From Alphaproteobacteria bacterium (GTDB lineage Bacteria; Pseudomonadota; Alphaproteobacteria; CALKHQ01), in contig CBDDFZ010000001.1 of NCBI GenBank assembly GCA_965227515.1, forward strand, positions 2,208,001 through 2,272,000: a stretch of DNA of 64,000 nt. Reading direction: 5' to 3'. The notes below the pieces were generated by a model. It saw nothing but the letters and a program-made list of their open reading frames with translations, did no database searches and was not told where the DNA came from. A program made the translations under genes and the position numbers. Position 1 is the first letter of the stretch; each line of letters opens with the position of its first letter. Positions 1-64,000 of the stretch are shown here, one piece after another.

Positions 1-68
1 GCTATTTCGCGGCGCCGGGCGAAGCGGCGGAAAGCGAACCGGTCGAGCCGGACCTGGAGGATGGGTAG
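1..68 (+). CDS. 3' end of an upstream gene, possibly N-acetylmuramoyl-L-alanine amidase (partial)
   Basis: Open frame ...YFAAPGEAAESEPVEPDLEDG* ending at TAG 66-68. The amidase identity is inferred only from common amiC-PBP1A synteny. Confidence 0.3.
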   Translation, partial: YFAAPGEAAESEPVEPDLEDG

Positions 69-251
69 CTGCACTGCAGCGAAACCATCGTGGAAAGCGA
101 AAGCGCACGGTCCTATTATGGCCACAGTTGCGCGTCGGTCTGGGACCGGGCATTGGTTCGCCAGGATGCGGCGGCCAGCAAACAACGGACCGAAGGCGGC
201 TCGTTGAGCGCCTGCAAATGTTCTTAGAGATAACAAGAGGCGACGGCTGAC

Positions 252-2780
252 ATGCGTGTGCTGCGCTGGATTGTGGGATTGTTCGCGACGTTCGCCCTGT
301 TGGGGCTGATCGGCGCGGTGACGGTGGTCTGGTACTACAGCCGGGACCTGCCCGATGCCAGCCAGCTGGCAACCTACGAGCCGCCGGTCGTGACCCGCAT
401 CTATGCCGGCGACGGACAGTTGCTGCGCGAGCTGGCGCTGGAAGGCAACCGGCGCACCTTCGTGCCGGTGGAGCAGATTCCCGAGCTGGTGAAGAACGCC
501 TTCATCGCGGCTGAGGACCAGCGTTTCCGCGAGCATTCCGGCGTCGACTTCATGGGCGTGATCCGCGCCATCCAGCAGAACCTGCAGAACTACGGTTCCG
601 GGCAGCGGCTGATCGGTGCGTCGACCATCACCCAGCAGGTGGCGAAGAACTTCCTGACCGGCGACGAGGACTCGATCGAGCGCAAGATCCGCGAGGCGCT
701 GCTGGCGTTCCGCATCGAGGAGTATTTCTCCAAGGACCACATCCTCGAGCTCTACCTGAACGAGATCTATTTTGGCCGCCGCAGCTCCGGCGTGGCGGCG
801 GCGGCGCTGAACTATTTCGGCAAGTCGCTGAACGAGCTGACGGCGGGCGAGGCGGCCTATCTGGCCGGCATCATCAAGGGGCCGGAGAACTATCGCCCCG
901 ACCGCTACATGGACGCAGCGCTCGAACGCCGGGACTATGTGCTCGGCCGCATGCTGGAGGACGGCTACATCACTGGCGCCGAGGCCCAGGTTGCGATCGA
1001 CGCGCCGCTGGTGGTGGTGGACCGCGACCCGTCGGCCGATGTGCCCGCCGGCTATTTCGCGGAGGAGGTGCGGCGCGAGCTGGTGGCCCGGTTCGCGGCC
1101 GAGGGCGGGGCGGAGTACGTCAACGCCGCCGGCCTTTCCGTGCGCACGACGCTCGATCCCTACTACCAGGAACTGGCCCACGCCGCCCTGCGCACCGGCT
1201 TGCTGGAGTATGACCGCCGCCACGGCTATCGCGGCCCGATCGCGCAACTGGAGAATTTCGACAACTGGCCGGCGCAGCTTGCCGAGATCGGCACGCCGGA
1301 CGGTGCCGGCGACTGGCGGCTGGCGGTGGTGCTGGAGATCAACGACGAGGTCGCCGACCTCGGGTTCCTGAACCGCGAGCGCGGCCTGATCGGCATGCCG
1401 GGCGTGGACTGGGCGGCACCCACGCTGGAGAACCAGCGCGTGGGCAACGCACCCAGCCGGGTCACCCAGGTGCTGGAAAAGGGCGACGTGATCCTGGTGT
1501 CGCCGCGCGACCCGGAGGCCGCGGCCGCCTATGCCGAGGCGTTCGTGGACTATCGCGCGGCACTGGCCGAGGCCGGCGAGGACGAGGAAGTGCCCGCGCC
1601 CGAGCCGCCGGCCTACAAGCTGGAGCAGATTCCGAATGTCGGCGGCGGCATCGTCGTGATGGACCCGCATACCGGCCGCGTGCTCGCCATGTCCGGCGGC
1701 TACGACTACGAGATGAGCGAGTTCAACCGGGCGACCCAGGCGATGCGCCAGCCCGGCTCTTCATTCAAGCCGTTCGTCTATCTGGCAGCACTCGACGACG
1801 GCTTCACGCCGGCCTCGATCGTGCTCGACGCGCCGTTCGTGCTCGACCTCGGGCCCGGCGCGGCGGACTACCGGCCGGAAAACTATAACGGCCAGTTCTA
1901 CGGGCCGCTGCCGTTGCGCGTCGGCCTGGAGCGCTCGCTGAACCTGATGACGGTGCGGCTGGCTTATACGGTCGGTCTCGACCGGATCACCGACTACGCG
2001 CGTGTCTTCGGCATCGACGAGAACATGGAGCCGTTCATGTCGATGGCGCTGGGCGCGGGCGAGACCACGGTGGCGCGTCTGGTCGGTGCCTATTCGCAGC
2101 TCGTCAACGGCGGGCGCTATGTGACCCCGACCCTGATCGACCGCATCCAGGACCGCTATGGCCACACGCTGCCGGGCTCGCGCCAGGATACCCGCGTGTG
2201 CGGCGCCTGCCGGGCGGACACCTACGAAGGCCAGGAGATGCCGCTGCTGCCGGACGGCCGGGCGCAGATCGCCGATTCCCGGACCACGTTCCAGGTCGTG
2301 CATATGCTGCAGGGCGTGGTGCAGCGGGGCACGGCGAGCCGCCTTGGCCAGGCCCTGCCTGGCGTGCCGATGGGTGGCAAGACCGGCACCACCGACAATG
2401 GCTATGACGCCTGGTTCGTCGGTTTCACGCCCGACCTGGTGGTGGGCGCCTATGTCGGCTTCGACCAGCCGCGCACGCTGGGGCCCGGCGAGGCCGGCGG
2501 CCGCACCGCGCTGCCGGTGGTGCGCGAGTTCCTGGTCGCCGCGCTGGACGGCCAGGCCCATCCCGACTTCCGGCCGCCGCAGGGGCTGAACTTCGTGCCG
2601 GTGGACCGCGCGACCGGCCTGCGTGTCGATGGCGGCGGCGACGTCGTCTACGAGGCGTTCATCCCCGGCACCGAGCCGACGGATACCCATCATGCGCCGC
2701 GCAGCGCGGTGGTCGAGGTGTCCGCGTCCGGGCCGCCGTCGGCCGAGCAGATCGAGACCGGGACGGGCGGGCTTTATTGA
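252..2780 (+). CDS. mrcA: Penicillin-binding protein 1A (transglycosylase/transpeptidase)
   Basis: N-terminal TM; transglycosylase motifs EDQRF, GASTITQQVAKN, RKIRE; transpeptidase motifs SSFK, SLN, KTG. Confidence 0.95.
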   Translation: MRVLRWIVGLFATFALLGLIGAVTVVWYYSRDLPDASQLATYEPPVVTRIYAGDGQLLRELALEGNRRTFVPVEQIPELVKNAFIAAEDQRFREHSGVDFMGVIRAIQQNLQNYGSGQRLIGASTITQQVAKNFLTGDEDSIERKIREALLAFRIEEYFSKDHILELYLNEIYFGRRSSGVAAAALNYFGKSLNELTAGEAAYLAGIIKGPENYRPDRYMDAALERRDYVLGRMLEDGYITGAEAQVAIDAPLVVVDRDPSADVPAGYFAEEVRRELVARFAAEGGAEYVNAAGLSVRTTLDPYYQELAHAALRTGLLEYDRRHGYRGPIAQLENFDNWPAQLAEIGTPDGAGDWRLAVVLEINDEVADLGFLNRERGLIGMPGVDWAAPTLENQRVGNAPSRVTQVLEKGDVILVSPRDPEAAAAYAEAFVDYRAALAEAGEDEEVPAPEPPAYKLEQIPNVGGGIVVMDPHTGRVLAMSGGYDYEMSEFNRATQAMRQPGSSFKPFVYLAALDDGFTPASIVLDAPFVLDLGPGAADYRPENYNGQFYGPLPLRVGLERSLNLMTVRLAYTVGLDRITDYARVFGIDENMEPFMSMALGAGETTVARLVGAYSQLVNGGRYVTPTLIDRIQDRYGHTLPGSRQDTRVCGACRADTYEGQEMPLLPDGRAQIADSRTTFQVVHMLQGVVQRGTASRLGQALPGVPMGGKTGTTDNGYDAWFVGFTPDLVVGAYVGFDQPRTLGPGEAGGRTALPVVREFLVAALDGQAHPDFRPPQGLNFVPVDRATGLRVDGGGDVVYEAFIPGTEPTDTHHAPRSAVVEVSASGPPSAEQIETGTGGLY

Positions 2781-3574
2781 CCCCGACGTCATCGTTGTCG
2801 GTGCCCGCAACGCTCGATCCGCGCTTCAGCCTGGTCGAGAAGGCCGCGACCCTCAGCACCAATGACGACGCCCGCGCCCTGGCGCAGGACGGCGCCGCGC
2901 ACCTGACGGTCGTGCGCGCCGACGAGCAGGGTGCGGGACGCGGTCGTGGCGGCCGGGCCTGGTCGTCGCCGCCCGGCAATGTGTACAGCTCCATCCTGCT
3001 CAGGCCGCAACCGTCCTGGCCCACGGTACTGAACCTGCCGTTCGTCACCGCGCTGGCCATCGTCGATGCCGCGCGCGGTTTCCTGGGCGGTTCCGACGCG
3101 CAGGTGCGGACGAAATGGCCCAATGACGTGCTGATCGATGGAGCCAAGGTCTCCGGCGTGCTGCTGGAGGCGGGGCCGGCCATCCGCAATGGCGGCTTCG
3201 AGTGGATCATCATCGGCGCCGGCATCAATGTCGGTTTCGCGCCGGCGCTGCCCGATCGCCCAGCCGCCGCTCTGGCGGATCTGTGCACCCCGCCGCCGTC
3301 GGTCGATGCGGTGTTCACCGCCTATTGCAACGCATTCGCCGCCGGGCTGGACCAATGGCTGGCCGAGGGGTTTCAGCCCGTACGCGCACGCTTCGTCGCA
3401 CACTCGGTCGGCATCGGCGCGCCGATCACGGTTCGCGCCGGTCCCGGTGGCGGCGCCATTGCCGGGCGGATGCGCGACATCGACGGCGCGGGCGCGCTGC
3501 TGCTGGAACTCAGCGACGGCACGGTCAAGACGCTGACCACGGGGGATGTGTTTCTGGGTGAGGCTGGCGGTTGA
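2777..3574 (+). CDS. birA: Biotin--[acetyl-CoA-carboxylase] ligase
   Basis: QGAGRGRGGRAWSSP, KWPNDV and KVSGVLLE motifs; start overlaps the upstream stop codon. Confidence 0.92.
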   Translation: MTPTSSLSVPATLDPRFSLVEKAATLSTNDDARALAQDGAAHLTVVRADEQGAGRGRGGRAWSSPPGNVYSSILLRPQPSWPTVLNLPFVTALAIVDAARGFLGGSDAQVRTKWPNDVLIDGAKVSGVLLEAGPAIRNGGFEWIIIGAGINVGFAPALPDRPAAALADLCTPPPSVDAVFTAYCNAFAAGLDQWLAEGFQPVRARFVAHSVGIGAPITVRAGPGGGAIAGRMRDIDGAGALLLELSDGTVKTLTTGDVFLGEAGG

Positions 3575-3672
3575 GCGCGTCCTGGACGACCGTGTGTTAC
3601 GGGGCCATGGGACCGCCATTCATTCGAACAGCATTGGGCCTACGATGATCCCGCCGCGCGCCGGATTGCTGG

Positions 3673-3719
3673 TTAACACTTTGTCAACGATTCGGCCGGT
3701 ACGGTAACCGGGCATTAAC
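3673..3719. promoter_or_regulatory. Two CtrA-like boxes (TTAA-N7-TTAA, one mismatch each)
   Basis: TTAA-cactttg-TCAA at 3673-3687 and GTAA-ccgggca-TTAAC at 3704-3719; GANTC sites at 3689 and 3726. Confidence 0.5.
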
Positions 3720-3974
3720 AGAGATGAATCCAGCGCAGCCCATTGATGGGGGCAATTTAGCAGGCTGGGATTGCGCCGCGCTGCGGGCGCATAGGGCGGG
3801 CAACCTGCAAGGCAGGCGGTTGCATCGGCCAAAGTTACCCGCGGCTTGACGAGGTCTTACTGCCCGGTGCGATGAGATGACGTTGATGCCACATACGGTT
3901 GCGATCTGCCGGAAGGACACGGCGCCGCGCTGCTTGCGCGTGGGTGTGCTCGTGATCTTGCGCATGGTGTCGCC

Positions 3975-5597
3975 ATGAGCTCTGCAGGCGAACCCGTCTC
4001 CCAAAGCGGCGCTGGCATTCGGCTGATGGCGCCATTGGACGATGCCGTCCCGCCGACCATGGTGGCCAACGCACTGTCGTGCCTGTTGATCGGCGGCAGT
4101 GCCGAGATGGCGGCGATGCTCGAGGCCAGGCTGAAATCCTCCGCGCCGCGCGCCGTCGAGTTTCGCCACACGGGCGATGTCGAGGCATGCATTGCCGAAC
4201 TGCATCGCGGGTTTCCGAATGTCATCTTCCTGGTGCCGCAGGCAGGCGGCGATGCTGCGCTGGACGATCTGGGCCGGGTGACGCGCGTGGCGTCGGTCGT
4301 GCCGGTCGTGGTTCTGACGGAATCGCAGACGCCCGATGTCGCTGTCAGAATGGTGGCGCTGGGCGCACAGGACGTGGTGGATGCGGCGGGGCTGCAGCGA
4401 GAGAACCTGTATCGCATCGCGCAATACGCCATCGAGCGCCACGAGCTGCGGCGCGCCCTGCACGTGCACCTGCAGGAGTTGGAGTGTACGCAGCAGCGGT
4501 TCCATAGCCTGATCGCCGACAATGCCGACGCCATCCTGATCGTCGACGAGAACGGTCGTGTGAAGTTCGCCAACCCGGCGGCCGAGGCGCTGTTGCGCAA
4601 GCCGGCGCACACCATGCTGAACGATCGCTTTCACCTGCCCGCCGACAGCCAGGATGAGCCGGAGATCGAGATCGTGCGCGATGACGGCAGCCGTGTCGTG
4701 GTTTCGATGCGCTTCATGCGGACACTGTGGGACGGGCGGACGGCCTACATTGCCACCTTGCGCGACGTCAGTGAGCGCAAGCGGGCGGAGCGGTCGCTGG
4801 AGGTCGCGAAGCGGCGCGCCGAGGACGCCAACCGGCTGAAGACCCAGTTCCTGGCGAACATGAGCCACGAGCTGCGCACGCCGCTGAATTCCATCCTGGG
4901 CTTCTCCGAACTCATGGACCTGGGCATCCATGGCGATCTGGGACACGACCGCTACCACGACTACATTCAGAACATCCGTCAGTCGGGCACCCATTTGCTG
5001 TCGCTGATCAATGACTTGCTCGATCTGTCGAAGGTCGAAGCCGGCAAGTTCGAGTTGATCGAGAGCCGGTTCGCCATCGCCGAATCCATCGAAAGCATCG
5101 TGGAGTCGCTGCGGCCGAAGCTGGTGGAAGCGCAGCTGGACATCACCGTCGACGTCGGGGCGCCGGACCTGCGCGTCATTGCCGACCAGCGGCAGGTGAA
5201 GCAGATCCTGCTCAACTTGCTGTCGAACGCCATCAAATTCACGCCGGCGGGTGGATCGATCACGGTGGACTGCCGGCTGCAGGAGACTGGCGAGCTTGCG
5301 ATCAGCGTGGCCGATACCGGCATCGGCATTCCCGATTCCGCGTTCTCCAAGGCGCTGGCCGCGTTCGGTCAGGTCGACCATGCCTTCTCCAGCAACAAGG
5401 GCGAGGGCACCGGTCTTGGCCTGACGCTTTGCCGCCGGATGGCCGAGTTGCACGGGGGCCGGCTGAGGCTGGCCAGCAAGGAAGGCGAAGGCACGACCGT
5501 CACGGTGACCCTGCCGCGGCGCCGCGTGCTGGGCCAGGAGCTCGGCCAGCAGGAACGCCGGCAACGGCGGCGCATGGCGGCGGGCGCGCACGCCTGA
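3975..5597 (+). CDS. PleC/DivJ-like sensor histidine kinase with N-terminal atypical receiver domain and PAS domain
   Basis: H-box [15 protein letters not shown]-box NLLSNAIKF, G1 DTGIGI, G2 GTGLGL. The REC-like N-terminus lacks obvious acidic-pocket residues. The start codon is uncertain. Confidence 0.9.
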   Translation: MSSAGEPVSQSGAGIRLMAPLDDAVPPTMVANALSCLLIGGSAEMAAMLEARLKSSAPRAVEFRHTGDVEACIAELHRGFPNVIFLVPQAGGDAALDDLGRVTRVASVVPVVVLTESQTPDVAVRMVALGAQDVVDAAGLQRENLYRIAQYAIERHELRRALHVHLQELECTQQRFHSLIADNADAILIVDENGRVKFANPAAEALLRKPAHTMLNDRFHLPADSQDEPEIEIVRDDGSRVVVSMRFMRTLWDGRTAYIATLRDVSERKRAERSLEVAKRRAEDANRLKTQFLANMSHELRTPLNSILGFSELMDLGIHGDLGHDRYHDYIQNIRQSGTHLLSLINDLLDLSKVEAGKFELIESRFAIAESIESIVESLRPKLVEAQLDITVDVGAPDLRVIADQRQVKQILLNLLSNAIKFTPAGGSITVDCRLQETGELAISVADTGIGIPDSAFSKALAAFGQVDHAFSSNKGEGTGLGLTLCRRMAELHGGRLRLASKEGEGTTVTVTLPRRRVLGQELGQQERRQRRRMAAGAHA

Positions 5598-5656
5598 TCG
5601 CCGTTCCGATACGCCGTGCTATCCTCCCTGCCGCGTGCGCGCAGGCGGGGGAGGGG

Positions 5657-6922
5657 ATGGCAGAACACCACGCATATCGAACGCTGGATGCCGCCGGCAC
5701 GGCGCGTCTTCTGGCCGGCGTCCCGCACCTTGCCGAGCTGTTGGGCGGCTGTGACTCGGGCTGGACGGTCGAGCCGCTGACCGGCGGCAATCTGAACCAG
5801 GTCTTCCTGGTGCGCGGCCCCGACGCCGCGTTCTGTGCCAAGCAGTCGCTGCCCTATATGCGCCTGCTGGGCCCCGATGCCCACATGCCGCGCGACCGCA
5901 TCGCGTTCGAACACCGCGCCCTGAGCGCCCATGGCCGCCATGCGCCGGAGCGTGTGCCGACGGTCCGCCACTTCGATCCCGACCTCTGTCTGCTGGTGAT
6001 GGACTACATGTCGCCGCACGTGCCGCTGCGGCAGGGCCTGATGGACGGCCGGCGATATCCCGTGCTGGCGGCACACCTGGGCGACTATCTGGCCCGCGTG
6101 ATCTTCCACACCTCCGACCTGGGGCTGACGGCGGCGGCACGGCGCGAGCAGGCCGCCGCCATGGCCGCCAACCACGGCATGTACAAGTTCATGGAGGACC
6201 TGGCCTATACCGAGCCCTATGTCGTCCACCCCAGGAACGCTTGGAACGCGCCGCACCTGGACGGCATCGCCGCCGCGTTTCGTGCCGACAGGGATTTGAA
6301 GCTCGCGGTTTCGGCGCTGAAGCACCGCTACATGACGGCGGCCGAGACCTTCAACCACGGCGACCTGCATACCGATTCCGTGCTGGTGACCGACGGCGAT
6401 ACCCGCATCATCGACATGGAACTCGCGATGTACGGGCCCATGGGCTACGACTTCGGCCACCTGTTCGGGCACCTGTTTCTCAACGCCTTTGCCCATGACG
6501 GACTGCCGGACCCGGAGGGGTGGCGCGGCGCGCAGCAGCAGTGGGTGGCCGCCATGGTTCCCGCCATCTGGAAGGCGTTCGAGACCGGCTTTCGCGGATT
6601 GTGGGGCACGTCTCGGACGGGCGATGCGTGGCCGGCGGGCTGGTTCGGCGACGACGCGGCCGGCGACGCGGCGGCGCTCGACCGGGTGCTGGGCACGATC
6701 CGCCAGGATGCTGTGCGCTATGCCGGCATCGAGATGATCCGGCGCATCCTAGGCGTTGGCCAAGTGCCGGACCTGCAGTCGATCGAGGATCCGGCACGCC
6801 GCGCGGTCTGCGAGACCCGCGCGCTGAATTTTGCGCGCGAGATGGTGGTAGGCGGCACCGGCTGCGCGGACGTGGCGGACATGGTCGCCGCCGCCGCGCA
6901 TCTCCACGGGCCGGTGGGGTAG
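5657..6922 (+). CDS. mtnK: S-methyl-5-thioribose kinase
   Basis: GGNLNQVF, KQSLPY, HGDLHTDS, IDME and EMIRRILG motifs; RBS gagggg precedes ATG 5657. Confidence 0.8.
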   Translation: MAEHHAYRTLDAAGTARLLAGVPHLAELLGGCDSGWTVEPLTGGNLNQVFLVRGPDAAFCAKQSLPYMRLLGPDAHMPRDRIAFEHRALSAHGRHAPERVPTVRHFDPDLCLLVMDYMSPHVPLRQGLMDGRRYPVLAAHLGDYLARVIFHTSDLGLTAAARREQAAAMAANHGMYKFMEDLAYTEPYVVHPRNAWNAPHLDGIAAAFRADRDLKLAVSALKHRYMTAAETFNHGDLHTDSVLVTDGDTRIIDMELAMYGPMGYDFGHLFGHLFLNAFAHDGLPDPEGWRGAQQQWVAAMVPAIWKAFETGFRGLWGTSRTGDAWPAGWFGDDAAGDAAALDRVLGTIRQDAVRYAGIEMIRRILGVGQVPDLQSIEDPARRAVCETRALNFAREMVVGGTGCADVADMVAAAAHLHGPVG

Positions 6923-6935
6923 GGAGGCCGGCGAC

Positions 6936-7952
6936 CTACTGGCCCGCCGTCTCCAAGTGTGCCAGCGCGGCGCGGGCACGCGCGCGCATGGCGGTATCCG
7001 GGTAGTTGTTGGCGATGCGGTGCAGCGTCGCTTCGGCGCGGATATCGCCGGCCTCGGCCATCTCGAACGCCATCGCGTCGCGCGCGTCGTAATAGCGCTT
7101 GTCGAAAGGCGCCACCTTCAGGTCCATGTCGCGCCAGTAGTACTTGTAGGTGTCGTCGTCGACGTCTGCGTAGAGCGTCTCCCAATCCAGGTGACGCCGG
7201 TGCGGGTGCAGCCAGTCCTCGGTCACCGGTTCGCTGAGCGGCTGGTAGCGCATGTCCACCGACAGCCGCATCCTGTCAGATGTGTTGGCGGCACCGCGAT
7301 GCACGGTCAGCGCGTTGAACATCAGAACGTCGCCGGCCCGCATCTCACCGCCGCACCAGACCTCTTCGAAGTCGCCCGGCACCTCCATGCCGCCGGCACC
7401 GAGCGCCGGATGCAGCGGCAGCACGCCGCCCTTCTGCGACCCTGCCGCGATTTGCAGCCCACCGAGGGCGGCCGGGCAGTCGCCGAGCGGCACCCATGCG
7501 GTGAAGGTGCGCGTCGTGCCCTGCACGTGCGGGAAGTCCTGGTGCTGCGGTGTCGCGTGCTCGTTCTTCTGCGGGAACAGGTAGCGGAAGATGATGCGCG
7601 GCAGCGGCAGCACCGGCTCGGCGAACAGCTTCTCCGCGACCCCGGTCAGGGCCGGGTGGTGCTGCAACCTTTGCACCGCGGGCAGCACCCCGTGGCGACA
7701 GACCAGTTCGGAGACGACGGGGTCGGTGTCGAGGGTGAAGTTGTCCAGATTGGCGATCGCGCGGTCGTCGTCCGGGCTTTCCTGCGCGATCCAGCCGAGC
7801 CGGGCGAGATCGGGCAGCAGGGCGCGCCGCGCCGCCAGCACGTCGTCGCGCGGCAACAGGCCGGGCAGGAACAGATAGCCGTCCCGCGCCGCTTGCGCGC
7901 GCAACGCTTCGGCGTCGCCGATCAGTGCATGGGAATCCTGGAAAGGTTTCAT
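6936..7952 (-). CDS. Phytanoyl-CoA dioxygenase family Fe(II)/2OG oxygenase
   Basis: TPQHQD facial-triad motif, TAWVPL, distal His in HRGAANTSDRMRLSVDMRY. Confidence 0.88.
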   Translation of the reverse strand: MKPFQDSHALIGDAEALRAQAARDGYLFLPGLLPRDDVLAARRALLPDLARLGWIAQESPDDDRAIANLDNFTLDTDPVVSELVCRHGVLPAVQRLQHHPALTGVAEKLFAEPVLPLPRIIFRYLFPQKNEHATPQHQDFPHVQGTTRTFTAWVPLGDCPAALGGLQIAAGSQKGGVLPLHPALGAGGMEVPGDFEEVWCGGEMRAGDVLMFNALTVHRGAANTSDRMRLSVDMRYQPLSEPVTEDWLHPHRRHLDWETLYADVDDDTYKYYWRDMDLKVAPFDKRYYDARDAMAFEMAEAGDIRAEATLHRIANNYPDTAMRARARAALAHLETAGQ

Positions 7953-7959
7953 CGCCTCG

Positions 7960-8997
7960 TCATGCCGACAGGAACCTGAATTCCATCACGTGCCGGTATT
8001 CCTGGTGAGGGTCCAGCCGCGCTTGCGGGAAGTGTGAGACGTTCGGCCCGTTCGGAAAGCGCTGGGTCTCCAGGGTGAAACCGGCGAACTGCGGGTAGCT
8101 GGCGCCGCCCTTGCCTGTCAGGCCGTCGCGCAGATGGTTGGCGGTGTAGAACTGCACGCCGGGCTCGGTCGTCGCCAGCGTGAAGCCGCGCCCGGAGGCG
8201 GGGTCGCGCGCCATCACCACATGGCGCAGATGCCCCGGCTCGCCGCGCAGGCACCAATTGTGGTCGAAACCGCCGAAGATGGGCACGTCGGCGATCTCGG
8301 TGCCGATCTGGCGCGGCTCGCGGAAATCGTACTCGGTGCCCGCCACCGCCAGCACCTCGCCGGTCGGTATCGTGTCCTCGTCGACAGGCGTGTAGAAATC
8401 GGCCTCGATCTGAATCTGCTGCTCGACCATCGGGCCGCTGTCGTGGCCGGCCAGGTTGAAGTAGCTGTGGTTGACGATGTTGCACACCGTCGCCCGGTCG
8501 CAGTTGGCGTGATAGGCGATGCGCACGGTGCCGTCCTCGCCCAGCGAATAGGTGGCGCTGGCCTCCAGCGTGCCGGGAAAGCCCTCGTCGTGGTCGGGCG
8601 ACACCAGGCCGAAGGCGACACGGCCGCCGGTCGCATCGTACGACGCATCCCAGACCTTCTTGTCGAAGCCCGCATGACCGCCGTGCAGCGATGTCTCGCC
8701 TTCGTTCTGCGCGACCTGGAACGCCTGTCCGTCCAGCGCGAACGTGCCGCCGCGAATGCGGTTGCCGAAGCGGCCGACGCTGGCACCGAAATACCCTCGA
8801 TTGGCCTGGTATTCCGCCAGTGTGTCGTAGCCGAGGACGATGTCGGCGACCTGTCCGTCCGGCGCCGGCACGTGCAGCTCGGTCAGCGTCGCGCCATAGT
8901 CGGACAGCACCATCGACACGCCCGATCCATTGCTGACGCGATAGCGATGCACCGCCTGCCCGTCGATCTCCCCCCAGGCTTCCTGCTCAACGGTCAT
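7960..8997 (-). CDS. galM: Aldose 1-epimerase (galactose mutarotase)
   Basis: GRFGNRI, LHGG, NHSYFNL, FDHNW and ETQRFP motifs; RBS ggagaag precedes MTVEQE. Confidence 0.92.
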   Translation of the reverse strand: MTVEQEAWGEIDGQAVHRYRVSNGSGVSMVLSDYGATLTELHVPAPDGQVADIVLGYDTLAEYQANRGYFGASVGRFGNRIRGGTFALDGQAFQVAQNEGETSLHGGHAGFDKKVWDASYDATGGRVAFGLVSPDHDEGFPGTLEASATYSLGEDGTVRIAYHANCDRATVCNIVNHSYFNLAGHDSGPMVEQQIQIEADFYTPVDEDTIPTGEVLAVAGTEYDFREPRQIGTEIADVPIFGGFDHNWCLRGEPGHLRHVVMARDPASGRGFTLATTEPGVQFYTANHLRDGLTGKGGASYPQFAGFTLETQRFPNGPNVSHFPQARLDPHQEYRHVMEFRFLSA

Positions 8998-9209
8998 TCC
9001 GTCTTCTCCCCCGCCTCCTGATTTTCCTGCGCCCCCTGGTCCTTTAGTACCTCTGGGGCCAGGATGGCCGCCAGCGCCTTCACGCGCGGGCTCGGCGCGC
9101 CCTTGCGCCACACTAGCATCGTGCGCAGCGGTGTCAGCAGTCCCGATGGCGGTCTGTGCACCTTCAGGTCGCGCGCGGCAGATCCGCGTCGCCAACGCCG
9201 ATGCCGATT

Positions 9210-10529
9210 TTATTGTCGTGGAGGGTGCTGCGGCGTGACGCCCTGGTCCGCCGCCGGTTGCGGGCCGTCTGGCGGTTCCTGCTGCGACAGCGGGTCGAGG
9301 TTGGAGACGGTCTGGCCGACGAACGCCGCCTCCACGTAGGAGGCCCGATCCTCCGCACGCGGTGCGCGGCGCAGGCGCATGCGGAACAGGACGAAGCCGC
9401 ACAGGATGAAATGCATGGCGGCGGTGTAGCCGAACAGGCTGGTCGGGCCGAATACGCGCATCGCGGCGGACGCCAGGATCGGGCCCAGCACCGCGCCCAG
9501 CGCCCAGACCAGCAACAGGCCGCCGGCCGCCTCGACCAGCTTCTCGCGCGCCACGTGGTCGTTCACGTGCGCAACCGCCAGCGAGTAGATCGGGAACGTC
9601 ACCAGCCCCAGCCAGAAGGCGAACGGCAGCACCAGGCCGGGCGCATATGCACCGGCCACCACCAGCGCGACACCGGCAAGTCCGGCCATGCCGGCCGTGC
9701 CGGTCATCACGATGCGGCGGTCGATCCGGTCGGACACCAATCCCAGCGGCCACTGGCCGAGTGCGCCCGCGGCCACGGCCACCGTCATCAGCACGGCGAC
9801 GAAGTCCGACGCGACTTCGCCCTCCGCCGTCCAGCCGGCCGGCGCGGTGGCATCTGCGAAGGCGGGTGCCAGCGCCCAGAACGCACCGTTGGTCAGCCCG
9901 ACCACGAAGCAGCCGACAATGCCCGCCGGCGACGTGCGGTAGAGACCCCTCAGGTCGAAGCGTACGGCGGTGATCGGCGGCGGCGCCTCGGCCTTGGTCA
10001 GCGCCACCGGCACCGCGGCCAGCGACACCAGGATCGAGGCGGCCAGAAAAAGCGCGATGCTGCCGGCCTCGTCGAGCAGCAGCAGAAGCTGTCCGACGGC
10101 GATCATCGTCATGTTGATGACCAGATAGACCGCGAACACGCGGCCGCGTGTCTGGTTGGTCGCCCGGTCGTTCAGCCAGCTCTCCACCACCATGTAGAGC
10201 ACGGCGAAGCACATGCCGCTCGCGAAGCGCATCACCCACCACGGTGCCGGGGACACCAGCAGCGCGTGCGCCAGCACCACCGACGAGGCGACCGAGACCA
10301 TGGCGGCGAAGGTGCGGATATGGCCGGCACGGGCGACGATCCACGGCCCCAAGATGCAACCGATGGCGAAGCCCGCGAAATAGGACGAGCCGAGGACGCC
10401 CAGCGCCACCGAGCCGAAGTCTGCCGCCTGGCCGCGCACCGGCAGCAGCGTCGACTGGAGACCGTTGCCGACCAGCAGCAGCGCGACGCTGGCCAGCAAT
10501 GCGGCCACCGGCAGCAGGGCGGCGATCAT
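9210..10529 (-). CDS. MFS transporter (YcaD-like)
   Basis: About 12 hydrophobic segments; ESWLN...RGR and GLVSDRIDRR motifs. Confidence 0.9.
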   Translation of the reverse strand: MIAALLPVAALLASVALLLVGNGLQSTLLPVRGQAADFGSVALGVLGSSYFAGFAIGCILGPWIVARAGHIRTFAAMVSVASSVVLAHALLVSPAPWWVMRFASGMCFAVLYMVVESWLNDRATNQTRGRVFAVYLVINMTMIAVGQLLLLLDEAGSIALFLAASILVSLAAVPVALTKAEAPPPITAVRFDLRGLYRTSPAGIVGCFVVGLTNGAFWALAPAFADATAPAGWTAEGEVASDFVAVLMTVAVAAGALGQWPLGLVSDRIDRRIVMTGTAGMAGLAGVALVVAGAYAPGLVLPFAFWLGLVTFPIYSLAVAHVNDHVAREKLVEAAGGLLLVWALGAVLGPILASAAMRVFGPTSLFGYTAAMHFILCGFVLFRMRLRRAPRAEDRASYVEAAFVGQTVSNLDPLSQQEPPDGPQPAADQGVTPQHPPRQ

Positions 10530-10872
10530 GGAAGGGATGAGGGCGCCGGCACCGCCGCGCCAGCGCTGGTAGCTATTCGATTGACAGACCTGAACGGTTC
10601 ACGCGACCGCATACCGCGCCACCTGGGAGGAAACGGCCGGCGGGACAGCCGGCGGGGGCAGCAGATTGCTGACTCACTCTGTTTCAGTCAATCGTGACCG
10701 CCAATTACACGATGGTCTAGCCCATCCCTCCAATACCGCGCCGGCCGGAGCCCACCCGACTCAATTGCGCACGCTGATCAATGCAAACGGTCTCGACTGC
10801 TGAGTGACAGCTGGTGCGCTAACGGAGGACGAGCGCTGATGCGAAGGCAGTCTGCGGATTTGAACTCTCAAC

Positions 10873-12300
10873 CTATCGAGCCGGATGGAGCACGGGTGAC
10901 TGGGAGCACACCGTTAGTGCCTTTGAGCCGCGCGTCATTGCCACATACAAATTGCGCGAGTCGAGCGCTGCCGCGTTCAGGATGACGGCTGCATCCGCTT
11001 CCAACCCTTTAAGGAGCAATGTACTGCCAACAGCGCGCTTTGGCAGCGGCCTGCCGACCAGTCTGTTCTGTTCGCGCATCCGAATTGCAGCATCGTGGAA
11101 ACTTGGACCATCTGACTCATCGCAGAGTTGTAGCGCCTTGATGCATGCCCTTAGCACTGCAGGTCGATGAGCAGTAACTCCGGCCGCCCTACCAATTTCG
11201 ACCAGTACATCTATTGCGGCGCGGTGCGATGGTGCGTGCATGAATGATAGGGCTTTGGCCTCTACGTTCGTTGGCGGATTGCGGGCGGTTCCCTTCTCGA
11301 TTGAATGGACCCGGCGGATTAGATCGGCCGCGCCAACATTCCGCATAACGCTTTGGGCGAAGTCAGCTAGGCTCTGCAGCGCATTGGCCGCATTAGGATC
11401 AAAATCCCTTGCGAAAGACACCAAGTCTCTGAGATCAACTGACTCCACAGCAACGGCCCCAGGGGTTTGGCTAGCAAACTGCCGTTGACTGGTTGGGCTT
11501 GTGCTGTCTCCAATAATGAGGACAGTACCATCGCCCCCGGGTGCGCGCACACGCGCGGCACGTAGTCGCCTCTGGTGGTCTTCGGTTCCATCCAACTCCA
11601 CCCATGTCACGCTTTCTGGCGCCGTCCGCAGATCGATAGGCTCGCCTCTCAAGAGCCTTTTGCGCACTTCAAGTAACCATTGGCCTAGCGGTTCGGCTCC
11701 TGCGTTTATCCAACGCCACGGTGTGCCAAGCTCTCCCGCCAGCGGAAAATGTCTGCAAATCTGCACATCCCATTTGGCTAGGTCATCACCGCCAAATCCG
11801 AAGATTGCTTGCATAGGATCGCCAAGCACGCAGGTCGGCAGCGTCTGCGACGCGTAACCCACTACGCCATGCTGGCGGATGGAACAGTCCTGGTACTCAT
11901 CCACGATAAGGCGGTCGTACGTCGCTGCGATGACGTCATTGATGTGTCCAGCCCTGAGCAGCTTGGCGGCAGCGACCCGGATATTCGGATAGTCGGTGCC
12001 CGGGGTTGCCAATGTTAGGAGCTTAGTGTCATGGGCGCTTCGCAGGGGAAAAGTCGAAATGAGCCGCATCGCCCATCCGTCGATCGTCGAGAGACGATAA
12101 GCCTTGGTCGGCACACCCAGGCGGTCGAGTCGCCCGCGCAAGGCCACCACACCTGCGTTGGTGTGCGTCAGAACAAGGACTGGCTTGTTGCTCGAATGGC
12201 GGCTCAGAGTGTCAGCAATCAGATGCGTCTTGCCGCAGCCCGCCGGCGCCGTAATCGCCCCTCGTTGGATCGCAAGCAGGTCGATCTCATCGTCCGGCAT
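10873..12300 (-). CDS. gajB: UvrD-like SF1 helicase, GajB-like
   Basis: APAGCGKT, LIVDEYQD, LGDPMQAIF, KGLEAD and LYVAMTRG motifs; short UvrD overlapping the OLD nuclease gene by 14 nt. Confidence 0.8.
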   Translation of the reverse strand: MPDDEIDLLAIQRGAITAPAGCGKTHLIADTLSRHSSNKPVLVLTHTNAGVVALRGRLDRLGVPTKAYRLSTIDGWAMRLISTFPLRSAHDTKLLTLATPGTDYPNIRVAAAKLLRAGHINDVIAATYDRLIVDEYQDCSIRQHGVVGYASQTLPTCVLGDPMQAIFGFGGDDLAKWDVQICRHFPLAGELGTPWRWINAGAEPLGQWLLEVRKRLLRGEPIDLRTAPESVTWVELDGTEDHQRRLRAARVRAPGGDGTVLIIGDSTSPTSQRQFASQTPGAVAVESVDLRDLVSFARDFDPNAANALQSLADFAQSVMRNVGAADLIRRVHSIEKGTARNPPTNVEAKALSFMHAPSHRAAIDVLVEIGRAAGVTAHRPAVLRACIKALQLCDESDGPSFHDAAIRMREQNRLVGRPLPKRAVGSTLLLKGLEADAAVILNAAALDSRNLYVAMTRGSKALTVCSQSPVLHPAR

Positions 12301-14017
12301 CGTCTACCCACGCAAAGATGCCGTCGATTAGCTCTTTGAATCCAACGTCGGCATTCACAAGGTCCGGTCCCACGATGTCACGTGCAACTTCCTCCATCCA
12401 AGTCACTGACTTATACCAGCCGGCTTTTCTAGTTCGTGCGGCTCTTCCGAGGAGGGCGCGGCTTTCTGGCGAGAATCCGTCAAAGAGAGACTCAGTCCGG
12501 ATATCATTTAAGTCTTTGGCGTTTAGGGAAGCCGACTTAATATGGTCGTCAATCAGATCTTCCCCGTGTAATTCAACGGCTCGGTCGATCAGGTCGCCAA
12601 CTGCTTTGTCCGTCAGGCTTAGAAACAGCTCATCTTCGAGAGCTCGGCCGCCGCGCCAGGCGGTTACTTTCCCACCGTTGGCGCAAAAAGCCTCCTCCAC
12701 TGTGTCGGTCGGCTTCTTGTCGTCATCTCTGACCACTGCAGCGCGATAGCCTAAGGCATGAAACACGGCAGCACGCCTAAAGGGTCTATCGGCGTCCCCA
12801 CCAGCGCAATCGACGAGTGCCGTTCCTTGGGCCGACATTGACGTAGCGCCGTTGGCGGTTCGGTGCTGATCAAGCCCGCGCATCAGGCCTACCTCGCTCG
12901 CACCCTCGCAGATGATGATACCCGGGGCGAGGAAGGCATCGGGATAGAGCCGAATAGTGCTCTGTATGTCGTCGCTCGTTCCAACGACCACGACTTCCTG
13001 CCCCGCCGTCGTATTTCTTGTGACGAATAACTGGTCCCCAGAAAGCTCGCGCAATACAACTGGTGAATGGGTTGTCACGAATGCCTGGAGAGGTGGACGC
13101 GTCTCTTTCGCGCCGAGCGAACTAAGTAGGCGGATGATCCGATGTGGCTCCAGCCCATGCTCCAATTCATCAATCAGGAGTATTGAGGATTGCGCCGCTG
13201 CCTTCCGTTGCAGGCCAGTAATGAGCAACCTTGCCGATCCGGTGCCTAGACTGCGCAGAGGCACACCACCCTCATCGTGCAACGAAATTGTCCCACCACT
13301 GAACGACACAGAATGCGCGTCGAGCATTGCATTAATGTTCTCCCCGACATTGATGCCGAGTTCCCTTGCTGTGGCCCCGACTATGCCAAGCGTCTCGCCA
13401 AGTTGTTCTTGCGCCTGGTCGCCAAAGGCAGTCCGGGCGTCGCGGGCTACCTTAGCCAGTGCGGCGGTGGCATCTGCACGTTCTTCTGAAACCCGATTAA
13501 GAACTGAGCCTCGACGCCAGCTCATATGATAGTCCGCCATCACACCAACACGGGTGGGAGCCAAGCGAAGGCGATCAGACCAGTTCAGGTTCCTGGAGAG
13601 GCCTTGCGCTCGGGCGCGATCAGACTCGAGCGACCAGACGGGTTCCAGGTCACTGGCGACGGAGAGCTTCATGGTGAGGACGGTTTCGTTATCACTCTCC
13701 GGTTCATCCTCCACCTTGCCGGTCTCGGAATTGAACGCCCGAACATACATGCCATAGGCATCAAGATTTTTTAGACCGTCGTCCAAGTCGCCGAGTGTGA
13801 CGGCGATCGTGATTGGCTTATCCACGTCGAGCAGATGGAAGTCTGCATCATTAAATTGGGCGGTCCGGCGGGCTCCAATGCACAAGTCTATTGCGTCTAA
13901 AATAGTTGATTTTCCAGCATCTCCAGAGCCAATTAGGCAATTAATTCCAGGTTGTGGTTGCCATAGTAGTTCTTTAATACCTCGGAAATTCTTGATTTCG
14001 ACGAGTCGTATTCGCAT
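12287..14017 (-). CDS. gajA: OLD-family ATP-dependent endonuclease (ABC ATPase + TOPRIM), GajA-like
   Basis: IKNFRGI, Walker A GSGDAGKS, Walker B LLIDELEHGL, H-loop TTHSP, TOPRIM ICEGASE and RDDD. Confidence 0.85.
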   Translation of the reverse strand: MRIRLVEIKNFRGIKELLWQPQPGINCLIGSGDAGKSTILDAIDLCIGARRTAQFNDADFHLLDVDKPITIAVTLGDLDDGLKNLDAYGMYVRAFNSETGKVEDEPESDNETVLTMKLSVASDLEPVWSLESDRARAQGLSRNLNWSDRLRLAPTRVGVMADYHMSWRRGSVLNRVSEERADATAALAKVARDARTAFGDQAQEQLGETLGIVGATARELGINVGENINAMLDAHSVSFSGGTISLHDEGGVPLRSLGTGSARLLITGLQRKAAAQSSILLIDELEHGLEPHRIIRLLSSLGAKETRPPLQAFVTTHSPVVLRELSGDQLFVTRNTTAGQEVVVVGTSDDIQSTIRLYPDAFLAPGIIICEGASEVGLMRGLDQHRTANGATSMSAQGTALVDCAGGDADRPFRRAAVFHALGYRAAVVRDDDKKPTDTVEEAFCANGGKVTAWRGGRALEDELFLSLTDKAVGDLIDRAVELHGEDLIDDHIKSASLNAKDLNDIRTESLFDGFSPESRALLGRAARTRKAGWYKSVTWMEEVARDIVGPDLVNADVGFKELIDGIFAWVDDAGR

Positions 14018-14029
14018 CGTATCACCTCT

Positions 14030-14200
14030 CTTTCGATGAAAAACTGTAAATTAATTGAAATACTAATAGGTTATCTCTAAGTATATTATTCATATATATT
14101 CAAAATGACAAATATTTTGTCTATGTGTAGAGTTAAATATTTCTGTTTGCTTGATATTTTGCAAATTTTCTCTATTCCTAACAATCGAATGATCTTTGTG
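14030..14200. other. Very AT-rich segment upstream of the gajA-like gene
   Basis: Composition shifts abruptly from the GC-rich background; inverted repeat GACAAA-N3-TTTGTC at 14107-14121. Confidence 0.7.
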
Positions 14201-14313
14201 GTCGAAGATGTGGGATTGATGTCTGATTATGTTCCGGAGATGACCCGTTCTACGATACCGGTATTGGTTTGTCGTGGGTGAAGTTGCGGGCCAATACCTT
14301 CTTGCTCCTAGCG

Positions 14314-15009
14314 TCAAATCACCCTCCGCAGCGATGCCTCGATCCGGCCGCCGCACCACTCGTCGCCATAGGCGGCGTCGCTCCTTCGGCGCAGGTCGGC
14401 CTGGGCGGGCAGGGCGGCGATCCGGTCGGTGAGGCCAGCGAGCGCGGGAGCCGAAGCGTCCAGCAGCGGGCGCAGGGACGGTAGCTTCGCGGTCATCACG
14501 CCCCAGAGCGTGGCGGCGACAAGGTCGGCCAGCCCAGGTGCCTCGGTCCCCAAGAGATAGCCGCCGTCCTCGGTCAGGCCGTGCTTGCGGCCCAACGCCT
14601 CGAACATCGCCATCCAGCGTGCAAGCCGGGGGCGAAAGTCGTCCCACAACGCCTGCGTCCACATCCGCGCACCGTTGTAGAGCGTCATCTCGTAGAGCAC
14701 GTCGTTGGCGTCGGCGATGACCTTGTGGGTCAAAGCCGCGCCGGCCGGGTCGCCGGGCACCAGATCGTACTTGTCCCCGAGATAGGTTAGGATCGCCTGG
14801 GTCTGGGCCAGCGTGATGCCCGCCGCGTGGTCGGTCAGAACCGGCGGCCCCATGTGCGGCACGAGCTGGTCGGCGGGATCGCGGCCCTTCTCGGCGATCA
14901 GCGCGTCGATGTCGACCTCGTCCCACGTGGCGCCGGCATGGGCGAGGACCGCGCGGACGAATTCGCCGCGAAACGGCAGCGGCCAGTAGGCAAGCGTGTA
15001 GTCGGCCAT
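14314..15009 (-). CDS. Glutathione S-transferase
   Basis: YWPLPFRGEFVR, MGPPVL, LAQTQAIL and GLADL motifs. Confidence 0.85.
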   Translation of the reverse strand: MADYTLAYWPLPFRGEFVRAVLAHAGATWDEVDIDALIAEKGRDPADQLVPHMGPPVLTDHAAGITLAQTQAILTYLGDKYDLVPGDPAGAALTHKVIADANDVLYEMTLYNGARMWTQALWDDFRPRLARWMAMFEALGRKHGLTEDGGYLLGTEAPGLADLVAATLWGVMTAKLPSLRPLLDASAPALAGLTDRIAALPAQADLRRRSDAAYGDEWCGGRIEASLRRVI

Positions 15010-15111
15010 TGATCGGTCCATCGTTTGCTGCACGCGGTGGCGAACCCGTGCCGGTTGCAGGCTGCCGACAAGGCCATAGGGCGCCGGGCAGAAGCGTGGA
15101 TATTATGCGCC

Positions 15112-15855
15112 ATGTTCGACCCGGCGATGATGATCCTGATTGCCGCAACGTTCCTGCTGGCCGGGGCGGTCAAGGGCGTCATCGGCCTGGGCCTTCCATC
15201 GGTCAGCCTCGGCCTGCTGGCGGTGGCGCTGGACCTGACCACGGCGATGGCGCTGCTGATCGTGCCGTCGCTGGTGACCAACCTGGTCCAGGCGAGTGTC
15301 GGCGGCAAGGCCCGCGCGATCCTGAAGCGCATCTGGCCGTTCCTGGCGATGGCGACGGGCACGGTGTGGATCGGCGCGACCGCGCTGACCCGGGTCGATC
15401 TCGATCTCCTGTCCTGCCTGCTCGGCCTGCTGCTGATGGTTTACGCCGGCCTCAATTTAGGTGGCGTGAGGCTGACCATTCCGGCCAATCGGGAGGTCTG
15501 GGCGGGGCCGGTGTTCGGGGCCGCGAACGGCATCCTGACCGGGATGACCGGCTCGTTCGCGGTGCCGGGCGTGATGTTCCTGCAGGCCATCGGCCTGTCG
15601 CGCGACATGCTGGTCCAGGCCATGGGCATGCTGTTCACGGTATCGACGATCGCGCTCGCACTGGCGCTCCACACCAACAGCATCATGACCGCCGATCACA
15701 GCCTGGCGTCGGCGCTGGCACTGGTGCCGGCGCTCATCGGCATGTTCGCGGGCCAGGCGATCCGGCACCGGTTGACCGAGGCCCGCTTCCGGCGCGTGTT
15801 CTTTGTCGCGATCCTGGTCCTGGGCGCCTACATCGCGATCCGCGCAGTGCTCTAG
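15112..15855 (+). CDS. Sulfite exporter TauE/SafE family membrane protein
   Basis: AGAVKGVIGLG and GILTGMTGS repeats; about 8 TM segments. Confidence 0.85.
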   Translation: MFDPAMMILIAATFLLAGAVKGVIGLGLPSVSLGLLAVALDLTTAMALLIVPSLVTNLVQASVGGKARAILKRIWPFLAMATGTVWIGATALTRVDLDLLSCLLGLLLMVYAGLNLGGVRLTIPANREVWAGPVFGAANGILTGMTGSFAVPGVMFLQAIGLSRDMLVQAMGMLFTVSTIALALALHTNSIMTADHSLASALALVPALIGMFAGQAIRHRLTEARFRRVFFVAILVLGAYIAIRAVL

Positions 15856-15868
15856 GCGGGGCGGAGTC

Positions 15869-16426
15869 TTACAAGGCGGCCGACAGCAGCACCTGCGCCG
15901 CCGCCTTGGCGTCGCCCGCCGGATCGGCCTCATGGCCGAGATGGGCCGTCACGATGGCGCCTTCCTTCAGCAGCAACAGGGCGCGCGCCAGGGCGGCGGG
16001 GTCGTCGGCGCCGGCCTCGGACGCTATTTCGCGCACTTGCCGGAACAGCAGCCGCTTGTGCTCGGCGGACTGGGCGTGGATCGGGTGATCCGGATCGGGA
16101 AACTCCGACGATGCCTTGATGAACATGCACGACCGGAACTGCGGCTCCGCGAACCACTCCGCCAGCGCGTCGAACATCGCCAGCAACTGGTCTCGCGGCG
16201 GCCCGGCCTCAGCCATCCGGCCGAACATCCAGGTCCGGAAGTTCTCGTCGCGCAGCTTCAGCACCGCCAGGATCAGCTCCTCCTTGGTGCGGAAGTGATT
16301 GAACATCGTAGTCTTCGAGATGCCGGTCTCGGCCGCCAGCAGGTCCATGCCGGTGGCGTGAAACCCCTCCCGATAGAAGGTCGTGAGTGCCTTCTGTACC
16401 AGCTCGTCGCGTTTGCTCGGGCGCAT
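15869..16426 (-). CDS. TetR/AcrR family transcriptional regulator
   Basis: GFHATGMD...GISKTTMFNHFRTKEEL HTH; C-terminal SCMFIKA containing a Cys. Confidence 0.93.
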   Translation of the reverse strand: MRPSKRDELVQKALTTFYREGFHATGMDLLAAETGISKTTMFNHFRTKEELILAVLKLRDENFRTWMFGRMAEAGPPRDQLLAMFDALAEWFAEPQFRSCMFIKASSEFPDPDHPIHAQSAEHKRLLFRQVREIASEAGADDPAALARALLLLKEGAIVTAHLGHEADPAGDAKAAAQVLLSAAL

Positions 16427-16439
16427 GGTCCCTCCAAAG

Positions 16440-16619
16440 TGTACTGATCGGTATATGCACTCGCACGCGCCCCGCGGCAAGGGGGTGCATGAAAAATCAC
16501 AGAAAATCAGGGTGTTGGGGTGAGGGTGCCCGATTAATTTACCGATCGGTGCATTTTTCTATTGCGTAACTGAACAGATCGGTCTAGTTATCTGGCAACA
16601 AACTGAACAGAACGGTACA
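16440..16619. promoter_or_regulatory. Four copies of a 16-bp palindromic operator, consensus approximately TGWACNGATCGGTNYA
   Basis: tgtactgatcggtata at 16440, tttaccgatcggtgca at 16538, tgaacagatcggtcta at 16571 and tgaacagaacggtaca at 16604, in the divergent intergenic region. Confidence 0.8.
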
Positions 16620-16634
16620 TATTGGAGTTGCGCG

Positions 16635-17099
16635 ATGAGCCGCCTGCCGCTGCCACCCTTCGATCCAGCCTCCGCCGTCGCCAAGGTGCGCGCGGCGGAG
16701 GACGCCTGGAACAGCCGCGACCCCGCCCTGGTTGCCGCCGCCTACACGCCGGATACGGCATGGCGGAATCGCATCGAGTTCCTGCGTGGCCGCGCCGAGG
16801 TCGAGGCGTTCCTGACCCGCAAGTGGCAGGCGGAGCTCGACTACCGGCTGATCAAGGAGCTGTGGACGTTCGGCGGCACGCGGATCGCGGTGCGCTTCGC
16901 CTACGAGGCGCGCAGGCCGAACGGCCAGTGGTTCCGCGCCTACGGCAACGAGAACTGGGAATTCGCCGCTGACGGGCTGATGGCCGCGCGCCGGGCCTCG
17001 ATCAACGACCTGCCGATCGCCGAGGGCGACCGCCTGTTCCACTGGCCGCTGGGTCCGCGGCCGCTCGACCACCCGGGCCTTTCCGACCTCGGGCTCTAG
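16635..17099 (+). CDS. DUF1348 / NTF2-like family protein
   Basis: [28 protein letters not shown] and YGNENWEF signatures. Confidence 0.88.
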
Positions 17100-17185
17100 G
17101 ACGTCCGGAGAGGCCGGACCGACTGTACCCAACCGCACCCAACCCCACCGGGCCACGTGTGCCCGCCAACACAGGAGACAGACCG

Positions 17186-18046
17186 ATGACCCGTTGCACT
17201 CACCACCACCACCATGAACACGCCGACCATGCCGAGGGCGTCGGCCGGCGGGGCTTCCTGACCGCCGGTGCGGCCGGCATGGCGGCCGGGGCCGCGGCCA
17301 CCGCGGTCGGTCTTGCAGGGCGTAGTGCCGAGGCGGCGGGCCTGGAAGCCTATGCCGAGCCGGCCAACCCGGCGCTGCCGCCGGCGACGATGGAACTGGA
17401 GAAGGGCCGCGCAGCGCTGCTGGTGGTCGACCCGCAGATCGATTTCCTCAGCCCCGATGGCGTGGCGTGGGACGTGGTCAGCGAGAGCGTCACCGAGCAC
17501 AACGTGGTGGCCAATCTCGGCCGGCTGTTCGCCGCCGCCAAGGCCGCCGACATGCCGGTGGTGATCTCGCCCCACTACTACTATCCGCACGATCACGGTT
17601 GGGCGTTCGAGGGCGCGCTGGAGAAGGTGATGCACGCCATCGGCATGTTCGACCGTCCGGGGCCGTTGGACACCGCTGGGCTGGAGGGCTCGGGCGCCGA
17701 CTTCATGCCCGAGTACAAGGACCACATCTTCGACGGCCGCACCATCATCGCCTCGCCGCACAAGATCTATGGGCCGGAACAGAATGACGCGGGCTTGCAG
17801 TTGCGCAAGCTCAGGGTCGACCAGATCGTGCTGGCCGGCATGTCCGCCAACCTCTGCGTCGAGGCGCATATGCGCGAGTTCATCGAGCAGGGATTCGAGG
17901 TGGCCGTGGTGCGCGACGCCACCGCGGGCGCCAAGGTGCCGGAGGGCGACGGCTACCTCGCCGCCCTGATCAACTTCCGCATGATGGCGAACGCCGTGTG
18001 GGCCACAGACGAGGCGGTGGCACGGATGGCCTCGCTCACCGGCTGA
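17186..18046 (+). CDS. Tat-exported cysteine hydrolase (isochorismatase family)
   Basis: GRRGFL Tat motif; catalytic D (VVDPQIDF), K (PHKIY) and C (GMSANLCVE). Confidence 0.85.
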   Translation: MTRCTHHHHHEHADHAEGVGRRGFLTAGAAGMAAGAAATAVGLAGRSAEAAGLEAYAEPANPALPPATMELEKGRAALLVVDPQIDFLSPDGVAWDVVSESVTEHNVVANLGRLFAAAKAADMPVVISPHYYYPHDHGWAFEGALEKVMHAIGMFDRPGPLDTAGLEGSGADFMPEYKDHIFDGRTIIASPHKIYGPEQNDAGLQLRKLRVDQIVLAGMSANLCVEAHMREFIEQGFEVAVVRDATAGAKVPEGDGYLAALINFRMMANAVWATDEAVARMASLTG

Positions 18047-18250
18047 CCCTCGCAACCCATCCCGACATTGGCTCGGCCGCGTCTTGGCCGGGCCCCCGGT
18101 TCGGGCGCGCAATAGGTCACTGAGGTGGCGCGTGTCCCGAAACCGCCGGCTAGCCCGGCGAACCCTCCCGCTCGCCTGCTGGCCGGCGGAATCCACCAAA
18201 CCTGCCTGCTGGTTAGAGACCCGTGGGCGCATCGGAAAAGGACCATCGAG

Positions 18251-18778
18251 ATGAAGACCATCAGCAAACTGATCGCCGCCACGGCCGTCGCCTCCGCCGC
18301 CATTGCCGGGGCCGCCGCCTTCGCCTCCACCGGATTCGCGGACGACGAGTACAACGTGTCGACCGGCACCACGCTGAGCGGCGCCGGTGTCGCGCTGCGC
18401 GGCAGCGACGTCGTGGCGCTTGCCACCGGCCTGGAGGTGACCGACGGCGATGCCGCCTACACCTATGAGCTCGACGGCGTCGCCTACTACTTCGCGAGCG
18501 CGGAGACGATGGCGCAGTTCGCCGAGAACCCGCCTGCCTACATGCCCCAGTACGGCGGGTTCTGCGCCTTCGGTGTCGCCATCGGCATGAAGCTGGATGC
18601 CGACCCGCACTACGCCGACATCGTCGACGGCAAGCTCTACGTGTTCCTGAATGCGGTCGCGTTCCAGAAGTACCTGGACGACAAGGCGGGCACCCTTGCC
18701 CTGGCCGAGCAGAACTGGCCCGCGATGCAGCATGTCGCGGTGCCTGAAGTCAACGGCCTGACCGAGGTCGGCGGCTGA
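18251..18778 (+). CDS. Secreted YHS-domain protein
   Basis: Sec signal peptide; YYFAS..F..NP..YMPQYGGFCAFGV and IVDGKLY motifs. Confidence 0.85.
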   Translation: MKTISKLIAATAVASAAIAGAAAFASTGFADDEYNVSTGTTLSGAGVALRGSDVVALATGLEVTDGDAAYTYELDGVAYYFASAETMAQFAENPPAYMPQYGGFCAFGVAIGMKLDADPHYADIVDGKLYVFLNAVAFQKYLDDKAGTLALAEQNWPAMQHVAVPEVNGLTEVGG

Positions 18779-18871
18779 GCCCTGTGCGGATGAATGTTTG
18801 CGACAAGACGCTGGCGGGGGCCGTGCTTCCGTCAGCGTTGAGTTTGCTGCAAGCCGCCCAACTGCCTCTGG

Positions 18872-19795
18872 CTAAGTGGCTGCCACCACGTCGAAGCCGG
18901 CGCGCGGGAAGTGGATATTCACCTCGCCGACACGGGGGTGGGCGCAGCGGATCACCAGGTTCCGCGCATTCGCCGTCAACAGGGTTCCCCGCACGGGGTC
19001 GCGGCCGGTGTCGTCGGGCGTGACCGTGACCTCGGTGCCGAGGCTGAGGCCGGACGGGTCGCTGTCGGCCGGGTGGGCGGGCATCTCCGGCTGGGTGTCG
19101 TGGGCGATGGCAATCGCCTGCTCGGCGCTCATCTCCTCCGGCTTGCCGTGGCCAAGTGCGGTGACCCGCGCATACCACTCGTTGAGCGGCGCCACCGGCA
19201 GCTTGGCTTCGGCTTCGGGGCCGCCCTGTGTCTTCAACAGCCACAGGTCGCAATAGGCTGCCAGGTCGGCCGCACTCGGCGCCTTGCCGAGCAGGAAGGG
19301 CCGCCCGTCCGCCAGCATGGTCGCGAGCCAGTCCAGATGGGCCGCGCCCTGCTGCAAGTGGCGATGCAGCACGGGGGCCACGTCCTCGGCCGCCAGTGGA
19401 AAGCCGAAGGCCTTGCGCTCGGCCACGAACTCGGGCGGGATCTTGTGGCCGATGGTGTCGGCGACGACGCCCAGCGCCGGCCCGAAAATGAACCGGTCCG
19501 CCCACCAGGCCAGCGCCAGCGCGATGCCCTCGTTCCCGTCCGGGTACAGGCTGGGCTTGGGGTGCAGCTCCTCGATCACCCGCAGGATCAGCAGCGTGTC
19601 GCAGAAGATGTCGGCGCCGATCTGGAGGACGGGAGTGCGCCGGTAGCCGCCGGTCAGCGGCAGCAGGTCCGGCTTCGGCATCGCCGGCGGAATGTCGACG
19701 GAGCGATATTTCAGACCCTTCAGGCCGAACGCGAGGCGCACCCGTTCCGAATAGGTCGAGATCGCGTAGTGGTGCAGGATGATTTCAGGGGTCAT
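18872..19795 (-). CDS. Glutathione S-transferase family protein
   Basis: HHYAISTYSERVR, PKPDLLPLTGGYRRTPVLQIGADIFCDT and VNIHFPR motifs. Confidence 0.88.
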   Translation of the reverse strand: MTPEIILHHYAISTYSERVRLAFGLKGLKYRSVDIPPAMPKPDLLPLTGGYRRTPVLQIGADIFCDTLLILRVIEELHPKPSLYPDGNEGIALALAWWADRFIFGPALGVVADTIGHKIPPEFVAERKAFGFPLAAEDVAPVLHRHLQQGAAHLDWLATMLADGRPFLLGKAPSAADLAAYCDLWLLKTQGGPEAEAKLPVAPLNEWYARVTALGHGKPEEMSAEQAIAIAHDTQPEMPAHPADSDPSGLSLGTEVTVTPDDTGRDPVRGTLLTANARNLVIRCAHPRVGEVNIHFPRAGFDVVAAT

Positions 19796-19889
19796 GCCGC
19801 CGCTCCGTTGCCGCCAAACCATGCCAATCTTGCCAGGGGATGGCGTCCAGCGCGAACCCGACAGGCGTCCCTAGCCATCGAATGCATCA

Positions 19890-20768
19890 TCAGCCGGTCA
19901 ACACAGGCCGCAATGCGTCCATTTGCGCGCCTACGAATTTGAAAAAGGCGTCGACCCGACGAAGATATCGGGCGTCAGGGTGGCAAAGAACACGCCAGAC
20001 GCGGGTCAGTTCGGGGACAGGCGGCAGGATTTGGACAAGGTCGGGCTCGCCATCGCCAAGCGGCAGCGGCAGGGCGGCGATGCCAACGCCCGACTTCACG
20101 GCGGAGACGAGGCCCAGAACGCTGTTGCTGCGCGCGGTTATGCGGGCGTTCGGCGCGACCTCGCGTAGCCAGATCGACAGCCGGTGACTGTCGCTTTCGA
20201 ATGCGACCACGGAATGCTGATCGATCTCGTCGATCGAGGTCGGCGCGCCGTGCTGTCTCACATAGCCGGCGCTGGCGTAGACCGCCCAGATCGAATCCGC
20301 GATCGTGCGCCCGACAAGGACTCCGTCGGTGTCGCCGGAGCGAAACGCCACGTCGGCCTCGCCCCTTGCAAGATCGACATAGCGATCGGCAAGGACGAAC
20401 TCGATGCCCAGATCGGGATGCTTGCCTTGGAACCGATCGAGGAAGCCCGATTGCGCCAGCCGATTGGCGATGGGTTCAGGGCAGGTAAGCCGCAGGATGC
20501 CCTCGTGCGCGGCTTCCGCGCAGCGCCGCTCGAACATCTCGATCGCGCCCGCCACGTTCTCCACCGACGCGAGCACAGCATTGCCGGCCGGTGTGAGCCG
20601 GTAGCCGCTCGGCAACCGCTCCACCAAACGGAGCTTCAAGTCGGCCTCCAGATCGACCAGACGCCGCTGAACCGTCGACTGGTTCACGTGGAGCGCGCGG
20701 GCGGCGGCAAGCGTGCTGCCGTTCCGGGCCACCGCCAGAAAATACTTCAGATCGTTCCAGTCGAGCAT
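19890..20768 (-). CDS. LysR family transcriptional regulator
   Basis: LDWNDLKYFLAVARNGSTLAAARAL..QSTVQRR HTH; DLARGEADVAFR. Confidence 0.93.
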   Translation of the reverse strand: MLDWNDLKYFLAVARNGSTLAAARALHVNQSTVQRRLVDLEADLKLRLVERLPSGYRLTPAGNAVLASVENVAGAIEMFERRCAEAAHEGILRLTCPEPIANRLAQSGFLDRFQGKHPDLGIEFVLADRYVDLARGEADVAFRSGDTDGVLVGRTIADSIWAVYASAGYVRQHGAPTSIDEIDQHSVVAFESDSHRLSIWLREVAPNARITARSNSVLGLVSAVKSGVGIAALPLPLGDGEPDLVQILPPVPELTRVWRVLCHPDARYLRRVDAFFKFVGAQMDALRPVLTG

Positions 20769-21019
20769 TGTTCGCCGAACCGCCCAAGGACGCGAGACGC
20801 AGGACTATGCAGCTTCGCGGGGGCCTTCCGCAATATTGCCGAGTGCCGCGACAACTCGGCCTCGGCATACATTATTTCGGACGATCGGTAGGACGGGCGA
20901 GGCCAAGCGGTTCGCCGGTTGTCGAAGCCAAACTCAACCCAGGTGGAAGCCGGTTGCAGGCATGCCGCGCACCAGCGCGACACCGCCCCTCGGCTGTCCA
21001 GAACGCAGGAAGGTGCCTG

Positions 21020-21388
21020 ATGAGGGTTATGCGGTTATCGGCCATGTGGGCGGGTGCTGCGGTTGCGGCGGCCGTGCTGACATCGGCGGTTCATGCCGAG
21101 GATCCGGCGGTGACCGATCCGGACTTCTACAAGGTCATCTTCGAGAACGATCGCGTGCGCGTGCTGGAATACCAGGACGGGCCCGGCGACAAGACCAGCA
21201 TGCATGACCACCCCGCCTTCCTGGTCTACGCGCTGAGCGCCTTCGAGCGTCGCCTGACGCTGCCGGACGGCACGGAGCTGAACCGCTCGTTCACCCCCGG
21301 CCAAGTGCTGTTTTCCGAGGCGCAAACCCACGCGGGCGAGAACGTCGGGACCACGCCCACGCATATCATCATGGTGGAGCTGAAATAG
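21020..21388 (+). CDS. Small secreted cupin-like protein
   Basis: Signal peptide; YKVIFENDRVRVL, PGDKTSMHDHP and HAGENVG motifs. Confidence 0.75.
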   Translation: MRVMRLSAMWAGAAVAAAVLTSAVHAEDPAVTDPDFYKVIFENDRVRVLEYQDGPGDKTSMHDHPAFLVYALSAFERRLTLPDGTELNRSFTPGQVLFSEAQTHAGENVGTTPTHIIMVELK

Positions 21389-21505
21389 ATGCACATGGCC
21401 GCCCCGCTGCCCCCAACAGGGGCGATAGCGGGCATTCCCGACAGGACTGCGCTTCATCGGGTGCGCAAGGTTCATTTCGTTCAATCTGTTACGAAACTGG
21501 GAGTA

Positions 21506-21982
21506 ATGATAGTGCGCAAGTTAGCTGCCAATATCGCGATCGCGAGTGTCGCGACAACGCTCGCGGTGGGCACGGCCGCAGCGGCCGGCCCGACGGATGT
21601 CAGGGTCCTCACTGACGCCCCCTACTACGATGTCGCGTCCATGCAAGGTATGCGTCTTGGAACGCTGGAGGCGGGGCGTGTGGTCGCCATCTGGGACTGT
21701 CCCTCCGGCTGGTGCCAGATTTCGGGAGGCTATGTCCGCGCCGAGTATCTCGATCTCGCCGCGTTGCCGGACGGTGATCCCCGAAATCCCGGCAATGCGG
21801 GCGGCGGCGGGTTCCGCAATGTCACCGTGAACGGCGACGTGGATCTCTACGACCAGCCGGGCGGCAACGGCAATATTGTCGGCATGCTCGCAATGGGCCA
21901 GACGATCGGAATGGGGCAATGCATCGATGGCTGGTGCCAGGTCACCGGCGGCTGGGTCTGGGGAGAATTCCTGGACCAGTGA
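21506..21982 (+). CDS. Secreted protein with two bacterial SH3-like repeats
   Basis: Signal peptide; internal repeats CPSGWCQISGGYV and CIDGWCQVTGGWV. Confidence 0.7.
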   Translation: MIVRKLAANIAIASVATTLAVGTAAAAGPTDVRVLTDAPYYDVASMQGMRLGTLEAGRVVAIWDCPSGWCQISGGYVRAEYLDLAALPDGDPRNPGNAGGGGFRNVTVNGDVDLYDQPGGNGNIVGMLAMGQTIGMGQCIDGWCQVTGGWVWGEFLDQ

Positions 21983-22131
21983 CCCAAGATTCGGATCTCC
22001 CTTCTGGGGCCCTTCCGACGGATTGATGTTTCCTCGGCAAGCCGGGCGCATCCGATGGCCGAGGCGCCTGAGAAACGCGGGCTGGAACCTTGGGGTGGTG
22101 ACATCGCCTGCTGGGCGACGTCACCACCCGC

Positions 22132-22893
<762 letters not shown>

Positions 22894-22894
22894 G

Positions 22895-23890
22895 TCAGCG
22901 ACCCTCCTGATGGCGGCGGTCGAGCCAGGAATGCAGGGCCATCATGCCCAGGATGATGGCGCCGATGAAGATGTTGTAGGCCAGCCCCGGCACGCCGATC
23001 AGCACGATGCCGTTGCGCGCCAGCCGCAGGATCAGGATGCCGATGACGGTGCCGATGATGGTGCCGCGCCCGCCGGTGAGCGCCGTGCCGCCGATCACCA
23101 CCATGGCGATCACCTCAAGCTCGTAGGTGGTGCCGCTGTTGGGGTTGGCGGCCGAGGTGCGGATCGAGCTGATGATGCCGGCGAAGCCCGCCATCGTCGA
23201 CGACACGATGAACAGGATCATCTTGGTCAGCCGCACGTTCACGCCGCGTGCGCGGGCCGCGTTCGGGTTGCCGCCCGACGCCTGAATCCAGTTGCCGAAC
23301 TTGGTCTGGGTCAGGATGTAGCCGAACACAACCGCGGCCAGGATGAACCAGAACAGCGACATGTAGATGCGCAGGTCGCCGATATAGAAGTCGCCGACCA
23401 GTACTTGTGCCAGCCACAGGTCGCCGGCATCCCAGGTGCGCTGCGGAAAGCCATCGGTGACGTAGAGGGCGGTGCCGCGCACCACCAGCAGCATGCCGAG
23501 TGTCACCAGGAACGAGGGTATTTTCAGCCGGGTCACGAACAGGCCGCTGATCAGCCCGAAGCAGGCGGCGACCAGCAGGCTTGCGAGGAACGCGAGCTCG
23601 ATGCCGACCACGCCCTCGTTGAACAGCGTCCACATCAGCACGGGCGTGAAGCCGAATACCGAGCCGACCGAGAGGTCGAACTCGCCAGATGTCATCAGCA
23701 GCGTCATCGCCAGCGCGATCAGCCCCAACTCCACCGTGAAGACCAGCAGGTTGGAGATGTTGCGGATCGACAGGTAGGTCGGGTTGATCGAATAGAAGAC
23801 GACGATCATCACCACCAGCAGGACGAACGGCCCGAACTCCGGCTTGGCGACGATGCGCTTAATGAAGTCGATGATGTTGGACGCGGGCAT
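22895..23890 (-). CDS. Sugar ABC transporter permease (RbsC-like)
   Basis: GEFDLSVGS, IPSFLVTLG and YELEVIAMVVIGGT motifs. Confidence 0.95.
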   Translation of the reverse strand: MPASNIIDFIKRIVAKPEFGPFVLLVVMIVVFYSINPTYLSIRNISNLLVFTVELGLIALAMTLLMTSGEFDLSVGSVFGFTPVLMWTLFNEGVVGIELAFLASLLVAACFGLISGLFVTRLKIPSFLVTLGMLLVVRGTALYVTDGFPQRTWDAGDLWLAQVLVGDFYIGDLRIYMSLFWFILAAVVFGYILTQTKFGNWIQASGGNPNAARARGVNVRLTKMILFIVSSTMAGFAGIISSIRTSAANPNSGTTYELEVIAMVVIGGTALTGGRGTIIGTVIGILILRLARNGIVLIGVPGLAYNIFIGAIILGMMALHSWLDRRHQEGR

Positions 23891-23980
23891 GATGGGCGCG
23901 GGGCTCGGCGATAGGGCGCGGTGGCGCGTAGGCGGTGCCGGCGGCGGCCGAAACCGCCGCCGGGTCTTGGGCTATTCGGC

Positions 23981-24919
23981 TCAGTTGCCCGACAGGATGT
24001 CGTCGTAGATCTGAGCCGTGGAGGCGTCGTAGAGCGCGCCGGTATAGACATCGAAGCCGGCCGGAATGCCGTTCACTTCCATCGCCGCCAACGACAGGGC
24101 GACGTAGCTGGTGGCGTGCGGGTCCTGCCACATGGCGGCGTTGACGTAGCCGTTCAGCACCTCTTGCGTGGTGTCGAGCGAGTTGCCCCAGCCGACCACC
24201 GGAATGTCGCCGGCCGCGAAGCCGGCCTGGTCGAACACGCGCGCGATGCTGCCGGTAACCAGGTCGCCGAGCCCGATGATCGCGTCGACATTGTCGCCAT
24301 TGGCGACCAGGTAGTCGGTCATGCGGGTGATGACCTCGGCCTGGTCCAGGGTGGCGTCGGTCACCTCCCAGGTGATGCCCATCGGCTCGAAGACGGTGGC
24401 GATGCCTTCTTCTTCCTGCACGCCGTAGGTGGCGCCCGGAACCTCAACCGGCATCCAGACGAAGTCGCCTGCCTCGACATGGCCGTTGTCGACCAGGTAC
24501 TGCGCCCAGCGCCTGCCGGTGTCGACAAGGTCCATGCCGACATAGGCGTCGAAATTGGCGCTCGGGTCGGGCGTGTTCATGTTGATGATCGGGATGCCGG
24601 CTTCCTGCGCCTCGGCCACCACTTCTACCAGGCTGCCCGGGTCGGGGCTGGAGCTGACGATGCCGTCTGCACCCGCCGCGATCGCGGCACGCACCGCTTC
24701 CTGGTGGGACGCGACGTCGCCGCTGTGGAACGAGGTATTGACCGTGTTGCCCGTATCTTCCGCCCACATCTCGGCGCCGGCGAGGAAATAGGTCCAGACC
24801 GGGTCGGCCGGGCCGCCATGGGAAATCCAATAGAAGGTGCGGGCCTCTTGCGCCATCGCCGGCGCGGCCACGGCCGATGCGGCAAGCACCGCTGCGGCGG
24901 CAACCGTTCTCTTGATCAT
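23981..24919 (-). CDS. Sugar ABC transporter periplasmic binding protein
   Basis: Signal peptide; PBP type I-like sequence; first gene of the ABC operon. Confidence 0.88.
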   Translation of the reverse strand: MIKRTVAAAAVLAASAVAAPAMAQEARTFYWISHGGPADPVWTYFLAGAEMWAEDTGNTVNTSFHSGDVASHQEAVRAAIAAGADGIVSSSPDPGSLVEVVAEAQEAGIPIINMNTPDPSANFDAYVGMDLVDTGRRWAQYLVDNGHVEAGDFVWMPVEVPGATYGVQEEEGIATVFEPMGITWEVTDATLDQAEVITRMTDYLVANGDNVDAIIGLGDLVTGSIARVFDQAGFAAGDIPVVGWGNSLDTTQEVLNGYVNAAMWQDPHATSYVALSLAAMEVNGIPAGFDVYTGALYDASTAQIYDDILSGN

Positions 24920-25159
24920 GTCTGCTTCCTCCCTCCTCGTGTCGAGGTTGTTTCGCGACAGCTTTTCACCTGTCGGCGGCCACACTAGCGCTAAACTGCG
25001 CGCGGCGCACGCCGATGCTTGGCGTCGCTTTCGGCGATGGGGAGGTAAACGTTGTCAGATGTGCGTGGCTTCGTGCCGGATGCCCCCGTTGGCTGCCGCC
25101 GAGGGGCATGCCGTTTTGGTCGCGCTTGATGCCGACTGCCTTGATGCCAACAATAGGGG

Positions 25160-26026
25160 ATGGCGATGACCGGATCTGAACGCGCGTGCGCCATCGTGAC
25201 CGGCGGCAATGGTGGCATCGGTTATGCGACCGCCGAGGCGCTGATCGCGCGCGACTGGCAGGTGGTGATCACCGGGCGGAACGAAACGGCGCTCGCGGAC
25301 GCGGCGGCAAGGCTCGGCGGCGGCACCGCATGGCGGGTCGGCGACTTCGCCTCGCTGGAAGCGGTGCGCGGGCTCGCCGCCGAACTGGTGCGACTGCCGC
25401 GCATCGACGCGCTGGTCAACAATGCCGGCATCGCGCTGACCGAGCGGCGGGTCACCGGTGACGGCAACGAGATGGTGATGCAGGTCAACCACCTGGCGCC
25501 CTTCCTGCTGACCACTCTCATGCTCGACAAGCTGAGGGCCTGTGCGCCGGTGCGGGTGTTCAACGTCGCCTCGCGCATGCACATGGTGGCGCGCACCGCC
25601 TATCTGGACGACATCCAGTTCGAACGCGGCTACAGCACCGCGCGCAGCTATGGCCGCTCCAAGCTCTACAACATCCTGTTTTCGCGCGAGCTGGCGCGGC
25701 GGATGGAGGGAACGGGGGTCACGGTCAACGCGGTCCATCCCGGCGGCATTCGCAGCTCCATCGGCGCCGATGGCGACATGAGGGGGTTCACCGGCTGGCT
25801 CTACCGGCTGATGAACCGGCGCTCGGCGCCGGCGTCGCGGGCCGGCAACATGATCGCGGACCTGGTCACCGCGCCGGAGCACGCCGCCACTACCGGCCGG
25901 TATTTCGGCAGCGATGGCCAGCTCTCGCAGACCAGCGCGCTGGCCGCCGATGACGACACCGCAGCCCGGCTGTGGCAGATCAGCGAACGACTGGTCGGCA
26001 CGACCGCACCATTGGAAAATCCATGA
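25160..26026 (+). CDS. Short-chain dehydrogenase/reductase
   Basis: TGGNGGIG, NNAG, YGRSK and VHPG motifs. Confidence 0.92.
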   Translation: MAMTGSERACAIVTGGNGGIGYATAEALIARDWQVVITGRNETALADAAARLGGGTAWRVGDFASLEAVRGLAAELVRLPRIDALVNNAGIALTERRVTGDGNEMVMQVNHLAPFLLTTLMLDKLRACAPVRVFNVASRMHMVARTAYLDDIQFERGYSTARSYGRSKLYNILFSRELARRMEGTGVTVNAVHPGGIRSSIGADGDMRGFTGWLYRLMNRRSAPASRAGNMIADLVTAPEHAATTGRYFGSDGQLSQTSALAADDDTAARLWQISERLVGTTAPLENP

Positions 26027-26940
26027 GCTTCAGCGACCTCCCCATCATCGACGCCCACCACCATCTGTGGGACCTGGAAACGAACAGCTATCCGTGGCTG
26101 CAGAAACGCCCGCCGGCGCCGGAGGACGTGTTCGTCGGCGATATCCGGCCGCTGCGCCACAGTTATCTGCTGGACGACTTCAAGGCCGATATCGGCGACC
26201 TCAGCGTGGTCAAGTCGGTGCACCTGCAGGCCGACCACGACCCGGCCGATCCGGTGGCGGAGACGCGCTGGCTGCAGGCGGTGGCGGACGCGCCCGGCTC
26301 CGGCGGCTTCCCGCACGCCATCGTTGCCTATGCGGACCTGTCCGACCCGTCCGTGGGCGATGTGCTGGCCGCGCACGCCGCGTTCGCCAATGTGCGTGGC
26401 ATCCGCCAGATCCTGAACACCCACGACGAAACCAAATACGCGCACGTCGACGTGCCTTTTATGGACGAGCCGCGCTGGGAGCAGGGCTATGGCCGGCTGG
26501 CCGAGCACGGCATGTCGTTCGACCTCCAGCTCTATCCGCACCAGATGGCGCAGGCGGCGGCGATCGTGGCCCGGCATCCGGACATTCCGGTGATCGTCAA
26601 CCACACCGGCATGCCGATCCGCCGCGACGACGCCGGCCGAACCTATTGGCGGGGCGAACTGGCGCGACTGGCCGCGCTGCCGCACGTGGCGATCAAGATC
26701 TCCGGCCTCGGCATGCTCGACCACCAGTGGGACGAATTGTCGATCCGCCCGTTCGTGCTCGACACCATCGACCTGTTCGGCGCCGACCGTTGCCTGTTCG
26801 CCTCCAACTTCCCGGTCGACAAGCTGTTCAGCAGCTATGCAGCGATCTGGCGGGCGTTCGATGCGATCACCGCCGAGTTCAGCGAGCACGAGCGCCGTGC
26901 CCTGTTCCACGACAACGCGGCGCGCATCTACCGCATCTAG
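26023..26940 (+). CDS. Amidohydrolase (lactonase-like, Amidohydro_2)
   Basis: IDAHHHLW, NHTGMP, KISG and FASNFPVD motifs; ATGA overlap with the SDR gene. Confidence 0.88.
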   Translation: MSFSDLPIIDAHHHLWDLETNSYPWLQKRPPAPEDVFVGDIRPLRHSYLLDDFKADIGDLSVVKSVHLQADHDPADPVAETRWLQAVADAPGSGGFPHAIVAYADLSDPSVGDVLAAHAAFANVRGIRQILNTHDETKYAHVDVPFMDEPRWEQGYGRLAEHGMSFDLQLYPHQMAQAAAIVARHPDIPVIVNHTGMPIRRDDAGRTYWRGELARLAALPHVAIKISGLGMLDHQWDELSIRPFVLDTIDLFGADRCLFASNFPVDKLFSSYAAIWRAFDAITAEFSEHERRALFHDNAARIYRI

Positions 26941-27075
26941 CCCGTCCCGCTTTAAGGGTGTTTTGCTTGCCTGTGTGAATGTCGGGGCGAGCTTGCCGGT
27001 TGGATTTTCAACCGGTATCGTTCGTGCGTTCGGTTCTGTTCTTCAATCCGATAGTCGAAGTGAGATGTCCCCCAC

Positions 27076-28287
27076 ATGAAACAGCGACACCCCCAATCCG
27101 TGTTCTCTTGCCTGGCCGCGCTGGCGGCCCTGACCTTCGTCGCCGGCTGCCAGTCCGGCGGTTCGGGCGGAGGGACGACGGCTGCGGCTTCATCTGCGCC
27201 GTCAGCGGCACCGGTCCAGACCGCGAGTGCCGCGGTGCCGGAGGACACGGGCGGTGCCATCGTTGTCGCCACCGCGGGGCCGATGTCCGGTCAGTACGCG
27301 GCGTTCGGCGAGCAGATGGAGCAGGGCGCCCGGCTGGCGGTCGACGACATTAACGCGGCTGGCGGGGTGCTGGGCCAGGACATGATGCTGGTAGTGGGGG
27401 ACGACCAGTGCCAAGAGGGCAATGCGGCAAGCGTCGCCAGTAGCCTCGTTGCCCAGGGTGCGGGATTCGTCGCCGGCCATTTCTGTTCGATTACATCGAT
27501 GCGTGCGGGCGAGGTTTACCAGCGCGAAAATGTCCTCATGATCTCGCCAGCCTCGACCAATAATGCTGTCACCGAAACGGGCGGTGCCAACGTCTTTCGC
27601 GTGTCAGGTCGCGACGACCAGCAAGGACGAATTGCTGGCGCTTACATCGCTGCTAACTACGCCGGTGTGCCAGTGGGCATCGTGCACGACGAAAGTGCTT
27701 ACGGAGAAAGCCTGGCGCGAACCGCGGAGCAAACGCTGCGAGCCAGCGGCGTGACCAACATTGTTGTGCGCGATTTTCGCAGCGGTGGTTCGGACTATTC
27801 CGGTGTCGTGAGCGCTCTGGAGGCGGCAGGCGTTGGGGTCGTCTACTTCGGTGGATGGGTGGACGACGCCTCGGTCATCCTGCGCCAGATGCGCGAGGTT
27901 GGCATGACGGCGCAGTTCATCGGCAGTGACTCGCTCGTGACCGATGAATTTTGGGCGCGCATCGGCACCATGGCCGAGGGCGTGCTGATGACCTTCGGTC
28001 CCGACCCGCGCAATTTCTCAACGGCGGCCGACACGGTCGCCCGGTTCCGCGCGTCGGGCTACGAGCCCGAGGGTTACACGCTCTACACCTATGCCACGAT
28101 GCAGGTGTTTGCTCAGGCCGCGCAGTTGGCCGGCTCGACGTCGCCGTCCGCGATGATCCCGGTGCTCAGGTCGAATACCTTCGACACGGTGATCGGCCCC
28201 GTCAGTTTCGATGCGAAGGGCGATGTCCGCCAGCCGGCCTATGTATTCTACGAGTGGAGCAACGGCACTTACGCGGAAGTGCGCTGA
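27076..28287 (+). CDS. Branched-chain amino acid ABC substrate-binding lipoprotein (LivJ-like)
   Basis: Lipobox VAGC; GPMSGQYA, INAAGGVLG, GHFCS and GRDDQQG motifs. Confidence 0.9.
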   Translation: MKQRHPQSVFSCLAALAALTFVAGCQSGGSGGGTTAAASSAPSAAPVQTASAAVPEDTGGAIVVATAGPMSGQYAAFGEQMEQGARLAVDDINAAGGVLGQDMMLVVGDDQCQEGNAASVASSLVAQGAGFVAGHFCSITSMRAGEVYQRENVLMISPASTNNAVTETGGANVFRVSGRDDQQGRIAGAYIAANYAGVPVGIVHDESAYGESLARTAEQTLRASGVTNIVVRDFRSGGSDYSGVVSALEAAGVGVVYFGGWVDDASVILRQMREVGMTAQFIGSDSLVTDEFWARIGTMAEGVLMTFGPDPRNFSTAADTVARFRASGYEPEGYTLYTYATMQVFAQAAQLAGSTSPSAMIPVLRSNTFDTVIGPVSFDAKGDVRQPAYVFYEWSNGTYAEVR

Positions 28288-28375
28288 TCGCCGGCCCTCG
28301 GCAAGCCATGCGTACCGCGCATGGCTGAGGTGATCGGCTTCGCAGCCGATTGACGGCCCCGACGGCGCGTGTCAC

Positions 28376-29341
28376 TTGGAAGGGCTGCCGATATCGCGCC
28401 GCGCATTCGCCGGCCCGGCTGCCGGACCAACGACGATCGCCTTTCACGCACCGCAAGCGCCGGTCGCCCGGCCCAGGAGATCGGAAAGCGCGCGCGGCAT
28501 CATCTACATGCTGGGCGCGATGTTCCTGTTCGTATCGGTCGACACCCAGGCAAAGGTGTTGTCGGAAACCGTGCCGGTCCTGCAAATCGCCTGGGCCCGG
28601 CTGATGGGGCTCGGGCTCGGCGCCCTGGGGCTTCTGATCGTACGCGGCCCCGGCCTGTTGCGCACCCGCCACCCGGTCATCCAGGTGACGCGCGGCTTTC
28701 TGGTTGTCGGCTCGTCGGTCCTGTTCATTATCGCCATCACCTACGTGCCGTTGGTGGATGCCGTCGCGGTGGCCTTCGTCGCCCCGCTGCTGGTCACCAT
28801 CATGGGGGCCATATTCCTGCGCGAGCCGGTGGGCATTCACCGCTGGGGCGCGGTGGTCGTCGGCTTTGTCGGCGCCATGATCGTGATACGGCCCGGGCTT
28901 GGGGTCGTGCATCCGGCGGCCCTGCTGGTGCTGGGTGCGGCGGGCATGTTCGCGGTGCGCCAGGTGATCTCGCGGATGGTCAGCGACTCCGACAGCACGC
29001 TCACCACCGTCGCCTACACCTCGCTGGTCGGCATCGTGCTGATATCGCTGCCGCTGCCGTTCATCTGGGAGACGCCGCAAACGACGCAGGAGGTGGTGAT
29101 GCTCGTCGCTATCGGCCTGATCGCGGCGTGCGCCGAATTCCTGCTGATCCGTGCGCTGGAAGTGGCGCAGGCGGTCGTGGTGGCGCCGATGCAATACACC
29201 ATGCTGGTCTGGAGCGCGATCTATGGCGTGCTTGTGTTCAGCTACTTCCCGGATATCTGGACCTGGGTCGGCTCGCTGATCATCGTGGCCTCCGGCCTCT
29301 ACACGTTCCACCGCGAGCGGGTGCGCCAGCAAGTCGGCTGA
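28376..29341 (+). CDS. DMT/EamA family transporter
   Basis: About 10 TM segments; FLREPVGIHRW and APMQY motifs. The start codon is uncertain. Confidence 0.88.
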   Translation: MEGLPISRRAFAGPAAGPTTIAFHAPQAPVARPRRSESARGIIYMLGAMFLFVSVDTQAKVLSETVPVLQIAWARLMGLGLGALGLLIVRGPGLLRTRHPVIQVTRGFLVVGSSVLFIIAITYVPLVDAVAVAFVAPLLVTIMGAIFLREPVGIHRWGAVVVGFVGAMIVIRPGLGVVHPAALLVLGAAGMFAVRQVISRMVSDSDSTLTTVAYTSLVGIVLISLPLPFIWETPQTTQEVVMLVAIGLIAACAEFLLIRALEVAQAVVVAPMQYTMLVWSAIYGVLVFSYFPDIWTWVGSLIIVASGLYTFHRERVRQQVG

Positions 29342-29455
29342 GTGATTTTTCCCCAACTTGACACGGTCACGTCACGACCACGCCACTATCCTCATCCAGA
29401 TAACGGTCCCAATAAGACCAATAAGCCCAACAAGAACAATAAGAAGGAGGCAGGA

Positions 29456-30508
29456 ATGAAAACCCTGACCCATGCAGCCGCCATCGCGCTCTTTGGCACG
29501 CTGGCGCCCCTTGCCGCCCAGGCCGATCAGGCCGACGACTTCATCATCGTTCTGCAGGAAGCGGCCGCCGCCGAGCAGGTCGCGTTCGCGGACGTGGAAA
29601 AACTCGACAACGGATGGGTCGAGATCCACGACCTGGACGTACTCGGGCAATTGCTGGCGGCAACGCCAATACCGGCGCTGGAAGGCGGCGATCCCGATGC
29701 TTCCGAAGTCATTCTGACTGTCGATACGCTGCGCCTGAGCCCCTATGCCATGGCGCATCTGCAATTCATGCTTGTCGGCATCCCGGGTCAAACCGTCGAG
29801 ATCGGCATCGAAGCCGAAGGCGTCAGCCTATTCCTCGGCGCGTTGAGCGGTATCGAGCCATTCGACCGGCTGCCGGGATACCTGGGCGATCGCACCGAGA
29901 TCTCCGGCGATCTCGACATGTCCATCGTGCGCGCGCCAGAAGACCACGGGGCCACAGTCGATATCCAGATCGTACTGGCGGACATGGGCCAGATCGCGGT
30001 CCACTACCAACCGCTCAGCGCCCAGGACGCGGCCTTGGACGTGGCGCTGACCGATGGCAGCGGCCATGACGTCCTCGGCCTGTCGACCTTCTTCGTGCGG
30101 ACGTGGTTCGAGATCGCCTTGGCCAACATGGCCGTGTTTGCGCAAGTGGCGCTGCCGGTCGAAGACCTGCCACCGGAAATGACGGCGATGGTCGAGGAGG
30201 TCGAGGCACAGCTGACAGCGATGAGAGACGGTATCGCCGCCATGCCGGCGACCGGCGAAGAGGCTGCCGGCCGACTGGCCTTGTGGGCCAACGAGATGGC
30301 GCAGGCGCTGCCGGAGTTTGCCGACACGCTCCACGCGTTCGCGCAGTTCGCCGAGGCCGAGGGCACGCTCGATCTGGCAATGAACACAGGCGGGTCGGGT
30401 GAAGGCTTAGGCGACTTCGTCGGCTTCCAGAGCCTGAACGATGCCAATATGATAGCGCGCGTTCTGCAGGCATTGGCGCTGCAGGCGACATTCTCGCCGG
30501 ACGAGTAG
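29456..30508 (+). CDS. Secreted acidic hypothetical protein
   Basis: RBS ggagg, signal peptide ending AQA, long acidic ORF with no recognised motif. Confidence 0.7.
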   Translation: MKTLTHAAAIALFGTLAPLAAQADQADDFIIVLQEAAAAEQVAFADVEKLDNGWVEIHDLDVLGQLLAATPIPALEGGDPDASEVILTVDTLRLSPYAMAHLQFMLVGIPGQTVEIGIEAEGVSLFLGALSGIEPFDRLPGYLGDRTEISGDLDMSIVRAPEDHGATVDIQIVLADMGQIAVHYQPLSAQDAALDVALTDGSGHDVLGLSTFFVRTWFEIALANMAVFAQVALPVEDLPPEMTAMVEEVEAQLTAMRDGIAAMPATGEEAAGRLALWANEMAQALPEFADTLHAFAQFAEAEGTLDLAMNTGGSGEGLGDFVGFQSLNDANMIARVLQALALQATFSPDE

Positions 30509-30602
30509 GGTTCCAGGCCGACACCCGCGCGCCCAAGCGCCGCGCCGCAACCTTGTGGCGGCGGCGGGCGCGCGGCTGTACGATCCGGGCATGTATCATT
30601 TG

Positions 30603-30733
30603 CTAGATCATGATCATCTGAGCCTGCGCCGGCCAGCACACCCACCCAGCCGCCCAACGGTAGTATCCTGTCTGGGTGGCCGGGTGGGGGTGCGGGCCGG
30701 TGCCGGCTTCAGCGAAAGCTGATCCCGATCTAA
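30603..30733. repeat. CTAG-bounded palindromic repeat, copy A
   Basis: Imperfect stem of about 30 bp at 30626-30703 with loop aacggtagtatcctgtct; similar to the copies at 34.7, 40.5 and 58.3 kb. Confidence 0.75.
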
Positions 30734-30752
30734 TTTCCGCGAGGAGAGCCCG

Positions 30753-31988
30753 ATGACCCCAGCGCAAGCCGCCGCCAATGCAGAGGCGCCGGCGTCCAGC
30801 AAGCCCGCCACCCGACCGACGTTCGCGTGGGAAGACCCATTGCTGCTGGAAGACCAGCTGGAGGAGGACGAGCGCCTGGTGCGCGACACCGCGCGCGACT
30901 ACTGCCAGGAAAAGCTGATGCCGCGCGCGCTGCAGGCGCACCGCGAGGAGCGGTTCGACCGCGAGATCATGAACGAGCTGGGCGCGCTCGGCATGCTGGG
31001 GTCGACGCTGCCCGAAGAGTATGGCTGCGCCGGCGTCAACCACGTCTGCTACGGCCTGGTGGCGCGCGAGGTGGAGCGGGTCGATTCCAGCTACCGCTCG
31101 GCGCTCAGCGTCCAGTCCAGCCTGGTTATGCACCCGATCCACGCCTATGGCTCCGAGGAGCAACGCCGGAAGTACCTGCCCAAGCTTGCCACCGGCGAGT
31201 GGGTCGGCTGCTTCGGGCTGACCGAGCCGGACTTCGGCTCCGACGCCGGCGGCATGGCCAGCCGCGCGCGCAAGGTCGACGGCGGCTTCGTGCTGAAGGG
31301 CGCGAAGATGTGGATCACCAACTCGCCGATCGCCGACATCGCCGTGGTGTGGGCAAAGGACGAGGAGGGGGTCATCCGCGGCTTCATCCTGGAGCGCGCG
31401 ATGGAGGGGTTCTCCACGCCCAAGATCGAAGGCAAGTTCTCGCTGCGCATCTCCACCACCGGCGAGATCGTGATGGAGGACGTGTTCGTTCCGGAGGAGA
31501 ACCTGCTGCCCAACGTTAGTGGCCTGAAGGGGCCGTTCGGCTGCCTGAACAAGGCGCGCTACGGCATTGCCTGGGGCGCGCTGGGTGCGGCGGAGTTCTG
31601 CTGGCATGCCGCGCGAGAGTACACGCTGGAGCGCAAGCAGTTCGGCCGGCCGCTGGCCGCCAACCAGCTCATCCAGAAGAAGCTCGCCGACATGCAGACG
31701 GAAATCACCCTCGGCTTGCAGACCTGTCTGCGCCTGGGCCGGCTGATGGACGAGGGGCGCGGCGCGCCGGAGATGATCTCCATGCTCAAGCGCAACTCAT
31801 GCGGCAAGGCGCTGGAGATCGCGCGCACGGCCCGGGACATGCATGGCGGCAATGGCGTGGCCGACGAATATCACGTCATTCGCCACGTCATGAACCTGGA
31901 GGCCGTGAACACCTATGAGGGGACGCACGACATCCACGCGCTGATTCTGGGCCGCGCGCAGACCGGCCTGCAGGCATTTACCGGCTGA
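30753..31988 (+). CDS. gcdH: Glutaryl-CoA dehydrogenase
   Basis: [28 protein letters not shown] and [15 protein letters not shown] motifs. Confidence 0.92.
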
Positions 31989-32124
31989 GCATTCGGCGCC
32001 GAGTCGCATTTTGCGCGCGCCGATTCGCAATTTGCATCGCAATTTGAGCGAAGTTGTCAGATTGCGTGACGTTTCGGCAGGCAAGACTTTTTCTGAATCA
32101 TTTTGAATCAAAGGCTTGTGCGCA

Positions 32125-32140
32125 CGGCATGCGGTTTGCT
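32125..32140 (+). promoter_or_regulatory. sigma54 -24/-12 promoter of pilin 1
   Basis: cGGcatgcggtttGCt (GG-N10-GC); exact IHF consensus aatcaaaggcttg at 32106-32118. Confidence 0.7.
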
Positions 32141-32197
32141 GTTGGGTAAACGAGAACTTGCCAGTGCGGCATGAACCAAGAATCAAGGAACGACGCG

Positions 32198-32401
32198 ATG
32201 TTCAAGCTCATCAAGCGCATGTTGCGGGAAGAGGAAGGCGTGACCGCCGTGGAATATGGCCTGATCGCCGCATTGGTGGCCGTGGCAGCCATTGGCGCCC
32301 TCAGCACCATGAGCGACAGCCTCTCCGGTCTGTTCGAGGAGGTCAGCCAACAGATCGACGCCCCGGTGGAAGAGGCAAGTGGTAGCGGCACCGGCGGCTG
32401 A
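32198..32401 (+). CDS. flp: Flp family type IVb pilin 1
   Basis: REEEG|VTAVEYGLIAALV prepilin motif; RBS aagga. Confidence 0.92.
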   Translation: MFKLIKRMLREEEGVTAVEYGLIAALVAVAAIGALSTMSDSLSGLFEEVSQQIDAPVEEASGSGTGG

Positions 32402-32433
32402 TCCGGCTGCCAGCGACATCGACGAAGGTCAAC

Positions 32434-32463
32434 GGGCCCGGCGGAAACGCCGGGCCTTTTTTT
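32434..32463 (+). terminator. Rho-independent terminator
   Basis: ggcccggcg-gaaa-cgccgggcc hairpin followed by a T run. Confidence 0.85.
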
Positions 32464-32650
32464 CGCCAACGCCGCAAGCAGGGTGAGGCCGGCGGCCCGG
32501 GTTTGGCCAGCCGGGTTTGGCCAGGCGGGTTTCATTCCGCAAACGCGGATTCGCGAAATGCAATGCGAAACATCAAAATTCTCGATGCAAATTGCCCGCA
32601 TGCGCATCAATCTTTCTTCGAAATCGTTGTTTTTCAATCGGTTGGCGGAT

Positions 32651-32665
32651 TGGCACATGGCTTGC
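32651..32665 (+). promoter_or_regulatory. sigma54 -24/-12 promoter of pilin 2
   Basis: TGGCAC-atggc-TTGC is an exact consensus match; IHF-like tttcaatcggttg at 32632-32644. Confidence 0.8.
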
Positions 32666-32732
32666 GACCATCACGGTATCCGGCCGCCGATGCGGTCGAC
32701 ATGATTGTTCCCCAACCGAAGGAATTACCTGA

Positions 32733-32930
32733 ATGCTGAAGATCCTGAAGCGCTTTGTCCGCAACGAAGAGGGCGCCACCGCCATTGAGTATGGCCTGAT
32801 CGCGGCCCTGGTGGCCGTTGCCGCCATCGGCGCGTTGGAAAGCATGGGCGGCAGCCTGAGCGGCGCGTTCACGGAAGTCGGCGATCAGCTCGATGCCGCC
32901 GTCACGGAATCCGAAGACACCAAAGGCTGA
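32733..32930 (+). CDS. flp: Flp family type IVb pilin 2
   Basis: RNEEG|ATAIEYGLIAALV prepilin motif. Confidence 0.95.
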   Translation: MLKILKRFVRNEEGATAIEYGLIAALVAVAAIGALESMGGSLSGAFTEVGDQLDAAVTESEDTKG

Positions 32931-33003
32931 TCCTGCTGACCGGTCATCGTCGCAACGCCCGGCACGGCGCGCGCCGATAGATCATAGATTCCTCCCCAAC
33001 TGT

Positions 33004-33033
33004 CGGGCCCGGCGGCAAAGCTGGGCCCGTTTT
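33004..33033 (+). terminator. Rho-independent terminator
   Basis: cgggcccggc...gctgggcccg hairpin followed by tttt. Confidence 0.65.
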
Positions 33034-33306
33034 CTTGATCGCCTGGCGGACGACGGCCTACGTGGGGGTGCCGTTCGTCACGCCAAGGCGTAGGAAGGGC
33101 CCGGCCTCACGGTCGGGCCCTTCATGCTGTGTGGGGCGGTGTGGGTTGGTGCCGACTCAGCGCAAGCAACGAATGATTTGGACGTCACCCAATGGGCCCG
33201 GCCACGTTTGGCAATTTGCGAAGCGATTCGTGACCCGGTTGCGTTTTGCAGTTTTGGCGAGCGGCCCGACATTACCAAAAGTAAATCAATTCAAAAGGTT
33301 AACGCA

Positions 33307-33322
33307 CGGCATGCGGCTTGCT
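33307..33322 (+). promoter_or_regulatory. sigma54 -24/-12 promoter of pilin 3
   Basis: cGGcatgcggcttGCt; IHF-like attcaaaaggtta at 33289-33301. Confidence 0.7.
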
Positions 33323-33391
33323 CCCTACAATTGTACTTAGGGGGAGCAGCCCTGGCGGGCTGCCGTTGACGACCAGGAAGGAACGACGCCG

Positions 33392-33625
33392 ATGCGCAAA
33401 GTGATGCGCCGACTGTTCAAGGAGGAGGGCGGTATCTCCGCCATCGAGTATGGCCTGATCGCGTCGCTGATTGCGGTGGCGGCTATTGGCGCGCTCGCCA
33501 ACATGGGGGGCAGCCTCTCCGACATCTTTTCCGACGTCGACTCGGATCTTGAGGTGGAGGCGCCGGCCGATGACGGCACCAACCGGAATTCGCCCGATGA
33601 GGAATTCACGACCAACGGCGGCTGA
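33392..33625 (+). CDS. flp: Flp family type IVb pilin 3
   Basis: KEEGG|ISAIEYGLIASLI prepilin motif; long acidic C-terminal tail. Confidence 0.9.
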   Translation: MRKVMRRLFKEEGGISAIEYGLIASLIAVAAIGALANMGGSLSDIFSDVDSDLEVEAPADDGTNRNSPDEEFTTNGG

Positions 33626-33665
33626 TTCCAGCGGCTGCTGATCGGCTGGCCTGGACGGCACCCCG

Positions 33666-34610
33666 TCAGGCCAGGCCCAGATCCGGCATTTCGGCGGTTG
33701 GTATGATCGCGCCTGGGTGCTGGATCACCGTGCCGGCCAGGGTGTGGCCAGCACGGGCCGCCACTTCGGCCGATGCACCCAGCAGCCGCGCGGCCAGATA
33801 GCCGGCATTGAAGCTGTCGCCGGCCGCGGTGGTGTCGACCGGCCGCGCGACGGGCTCTGTCGGCACCTCGCTGCGACCCTCGTCGCTCACCAGCAGGCAA
33901 CTCGCGCGGTCGCGTTTCACCACGATCTCGCGCACGCCATGGCCGTGCAGTCGCGCGATGGTCGCCTCGGGGTCGGCGTCGCCATAGAGCGCATGCTCGT
34001 CGTCGAAGGTGGGTAGCGCGATGTCGGTGCGCGTCAGCACCGCCGCGGCCGCCTGCTGCGCCGCTTCGATATCCGGCCAGCCCCGTGGGCGATAGTTGCC
34101 GTCGAACGCCACCTTGCCGCCGCGCGTGCGCACCCTATCCAGCAGGTCGTGCAACCGGTCCCGGCTTTCCTGGTCGTAGATCGAGAGCGTGATGCCGGAG
34201 ACATAGACCAGGTCGCATGCCTCCACCGCCTCCGAGATCCGGTCGATATCGGGTGCGCGCATCAGGTCGCGCGCGGCGGCGGCGTTGCGCCAATAGTGGA
34301 AGCTGCGTTCCCCCGCGTCGTCGGTCCTGATGGTGTAGAGCCCCGGCAGCCGGCCCGGCAGCCGCGCGATCAACGATGTGTCCAGCCCCTCGGCCCGCCA
34401 GCGGGCCAGCATTTCCTCCGAGTACGGATCGTCGCCTAGTGCCGTCACGTAGCTGACGTGGGCGCGCGCGGCCGGCAGGATCCGGCGCAGATAGGTCGCC
34501 GTGTTGAGCGTATCGCCGCCGTAGCCGAGGGCGCAGGTGCCGCCGTCGCGCACGAAGATTTCGACCATGCACTCGCCGATCGAGGCGATGGAGTGGGGCG
34601 TTTCGGGCAA
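33666..34610 (-). CDS. kdgK: 2-dehydro-3-deoxygluconokinase (PfkB family)
   Basis: IGECMVE, GGDTLNTA, GERSFHYWR and DTTAAGDSFNAG motifs. Confidence 0.88.
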   Translation of the reverse strand: MPETPHSIASIGECMVEIFVRDGGTCALGYGGDTLNTATYLRRILPAARAHVSYVTALGDDPYSEEMLARWRAEGLDTSLIARLPGRLPGLYTIRTDDAGERSFHYWRNAAAARDLMRAPDIDRISEAVEACDLVYVSGITLSIYDQESRDRLHDLLDRVRTRGGKVAFDGNYRPRGWPDIEAAQQAAAAVLTRTDIALPTFDDEHALYGDADPEATIARLHGHGVREIVVKRDRASCLLVSDEGRSEVPTEPVARPVDTTAAGDSFNAGYLAARLLGASAEVAARAGHTLAGTVIQHPGAIIPTAEMPDLGLA

Positions 34611-34640
34611 GGCTCGGTCCCTGATGGTGTCGCAGTGATG

Positions 34641-34804
34641 CTAGCGCATGTTTATTTCAGGCGGCACCGGCCCTCTCCCAAATCAATGCGGTCACGCATC
34701 CGCGCTCCCTTTTGGCACCCGGCACCCAGACAGGATACTACCGTTGGGCGGCCGGGTGGGGGAGAGGGCTGGCGCAGATTCAGCGTAAGCTGATTCTGAT
34801 CTAG
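34641..34804. repeat. CTAG-bounded palindromic repeat, copy B (core inverted, interrupted by about 36 nt)
   Basis: Loop agacaggatactaccgtt is the exact reverse complement of the copy A loop; extra sequence at 34680-34715 lies in the left arm. Confidence 0.7.
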
Positions 34805-34943
34805 CCTGTCCATGGCGCCGGGGCCATTGCGGCGATGAGCCGCTTGCCGCAATCGCCCGCCATCGTTATCACTCAGCCGCCGCTCAGGCGCGCGCGCGAC
34901 GGCATTGGGGGTCGCCGCGCCAACCAGCAAGGAGAGATGCGAC

Positions 34944-35498
34944 GTGTCGGTGATGCCCGACCACTGGATCCGGCAGATGGCCACCGAGGAGGGCATGATC
35001 GACCCGTTCGTCGACGGCCTGCGTCGCGAGGGCACGATCTCCTATGGCCTGTCGTCGTTCGGATACGACGCGCGGGTGGCCCGCGAATTCAAGATCTTCA
35101 CCAATGTGGACAGCGCCGTCGTCGACCCGAAGGACTTCCGCAACGAGGGCTTTGTGGAGCGCGAGACCGACGTTTGCGTTGTGCCGCCGAATAGCTTCGT
35201 GCTGGCGCGCACGGTGGAGTATTTCCGGGTGCCGCGCGACGTCATCGTCATCTGCCTCGGCAAGTCGACCTATGCGCGTTGCGGCATCATCGTGAACGTC
35301 ACGCCGCTGGAGCCGGAGTGGGAAGGCCACGTGACGCTGGAGTTTTCCAACACCACGCCCCTGCCGGCGAAGATCTACGCCAACGAGGGCGGGGCGCAGT
35401 TCCTGTTCCTGAAGGGCGACAGCCCTTGCGAGGTGTCCTACAAGGAGCGCGGCGGCAAGTACCAGGGACAAACGGGGGTAACGCTGCCGCGCCTGTAA
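34944..35498 (+). CDS. dcd: dCTP deaminase
   Basis: [27 protein letters not shown] and KYQGQ motifs; GTG start after ggaga. Confidence 0.95.
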
Positions 35499-35528
35499 GG
35501 GGCTGCGGCTGGCGGGAACTGACACTTC

Positions 35529-36815
35529 ATGGACAAGATTTGCATCGAGGGCGGGCGGCCGCTGAAGGGCCGCATCGAGGTCAGTGGCGCGAAGAACGCG
35601 GCGCTGCCGCTGCTGACGGCAGCACTGCTGAGCGACCAGACGCTGACGCTGAAGAACCTGCCCCACCTGGCCGACATCACCACCCTGGTCGACCTGCTGA
35701 CCCAGCTCGGCGTCTCGTTCGCCATGGACGGCGACCCCGGCAATGGCGGGCATACCGGCCGGGTGATGACGGTGCACGCCAAGGAGATTCGCTCGACCAT
35801 CGCGCCCTATGACCTGGTGCGCAAGATGCGCGCGTCGGTGCTGGTGCTGGGGCCGCTGCTGGCGCGCTGCGGCACGGCGCGGGTCTCGCTGCCCGGCGGC
35901 TGCGCCATCGGCGCGCGCCCGGTCGACCTGCATCTGCAGGCGCTCGAAGCCCTGGGCGCGGAGATCGACCTGCGCGAAGGCTATGTCGAGGCGACGGCGC
36001 CGAAGGGGCTGGTCGGCGCGCCGATCACCTTCCCGCAAGTGTCGGTCGGCGCCACCGAGAACCTGCTGATGGCCGCGACCCTGGCGAAGGGGCAGACCGA
36101 GCTGATGAACGCGGCGCGCGAGCCGGAGGTTGCCGACCTGGCGCGCTGCTTACAGGCCATGGGCGCGAAGATCGAGGGCATCGGCACTGATCACCTGAAG
36201 ATCGAGGGCGTGACCTCGATGCAGCCGGCGGAGCACGCGGTCATCGTCGACCGCATCGAGCTCGGCACCTACATGATGGCCGCGGCGATCACCCGCGGCG
36301 ACGTGGAGCTGGTCGGCGGCCGGCTGGACCTGGTCGACGCTGCCGCAGATGCCCTGATGCGCGGCGGGGTCGGCATCGCGGAGACCGAGGCGGGCTTGCG
36401 CGTCTCGCTGCCCAACGGCACCCTGAACGGGGTCGATGTCATGACCGAGCCGTTTCCCGGCTTCCCCACCGACCTGCAGGCCCAGTTCATGGCGCTGATG
36501 TCCACCGCCTCGGGGGCCGCGATGATCACCGAGACGATTTTCGAGAACCGGTTCATGCACGTGCCCGAACTGACCCGCATGGGTGCCAACATCAACCTGC
36601 ATGGCTCGTCGGCCATGGTGCGCGGGGTCGACCGGCTCAATGCGGCACCGGTGATGGCGACCGATTTGCGCGCGTCGGTATCGCTCGTATTGGCCGGTCT
36701 TGCCGCAAAGGGTGAGACGACGGTCAATCGCGTCTATCATCTGGATCGCGGCTACGAGCACCTGGAACAGAAGCTGGCCGCGTGCGGTGCGCAGATCGCG
36801 CGCGTGCGCGACTGA
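35529..36815 (+). CDS. murA: UDP-N-acetylglucosamine 1-carboxyvinyltransferase
   Basis: [25 protein letters not shown] and HLDRGYE motifs. Confidence 0.98.
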
Positions 36816-36850
36816 GCCTGCCAACCGGACAAGACGGACCAAAGGCCCAT

Positions 36851-37339
36851 ATGACATCGCCCCTGAAGATGATGGCCAAGGATGCCGAGGACCTGGAAGT
36901 GGTCTCGTCGGTGCTGCAGGACGCCCTGGTGCGGGTGGCCGATATGTCGTGGCGCGCCGACGAGCACCAGTTCATCCTGGTCGCCAACCGTTTCCGCTGG
37001 GAAGCGACCGGCGAGCGCGACGCCAAGGGCCCGATCCACGAGCGCGTGACATGCGGCGTGTGCGTCGGCCAGGTGCAGTCGGTCCAGCGGATGGGCATCG
37101 ACCCGCGCAACACGGGCGTGCTGTTGAACCTGCTGGCGGTCGAATACGAGCCGGCCAACGACGATGCCGCCCACGGCCACGTCACCTTCACCTTTGCCGG
37201 CGGCATGGCGGTGCGCCTGAACGTTTCCGAGATTGCCTGCCAGCTCGACGATTTCGGCCTGCCGTGGCCGACCCGCGCGCGGCCGGAGCACCCGCTGGAG
37301 AGCACGCCCGAGGCAGCACAGGGCGCGGGGGAAGACTGA
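36851..37339 (+). CDS. DUF2948 family protein
   Basis: EDLEVVSSVLQDA and NRFRWE motifs; conserved position after murA. Confidence 0.85.
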   Translation: MTSPLKMMAKDAEDLEVVSSVLQDALVRVADMSWRADEHQFILVANRFRWEATGERDAKGPIHERVTCGVCVGQVQSVQRMGIDPRNTGVLLNLLAVEYEPANDDAAHGHVTFTFAGGMAVRLNVSEIACQLDDFGLPWPTRARPEHPLESTPEAAQGAGED

Positions 37340-38034
37340 TGGCGATCTCGCGCACGCGCGACGGCATCGTCTTTGCCGTCCCGAAAGGCCGTATCCTGAA
37401 GCAGCTTCGCCCGCTGATGAACCATGCCGGGCTGGTGCCCGAGCCGGCGTTCGACGACCCCGACGAGCGCGCGTTGCAGTTCGCGACCCGCGATGCCGGC
37501 GTCTCGGTGGTGCGGGTGCGCAGCTTCGATGTCGCGACCTTCGTCGCCTTCGGCGCGGCCGATATCGGCGTGGTCGGCAACGACGTGCTGCTGGAGTTCG
37601 CCTACCGCGAGATCTATGCGCCGCTCGACCTCGGCATCGGGCGCTGCCGGCTGGCGGTGGCCTGCCCGCCGGCGGTGCTGGCGCAGGAGAAGCCGGAGGA
37701 GTGGAGCCACGTGCGCGTGGCCACCAAGTACCCGAACGCGACCCGCCGCCACTTTGCCGCCCGTGGTGTGCAGGCGGAATGCATCCATCTGAACGGCGCC
37801 ATGGAGCTGGCCCCGGGGCTCGGCATGTGCCGCCGGATCGTTGACCTGGTCGAGAGCGGGTCGACCCTGCGCGCCAACGGGCTGGTCGAGGTGGAGACGG
37901 TGGCGCAGGTGTCGTCGCGCCTGGTGGTCAACCGCGCGGCGCTGAAGACCCGTCCGGAGGCGATCGGCGGGTGGATCGACCGGTTTCGTGCCGCGGTCGA
38001 CGCCGCCCGGGCGCAGGCTCCGGCGAACGCCTGA
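37339..38034 (+). CDS. hisG: ATP phosphoribosyltransferase, short form
   Basis: AVPKGR, VATKYP, GAMELAP and IVDLVESGSTLRANGL motifs. Confidence 0.95.
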   Translation: MAISRTRDGIVFAVPKGRILKQLRPLMNHAGLVPEPAFDDPDERALQFATRDAGVSVVRVRSFDVATFVAFGAADIGVVGNDVLLEFAYREIYAPLDLGIGRCRLAVACPPAVLAQEKPEEWSHVRVATKYPNATRRHFAARGVQAECIHLNGAMELAPGLGMCRRIVDLVESGSTLRANGLVEVETVAQVSSRLVVNRAALKTRPEAIGGWIDRFRAAVDAARAQAPANA

Positions 38035-38037
38035 CAC

Positions 38038-38529
38038 ATGGCCGAGGCCGGCGCCGAGGAGAGCACCAGCCGCGTCACCGCCGTGGATGTGGCGGAGGAA
38101 CTGGCGCATGCGCGCGACCCCGATGCCGCCCACGCCATCAAGGTGGCGGCGTTCGACCTGGCCTATGAGAACAGCTTCCAGCCCGCCGATGGTCCGGCCG
38201 GGCCGTATCGGCTGGCGGTCGGCATTACCGACACCCGGCTGCGGCTCGACCTGACGACGGAGGACGGCGCGGCGGCCGGCAATGTCGGGCTGGCGATCGC
38301 GCCGCTCAGGCGGACCATCCGCGACTACGGCATCGTTTGCGACGCCTATGTCGATGCCATCCGCACCAAGACGCCGCAGCAGATCGAGGCCATCGACATG
38401 GGGCGGCGCGCGCTGCACGACGAGGCCGGCGAGATGCTGGTCGACCAGCTCGCACCGGGCGTGGAGATCGACGGCGCCACCGGGCGGCGCCTGTTCACCC
38501 TGGTCTACGCCCTGTTGCGGCGGCGATAG
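38038..38529 (+). CDS. UPF0262 family protein
   Basis: VAAFDL..ENSF, IEAIDMGRRALH and RRLFTL motifs. Confidence 0.85.
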   Translation: MAEAGAEESTSRVTAVDVAEELAHARDPDAAHAIKVAAFDLAYENSFQPADGPAGPYRLAVGITDTRLRLDLTTEDGAAAGNVGLAIAPLRRTIRDYGIVCDAYVDAIRTKTPQQIEAIDMGRRALHDEAGEMLVDQLAPGVEIDGATGRRLFTLVYALLRRR

Positions 38530-38533
38530 GGAT

Positions 38534-38965
38534 ATGCCGGCAGTTTCGGTGCTGTTTGCCTGCACGCGCAACACCTTGCGCTCGCCGATGGCGGCCGGCC
38601 TGCTGCGCGCCATGCACCGCGATCTTCATGTCGACAGCGTCGGCGTGGCGGTCGACCCCGACGAGCCCACCGATCCGTTCGTCATTGCCGTGATGGCGGA
38701 ACTGGGCATCGATCTCGCCCGTCACCACGCCAAGACCTTCGATGATATGGTCGACGGGTATTGCGACGTGATCGTGACCTTGTCGCCCGAAGCCCACGAA
38801 CGCGCATTGGAGGTGACCCGCACCGTGGACTGCGCGGTCGAATACTGGGAGACGCCGGACCCGTCCCAGGCGGGCGGCAACCGCGCGCAGCGGCTGGATG
38901 CCTATCGCACCGTGCGCGATGGGCTGGCCGCGCGCATTCGTGCGCGATTTCCTACAGATGGTTGA
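38534..38965 (+). CDS. Low-molecular-weight phosphatase / ArsC-like protein
   Basis: [12 protein letters not shown]-loop; W..PDP motif. Confidence 0.85.
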
Positions 38966-39539
38966 GACGCCGCAGCGCCTGGTGCTGGCCTCGGCCTCGC
39001 CGCGCCGGCTCGACCTGTTGGCGCAGCTTGCCATCGTGCCCGACGCAGTGGTGCCGGCCAATGTCGATGAGACGGTGCTGGCGGGCGAACTGCCACGCCA
39101 GCTCGCTGTGCGTCTCGCCGCCGACAAGGCACAGGCGGTCGCCGAAGCCGGGGCTTTCGTCCTCGGCGCGGACACCGTGGTGGCGTGCGGCCGGCGCATC
39201 CTGCCGAAAGCCGAGGATGAGCACACGGCGGCGGACTGCCTGCGCCTGCTGTCGGGCCGGGCGCACCGGGTCTATGGCGGCGTCTGCCTGGTTTGCCCGG
39301 ACGGCAAGGTGCTGACCCGGCTGGTGGAAACCCGCGTCAGCTTCAAGCGATTATCGGAGACGGAGGCGGCGGACTACATCGCCGCCGGCGAATGGCGCGG
39401 CAAGGCCGGCGGCTACGCGATCCAGGGCCGCGCCGCCGGGTTCGTGCGCCAGCTTGCCGGCTCCTACTCCAACGTCGTCGGCCTGCCGCTCTACGAAACC
39501 CGCGCGCTGCTCATAGGCGCCGGCTACCGCGCCGCCTGA
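38958..39539 (+). CDS. maf: Maf-like nucleoside triphosphate pyrophosphatase
   Basis: [23 protein letters not shown] and NVVGLP motifs. Confidence 0.95.
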
Positions 39540-39541
39540 CG

Positions 39542-40468
39542 ATGGCGCGTGCCATCGGCCCCGTCGACGTGCTGGTGGTTCGCGCGGACGCATCAGGCGT
39601 GTGGGCCGGCGCGGTGCGCGGCGGGCGGCTGGATGATCTCTCGATTGTCTATGCCGATGACCGGACGCGGGTCGGCGCGCGTTTCCTGGGCCGCGTGGTC
39701 AAGGTCGACAAGGCCCTGAACGCGGCCTTCGTCGACATCGGCGAGGCGCGCTGGGCGTTCCTGAAAGCCCATGCCGCCGACCCCACCGGCACATTGCCGC
39801 CGAAGATCGACCGGCGGGTGCACGAAGGCCAGTTGCTGGCGGTGCGGGTCGAGCGGCCGCCGTTCGACGACAAGGGCGCGCAAGTCTCGGTGGTGGAGGG
39901 CGCGCCTGCCGAGGGCGATATCGGGGGCCTGGATGCCGGGCCCGATCCCTTGGCTGCTGCAATCGCGCCGTTCCGGGAGGCCGGTATCGGCCGCGCGGTG
40001 GCCGGCGATGCCGCCACCAAGGTGCGGTTGCGCGGCCTGCTCAGTGAGAATGCCGAGGTGGAGGCAGCACCACCCGGCGGCGATCCGTTCGAATTGGCCG
40101 GTGTCGCCGACGATCTGGCTGCGGCCCAAGAGCCAACCATCGAGCTGCCCGGCGGCGGGCGGCTGACCATCGAGCAGACCCGCGCGTTGGTCGCGGTCGA
40201 TGTCGACAGTGGCGATGCAAATGAGCCTGCGCTGTCGGTCAATTGTGCCGCGGTGGAGAAGGTGGCGCGCCAGCTCCGTGTCCGCAATCTCGGCGGCACC
40301 ATCGTGGTCGATGCCATCAGCCTGCGCCGCCGGGGCGACCGCGACGCGGTCATCGACGCGTTCCGCCGCGCCCTCGCCAACGACCGACTGGCGGTCAAGG
40401 TGCTGGGCTGGACCCGGCTCGGCCTGATCGAGGTGCAGCGGGAGCGCACAGGGCAGGGTCTTATTTGA
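39542..40468 (+). CDS. rng: Short ribonuclease E/G family protein
   Basis: AAFVDIG (S1), VAVDVDSG, RQLRVRNLGGTIVVD and TRLGLIEV motifs. Confidence 0.82.
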   Translation: MARAIGPVDVLVVRADASGVWAGAVRGGRLDDLSIVYADDRTRVGARFLGRVVKVDKALNAAFVDIGEARWAFLKAHAADPTGTLPPKIDRRVHEGQLLAVRVERPPFDDKGAQVSVVEGAPAEGDIGGLDAGPDPLAAAIAPFREAGIGRAVAGDAATKVRLRGLLSENAEVEAAPPGGDPFELAGVADDLAAAQEPTIELPGGGRLTIEQTRALVAVDVDSGDANEPALSVNCAAVEKVARQLRVRNLGGTIVVDAISLRRRGDRDAVIDAFRRALANDRLAVKVLGWTRLGLIEVQRERTGQGLI

Positions 40469-40475
40469 GGAAGTC

Positions 40476-40550
40476 GGCACCGGCCCGCACCCCCACCCAG
40501 CCGCCCCAAGCATACTGTCGTTGGGTGGCTGGGTAGGGGCGCGGGCTGGC
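40476..40550. repeat. Palindromic repeat core, copy C
   Basis: ggcaccggcccgcacccccacccagccgcc...gggtggctgggtaggggcgcgggctggc; the loop reads aacgacagtat on the minus strand. Confidence 0.75.
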
Positions 40551-40580
40551 CCGGAATTCGGCGCAAATCACCCGGAAATC

Positions 40581-40609
40581 TTGACACCGCAGGGCGGCAT
40601 CCGTATCTC
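40581..40609 (+). promoter_or_regulatory. sigma70-type promoter of the tRNA
   Basis: TTGACA-N17-TATCTC about 50 nt upstream of the tRNA. Confidence 0.65.
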
Positions 40610-40660
40610 AGCACATCGAACGCACGGCGGCCCGTTCCGGGGACCGCCCTCGGCGCTCGT

Positions 40661-40736
40661 GGCGGATTAGCTCAGTGGTTAGAGCAGTGGAATCATAATC
40701 CATGTGTCCGGGGTTCAAATCCCTGATCCGCCACCA
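40661..40736 (+). tRNA. tRNA-Met (CAT), probably elongator
   Basis: Acceptor stem GGCGGAT/ATCCGCC, D arm GCTC/GAGC, anticodon loop ATCATAA, GGTTCAAAT T loop, encoded CCA. The paired G1-C72 argues against an initiator tRNA. Confidence 0.95.
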
Positions 40737-40869
40737 TTTTTTGCCCAGGTTCCGCTTTCACACACCAACATCCGCATCCCGCTGCCGCTTGGCGAGCCAT
40801 CGCCAATAGGTCATGGTCGCCTGAAATCGTGCGCCCGAACGCGACACGAAAGAAGGGGGAGGGCCGACC

Positions 40870-42378
40870 GTGGTCGAGGAATGCGATGTCGTCGTGGTGG
40901 GTGCCGGCTCGTCAGGCGGGGTGGCCGCGGCGCGGCTGAGCGAGGACCCGGCGCGCCGGGTGGTGCTGATCGAGGCCGGTCCTGACTTCCCCGATGAGGC
41001 AACGCAATTGCCGCTGTTCGCGGTCAGTGGCGAGAACCACTGGCAGGTCCCGGCCATTCCCGAGTTCGACTGGGGGCTGTTCGACCACGACCCGTCCGGG
41101 CGCCGCGGCGGGCGCAAGGTCTGGCTGCCGCGCGGCCGGCTGGTCGGCGGCACCTCGATGGTCAACTCCACCATCGCGGCGCGGCCGGCGCCGTTCGACC
41201 TCGACCGCTTTGCCGAGCTGGCGGACGAGCGTTGGCGTTGGGAAGCGCGCCTGCCCGACCTGATCCGCATCGAGCGTGACATTGATTTCGCCAACGACCC
41301 AATCCACGGCAGCGACGGGCCGATCGTGATCCAGCGCTACAAGCCGGCGGCGTGGGCGCCGGTCAACCGCGTGTTCGCCGAGGGCTGCGAAGCCATCGGC
41401 ACCGCCGAGGCGGCCGACCTGAACGGGCTGGAGGCGTCGGCCGGCGTGTTCGGGCCGATGCCGCACAATCGCTGGAAGGAGGTGCGCCAGGGCACGCTGG
41501 TGACCTATCTGCGCCAGGCCCGGCCGCGGCCGAACCTCAGCATCGGGGCGGGGCGGACGGTCGACCGCATCGCCATCGAGAATGGCCGCGCGGTCGGCGT
41601 GCACTGGATCGGCGCCGACGGCGTGGCCGGCGAGACCCGCGCCGGCACAGTGCTGGTTTCGGCCGGCGTGTTCGGGACGCCGGCGATCCTGCAGCGCTCC
41701 GGCATCGGGCCGGCCGCGTTGCTCAAGCGCCATGGAATCGCGGTGGTCGCCGATCTGCCGGCCGGCCACAACCTGACCGACCATCCCGGCGTGCCGTTCA
41801 TGTTCAGGATCGAGGGCGCGGCCGGCACCACCGGGCGCTTCTTCGCCGCCAACTGGCGCGGCCCGGCGATGGACGGCCCCGAGCCGTGGTGGCAGACCCA
41901 CCCGTTCCCGGTCGACGAGGAAGAGGGCGTGGCGGGCCTGTGGACCTATCTCTGCCGGCAGGATGCCTTGGGGTCGGTGGAGATCGCCGGCACCGATCCG
42001 AATACGGCCCCGGTGATCGACCTCGGCATGCTGGCGGAGGCGCGCGACATCGCGAAGTTCGCCGACGCGTGGGAGGCCAACCAGGCGTTGCTGGCCTCGG
42101 CCCCGTTCGCCCGGCACAACGCGCGCTGGCTGGAGCCCGATATCGAGATCGCAGCGCATGTGCACGCCACCGTCGGCACCGCGCATCACCAGAGCGGCAG
42201 CTGCCGGATGGGCCGCGACCCGGCCAGCTCCGTGGTCGGGCCGGACCTGCGGGTGCATGGCGTCGACGGGCTGATGGTGGCGGACGCCAGCGCGTTCCCG
42301 GACACCATCATGCACAACCTCAACCTGACCTGCCTGCTGTTCGGCGAGGTCGCCGCGCAGATCATCGAATCGGCTTAG
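40870..42378 (+). CDS. GMC family oxidoreductase
   Basis: VVGAGSSG, RGRLVGGTSMVN, RSGIG, HHQSGSCRMG and VADAS motifs. Confidence 0.92.
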   Translation: MVEECDVVVVGAGSSGGVAAARLSEDPARRVVLIEAGPDFPDEATQLPLFAVSGENHWQVPAIPEFDWGLFDHDPSGRRGGRKVWLPRGRLVGGTSMVNSTIAARPAPFDLDRFAELADERWRWEARLPDLIRIERDIDFANDPIHGSDGPIVIQRYKPAAWAPVNRVFAEGCEAIGTAEAADLNGLEASAGVFGPMPHNRWKEVRQGTLVTYLRQARPRPNLSIGAGRTVDRIAIENGRAVGVHWIGADGVAGETRAGTVLVSAGVFGTPAILQRSGIGPAALLKRHGIAVVADLPAGHNLTDHPGVPFMFRIEGAAGTTGRFFAANWRGPAMDGPEPWWQTHPFPVDEEEGVAGLWTYLCRQDALGSVEIAGTDPNTAPVIDLGMLAEARDIAKFADAWEANQALLASAPFARHNARWLEPDIEIAAHVHATVGTAHHQSGSCRMGRDPASSVVGPDLRVHGVDGLMVADASAFPDTIMHNLNLTCLLFGEVAAQIIESA

Positions 42379-42409
42379 CGGTCACTCGATCCCCGTGACA
42401 CGAAAGATC

Positions 42410-42584
42410 GTCGTCCTCGCCCTTGTGGCGAGGACCCATTCTTACCCAGTACTCCAGTAGTCTCGGGTGAATCGCGAACCGAGATGGCAGACGACCGTAC
42501 TCAATCAGCCAATACTACGTGTTTCCGCCTGCACTGGCCCGGACCGCCCCACAAATAGGCCCTCGCGACAAGCGCGAGGGCGAC
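42410..42584. repeat. Inverted pair of 30-nt REP-like palindromes
   Basis: gtcgtcctcgcccttgtggcgaggacccat (42410-42439) and ataggccctcgcgacaagcgcgagggcgac (42555-42584), between convergent genes. Confidence 0.75.
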
Positions 42585-42604
42585 AATTTATGCTGTCAGG
42601 GCGC

Positions 42605-43519
42605 CTACTCGATCCCCTTGCCGATCTTGGCGCCCGCCATCTCGGCCAGGATGCCGGGCAGCACCGGCATGTAGCGCTCGGCGTGGCCGGCCATGTTGAC
42701 CAGCCGGTAGAGCTGGCTGATCGCCGACGCGATGACGGCGACCGAGGTCGCGCCCTCGGCCAACCGGTTGTAGGTGCGCATATCCTTCCAGGCGATCCGC
42801 ATCGGGCCCTTCAGCAGGCTGTCGTCGCCTTCCAGGATCCACGGCTTCATGGTTTGGAACATCCGTCCGTTGGCGCCGCCGGCCTCGATCACCTCGCACT
42901 GCCGCTCCAGGTCGACGCCCAGTTTGGCGGCGGTGGCGAACGCCTCGGCGATTACCGCGCAGGTGCCGATGGAGATGCAGTTGTTGACCAGTTTTGCCGT
43001 GGTGCCCGCACCGAGCGGTCCGCAGACCACGATGGTGTCGGCGAAGCACTCCAGCAGCGGGCGCACCCGGGCGATGTCGTCCGGCGCCCCGCCGACATAG
43101 GTGCTCAGCGTCCCGGCCTCGGCCTCCTTCGGCGAGCGGCCCAGCGCCGCATCGACCATGGTGCAGCCGCGCGCGGCGAGATCGGCGCCGACGCGCCGGG
43201 TCATGACCGGGTCGTTGGTGGTGGAGTCGACCAGCACCATCCCCTCGTGGCAGCCGGCGAGCAGGCCGTCTGGCCCATAGACCGTCGCCTCGACCTCCAC
43301 GTCGGACGGCAGGCAGAGGAACACCACCCCGCAGTTGCGCGCGACCTCCGCGGCGGTCTTTGCTTCGACCGCGCCGCGCCCGACAAGGTCGTCCACCGGC
43401 GCGCGGTTGCGGTTGCCCATGACAGTTAGCGGCCGGCCGCTCTTGGCCAGGATGTTGGCCGCCGCGCCATGGCCCATCAGACCGACCCCGATGTAGCCCA
43501 ACCCAGTTTGCTCGCTCAT
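42605..43519 (-). CDS. NAD(P)-dependent beta-hydroxyacid dehydrogenase (3-hydroxyisobutyrate dehydrogenase family)
   Basis: IGVGLMG, GAGTTAKLVNN and KDMR motifs. Confidence 0.9.
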   Translation of the reverse strand: MSEQTGLGYIGVGLMGHGAAANILAKSGRPLTVMGNRNRAPVDDLVGRGAVEAKTAAEVARNCGVVFLCLPSDVEVEATVYGPDGLLAGCHEGMVLVDSTTNDPVMTRRVGADLAARGCTMVDAALGRSPKEAEAGTLSTYVGGAPDDIARVRPLLECFADTIVVCGPLGAGTTAKLVNNCISIGTCAVIAEAFATAAKLGVDLERQCEVIEAGGANGRMFQTMKPWILEGDDSLLKGPMRIAWKDMRTYNRLAEGATSVAVIASAISQLYRLVNMAGHAERYMPVLPGILAEMAGAKIGKGIE

Positions 43520-43636
43520 GCGTTACCTCCCCTCGTGTGGTGCCGGATCGCTTTGCCGATCGCCGCATGTGGATTCGCCTGCGCAGGATGACACATTACC
43601 GGCCAAGGCGGTTCCTGCGCCGCGTGCAATATGAGA

Positions 43637-43663
43637 AAGGGCGGGCCTTTCGACCCGCCCCTT
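43637..43663 (-). terminator. Rho-independent terminator of the 43697-44365 gene
   Basis: aagggcggg...cccgcccctt hairpin. Confidence 0.6.
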
Positions 43664-43696
43664 GTGGCGCAGATTCATGCGTAGGCTGATCATGCT

Positions 43697-44365
43697 CTAG
43701 CGGCGCAGGTCCCAGAACAGGCCGTACAGCGCGCCGTTGTAGCTGTGCTCGGTGTAGAAGTCGTACCAGATGCCGTAGTGCTCGTAGTACGGGCGGTCGG
43801 CATAGGCGGCGGCGCGGTCCAGCTCCAGTGTGATATCGGCCACGCCCAGCGGCACGTGATCGGCGCCGACCGCGTTGTGCACGGCGTCGGCGGCATGCTG
43901 GCCGCCGATGGCGATGGCCGCACCGCCCGCCGCGCCCAAGCCACCGGTGCCGACGGCGATCAGCGCGCCGGAGATCGCCGTGGTGCCGGCCACGAAGCCG
44001 CGGAAGAAATCCTGGGCGGAGCTGTCGTAGTTGTAGACGTGGGCCTGCAGCATCGCGGTCTGCGACGGACCCTGCCAAACCAGCGTGTCCAAGGTCAGGA
44101 TGTCGCCGGCGTTCAGGTCGCGCCAGGGCTCGTTCTCGCTCGGAATGAAGACCGGGCGGGTCACCTCGCCATCCTCCTCGACCATGTAGGCGACGATGAA
44201 CGGGTTGTCGGAGTCGGCGAAGCCACGGTGCGGGCCTTCCTGCACCACCTGCACGCCGGTCAGGTACAGCCGGTAGAACTCGTCGGCCTGCGCCGGTGCG
44301 GCCGCGGTCGAGATCGCGGCGGCGGCAAAGGCGGCGCTGGCGATGGCGGTGGTGAGCTTGTGCAT
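43697..44365 (-). CDS. Secreted hypothetical protein with an internal Gly/Ala-rich hydrophobic segment
   Basis: RBS ggaga, signal peptide ending AQA, host-like codon usage, own terminator. Confidence 0.75.
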   Translation of the reverse strand: MHKLTTAIASAAFAAAAISTAAAPAQADEFYRLYLTGVQVVQEGPHRGFADSDNPFIVAYMVEEDGEVTRPVFIPSENEPWRDLNAGDILTLDTLVWQGPSQTAMLQAHVYNYDSSAQDFFRGFVAGTTAISGALIAVGTGGLGAAGGAAIAIGGQHAADAVHNAVGADHVPLGVADITLELDRAAAYADRPYYEHYGIWYDFYTEHSYNGALYGLFWDLRR

Positions 44366-44513
44366 GACTGGTCTCCATCAGGGTGTTTGGTTGTGGCCGG
44401 TTGCGGCCGTCTTGATGGAGATGAATATCGATCCGCGTGGCTGATGGCGCGATGGGGTCGATCCCCCATTTTGGATGGCGTTTCGCAGCGGTCGCAGACC
44501 CGATTCGGTTAAC

Positions 44514-44521
44514 TTAACCAT
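44514..44521 (+). promoter_or_regulatory. CtrA half-site TTAACCAT
   Basis: ggttaacTTAACCAT with GANTC sites at 44502 and 44551, upstream of the hybrid kinase. Confidence 0.4.
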
Positions 44522-44710
44522 GCCTCAAGACAGAATGCGTATCGTTCCTTGATTCGGCTCGCCATTGGTCGTGCCGTGCGATGTAGACCACTGGTGGTGG
44601 AGGATGCGCCCCAACTCTTTCCGGCGATTTCGACCCGGCCTCGGCCCCTGGCCGTGCCCGGCGGCGTGTGCGTCGGCTACCGCCGGTGCGTCAGTGAATT
44701 CGAGGTATGA

Positions 44711-47700
44711 ATGAGTGCGACGCTACGGCCCGATCCGCCGCTGTCGGAAATCGTTGAGGGTGCCGGCTCCCCGCTGTCCGAGCTAGCCGACCTGAACCCG
44801 GTCTGGCTGTGGGAGACGGACGCGGATCATCGCTTCGTCTGGCTGTCGCCAAATTGCAGCAGGCTGACGGGATCGAACCCGGAAGACTACATTGGGCGGT
44901 CGCGCGTCGAGCTGTTCAAGCGCTCGTCGGACCAGACCGAGTTGGCACGTCGGCACCTGGACGACCTGGCCCACCATCGCCCGTTCAATGATTTCGTGTA
45001 CCGCCACGTACGTGAGGACGGGAAAGCGGTTTGGTTGTGCGTCGGTGGCCGGCCGTGCTTCGACAAGTCCGGGCGGTTCACGGGTTATCAGGGCAGCACC
45101 GCGCACGTCAGCGCCATGCTTGAGTTCGCGGACCAATCGGTTGCCGGCGAGGCCGCCATGTTGCAGCGCAACGCTGAACTTGAGCGACGCGTGGCGGCGC
45201 GGACCAAGGCTGCTGACGAAACGACAGCGTTGCTGAGCGGTGTATTGGAAGGCATGGAGCAGGGTCTGATAGTCTCTAGCCTCGACGACATGGGCGAGCG
45301 TCGCATCGTGCTGGCCAACGAGCGTGCGAGCGAACTCCTGGAGATGCCCCCCGAGGTCTTGGATGTTGGAAAGTCTGCCGACGAGTTCATCGAGTTTTGC
45401 GCGCAGCGGGGCGATTTCGGCGAAGCGGGCAAGGCAGACGCGCGCGACCGGATCAGGCGTGTAACTGAGGGTTCAACCGAGACATTTGTCCGTCACCTGC
45501 CATCGGGCCGGAGCGTTCGGTCGCACATTAAGTCGTGCATTGACGGCAAGCACATCGTGACGCTGACCGATATCACCGACCTGATCGAGCGCAAACAGGC
45601 ACTGGAATCCTCCAACGAGCTTCTCGCTGAAGTTCTGGAGGGTACGGAGCATGGGTTGCTGGTCGTAACGGACGGCGCCCTCGAGCAGCAAAGGATTGTC
45701 CTGTCAAACCGGCGAGCGGCGGAGATATTGGAGTTCCCGCCGGAGATGCTGGCGGCGGGCGCGCCCGGCAAGGCGATTGTACAAACGTCAATCGACCGTG
45801 GCGACTTCGGCACCGACGGCGAAGATGCCCGCCGCCACACGGAGGTGGCCATACAGTCGGGCAAGCCGACGAACAACATTCGCCGGCTGAAGTCCGGCCG
45901 TATCGTGAAGTCCAAGGGATATCCGCGCCAGAATGGCGGGCTGATCATCACCTATTCCGACATCACCGAAATGAAGGTGCAGGAAGAGGAACTGCGCCGC
46001 GCGCTGGCCGTTGCCGAACTCTCCAAGAGCGTGTTCGATCGCCTGAGCACGCCAGTGCTCGTCAAGAACGAAGACCTTGAATTTGTCCTGGTCAATCAGG
46101 CGTTCTGCGACCTGCATGGCGTGACCAAGGAGCATGTCATCGGGCGGTCCGACATGGACCTGGATCTGACCGGCGGGGACCGGGCCGCCACCTACACCAG
46201 CTACGACCTCCACGTGCTGGAAACCGGAGAATTGCTGGATTTCGAAGAGGACGTTACACGGCCCGACGGCTCGATCCTCTCGACATACTCCCTGAAGACC
46301 AGGGTCGTGACCGAGAGCGGCGACAGGTACGTCGTTGCCGTCATTACCGACGTGTCGACGCTGAAGCAGCGCGAGGCGGATCTGGAAGCGGCACGCCGTG
46401 GCGCGGAAGCGGCCGACCGGGCCAAGTCCGAATTCCTCGCCAACATGAGCCACGAGATCCGCACGCCGATGAACGGCATTCTGGGCATGGGCGAGTTGCT
46501 GAAGGGCACCAACCTGGATTCCCGACAGCGCATGTACGCCGATGTCATCGTGCAGTCCGGCAACCTGTTGCTGAACATCATCAACGACATTCTGGACTTC
46601 TCGAAGATCGCCGCCGGCCAGCTGTCGCTGCATGTCGAGCCGTTCCAACTGGCCGATGTGGTGTGGGATGTGGCGACGTTGCTGTCGACGAGTGCCGACG
46701 ACAAAGGCCTGGACATGCCCGTGCGTGTGCAGCCCGACCTGCCCAGGGCCTTTGTTGGCGATCCGGGGCGCATACGCCAAATCCTGACCAATCTGGTCAG
46801 CAACGCCGTCAAGTTCACGGACAACGGCCACGTCCACATCGACGTTTCCGGCCAGGTCCGCGACGACGACACGGCACGGATTCTGGTCAAGGTGACCGAT
46901 ACCGGCATCGGCATTGCCGAGGAGCATGTCGCGACCATCTTCCAGAAGTTCAGCCAGGTCGACGGTACGGCGACGCGTCGTCACGAAGGTACCGGGCTTG
47001 GACTGACGATCTCCAAGCGTCTGGTCGAGATGATGCACGGCGAAATGGGCGTGGAGAGCAAGCCCGGACGGGGCTCCACGTTCTGGTTCGCCCTGCCGCT
47101 GCCGGTGGCGAGCGACTTCGGCCCGGCCGCGCAGGTCATGCAGGACATTTCCGGACGGCGGGTTCTGATCGTCGACGACAATGAGGTCAATTGCGCCATC
47201 CTGACCGAGCAGCTCGAGAGCTGGCAGGTGACGGCCAAGGCCGTGAACTCCGGCGCGAAGGCGCTGGGTGAGCTGAACAGCGCGGCGGCGCGTGGCGCGC
47301 CGTTTGAGCTCGCCATCCTGGACGCGCAAATGCCGGAGATGGATGGCATGTCGGTGGCCGCCGCCATCCGCCACAGCCCGATGATCAACCGAGTACCGAT
47401 CCTGATGCTGGCATCGGTCGATGGGCCGGAGGATCGATCCATCCTCGACCGGCTGCAGATTTCAGCCCACCTCGTCAAGCCGGCGAAGGCGCCGACCCTG
47501 CTTGCCGCCATCGCCAAGGCGATCGACGAGCCGGTCGAACCGCCGGCCGAGATCGCCGCTCCCGCGTCCACAGCAGGGGAGGATGCCGAACCCGTCGAGC
47601 AGCCCAGTGGCGTTGCCGAAGATGACGGGCGCTCGCTGACCGCGCGCGTGCTGATCGCGGAGGACAACCCGGTCAATCAGATGGTGCTGCAGCAGGTTCT

Positions 47701-48049
47701 GGATAACTGGGGCTACGACTATCTGATCGCCAATGACGGCCAACAGGCTGTCGACCTGTTCCGCAAGCATCGACCGGCCGTGGTGTTGATGGACGTTTCG
47801 ATGCCGGTCCTCAATGGACTGGATGCGACCCGCGCCATTCGCGAGATCGAGGGGCAGGACGGCGGCCACACGAAGATCCTTGGGGTCACGGCCCACGCGC
47901 TGAACGGCGACAAGGAGAAGTGCTTTGCGGTCGGCATGGACGACTATGTGCCGAAGCCGATCGATTGGACCCTGCTGCGCGAGAAGCTGGCGGAGGCCCT
48001 GGCTGACGTCGAAGGCGAGGAAGGACAGCCAGGCAAGATGGTCGCCTGA
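44711..48049 (+). CDS. Multi-PAS hybrid sensor histidine kinase with two receiver domains
   Basis: Several PAS-like units; [16 protein letters not shown]-box; N, G1 and G2 boxes; REC motifs LDAQMP and MDVSMP. Confidence 0.95.
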
Positions 48050-48112
48050 CCTGCGCCACGGCCTAACCTGCGCCACGGCCTTACCGGCGCCACGGCCTGA
48101 ACGGCGCGCCGG

Positions 48113-49267
48113 CTATGTGCGCCAGCGCTGCAGCCGGTCGATGGCAGCCTCGATATCGGCGGTCGGCCCGGCGAAAGACATCCGCATGAACTTGTGCCCG
48201 CGGTCCGGGTCGAAGTCGATGCCGGGCGCGGTCGCGACGCCGGTCTCGTCCAGCATGCGAGCGCAGAACGCGCGGGCGTCGTCGGTGCGCGCGCTGATAT
48301 CGGCGTAGATGTAGAACGCGCCATCCGCCGGAGCCAGTCGGTCGAACCCGGCGCGCGGCAAACCCTCCAGCAGCAGGGCGCGGTTGCGCGCATAGTTCGC
48401 CACCAGGTCGTCGAGCAGGTCGGTGTGGTCGAACGCGGCCACCGCGGCCAGTTGCGGCAACGTCGGCGGCGAAATGAACAGGTTCTGGGCCAAGCACTCG
48501 ATGGGGCGGACCATGTCCTCTGGCACCACCATCCAGCCGAGCCGCCAGCCGGTCATCGAGAAGTACTTCGAGAAGCTGTTGATCACGATACAGCGGTCGT
48601 CCAGCGACAGGGCGGTGCGCGCCGGTGGGCCATAGGTGATGCCGTGGTAGATCTCGTCGGAGACCAGCCGGATGCCGCGTTCGGCGCACAGGCTGGCGAT
48701 CTCCGCGAAGGTTTGGTCTGCCAGCATGGTGCCGGTCGGGTTCGACGGGCTGGTGACGATCAAACCCTCGACAGGCTGCGCGCGCGCCGCGTCTTCGACC
48801 ATCCCGGCGGTCGGCTGAAAGCGGGTGTCCGCGGTGGTCGCGATCGGCGCCAGGACCAGCCCCAGGGACGTCATGATATGACGATAGGCCGGATAGCTCG
48901 GCAGCGGCAGCATGACGGCGTCGCCCGGTGCGAAGGCGGACAGGAACGCCAGCATGAATGCGCCCGACGCGCCATTGGTGATGACGATGCGGCGCATGTC
49001 GAGGTCGATGTCGTAGCGCTCGCCGTAGTAGCGTGCGATGCGCTGGCGCAGCGGATCGATGCCCAGCGCCAGGGTATAGCCCAGCCGGTCGTCCGCCAGC
49101 GCGCGCGCGGCGGCCGCGCGCACCGGCTCGGGCGCCGGCGTGCCGGGCTGCCCGACTTCCAGGTGGACGACATCCATGCCGGCCGCCTCGCGGTCGGCCG
49201 CGGCCTGCATCACGTCCATGACGATGAACGGCGGCACCGAGCCGCGTTGGGCAACCTTCAGGGCCAT
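48113..49267 (-). CDS. Class I/II PLP-dependent aminotransferase
   Basis: PSNPTG, SDEIYHG and SFSKYFSMTGWRLGW motifs. Confidence 0.93.
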   Translation of the reverse strand: MALKVAQRGSVPPFIVMDVMQAAADREAAGMDVVHLEVGQPGTPAPEPVRAAAARALADDRLGYTLALGIDPLRQRIARYYGERYDIDLDMRRIVITNGASGAFMLAFLSAFAPGDAVMLPLPSYPAYRHIMTSLGLVLAPIATTADTRFQPTAGMVEDAARAQPVEGLIVTSPSNPTGTMLADQTFAEIASLCAERGIRLVSDEIYHGITYGPPARTALSLDDRCIVINSFSKYFSMTGWRLGWMVVPEDMVRPIECLAQNLFISPPTLPQLAAVAAFDHTDLLDDLVANYARNRALLLEGLPRAGFDRLAPADGAFYIYADISARTDDARAFCARMLDETGVATAPGIDFDPDRGHKFMRMSFAGPTADIEAAIDRLQRWRT

Positions 49268-49358
49268 TCGGATTCTCCAATCGGAAACGCCGCCCTTTTC
49301 TGGCCAAATAGCGGTAGGATTGTCCAGCGGCCTGCTCGCCGCGAACATTGGATAGGCC

Positions 49359-50693
49359 ATGACAAGACGCACCTTGACCGCACTGGGCACCGCGCTGGCC
49401 GTTGGCTTCAGCGCCGCCGGCGATGCTTCCGCCCAGGGCATCTCGCTGATTCGCGACGCCGAGATCGAGGCGACGATCCGGGCCTATACCCAGCCGTTGT
49501 TCCAGATCGCCGGGCTGAATCCGAACGCCATCGACGTCTACCTGGTCGATGACGACCGGCTGAATGCGTTCGTGGCCGGCGGCCAGAACATCTTCGTCAA
49601 CACCGGCCTGCTGTTGGCCTCCAACGATCCGGGCGGCGTGATCGGTGTGCTGGCGCACGAAACCGGCCACATTGCCGGCGGCCACCTGGCCCAGCTCCAT
49701 GCCGAACTCCGCGAGGTCAGCGCACAGACCATCCTGGCCTACCTGCTGGGCGCGGCGGCGGCGGTTGCCGCCGGGCGCGGTGACGTGGGTGCCGCGGTTA
49801 TCAGCGGCAGCACCGGCATGGGGCAGCGCTCCTTGCTGGCCTACAGCCGGGCGCAGGAAGCCGCGGCGGACCAGGCGGCGGTCAACTACCTCGACCGAGT
49901 CGGCTGGTCGGCGGTCGGGCTCGCCGACTTCCTGGAACTGCTGGAAGACCAGGAACTGCTGACCGCGAGCCTGCAGGACCCGTATTTGCGGTCCCACCCG
50001 CTGACCCGCGACCGGGTGGACCAGGTCCAGGGCCATGTCGCGCGCTCACCCTATTCAAATGCGCAATTCCCGCCCGCGTTCTATGAGATGCACGAGCGCA
50101 TGCGCGCCAAGCTCATCGGCTATACCCAAGGGGTCGCGCGCACGTTGCAGGTCTATCCCGAGATCGATGTCAGCCTGCCGGCCCGGTACGCCCGCGCCAT
50201 CGCCTATGCCAACCAGGGCAGCCTGGCCAATGCGCTGCCGCTGATCGACAGCCTGCTGGCGGACCTGCCGAACGACCCGTACTTCCTGGAACTGAAAGGG
50301 CAGGTGTTGTTCGAGCATGGGCGGATCGCGGAATCCATCGCGCCGCTGCGTCAGGCTTCCGCCCTGCTGCCGGACGCCGCGCCGATCCGCCTGCTGTTGG
50401 CCCGCGCCGAGCTGGAGTCCCAGGACCCGGCCAAGCTCGCGGCGGTGATCGACAATCTGAGCCAGGCGGCGCGGCTGGAGCCGGACAATCCGGCGATCTG
50501 GTACTTCCTGTCGATTGCCCATGGCCGGGCCGGCGATCTGGGTATGGCGGCGCTGGCCATGGCGGAGCGCAATTTCCACGCCGGCAGCGACGATGAGGCA
50601 CGGCAACAGGCCATTCGCGCGCAGCAGAACCTGCCCGAAGGGTCGCCGGGCTGGCTCCGCGCGCAGGACATCATCTCCGCCACCGACGATTAG
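49359..50693 (+). CDS. M48 family metalloprotease with TPRs (BepA/YfgC-like)
   Basis: Signal peptide; LNAFV, LAHETGH, QEAAAD and LRSHP motifs; TPR-like C-terminus. Confidence 0.9.
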   Translation: MTRRTLTALGTALAVGFSAAGDASAQGISLIRDAEIEATIRAYTQPLFQIAGLNPNAIDVYLVDDDRLNAFVAGGQNIFVNTGLLLASNDPGGVIGVLAHETGHIAGGHLAQLHAELREVSAQTILAYLLGAAAAVAAGRGDVGAAVISGSTGMGQRSLLAYSRAQEAAADQAAVNYLDRVGWSAVGLADFLELLEDQELLTASLQDPYLRSHPLTRDRVDQVQGHVARSPYSNAQFPPAFYEMHERMRAKLIGYTQGVARTLQVYPEIDVSLPARYARAIAYANQGSLANALPLIDSLLADLPNDPYFLELKGQVLFEHGRIAESIAPLRQASALLPDAAPIRLLLARAELESQDPAKLAAVIDNLSQAARLEPDNPAIWYFLSIAHGRAGDLGMAALAMAERNFHAGSDDEARQQAIRAQQNLPEGSPGWLRAQDIISATDD

Positions 50694-50874
50694 GCGGGCC
50701 AGTCAGCCAGCCGAAGAATCAGCGTTAGCGCCGCGTGCCCTAGTCTGGCACTATCGCGCGTGGCGACGGATGACTGCGGTTGCGGCCGCAGGTCGACAGG
50801 CTAGGCGCGATCCGTCGGGCTGCCACAGTGTTGTGGCTGGGCGTTCATGGGCGTGTGGGGCGGATACGGTAGCC

Positions 50875-52428
50875 ATGATGGATGGTGGGGAGCTTGGCGT
50901 GCGTGCAACGGCGCGCCACGACTCATGGCGGCAGGTCGCCTTGGCCGAACGCCTCGCCGGTATCGGCCACTGGCAGTTCGATCCGAAGACCCGCACGTTT
51001 GACTTGTCGGACGGGGCGTTGCGGATGCTCGGGATGGAGCCGCCTGCCGGACCGCCGACGCTGGATGACCTGCTGGCCAGGGTTGCGCCGGACGACCGTG
51101 GCCGGGTCGGTGCCGGGTTTGACGATGCCATACGCAATGGCGCCGAGCTTTCCGTGGAGTGCTCCGTGGATGTGGAGGTTGGCCCGCGCAGGCTGGTGCA
51201 TTGGCGCGGTCTGACGGCGGACGATGGCGACGGCGCGACTCGGTTGGCGGGCTACGTGCGCGACCTCAGCGCCGAGCGGCGCGCCGAGGCGGAACGCATG
51301 TCCAGCGACCAGCGGTTCTTCACGCTGCTGGACAACATGCGCAACATCATCCTGTTGCGCAGCCGCGTCGATGACGAGGATATGCGCGCCGCGACGGTGT
51401 ATGGCGCCGACGCGGGTGCGATCACCGGCGTGTTCGGCGACGGGCCGGTCCACAAGACCCGCTGGCTGGAGGCGATCCACCCGGAGGATCTGCCCGAGTA
51501 CCTGGAGGCGGAGGCCCTGTGCCGTCGCGAGGGCGTGCCCTTCAATCTGCAATTCAGGTTTCGTCATGGCGAAACGGGCGTCGTGAAATGGGCGCGGCAG
51601 GTGGGCTGGATCGTCCGCGACGGCGGCGAGCAATTCTTCGAGAGCTATCTGCTCGACGTGACCGACCTGATCGCAGCGCAGGAGACCGCCTATGCCGCGA
51701 AACTGCAGGCCGAGCGGGCCAGCCAGGCAAAGTCGGACTTCCTTGCCTCGATGAGCTACGAGCTTCGCACGCCGATGAACGCCATCCTGGGGTTCACCCA
51801 GGTGATTGGCGAAGAACTGTTCGGGCCGCTGGGCAACGACCGTTATGTCGAATACATCGGCCACATCGACGAGAGCTCGCGCCATTTGTTGGGCCTGATC
51901 AACGACTTGCTGGATGTGCGCAAGATCGAGGCCTACGACCTGGACCTGCGGGAGACTGAGCTGGATTTGGCGGAGGCCGTGCATTCCGCGGCCGGCCTGA
52001 TTCGCCCGACCGCCGCCAGCAAGAACATCAGCGTGGCCATCGACCATATGGGCCGGATCGGTCTGATGGCGGACAAGCGCGCATTACGGCAGATCCTGTT
52101 CAACCTGCTGTCCAACGCGATCAAGTTCACCGATCGTGGTGGGCGGATCGACGTCGGGGCGGAACGCCTGGCGGACGGCGCCACCCGCATTTTCGTCACC
52201 GACAATGGGTGCGGCATTCCGCCGGAGGATATCAGCCGGATCATGGAGCCGTTCTCCCAGATCAACGCCACCCATGTCGCCAGCGCCGAGCGGGGTGTTG
52301 GACTTGGGCTGTTCCTGGTGCAGCGTCTGGCGGAATGGCACGAGGCGTCGGTGCAGGTGCAGTCGCGCCCCCATGACGGCACCACGGTCAGCGTTGTCTT
52401 TCCCGCCGCGCGAGCCCTGGGTGCTTGA
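50875..52428 (+). CDS. PAS-PAS histidine-kinase-like protein with His-to-Tyr H-box and intact ATPase domain
   Basis: FLASMSYELRTPMN (TAC at 51757-51759); NLLSNAIKF, DNGCGI, EPFSQ and GVGLGL intact. The start codon is uncertain. Confidence 0.88.
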   Translation: MMDGGELGVRATARHDSWRQVALAERLAGIGHWQFDPKTRTFDLSDGALRMLGMEPPAGPPTLDDLLARVAPDDRGRVGAGFDDAIRNGAELSVECSVDVEVGPRRLVHWRGLTADDGDGATRLAGYVRDLSAERRAEAERMSSDQRFFTLLDNMRNIILLRSRVDDEDMRAATVYGADAGAITGVFGDGPVHKTRWLEAIHPEDLPEYLEAEALCRREGVPFNLQFRFRHGETGVVKWARQVGWIVRDGGEQFFESYLLDVTDLIAAQETAYAAKLQAERASQAKSDFLASMSYELRTPMNAILGFTQVIGEELFGPLGNDRYVEYIGHIDESSRHLLGLINDLLDVRKIEAYDLDLRETELDLAEAVHSAAGLIRPTAASKNISVAIDHMGRIGLMADKRALRQILFNLLSNAIKFTDRGGRIDVGAERLADGATRIFVTDNGCGIPPEDISRIMEPFSQINATHVASAERGVGLGLFLVQRLAEWHEASVQVQSRPHDGTTVSVVFPAARALGA

Positions 52429-52615
52429 GTCGTGGTGGGTCGGCTGGGTCGGACCCTCGCGGGGATTTGACACCGACGTCGCGGTTTTCCCGGTCGCCGG
52501 CAATGAGTTGATCGCCGCTGCTGCCCGGTTGATGGCATAGTGGTCCAGAGGGGCACTGACTTGGGGGGCATTCGGCTTCGCCCACGCATGGGTCGAGGCC
52601 GACCGGCAAACACCG

Positions 52616-54277
52616 ATGTCTGCTAGCGATCGCAACCACGTCGATGGGGCGGGCGACGGCGTGAGCCGTGCCGCAGACGATGCGCCGCAGGGCATGGCGG
52701 CATCGATAGCGGCCGGTCCGGACGGCGCGCACTTCGGGCTGGCCGAAATCGAATCGGGCTTCGGCTATTGGGCGATGTCGGAGGGCGGTGCCGGCGTGGC
52801 CATGACGCCCAGCGCCTGCCGCCTCGTCGGGCTGCCGCCCAGCGATGCCCTTGTCGACCTGCAACGCCTGTTCGATCGTTTCACCCCTCCCGAACGGCAG
52901 GCCCTGGATGCCGCGCTGTCGGCGTGCCTGATGCGTGACGAGCCCCTGGCCTTGACGCTGGAAACGGTGCCGATCGACGGTGAGCGCCGGCAGCTCAAGT
53001 TCCATGCGGAGCTGGATGTCTCGGCTGATGGCCGCACACGCCGTGTGTGCGGCGTGTTGCAGGACGTGACCGAAGGGTACGAGGCGGCGCTGGAGCGCCA
53101 GCGCGGCGACCAGCGCCTGTTCTCGTTCCTGGAGAACCTGCGCGACATCGTGTTCTGCCGTGGCAGCAGCACGGTGCGCGTGCAGAAAGGCCTTGCCGGT
53201 ACCGCGCACGTCTATGGCGAGGATGCGTATGCGATTGTCGGCGTGCCGCGGGGGGGCATCTTCGACAACGAGGTCTGGTTGCGCTCGCTGCATCCGGACG
53301 ACCGCGATGGATATCGGTCGGTGCTCGCCAAGAGCTACCGAGCGCGCGAGCCCTACACGGTGCAGTACCGTTTCGGTGGGGCCGACGGCATGCGCTATCG
53401 CTGGGCGCGCGAAACCGGTTGGATCGTGTTCGATCCCGACACTGCCGAGCCGTATCACGATCGCTATATCCTGGATGTCTCGGACCTGGTGACCACGCAA
53501 CAGACGGCGCGGACCGCGCAAATGGCTGCCGAGCGGGCGCTGAAGGCGAAATCAGAGTTCCTCGCCGCGATGAGCCACGAGTTGCGGACGCCGATGAATG
53601 CCATCATCGGGTTCTCTGACATCATCGAGCGCCAACTGTTCGGGCCGGTCGACAACCGGCGTTATCGCGCGTACATCCACGACATTCGCGCCAGCGCCCA
53701 GGCGCTGTTGGGGCTGATCGACGACCTGCTGGACGTGAGCCGTATCGATGCCGGACGCTTCGTGCTTCACGAGGAGGACATCGTGCTTGGCGACCTGGTG
53801 GCCGACGCGGTGCGGGCGGTCCATTCCAGCGCCATGGACGAGAACATCGCCATCGTGTCCAACGTGGCCGACTGCACCGTGCGTGCCGACCGCCGGGGCC
53901 TCTGGCAGATTATCTACAACCTGCTTGCCTATGTGGATCAGTCGGTCTCGTCCTCGGTGCCGCGCTCGTTCGAGGCCGACCTGACCGAGGACGGTGGGAT
54001 CAGGCTGGTGGTGCGCGACGATACCGCCGCGGGTGACGGCCAGAGCGGCGAGCGGTTCATGCAGGGGGATGCCGAAGACGGCGTGGACCGCAGCATGCGT
54101 TCGTTCTGGGTGCTGGACCGTGCGAGCCCGATGCTGGGCATTCCGCTGGTGCGGCGCCTGTTGGATCTGCACGGCGGCACGCTGACCATCCGGCGCGGCG
54201 ATGGCGGCGTGGTCACGGCGGTCGCGACCCTGCCGCCGGGCCGGGTCGTGCAACCGACCGCGGAAGCCGCGGACTGA
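52616..54277 (+). CDS. PAS-PAS histidine-kinase-like protein with intact H-box and degenerate ATPase domain
   Basis: FLAAMSHELRTPMN (CAC at 53576-53578); the N-box reads NLLAYVDQS, G1 RDDTAAG and G2 PMLGIPL. Confidence 0.88.
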   Translation: MSASDRNHVDGAGDGVSRAADDAPQGMAASIAAGPDGAHFGLAEIESGFGYWAMSEGGAGVAMTPSACRLVGLPPSDALVDLQRLFDRFTPPERQALDAALSACLMRDEPLALTLETVPIDGERRQLKFHAELDVSADGRTRRVCGVLQDVTEGYEAALERQRGDQRLFSFLENLRDIVFCRGSSTVRVQKGLAGTAHVYGEDAYAIVGVPRGGIFDNEVWLRSLHPDDRDGYRSVLAKSYRAREPYTVQYRFGGADGMRYRWARETGWIVFDPDTAEPYHDRYILDVSDLVTTQQTARTAQMAAERALKAKSEFLAAMSHELRTPMNAIIGFSDIIERQLFGPVDNRRYRAYIHDIRASAQALLGLIDDLLDVSRIDAGRFVLHEEDIVLGDLVADAVRAVHSSAMDENIAIVSNVADCTVRADRRGLWQIIYNLLAYVDQSVSSSVPRSFEADLTEDGGIRLVVRDDTAAGDGQSGERFMQGDAEDGVDRSMRSFWVLDRASPMLGIPLVRRLLDLHGGTLTIRRGDGGVVTAVATLPPGRVVQPTAEAAD

Positions 54278-54323
54278 TCCTGGCCCAGGCCTCTCTCCCG
54301 CCCGGGGTCGCTGCGGTTGGCCG

Positions 54324-55712
54324 CTACTCCAGCGCCTTGACGATGTCCTCGCACATCTTCTTGGCGTCGGCGAACAGCATCATTGTGTTGTCGCGATAGA
54401 ACAGCGGGTTGTCGACACCGGCGTAGCCGGAGCTGAGCGACCGCTTGACGAACAGCACCGTCTTAGACTTCTCCACATCAAGCACCGGCATGCCGTAGAT
54501 CGGGCTTGAGGTGTCGGTCTTGGCGGACGGGTTGGTGACGTCGTTGGCGCCGATGACGAAGGCGACGTCGGTCTGGGCGAAATCGCGGTTGATCTCCTCC
54601 AGCTCCAGCACCTCGTCATAGGGCACGTTGGCCTCGGCCAGCAGCACGTTCATGTGCCCCGGCATGCGGCCCGCGACCGGGTGGATGGCATAGCGCACCT
54701 TCACGCCCTCGCGCTTCAGGATCTCCGCCATCTCGCGCAGCGCATGCTGGGCCTGGGCCACCGCCATGCCGTAGCCGGGCACGATGACCACCGACGATGC
54801 GTTCGACATGATGAAGGCGGCGTCGTCGGCGCTGCCCTGCTTGACCGTGCGGTCCTCGTCGTCGCCCGCCGCCGCGGTGGTCTCGCCACCGAAGCCGCCC
54901 AGGATGACGCTGACGAACGAGCGGTTCATGCCCTTGCACATGATGTAGCTGAGGATCGCGCCCGATGCGCCGACCAGCGCGCCGGTGATGATCAGCAGCG
55001 GGTTGTGCAAGGTGAACCCGATGCCGCAGGCCGCCCAGCCCGAGTAGGAGTTCAGCATCGAGATGACGACCGGCATGTCGGCACCGCCGATGGGGATGAT
55101 CAGCAGCAGGCCCAGCAGCAGCGCCAGCAGCACGATCAGCCACAGCAGGATGCCCGGCTCCCAAATCGAGAACAGGATCACCAGCAGCACCAGCAGGCAG
55201 CCGAGCCCCAGGTTCAGCCAGTGCTGGTACGGGAACACCACCGGCTTGCCGGACACCAGGCCCTGCAGCTTGCCGAAGGCGATGATCGAGCCGGTGAACG
55301 TGATCGCGCCGATGGCGGCACCGATGCTCATCTCGATCAGGCTGAGGCCCTTGATGCCCTCGCCGGTGGCATCCAGCAGCCCGAAGGCGGCCGGGTCGTA
55401 GAACGCGGCCAGCGCGACGAACACGGCCGCCAGGCCGACCAGGCTGTGGAACGCGGCGACCAGTTGCGGCAGCGCCGTCATCTTGATGGTGCGCGCGATG
55501 TAGGTGCCGATCGCACCGCCAATGATGATGGCGATCAGGATCAGGATGTAGCTGTCGACCTGCGGGCCGGTCAGGGTGACGATCACCGCGATCGCCATGC
55601 CGGCCATGCCGTACTGATTGCCCCGTCGCGCGGTCTCCGGCGACGACAACCCGCGCAAGGCCAGGATGAAGCAGATGCCGGAGATCAGGTACATGATCGT
55701 GACGAAGGTCAT
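54324..55712 (-). CDS. pntB: NAD(P) transhydrogenase subunit beta
   Basis: FHSLVGLAA, GGADMPVV and IHPVAGRMPGHMNVLLAE motifs. Confidence 0.97.
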   Translation of the reverse strand: MTFVTIMYLISGICFILALRGLSSPETARRGNQYGMAGMAIAVIVTLTGPQVDSYILILIAIIIGGAIGTYIARTIKMTALPQLVAAFHSLVGLAAVFVALAAFYDPAAFGLLDATGEGIKGLSLIEMSIGAAIGAITFTGSIIAFGKLQGLVSGKPVVFPYQHWLNLGLGCLLVLLVILFSIWEPGILLWLIVLLALLLGLLLIIPIGGADMPVVISMLNSYSGWAACGIGFTLHNPLLIITGALVGASGAILSYIMCKGMNRSFVSVILGGFGGETTAAAGDDEDRTVKQGSADDAAFIMSNASSVVIVPGYGMAVAQAQHALREMAEILKREGVKVRYAIHPVAGRMPGHMNVLLAEANVPYDEVLELEEINRDFAQTDVAFVIGANDVTNPSAKTDTSSPIYGMPVLDVEKSKTVLFVKRSLSSGYAGVDNPLFYRDNTMMLFADAKKMCEDIVKALE

Positions 55713-55761
55713 CGGTCATCGCCTCCCGCAGCGGCCGCGAGACTGGTAAGTGCCACGCTGG

Positions 55762-56412
55762 TCATGATTGCTTCTTCCGGAACATGGCCAGCATGCGCTG
55801 GGTGACGATGAAGCCGCCGAATATGTTCACCGAGGCCAGTACGACGGCGACAAAGCCGAACACGCTGGAGGCACCGAATTCATCTAGCCCCGCCGCGATC
55901 AGCGCACCGACGACGATGACGGACGAGATCGCGTTGGTCACCGCCATCAGCGGCGAGTGCAGGGCCGGCGTCACCCGCCAGACCACGTAGTAGCCCACGA
56001 AAACCGCCAGCACGAATATCGCCAGCAGCGACAGGAAATCGCTGCTTGCCGCAGCGGAATGAATGCTTTCCAGCAGATCTTCCGGCGAGGGCCCGGTCGC
56101 AACAGGTGCCTCGTCGATTTGGGTTGCCAGGTCGCGCATCTGGTCGGCGAGGTCGTTGAGCTGATCGCTGACCGGAATTTCAGGCGTGGCCATCGGCTCC
56201 GGCGTCAGGCCGGCGGTGGGATCCGATTCGGGCACCGCCGGTGGCGTCGCATCGGGGGATGCGTCGGGTGCCGCTTCGAGGCCGGCATCCGGGTCCGGTG
56301 CCGCGTCCGGCTCCGTTGTGGTGTCGGGTTCGGGCGTGGTGTCCGGCTCTGGCGTTGGGGCACCATCTTCCGGCGCCAGTTCGCCGCCGTCCGTCGGCTC
56401 GTTTTCGTCCAT
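55762..56412 (-). CDS. pntAB: NAD(P) transhydrogenase alpha part 2 with long acidic N-terminal extension
   Basis: [17 protein letters not shown] and [13 protein letters not shown] motifs; RBS-like gagag before ATG 56412. Confidence 0.9.
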
Positions 56413-56415
56413 GCG

Positions 56416-57855
<1,440 letters not shown>

Positions 57856-58133
57856 GCAGCCATTGCTCTTAGCCCTGGGATGGATCATCCGGGGCGGGGG
57901 ACGCGTCCGCGTGCGCGGCAGCGCTAGGCATGGGCCAAGCTAACAAAAACACAGGGCGCGACAAAGCCCGTTTCGCGGCCTGCGACGCCGGGTCTGCCCG
58001 TCCATCTGCCTGCCGACATGAACCGCCCGTGATTTGCCCAACCCGGCGCGCCCGGCTATGGTTCCATCAAGGGCAAGAACAACAACGTTCCATCTCAGCT
58101 TGATTGGCCATCTCAACCAGATCGGAGAGATCG

Positions 58134-58313
58134 ATGCGTAAGATGACAACGATTGCTTTGGCTGCTGCGTTCACTGTCGCCTCGACGGCCGCGTTTGCGT
58201 GCCCGGGCATGACCAGTGCGTCCACCGGCGAGCCGCTGGTTGTGGCGACCGGCCCTTCGACCCCGGCGCCGACCACGCCGCAGTCGCCGATCATTCTGCC
58301 GGTCGACGACTAG
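58134..58313 (+). CDS. Small secreted Pro/Thr-rich peptide (59 aa)
   Basis: RBS ggaga; signal peptide ending AFA|C. Confidence 0.6.
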   Translation: MRKMTTIALAAAFTVASTAAFACPGMTSASTGEPLVVATGPSTPAPTTPQSPIILPVDD

Positions 58314-58439
58314 GTCGTTTGGCGTTAACGCCAATTCGGCACCAGCCCTCTCCCCCACCCGACCACCCAACGCCAGTATGATCGGGGTGGTCGGGTGGGG
58401 GAGAGGGCTGGCGCAGACTTCGCGCCCCGGGGGCGCTAG
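58310..58439. repeat. CTAG-bounded palindromic repeat, copy D
   Basis: Near-perfect stem at 58338-58414 with loop aacgccagtatgatc; CTAG at both ends. Confidence 0.78.
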
Positions 58440-58490
58440 ACCAGAGACCAGCCGGGCCGCAGCGGGCTCGGCGTCCAACCCGATTGAATG

Positions 58491-58522
58491 CAAAACGGCG
58501 GGTCCGCGTGGCCCGCCGTTTG
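58491..58522. terminator. Putative bidirectional terminator
   Basis: aaacggcggg...cccgccgttt hairpin between convergent small genes. Confidence 0.65.
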
Positions 58523-58546
58523 TCGTGTGCGCTATATGGGAAGCCG

Positions 58547-58834
58547 CTACTCGGTGACGGTGTAGGGCTCGAAGATCTCATGGGGGTTGGCGTTGCCGCC
58601 CGCGCCAGCGGCGGGGGACATCTCGGCGAGCTGTTCGTCGTTCATCGGGCAAAAGCCACCATCCGACGAGGCATCGGTCCACGACACGAAGGTGTCGCAG
58701 TCGGCGCCGGTCTCGCCCGGCTGGCAGATCATGCAACCGTCGCGGTCGCAGCTCTGCAGGCAGTCGGCTGCGGTGCCGACCGTGGCAAATCCGATTGTGG
58801 CAATGCTGAAGGCGGCGGCGAAAGCTATCTTCAT
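58547..58834 (-). CDS. Small secreted six-cysteine protein (95 aa)
   Basis: Signal peptide followed by C-x3-C-x4-C-x2-C-x8-C-x15-C. Confidence 0.65.
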   Translation of the reverse strand: MKIAFAAAFSIATIGFATVGTAADCLQSCDRDGCMICQPGETGADCDTFVSWTDASSDGGFCPMNDEQLAEMSPAAGAGGNANPHEIFEPYTVTE

Positions 58835-59093
58835 GACAAATCTTCCCTGCTCTTCCCTGGCTGATCCGGCGGGGCGCTGGGCCCAGGCACCGGAAGGCTC
58901 CTCTCCATCTGCCCGTATGTCGCAGCTTAGCCGCGTTCGGTTCACAAGCCGTAAGCAACGACCGAAAGACCGGGAGGCAGATGCCGTCTGGATGACGTGG
59001 GCGTGAGGACGCGTATTCGCAAGGCAGGGAGGGCCGCTGGCGTGTTCGCGGCGTGACGCGGGTCACACGTCAGCAATGCTCACCTAAGTACGT

Positions 59094-59435
59094 CTAGTTG
59101 GAGTCCGACATCACGCCACTGCGCTGCAACTCCGGTTGCAGGCGGCCGACCAGCCACAGGAAGAACATGCGGAAGTCGGAGATCAGCGACCAGAATGGAT
59201 AGGTGAAGGTCGCGGGCCGGTTGCGCTCCACCATCATGTGCGAATACCAGGCGGGGCCGTAGCCAGCCACCAGTGCCACGGCCAGCAGCCACCAGATCTG
59301 GGTGACGATCGCCACCACCACCACCGCAATCGCCAGGGCGGTGCCGAAGAAGTGGATCAGCCGGGTGCCGGGCCTGGCGTGCTCGCGCAGATAGTAGGGC
59401 CAGAACTCGGCATAGGTCTCGCAGCGTTGGGCCAT
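59094..59435 (-). CDS. DUF962 / Mpo1-like membrane protein
   Basis: FWPYYLREH, HFFGT, H..VERNRPATF.YP and SDFRMF motifs. Confidence 0.85.
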   Translation of the reverse strand: MAQRCETYAEFWPYYLREHARPGTRLIHFFGTALAIAVVVVAIVTQIWWLLAVALVAGYGPAWYSHMMVERNRPATFTYPFWSLISDFRMFFLWLVGRLQPELQRSGVMSDSN

Positions 59436-59519
59436 CGTTCACCTCCCTGCGGCAGGTTCACTTTATGCGTTATCCGCAAAATGTGGCGATTGCAGGCAGG
59501 CGGGTCAACTTGAGACGAC

Positions 59520-60653
59520 TCAACGGCACGCGGTCGTCTGCGGCCCCGGCTGGGCGGCGTTCACCCGGTGCTCGAATACCCAGCAATCGTTGCCGGAGCC
59601 GGCGGGGCGATAGCGCACCGCGCTGGTGCCGCCGCCGCTGAGCGCGGAGAACTCCATCACGTACCAGCCGTCAGGCTCCTGCCGGAAGTCGGTCACAAGG
59701 GTGCGCACCGGCTCGCCGAGCTGGCCGACGCCGAACGGGGAGGGTGCCCGTTGCGGGCGGTCACGCAGCGGCCTTGGCTCGATCCTGAGGCTGGGGTCGG
59801 CCACCGCGTGGTGGCAGCCCAGCACATAGGGCGGGGTCGCGGTGGTGTAGTAGACGTACGTCCCGTCGGGCTGGCGGGCGCCGTTGCAGGGGTCGAGCCC
59901 GCCGGGCGGCAGGTTGTTGACGCCGCTGAGCCGGCTGCCGCCGAAGAACGCCGACCCGCCGGTGCCGAAATAGATCGGAATGCCGTCCAGGCCGAAGCCG
60001 ATGGGCTGGTCGAGGTGGGCCGGGTCGACCAGGCAAACCGGCGGGTAGTGATAGTGGTAATCGTCGCCCTGGCCGGCATGGCCGCCGCACTGGTCCAGTT
60101 CGCCCGCCGGCACCGTGTCGTGGCGCGCCTCGTAGCGGGCCGGGTCGGTGTTGGCGTCCGGGCGGCGGTCGTAGTGGAAGATCGGCACCCCGTCGACGGC
60201 GAACGCAATCGGCCCGCGCGGCGAGGCGGCCTGCGGTGCGGCCAGCCATTGCGGCGACAGCGGTACGCGCCAGCGGTAATGGAAGGGCAGGGGCACGCGC
60301 TGAATCCAGGCGGTGATACCGACCATGATGCGCTCGCCGGGGCTGGCGGCGGGGCGCGGCAGGCCGGTGGGGGCGTCGACCAGCAGCCAGCCGCCCTCGC
60401 ACCGTGCCGTCACCATGTCGCCGAAGCGGGCGAACGCGGACAGCGCGCGCTGGCAGGCATCGGCGCCGGCCTGCGCCGGGACGAGCGGTGCGCCTGCATT
60501 GGCATGGTCGTGCGGCAATGACCAACCCGGGCCGAACGGCTGCGGCGCCCACGCCTCCATGTCATGGGCATGCGCCGTCGACATGCTCGCGAGCGCCAGC
60601 CATGCCGCGCCAAGCAGGCCGGAAATCAATGTGTACAGGCGTCGTCGCTGCAT
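59520..60653 (-). CDS. Secreted YHYH-domain protein
   Basis: Signal peptide; AVDGVPIF, LDQCGGH..YHYH, GLDGIPIY and LDPCNG motifs. Confidence 0.85.
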   Translation of the reverse strand: MQRRRLYTLISGLLGAAWLALASMSTAHAHDMEAWAPQPFGPGWSLPHDHANAGAPLVPAQAGADACQRALSAFARFGDMVTARCEGGWLLVDAPTGLPRPAASPGERIMVGITAWIQRVPLPFHYRWRVPLSPQWLAAPQAASPRGPIAFAVDGVPIFHYDRRPDANTDPARYEARHDTVPAGELDQCGGHAGQGDDYHYHYPPVCLVDPAHLDQPIGFGLDGIPIYFGTGGSAFFGGSRLSGVNNLPPGGLDPCNGARQPDGTYVYYTTATPPYVLGCHHAVADPSLRIEPRPLRDRPQRAPSPFGVGQLGEPVRTLVTDFRQEPDGWYVMEFSALSGGGTSAVRYRPAGSGNDCWVFEHRVNAAQPGPQTTACR

Positions 60654-60691
60654 CGTTTCCGTCCTCCGTCATTGGTCATTTGAGAGCCAGC

Positions 60692-62536
<1,845 letters not shown>

Positions 62537-62920
62537 TGCTTCTGTCCTGCACGCGGCTACGAGGGTTACGGGAGAGTTCCGTCCTACGCGCGGCAGGCGA
62601 AGCGGGAGCGCACTCCTTCTTCGCGGAAAGACCGGGCGTCGACGATCAGACGCTAGTCATCATCACTTCGAAGGATCTCCATGTTGCGGCTCCGGGGTCG
62701 TTGGCGCGCCAGACCTCTGCGGTCAAGCGAGCGCGGACAGGGCTTATAGACCGATTCGGTGAGTGTGGAAACCTCCAAGGCCCGATTGCCGGTATCTCGT
62801 AAGGTCGAAGACTATTTTCGCGAGAAATGAGTTGTTTGAGGCCGATGCAGGCCCCACGTAATGCGATGGATCGATGTTGATCCATGATCGTGATTAGTAA
62901 TTGATATTGGGAGAATAGTT

Positions 62921-63172
62921 ATGCCCGCACTTGGCGTGGGTTTCACGGAAGCTCAGGAAAAGGTTGCCGCGGGTGAGCCTGGATACGCATGGTACAAGGG
63001 CGATGGCGGAAACAGTTGGGCGGGCCCCGGCACGCTTGGCGGAACCAATGCTTACGGAGTCTTCGAGCGTGAAGAAGCGACTGCTTCCGATGCGATCAAA
63101 CGTCTGATTAGCTCTATCAAGAGCGCGAATGATCCAGAGAAAGGGGCTATGTCGCCAGGTTTTGGCGGCTAG
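62921..63172 (+). CDS. Small hypothetical protein in a lower-GC patch
   Basis: RBS ggaga, AT-rich upstream sequence, downstream hairpin gcgtcac-aggaa-gtgacgc. Confidence 0.55.
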   Translation: MPALGVGFTEAQEKVAAGEPGYAWYKGDGGNSWAGPGTLGGTNAYGVFEREEATASDAIKRLISSIKSANDPEKGAMSPGFGG

Positions 63173-63249
63173 TTACCTAGCCTTGTCCAACGCGTCACAG
63201 GAAGTGACGCGCCTTATTTGACCACTATCATTGTCAGAATTGCCAGCCG

Positions 63250-64000
63250 TCAGTTTGTCGGCATGTCCGGGTCCAGCGCCTCGGCATTGTCGGAGTCCGC
63301 CGGATCCAACTCGGTCAGGCTGCCGTCGGCGTTGACCACGTAGTAGGTCGGGGCCGGGCGAAGACCGCGCTCCACCTCGTCGAAGCCATCGGGGTCCTGG
63401 ATCGCGTCGGCGACGATCAGGCGGCTGTCGTGCTGGTATTGCACGCCATAGCTGCTGGAGATGGCCGAGGTGATCAGGCCGGTTTCCATATCGACGACCA
63501 GGGTCAGCGGTGCGGTCCCGGTATCCAGGGCGAGCCCAATGATGGCGTACTTGCCCGCGAACGCCGGCGGCGGCTCGTACTGCACCAGGAGGTCGAGCGG
63601 GTCGACGCGCGACGCCATCGGGTGACTGGTGGGGTCCAGCTCCGCCGGATCGCCCTTGTAGGGCTCGTCGGCCGGATAGTCCTCGAACTGGTAGGCCCAG
63701 AACTGCACCGCCACCGACATGACGGCGGACTCGTAGGCCGAGACCTGGTCTTCGAGCAGGTTCAGGGTGGCGACCGTCAGCGTGCCGCTGGGGGTCAGCC
63801 CGTTCGATGCCTGGAAACGCGCCAGCGATGTCGCCGTCTGCGGACCCAGCACGCCATCCGCCGGGCCGCTGAAATACGCCAGCTCGCGCAGCATCTGTTG
63901 CGCATGCTGCATGGTCCAGAAATCCAGGATCTCTGAATCCTCGTTGGTCTCGCCGCGCAGCGCGTTCAGGGTTTCCAGGGTCAGCGTGCCGGTCACCCGC
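63250..64000 (-). CDS. Peptidoglycan-binding domain protein (5' end outside the window)
   Basis: QQML..L.YFSGPADGVLGPQT..L..FQ..NGL...G PG_binding_1 repeat, preceded by the tail of another such repeat. Confidence 0.8.
   Translation of the reverse strand, partial: RVTGTLTLETLNALRGETNEDSEILDFWTMQHAQQMLRELAYFSGPADGVLGPQTATSLARFQASNGLTPSGTLTVATLNLLEDQVSAYESAVMSVAVQFWAYQFEDYPADEPYKGDPAELDPTSHPMASRVDPLDLLVQYEPPPAFAGKYAIIGLALDTGTAPLTLVVDMETGLITSAISSSYGVQYQHDSRLIVADAIQDPDGFDEVERGLRPAPTYYVVNADGSLTELDPADSDNAEALDPDMPTN

Follow-up and report, generated by a model that had tools for sequence, protein, structure and literature searches.

Layout of the locus

Two adjoining, co-oriented genes on the forward strand of the window, the whole 64,000-nucleotide stretch of alphaproteobacterial DNA that was analysed, encode proteins with a shared PAS-PAS-DHp-CA layout. 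Gene A (50875-52428, 517 aa) was recognized from its open reading frame and translation as a soluble kinase paralog with a tyrosine at the acceptor site and intact ATP-binding motifs. Gene B (52616-54277, 553 aa), identified by its reading frame and Pfam matches, is a paralog of the same layout that retains the acceptor histidine and has degenerate ATP-binding motifs; its start codon is uncertain, with further in-frame ATGs downstream. This arrangement is as an earlier model-made reading of the DNA (the sequence-only reading) had described it, and the peptides it quoted were located in the translations, namely DQRFFTLLDNMRNIIL, WARQVGWIV and MSYELRTP in A and DQRLFSFLENLRDIVF, WARETGWIV and MSHELRTP in B. 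The two proteins align over their full length with 172 of 517 residues identical (33%; BLASTP, E 1e-70), their DHp helices are 59% identical, and the PAS pair of A aligns with the two modelled PAS folds of B. No membrane segments were predicted by model in either protein, so both should purify easily.

The genes are separated by 187 bp (52429-52615, assigned to no strand), and a sequence scan of this spacer found no promoter-like or terminator-like site; the promoter and terminator scan gave one match of each kind, both at the level expected by chance. Co-transcription is only putative, and the gap itself speaks against reading the pair as halves of one kinase. Among the 14 open reading frames scanned between 38.8 and 62.7 kb there is no stand-alone response regulator, and to that extent the earlier statement that none is adjacent holds; a hybrid kinase carrying a pair of receiver domains, however, lies at 44711-48049. 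No HPt domain was found among the Pfam matches of this hybrid kinase, and between it and the pair come two genes of unrelated function, one of which is on the opposite strand.

Acceptor site and ATP-binding domain of each protein

The two PAS domains of A (50932-51678, residues about 20-137 and 138-268) were assigned from a Pfam PAS_3 match (48.8 bits) and a weak PdeA-like PAS match. They are followed by the DHp region (51697-51939), in which Pfam HisKA covers residues 285-353 at 56 bits (cutoff 26.9), and by the CA domain (52057-52410; HATPase_c 98.2 bits, cutoff 26.4), with the N box (Asn414), G1 box (Asp443-x-Gly-x-Gly), F box and G2 box (Gly474-x-Gly-x-Gly-Leu) intact. The HisKA domain and the CA boxes are thus present and the phospho-acceptor histidine is absent, its place being taken by Tyr295 (TAC, 51757-51759), as established by codon read-out and homologue alignment. 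All 55 aligned homologues have histidine here. A wider H-box census comprised 246 proteins, namely A and B together with 244 from databases, most of them homologues; the 244 of the 246 that matched the H-box pattern divided into 243 with histidine and one with tyrosine, A itself. Taking as conserved those positions that are the same in at least 90% of the 55 homologues (65 positions, 34 in the DHp and 29 in the CA), A retains 61, with 31 in the DHp and 28 in the CA, and it scores 139.9 bits against a family CA profile built from the same homologues. The earlier description of A as a tyrosine protein with canonical boxes therefore stands for Tyr295 and the four boxes, and needs correcting in that A departs from the family consensus at G354 (Tyr) and G491 (Ala).

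In B, the PAS domains (52739-53497; Pfam PAS_4 at residues 66-153 and PAS_3 at 204-275) precede a DHp region (53516-53758) that carries His321 (CAC, 53576-53578) and retains, next to it, the E and T that belong to the phosphatase motif of HisKA proteins. The HisKA match is strong (67.7 bits, cutoff 26.9) and the HATPase_c match falls below threshold (21.8 bits, cutoff 26.4), so that the acceptor histidine and its domain are present and a CA domain bearing N, G1, F and G2 boxes is absent. Within the degenerate CA (53873-54238) the N box has lost its Asn, replaced by Tyr439 (TAT, 53930-53932), as well as K, F and T; the first G1 glycine (Thr470), two G2 glycines (Ser504 and Met506) and the GT motif are also gone, and there is an insertion after G1. 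Conserved positions number 47 of 65 in B, divided unevenly between the DHp (32 of 34) and the CA (13 of 29), and its score against the family CA profile (25.0 bits) is the second lowest among 44 kinase open reading frames in the genome. Relative to the outgroup P0122, B is 62% identical in the DHp and 31% in the CA core, and the corresponding values for A are 58% and 52%. These data bear out the claim that B keeps its histidine in a full-length open frame with degenerate N, G1 and G2 boxes. When the CA of B was searched against 1.84 billion representatives, 708 matches were found at E<=1e-3 and B alone at E<=1e-10, the best foreign match having E 5.9e-10.

The AlphaFold2 model of B (mean pLDDT 82.8) indicates that the CA core still folds (pLDDT 84-97), with lid residues 472-503 under 55; the PAS folds are mostly at 84-97 per block, residues about 171-220 average 45-71 and the loop at 186-195 is under 50. 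A Foldseek search with this model returned an ordinary PAS-kinase fold. For the DHp-CA part the highest target-normalised TM-scores (TMt) among the chains noted belonged to kinase-region chains of RetS (7n0e_B 0.80; 6dk7/6dk8 0.72-0.74), with DivL (4q20_B) at 0.73, and for the PAS part FixL PAS-domain entries gave 0.76-0.77. The best-scoring NCBIfam models for both proteins, NF050805 and NF041593, cover the kinase core only. Whole-protein scores fall far short of the curated cutoffs of these PleC/DivJ/PdhS cell-cycle kinase models, both for A (207.2 against a cutoff of 1000 and 189.7 against 2000) and for B (104.8 and 111.6 against the same cutoffs).

Origin of the gene pair

A and B are true sister paralogs that arose by tandem duplication. 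They group together in a quick tree of 53 rows (SH-aLRT 92) and in a careful tree of 28 rows (ultrafast bootstrap 96, SH-aLRT 92), where they are nested in a seven-row clade with support of 99/98, and they have in common a Met at a position that is Leu in 54 of 55 homologues. All five other members of the clade have the histidine, with N, G1 and G2 boxes of canonical form, and the two with readable loci (G004 and G007) are single kinase genes. As sisters within a clade of ordinary single-gene kinases, A and B acquired both defects after a lineage-specific tandem duplication, and as judged from the alignments and trees these defects are reciprocal and derived. The proposal of tandem paralogs with complementary defects is thereby upheld, one copy keeping its CA without the histidine and the other its histidine without the CA.

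Relatives of either gene are distant. A word-indexed search gave best database identities of 40% for A and 35% for B, each falls in a sequence cluster with a single member, and no orthologue of either gene or of the pair was found beyond the species-level cluster in the databases searched, which counts against the split-kinase reading discussed below. Three genomes of the same family match A and B in the kinase core only. An H-box fragment search gave six matches (46-77% identical over partial coverage), none of which is a strain copy, and none of 181 pattern-matching stretches in metagenome contigs encodes a relative of the pair.

A possible split kinase

As judged by their motifs, catalysis and phospho-acceptor would reside on separate polypeptides, and we favor, tentatively and at somewhat under even chances, a reading in which duplication and complementary degeneration have divided one signalling kinase between A and B. 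An ordinary homodimeric PAS-PAS histidine kinase was duplicated in tandem in this lineage. The ATP-binding capacity of copy B was then lost as its CA took on many substitutions and an insertion, and copy A lost the acceptor histidine, where one C-to-T change sets its codon apart from the CAC of B. The proteins may still pair through their similar DHp helices, with the intact CA of A phosphorylating His321 of B in trans. B would then phosphorylate a response regulator encoded elsewhere, most likely one of the DivK/PleD type that partners the PleC/DivJ-like kinase core, and free B may dephosphorylate that regulator. Output would need both proteins, and the signals of four PAS domains could be integrated. 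Split kinases in which the free His-bearing partner acts as phosphatase are predicted to respond in a switch-like manner. The strict form of this proposal, a natural obligate heterodimeric class I kinase in which only A:B is active, the ATP site of A acting on His321 of B as an AND gate over both PAS sets while free B is a phosphatase, is conceivable and distinctly short of an even chance.

Structure prediction hints that a DHp-CA heterodimer may form. A model of A 268-517 with B 294-553 scored 0.51, against 0.09 for the best of three controls. Of 157 solved complexes 116 reach this mark, as do 2 of 215 mismatched pairs, with 18 of those 157 complexes and both of those mismatches doing so at 0.60 or under. 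At least 77% of the contacts are shared between the heterodimer runs, and partner pLDDT is at least 68; since solved kinase dimers exist, the predictor may have passed by memorisation. At the DHp hairpin tip, a region picked after inspecting the sequences, the net charge is -4 in A (residues 310-340), as low as in 4 of 55 homologues, and +2 in B, which none of the 55 reaches (mean -1.69). The DHp specificity positions, located by their offsets from the histidine, reveal no partner because A, B and their paralogs have the same residues there. For the CA of A to reach the histidine of B, trans geometry would be needed, and a cis arrangement, which is a matter of loop handedness, would defeat the heterodimer route (PMC6798134); a literature search for PleC/DivJ-type kinases turned up nothing on whether they autophosphorylate in cis or in trans.

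Possible separate roles for the two proteins

The best-surviving alternative is that A and B are pseudo-enzymes that act independently of each other, no phosphoryl group passing from A to B, a real possibility that we place clearly below an even chance. A would be a DivL-like tyrosine pseudokinase, its DHp-CA region sensing a phosphorylated regulator and allosterically controlling another kinase. B would be a His-bearing, ATP-dead dimer of the RedE, ChpT or Spo0B kind that dephosphorylates a regulator or shuttles phosphate from a receiver domain, one candidate donor being the two-receiver hybrid kinase upstream, and any binding between A and B might be purely regulatory, as for RetS with GacS. 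There are precedents for each role: DivL is described as lacking kinase and phosphatase activity, binding DivK~P and binding ATP weakly (PMC4211667), and RedE as unable to autophosphorylate, receiving phosphate from a dual-receiver protein and acting as a phosphatase (PMC2755868). The genome's own DivL-like gene likewise pairs a tyrosine with intact N, G1 and G2 boxes. B retains the histidine with the E and T of the phosphatase motif, RetS chains lead its DHp-CA matches among the chains noted, and the hybrid kinase combines two receivers with no Pfam HPt match. Both kinase cores are PleC/DivJ/PdhS-like, and nine other open reading frames in the genome score E<=4e-43 against the core of A, which makes a many-kinase network plausible.

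Weighing against separate roles, two rare and unrelated losses would have to coincide on adjoining sister genes, and neither protein is an orthologue of its supposed counterpart. For A, the first solved relative is GacS (7z8n), and DivL (4q20) is only the 11th at 83.6 bits; DivL 4q20 is the top match, at 167.3 bits, of a different, tyrosine-bearing open reading frame in this genome (G000:C1:589620-592232, 868 aa). B has no PF10090 match at E<=0.1, and the genome's own ChpT, with a PF10090 match of 59.6 bits, lies at C1:1378310-1378678. The two genes intervening between the hybrid kinase and the pair also weaken the case for that donor.

Strain variation and the age of the defects

Contigs of other strains (X2 to X5) allowed the stability of the pair to be evaluated. 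Codon 295 of A is covered by X2, X4 and X5 contigs, and TAC was directly seen in X3, which derives from another study and another strain. One X2 contig (51897-53195) bridges the spacer, so the adjacency is kept in X2. Of 92 strain differences, 40 were listed, and among these 21 of 27 in B are synonymous (24.6% expected, binomial p 1e-8), as are 7 of 11 in A (27.9% expected, p 0.014). Both genes are under purifying selection, and this predominance of synonymous differences argues that neither is decaying. X3 has a 1-base deletion at 53950, in CA codon 445 of B, seen in a single contig with a depth of 2.3. This deletion counts against the split reading, although it could equally be a mistake in the data; if real, the CA of B may be dispensable there. 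Apparent read joints (for example 51779 to 52113) and the very high read depth over the H and N boxes were dismissed as short conserved kinase pieces from other organisms, admitted at 88% likeness.

These data bear on a second alternative, in which the pair is a recently broken module: B would be a long-standing ATP-dead, phosphatase-only paralog opposing kinase A, and the tyrosine of A a young fixed loss allele with no new role. The defect of A is one C-to-T transition and that of B many substitutions with an insertion, the tyrosine is documented only in strains 1-3% apart, and no deeper relatives were found that could date it. The change to tyrosine could, on this distribution, be much younger than the decay of B, in which case B long functioned beside a normal A. 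We nevertheless regard the broken module as improbable, given the synonymous excess in A and the placement of all four listed non-synonymous differences of A in residues 7-121 (PAS1) with none in the DHp-CA, both from small samples, and given a CA still conserved at 28 of 29 positions over a branch whose length in the tree is 0.87 changes per site. That the codon is a sequencing or assembly error is very improbable indeed, even though only one base separates TAC from CAC, since X3 shows no difference from the window over 51569-51888, TAC included, while differing elsewhere (for example at 10 of 541 letters over 51017-51557) and having no T>C change anywhere; the concern that the tyrosine might be an error or private to one isolate is thereby answered.

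Significance

Histidine kinases are taught as homodimers whose paralogs are thought to evolve away from mutual pairing, and the standard proof of trans-autophosphorylation is to mix His-minus and ATP-minus mutants in vitro. At this locus the same combination of defects seems to have become fixed naturally, in genes that are sisters, and full-text searches of open-access papers and preprints found no description of a natural pair of this kind. If A and B complement each other, they would provide a clean example of neutral complementary degeneration locking duplicated subunits together as an obligate heteromer. They would also be the first split kinase of the HisKA type, a counterpart to CheA3/CheA4, and would offer an existing system in which signal integration and cis/trans geometry could be studied. 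If they do not, A would represent an independent second origin of the DivL-type tyrosine pseudokinase and would help to ask why tyrosine recurs at the phospho-histidine position.

Comparison with known systems

The DivL and ChpT analogies offered by the sequence-only reading concern mechanism only and fail as orthology, as both a DivL-like gene and a ChpT are encoded elsewhere in the genome. A resembles DivL in having a tyrosine within the SYELRTP context, upstream PAS domains and retained CA motifs (PDB 4q20), and differs in that its nearest relatives all bear histidine; as A groups with these kinases, its tyrosine arose independently. DivL keeps its CA motifs with no His acceptor and no partner to serve (PMC4211667), an observation that counts against the split reading of A and B. 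B is like ChpT, Spo0B and RedE in combining a His-bearing DHp with a CA-like fold predicted not to bind ATP, but differs from them in having two PAS domains and a HisKA DHp. Spo0B is reportedly a His-bearing, non-autophosphorylating kinase-like phosphotransferase or phosphatase. ChpT is described as a His-bearing kinase-like phosphotransferase that does not autophosphorylate (PMC9430884), and RedE, as reported in PMC2755868, keeps a good HATPase_c domain, which B does not.

RetS and GacS of Pseudomonas aeruginosa offer a case of two different sensor kinases that bind through their DHp regions (PMC12189002, PMC8498467). As described in these sources, however, RetS inhibits GacS and siphons its phosphate, both own acceptor sites, and they are not sister paralogs and do not have reciprocal defects. 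The complementation test used for NtrB-type kinases involves the same two defects, and mixing His-minus and Asn-minus mutants restores activity in trans-acting kinases (RT-HK H152A with N256A, PMC12148442). A corresponds to the His mutant and B, through Tyr439, to the mutant of the Mg-chelating Asn, but the test employs engineered alleles of one gene in vitro whereas A and B are natural, fixed paralogs with 33% identity. A natural parallel is CheA3/CheA4 of Rhodobacter sphaeroides, a natural split kinase in which catalysis and acceptor lie on two polypeptides, neither is reported to autophosphorylate alone and the His-bearing partner is also a phosphatase (PMC3591291). The same source notes that 1.7% of HisKA proteins lack a HATPase domain yet carry a phosphatase motif and are hence possible split kinases. 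CheA3 and CheA4 belong to class II and have lost whole domains, whereas A and B are full-length class I (HisKA) paralogs with all domains retained and with point defects.

Tandem kinases with reciprocal defects

The two histidine kinase genes A (50875-52428, 517 aa) and B (52616-54277, 553 aa) are transcribed in the same direction, are separated by a spacer of 187 bp and encode proteins that align end to end with 172 of 517 positions identical (E 1e-70). They are flanked on the A side by an M48/TPR peptidase gene (49359-50693) and on the B side by the convergent pntB-pntA genes (54324-57888). The transhydrogenase alpha genes (55762-57888, - strand) contain long low-complexity stretches; the N-terminus of the 216-aa 4TM protein is rich in Pro, Glu, Asp and Thr, and the 490-aa PntA has a tail of ~100 residues rich in Ala, Lys and Pro. 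Pfam identifies PAS, HisKA and HATPase_c domains in A, the last with 98.2 bits; PAS and HisKA are found in B, with HATPase_c (21.8 bits) under the 26.4-bit cutoff. The sequence-only reading had described reciprocal defects in this pair, and all of its quoted peptides are present in the translations; the observation itself is confirmed and can now be stated more sharply. We tentatively favor the view that A and B would form a split kinase, in which an intact ATP site on A and the acceptor His on B complement each other in trans.

At 51757-51759 A has the codon TAC, and its counterpart in B reads CAC; among 244 proteins matching the H-box pattern, 243 have His at this residue and the single Tyr is that of A. 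Relative to a set of 65 positions common to at least 90% of 55 homologues aligned with A and B, A retains 61, the exceptions being H295 to Y, L301 to M, G354 to Y and G491 to A, and B retains 47. Both proteins preserve the DHp (HisKA) domain, with 31 (A) and 32 (B) of 34 conserved positions, and the CA (HATPase_c) domain keeps 28 of 29 in A and 13 of 29 in B. In the N box of B the Mg-binding Asn is replaced by Tyr439 and the neighboring K, F and T are also gone; G1 has lost its first glycine and is followed by extra residues, G2 has lost two glycines, and the GT motif is missing as well. A CA profile from the 55 homologues gives 139.9 bits for A and 25.0 bits for B, the second lowest among 44 kinase ORFs of the genome. 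The lowest score (17.9 bits) belongs to a 403-aa kinase-like ORF with an H box (G000:C1:1571764-1572972, + strand), a candidate for another ATP-dead kinase. The CA domain of B alone, compared with 1.84 billion representatives, matched nothing but B itself at E<=1e-10. AlphaFold2 predicts for B (mean pLDDT 82.8) two PAS folds and a long DHp hairpin; the core of the CA domain is modelled with confidence and its lid (472-503) with low confidence. A Foldseek search with this model returned ordinary PAS-kinase structures.

Relation to DivL, ChpT and a neighboring hybrid kinase

The 44 ORFs of the source genome were those related to the kinase core of A, and 40 fit the H-box pattern, 38 with His and two with Tyr. 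The second Tyr-for-His kinase (G000:C1:589620-592232, - strand; 868 aa; PAS_4, PAS_7, HisKA and HATPase_c, 99.3 bits) is presumably the true DivL of this genome, since Caulobacter DivL is its best solved relative (167.3 bits). DivL ranks 11th among the solved relatives of A (83.6 bits), and A was rejected as DivL; because the 868-aa ORF is the closer of the two, the Tyr of A is of independent origin. The identification of B as ChpT was likewise rejected, a separate ChpT being present in the genome (PF10090, 59.6 bits). The NCBIfam models nearest to both kinase cores are DivJ and PdhS, far below their cutoffs.

The main rival to a split kinase, which we regard as possible if somewhat doubtful, is that A and B have independent roles. 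In that case A, like DivL (PMC4211667), would sense a phosphorylated regulator, and B would act as a phosphatase or phosphotransferase in the manner of RedE or ChpT (PMC2755868), its phosphate perhaps coming from the hybrid kinase at 44711-48049 (+ strand; 1112 aa), which carries two receiver domains and several PAS domains besides HisKA and HATPase_c. The Pfam matches of this hybrid kinase include no HPt domain; the protein would need a phosphotransfer partner, for which B is, speculatively, one candidate.

Origin of the pair

The A/B pair occurs in just one lineage. The collections searched contained no close orthologue of A or of B, whose best matches were 40% and 35% identical, respectively, and in three genomes of the family's only other genus the matches were confined to the kinase core. 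In two other genomes, G004 and G007, one single gene each is the best match of both A and B, and a second kinase ORF is absent from these loci. A quick 53-row tree, made up of A, B, 41 database matches of high coverage (selected from 240), eight same-genome paralogs and the proteins of G004 and G007, joined A and B with SH-aLRT 92. In a careful tree of 28 of these 53 rows the join has 96/92, within a seven-member clade supported at 99/98. The five other members of this clade all have His and canonical boxes, and A and B have in common a Met at a position that is Leu in 54 of 55 homologues. It follows from the tree join, the canonical clade members and the shared Met that a single gene for an ordinary kinase underwent tandem duplication in the source lineage and that both defects arose afterwards. 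The branch of B is longer (1.35 vs 0.87 for A), the extra divergence lying entirely in the CA core, where identity to the outgroup homologue P0122 is 31% for B vs 52% for A; in the DHp domain the values are 62% (B) and 58% (A).

Comparison of strains

Parts of this stretch are contained in 19 public sequencing runs from 10 studies, and four runs from four studies (X2-X5, within a cluster of strains 1-3% apart) were compared with the window; counts of strain differences rest on 40 listed differences out of 92. B accounts for 27 of the 40, with 21 of 27 synonymous (24.6% expected, p 1e-8), and A for 11, with 7 of 11 synonymous (27.9% expected, p 0.014) and all four of its listed non-synonymous differences lying in PAS1. 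A single X2 contig runs from the end of A through the spacer into the start of B. Judged from these sequences, both genes are maintained. Counting against maintenance of B is a 1-base deletion in X3 at 53950 (CA domain, codon 445; one contig, depth 2.3), which may be an assembly error or else a frameshift truncating the degenerate CA domain in that strain. X2 and X3 share a 3-base insertion (CGC) at 50805, 70 bases 5' of the A start codon in the spacer behind the peptidase gene. Differences in X2 across 50700-54350 are uneven, with 20 in 858 bases of the 5' part of A, 30 in 1184 bases of the 3' part of B and only 8 in 1299 bases across the A CA domain, spacer and B PAS1, a pattern that could stem from recombination or a local sweep.

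That the two defects represent a recently broken module is unlikely, and is retained as an explanation because the Tyr is one transition away and is seen at the species level only. An artefactual Tyr codon (the earlier reading had named a sequencing error or private SNP as grounds for refutation) is highly improbable, since TAC stands in a second strain: an X3 contig has 0 differences from the window over 51569-51888, and X3 as a whole has no T>C change and does differ from the window elsewhere. X2, X4 and X5 have 3, 1 and 6 differences in the 200-317 bases over this codon and probably also carry TAC, a probable rather than firm assignment because only 40 of 92 differences are listed (by our estimate, the chance of an unlisted difference at 51757 is ~1-3% per run).

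Comparison with known split kinases

A split kinase remains our tentatively preferred and a plausible reading because it accounts for two rare losses on side-by-side sister genes, and for the retention of the ATP site by A and of the DHp domain by B. The tip of the DHp hairpin has a charge of -4 in A and +2 in B, the most positive of 56, in a region picked after viewing the sequences; these opposite charges are a weak hint in favor of a split kinase. The modelled A:B heterodimer, in a family with solved dimers, gives a score of 0.51 (best control 0.09), rated as weak support, and is likewise a faint hint in its favor. In the classical mixing test, as described in PMC12148442, activity of His-minus and Asn-minus kinase mutants was restored only when they were mixed, and only in trans, and the A/B pair reproduces this combination of defects. 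PMC3591291 reports a split kinase for CheA3/CheA4 and suggests the same for HisKA proteins without HATPase, an idea that the A/B pair matches. Split kinases and kinase pseudoenzymes are both known, and the A/B pair represents a new variation on them.
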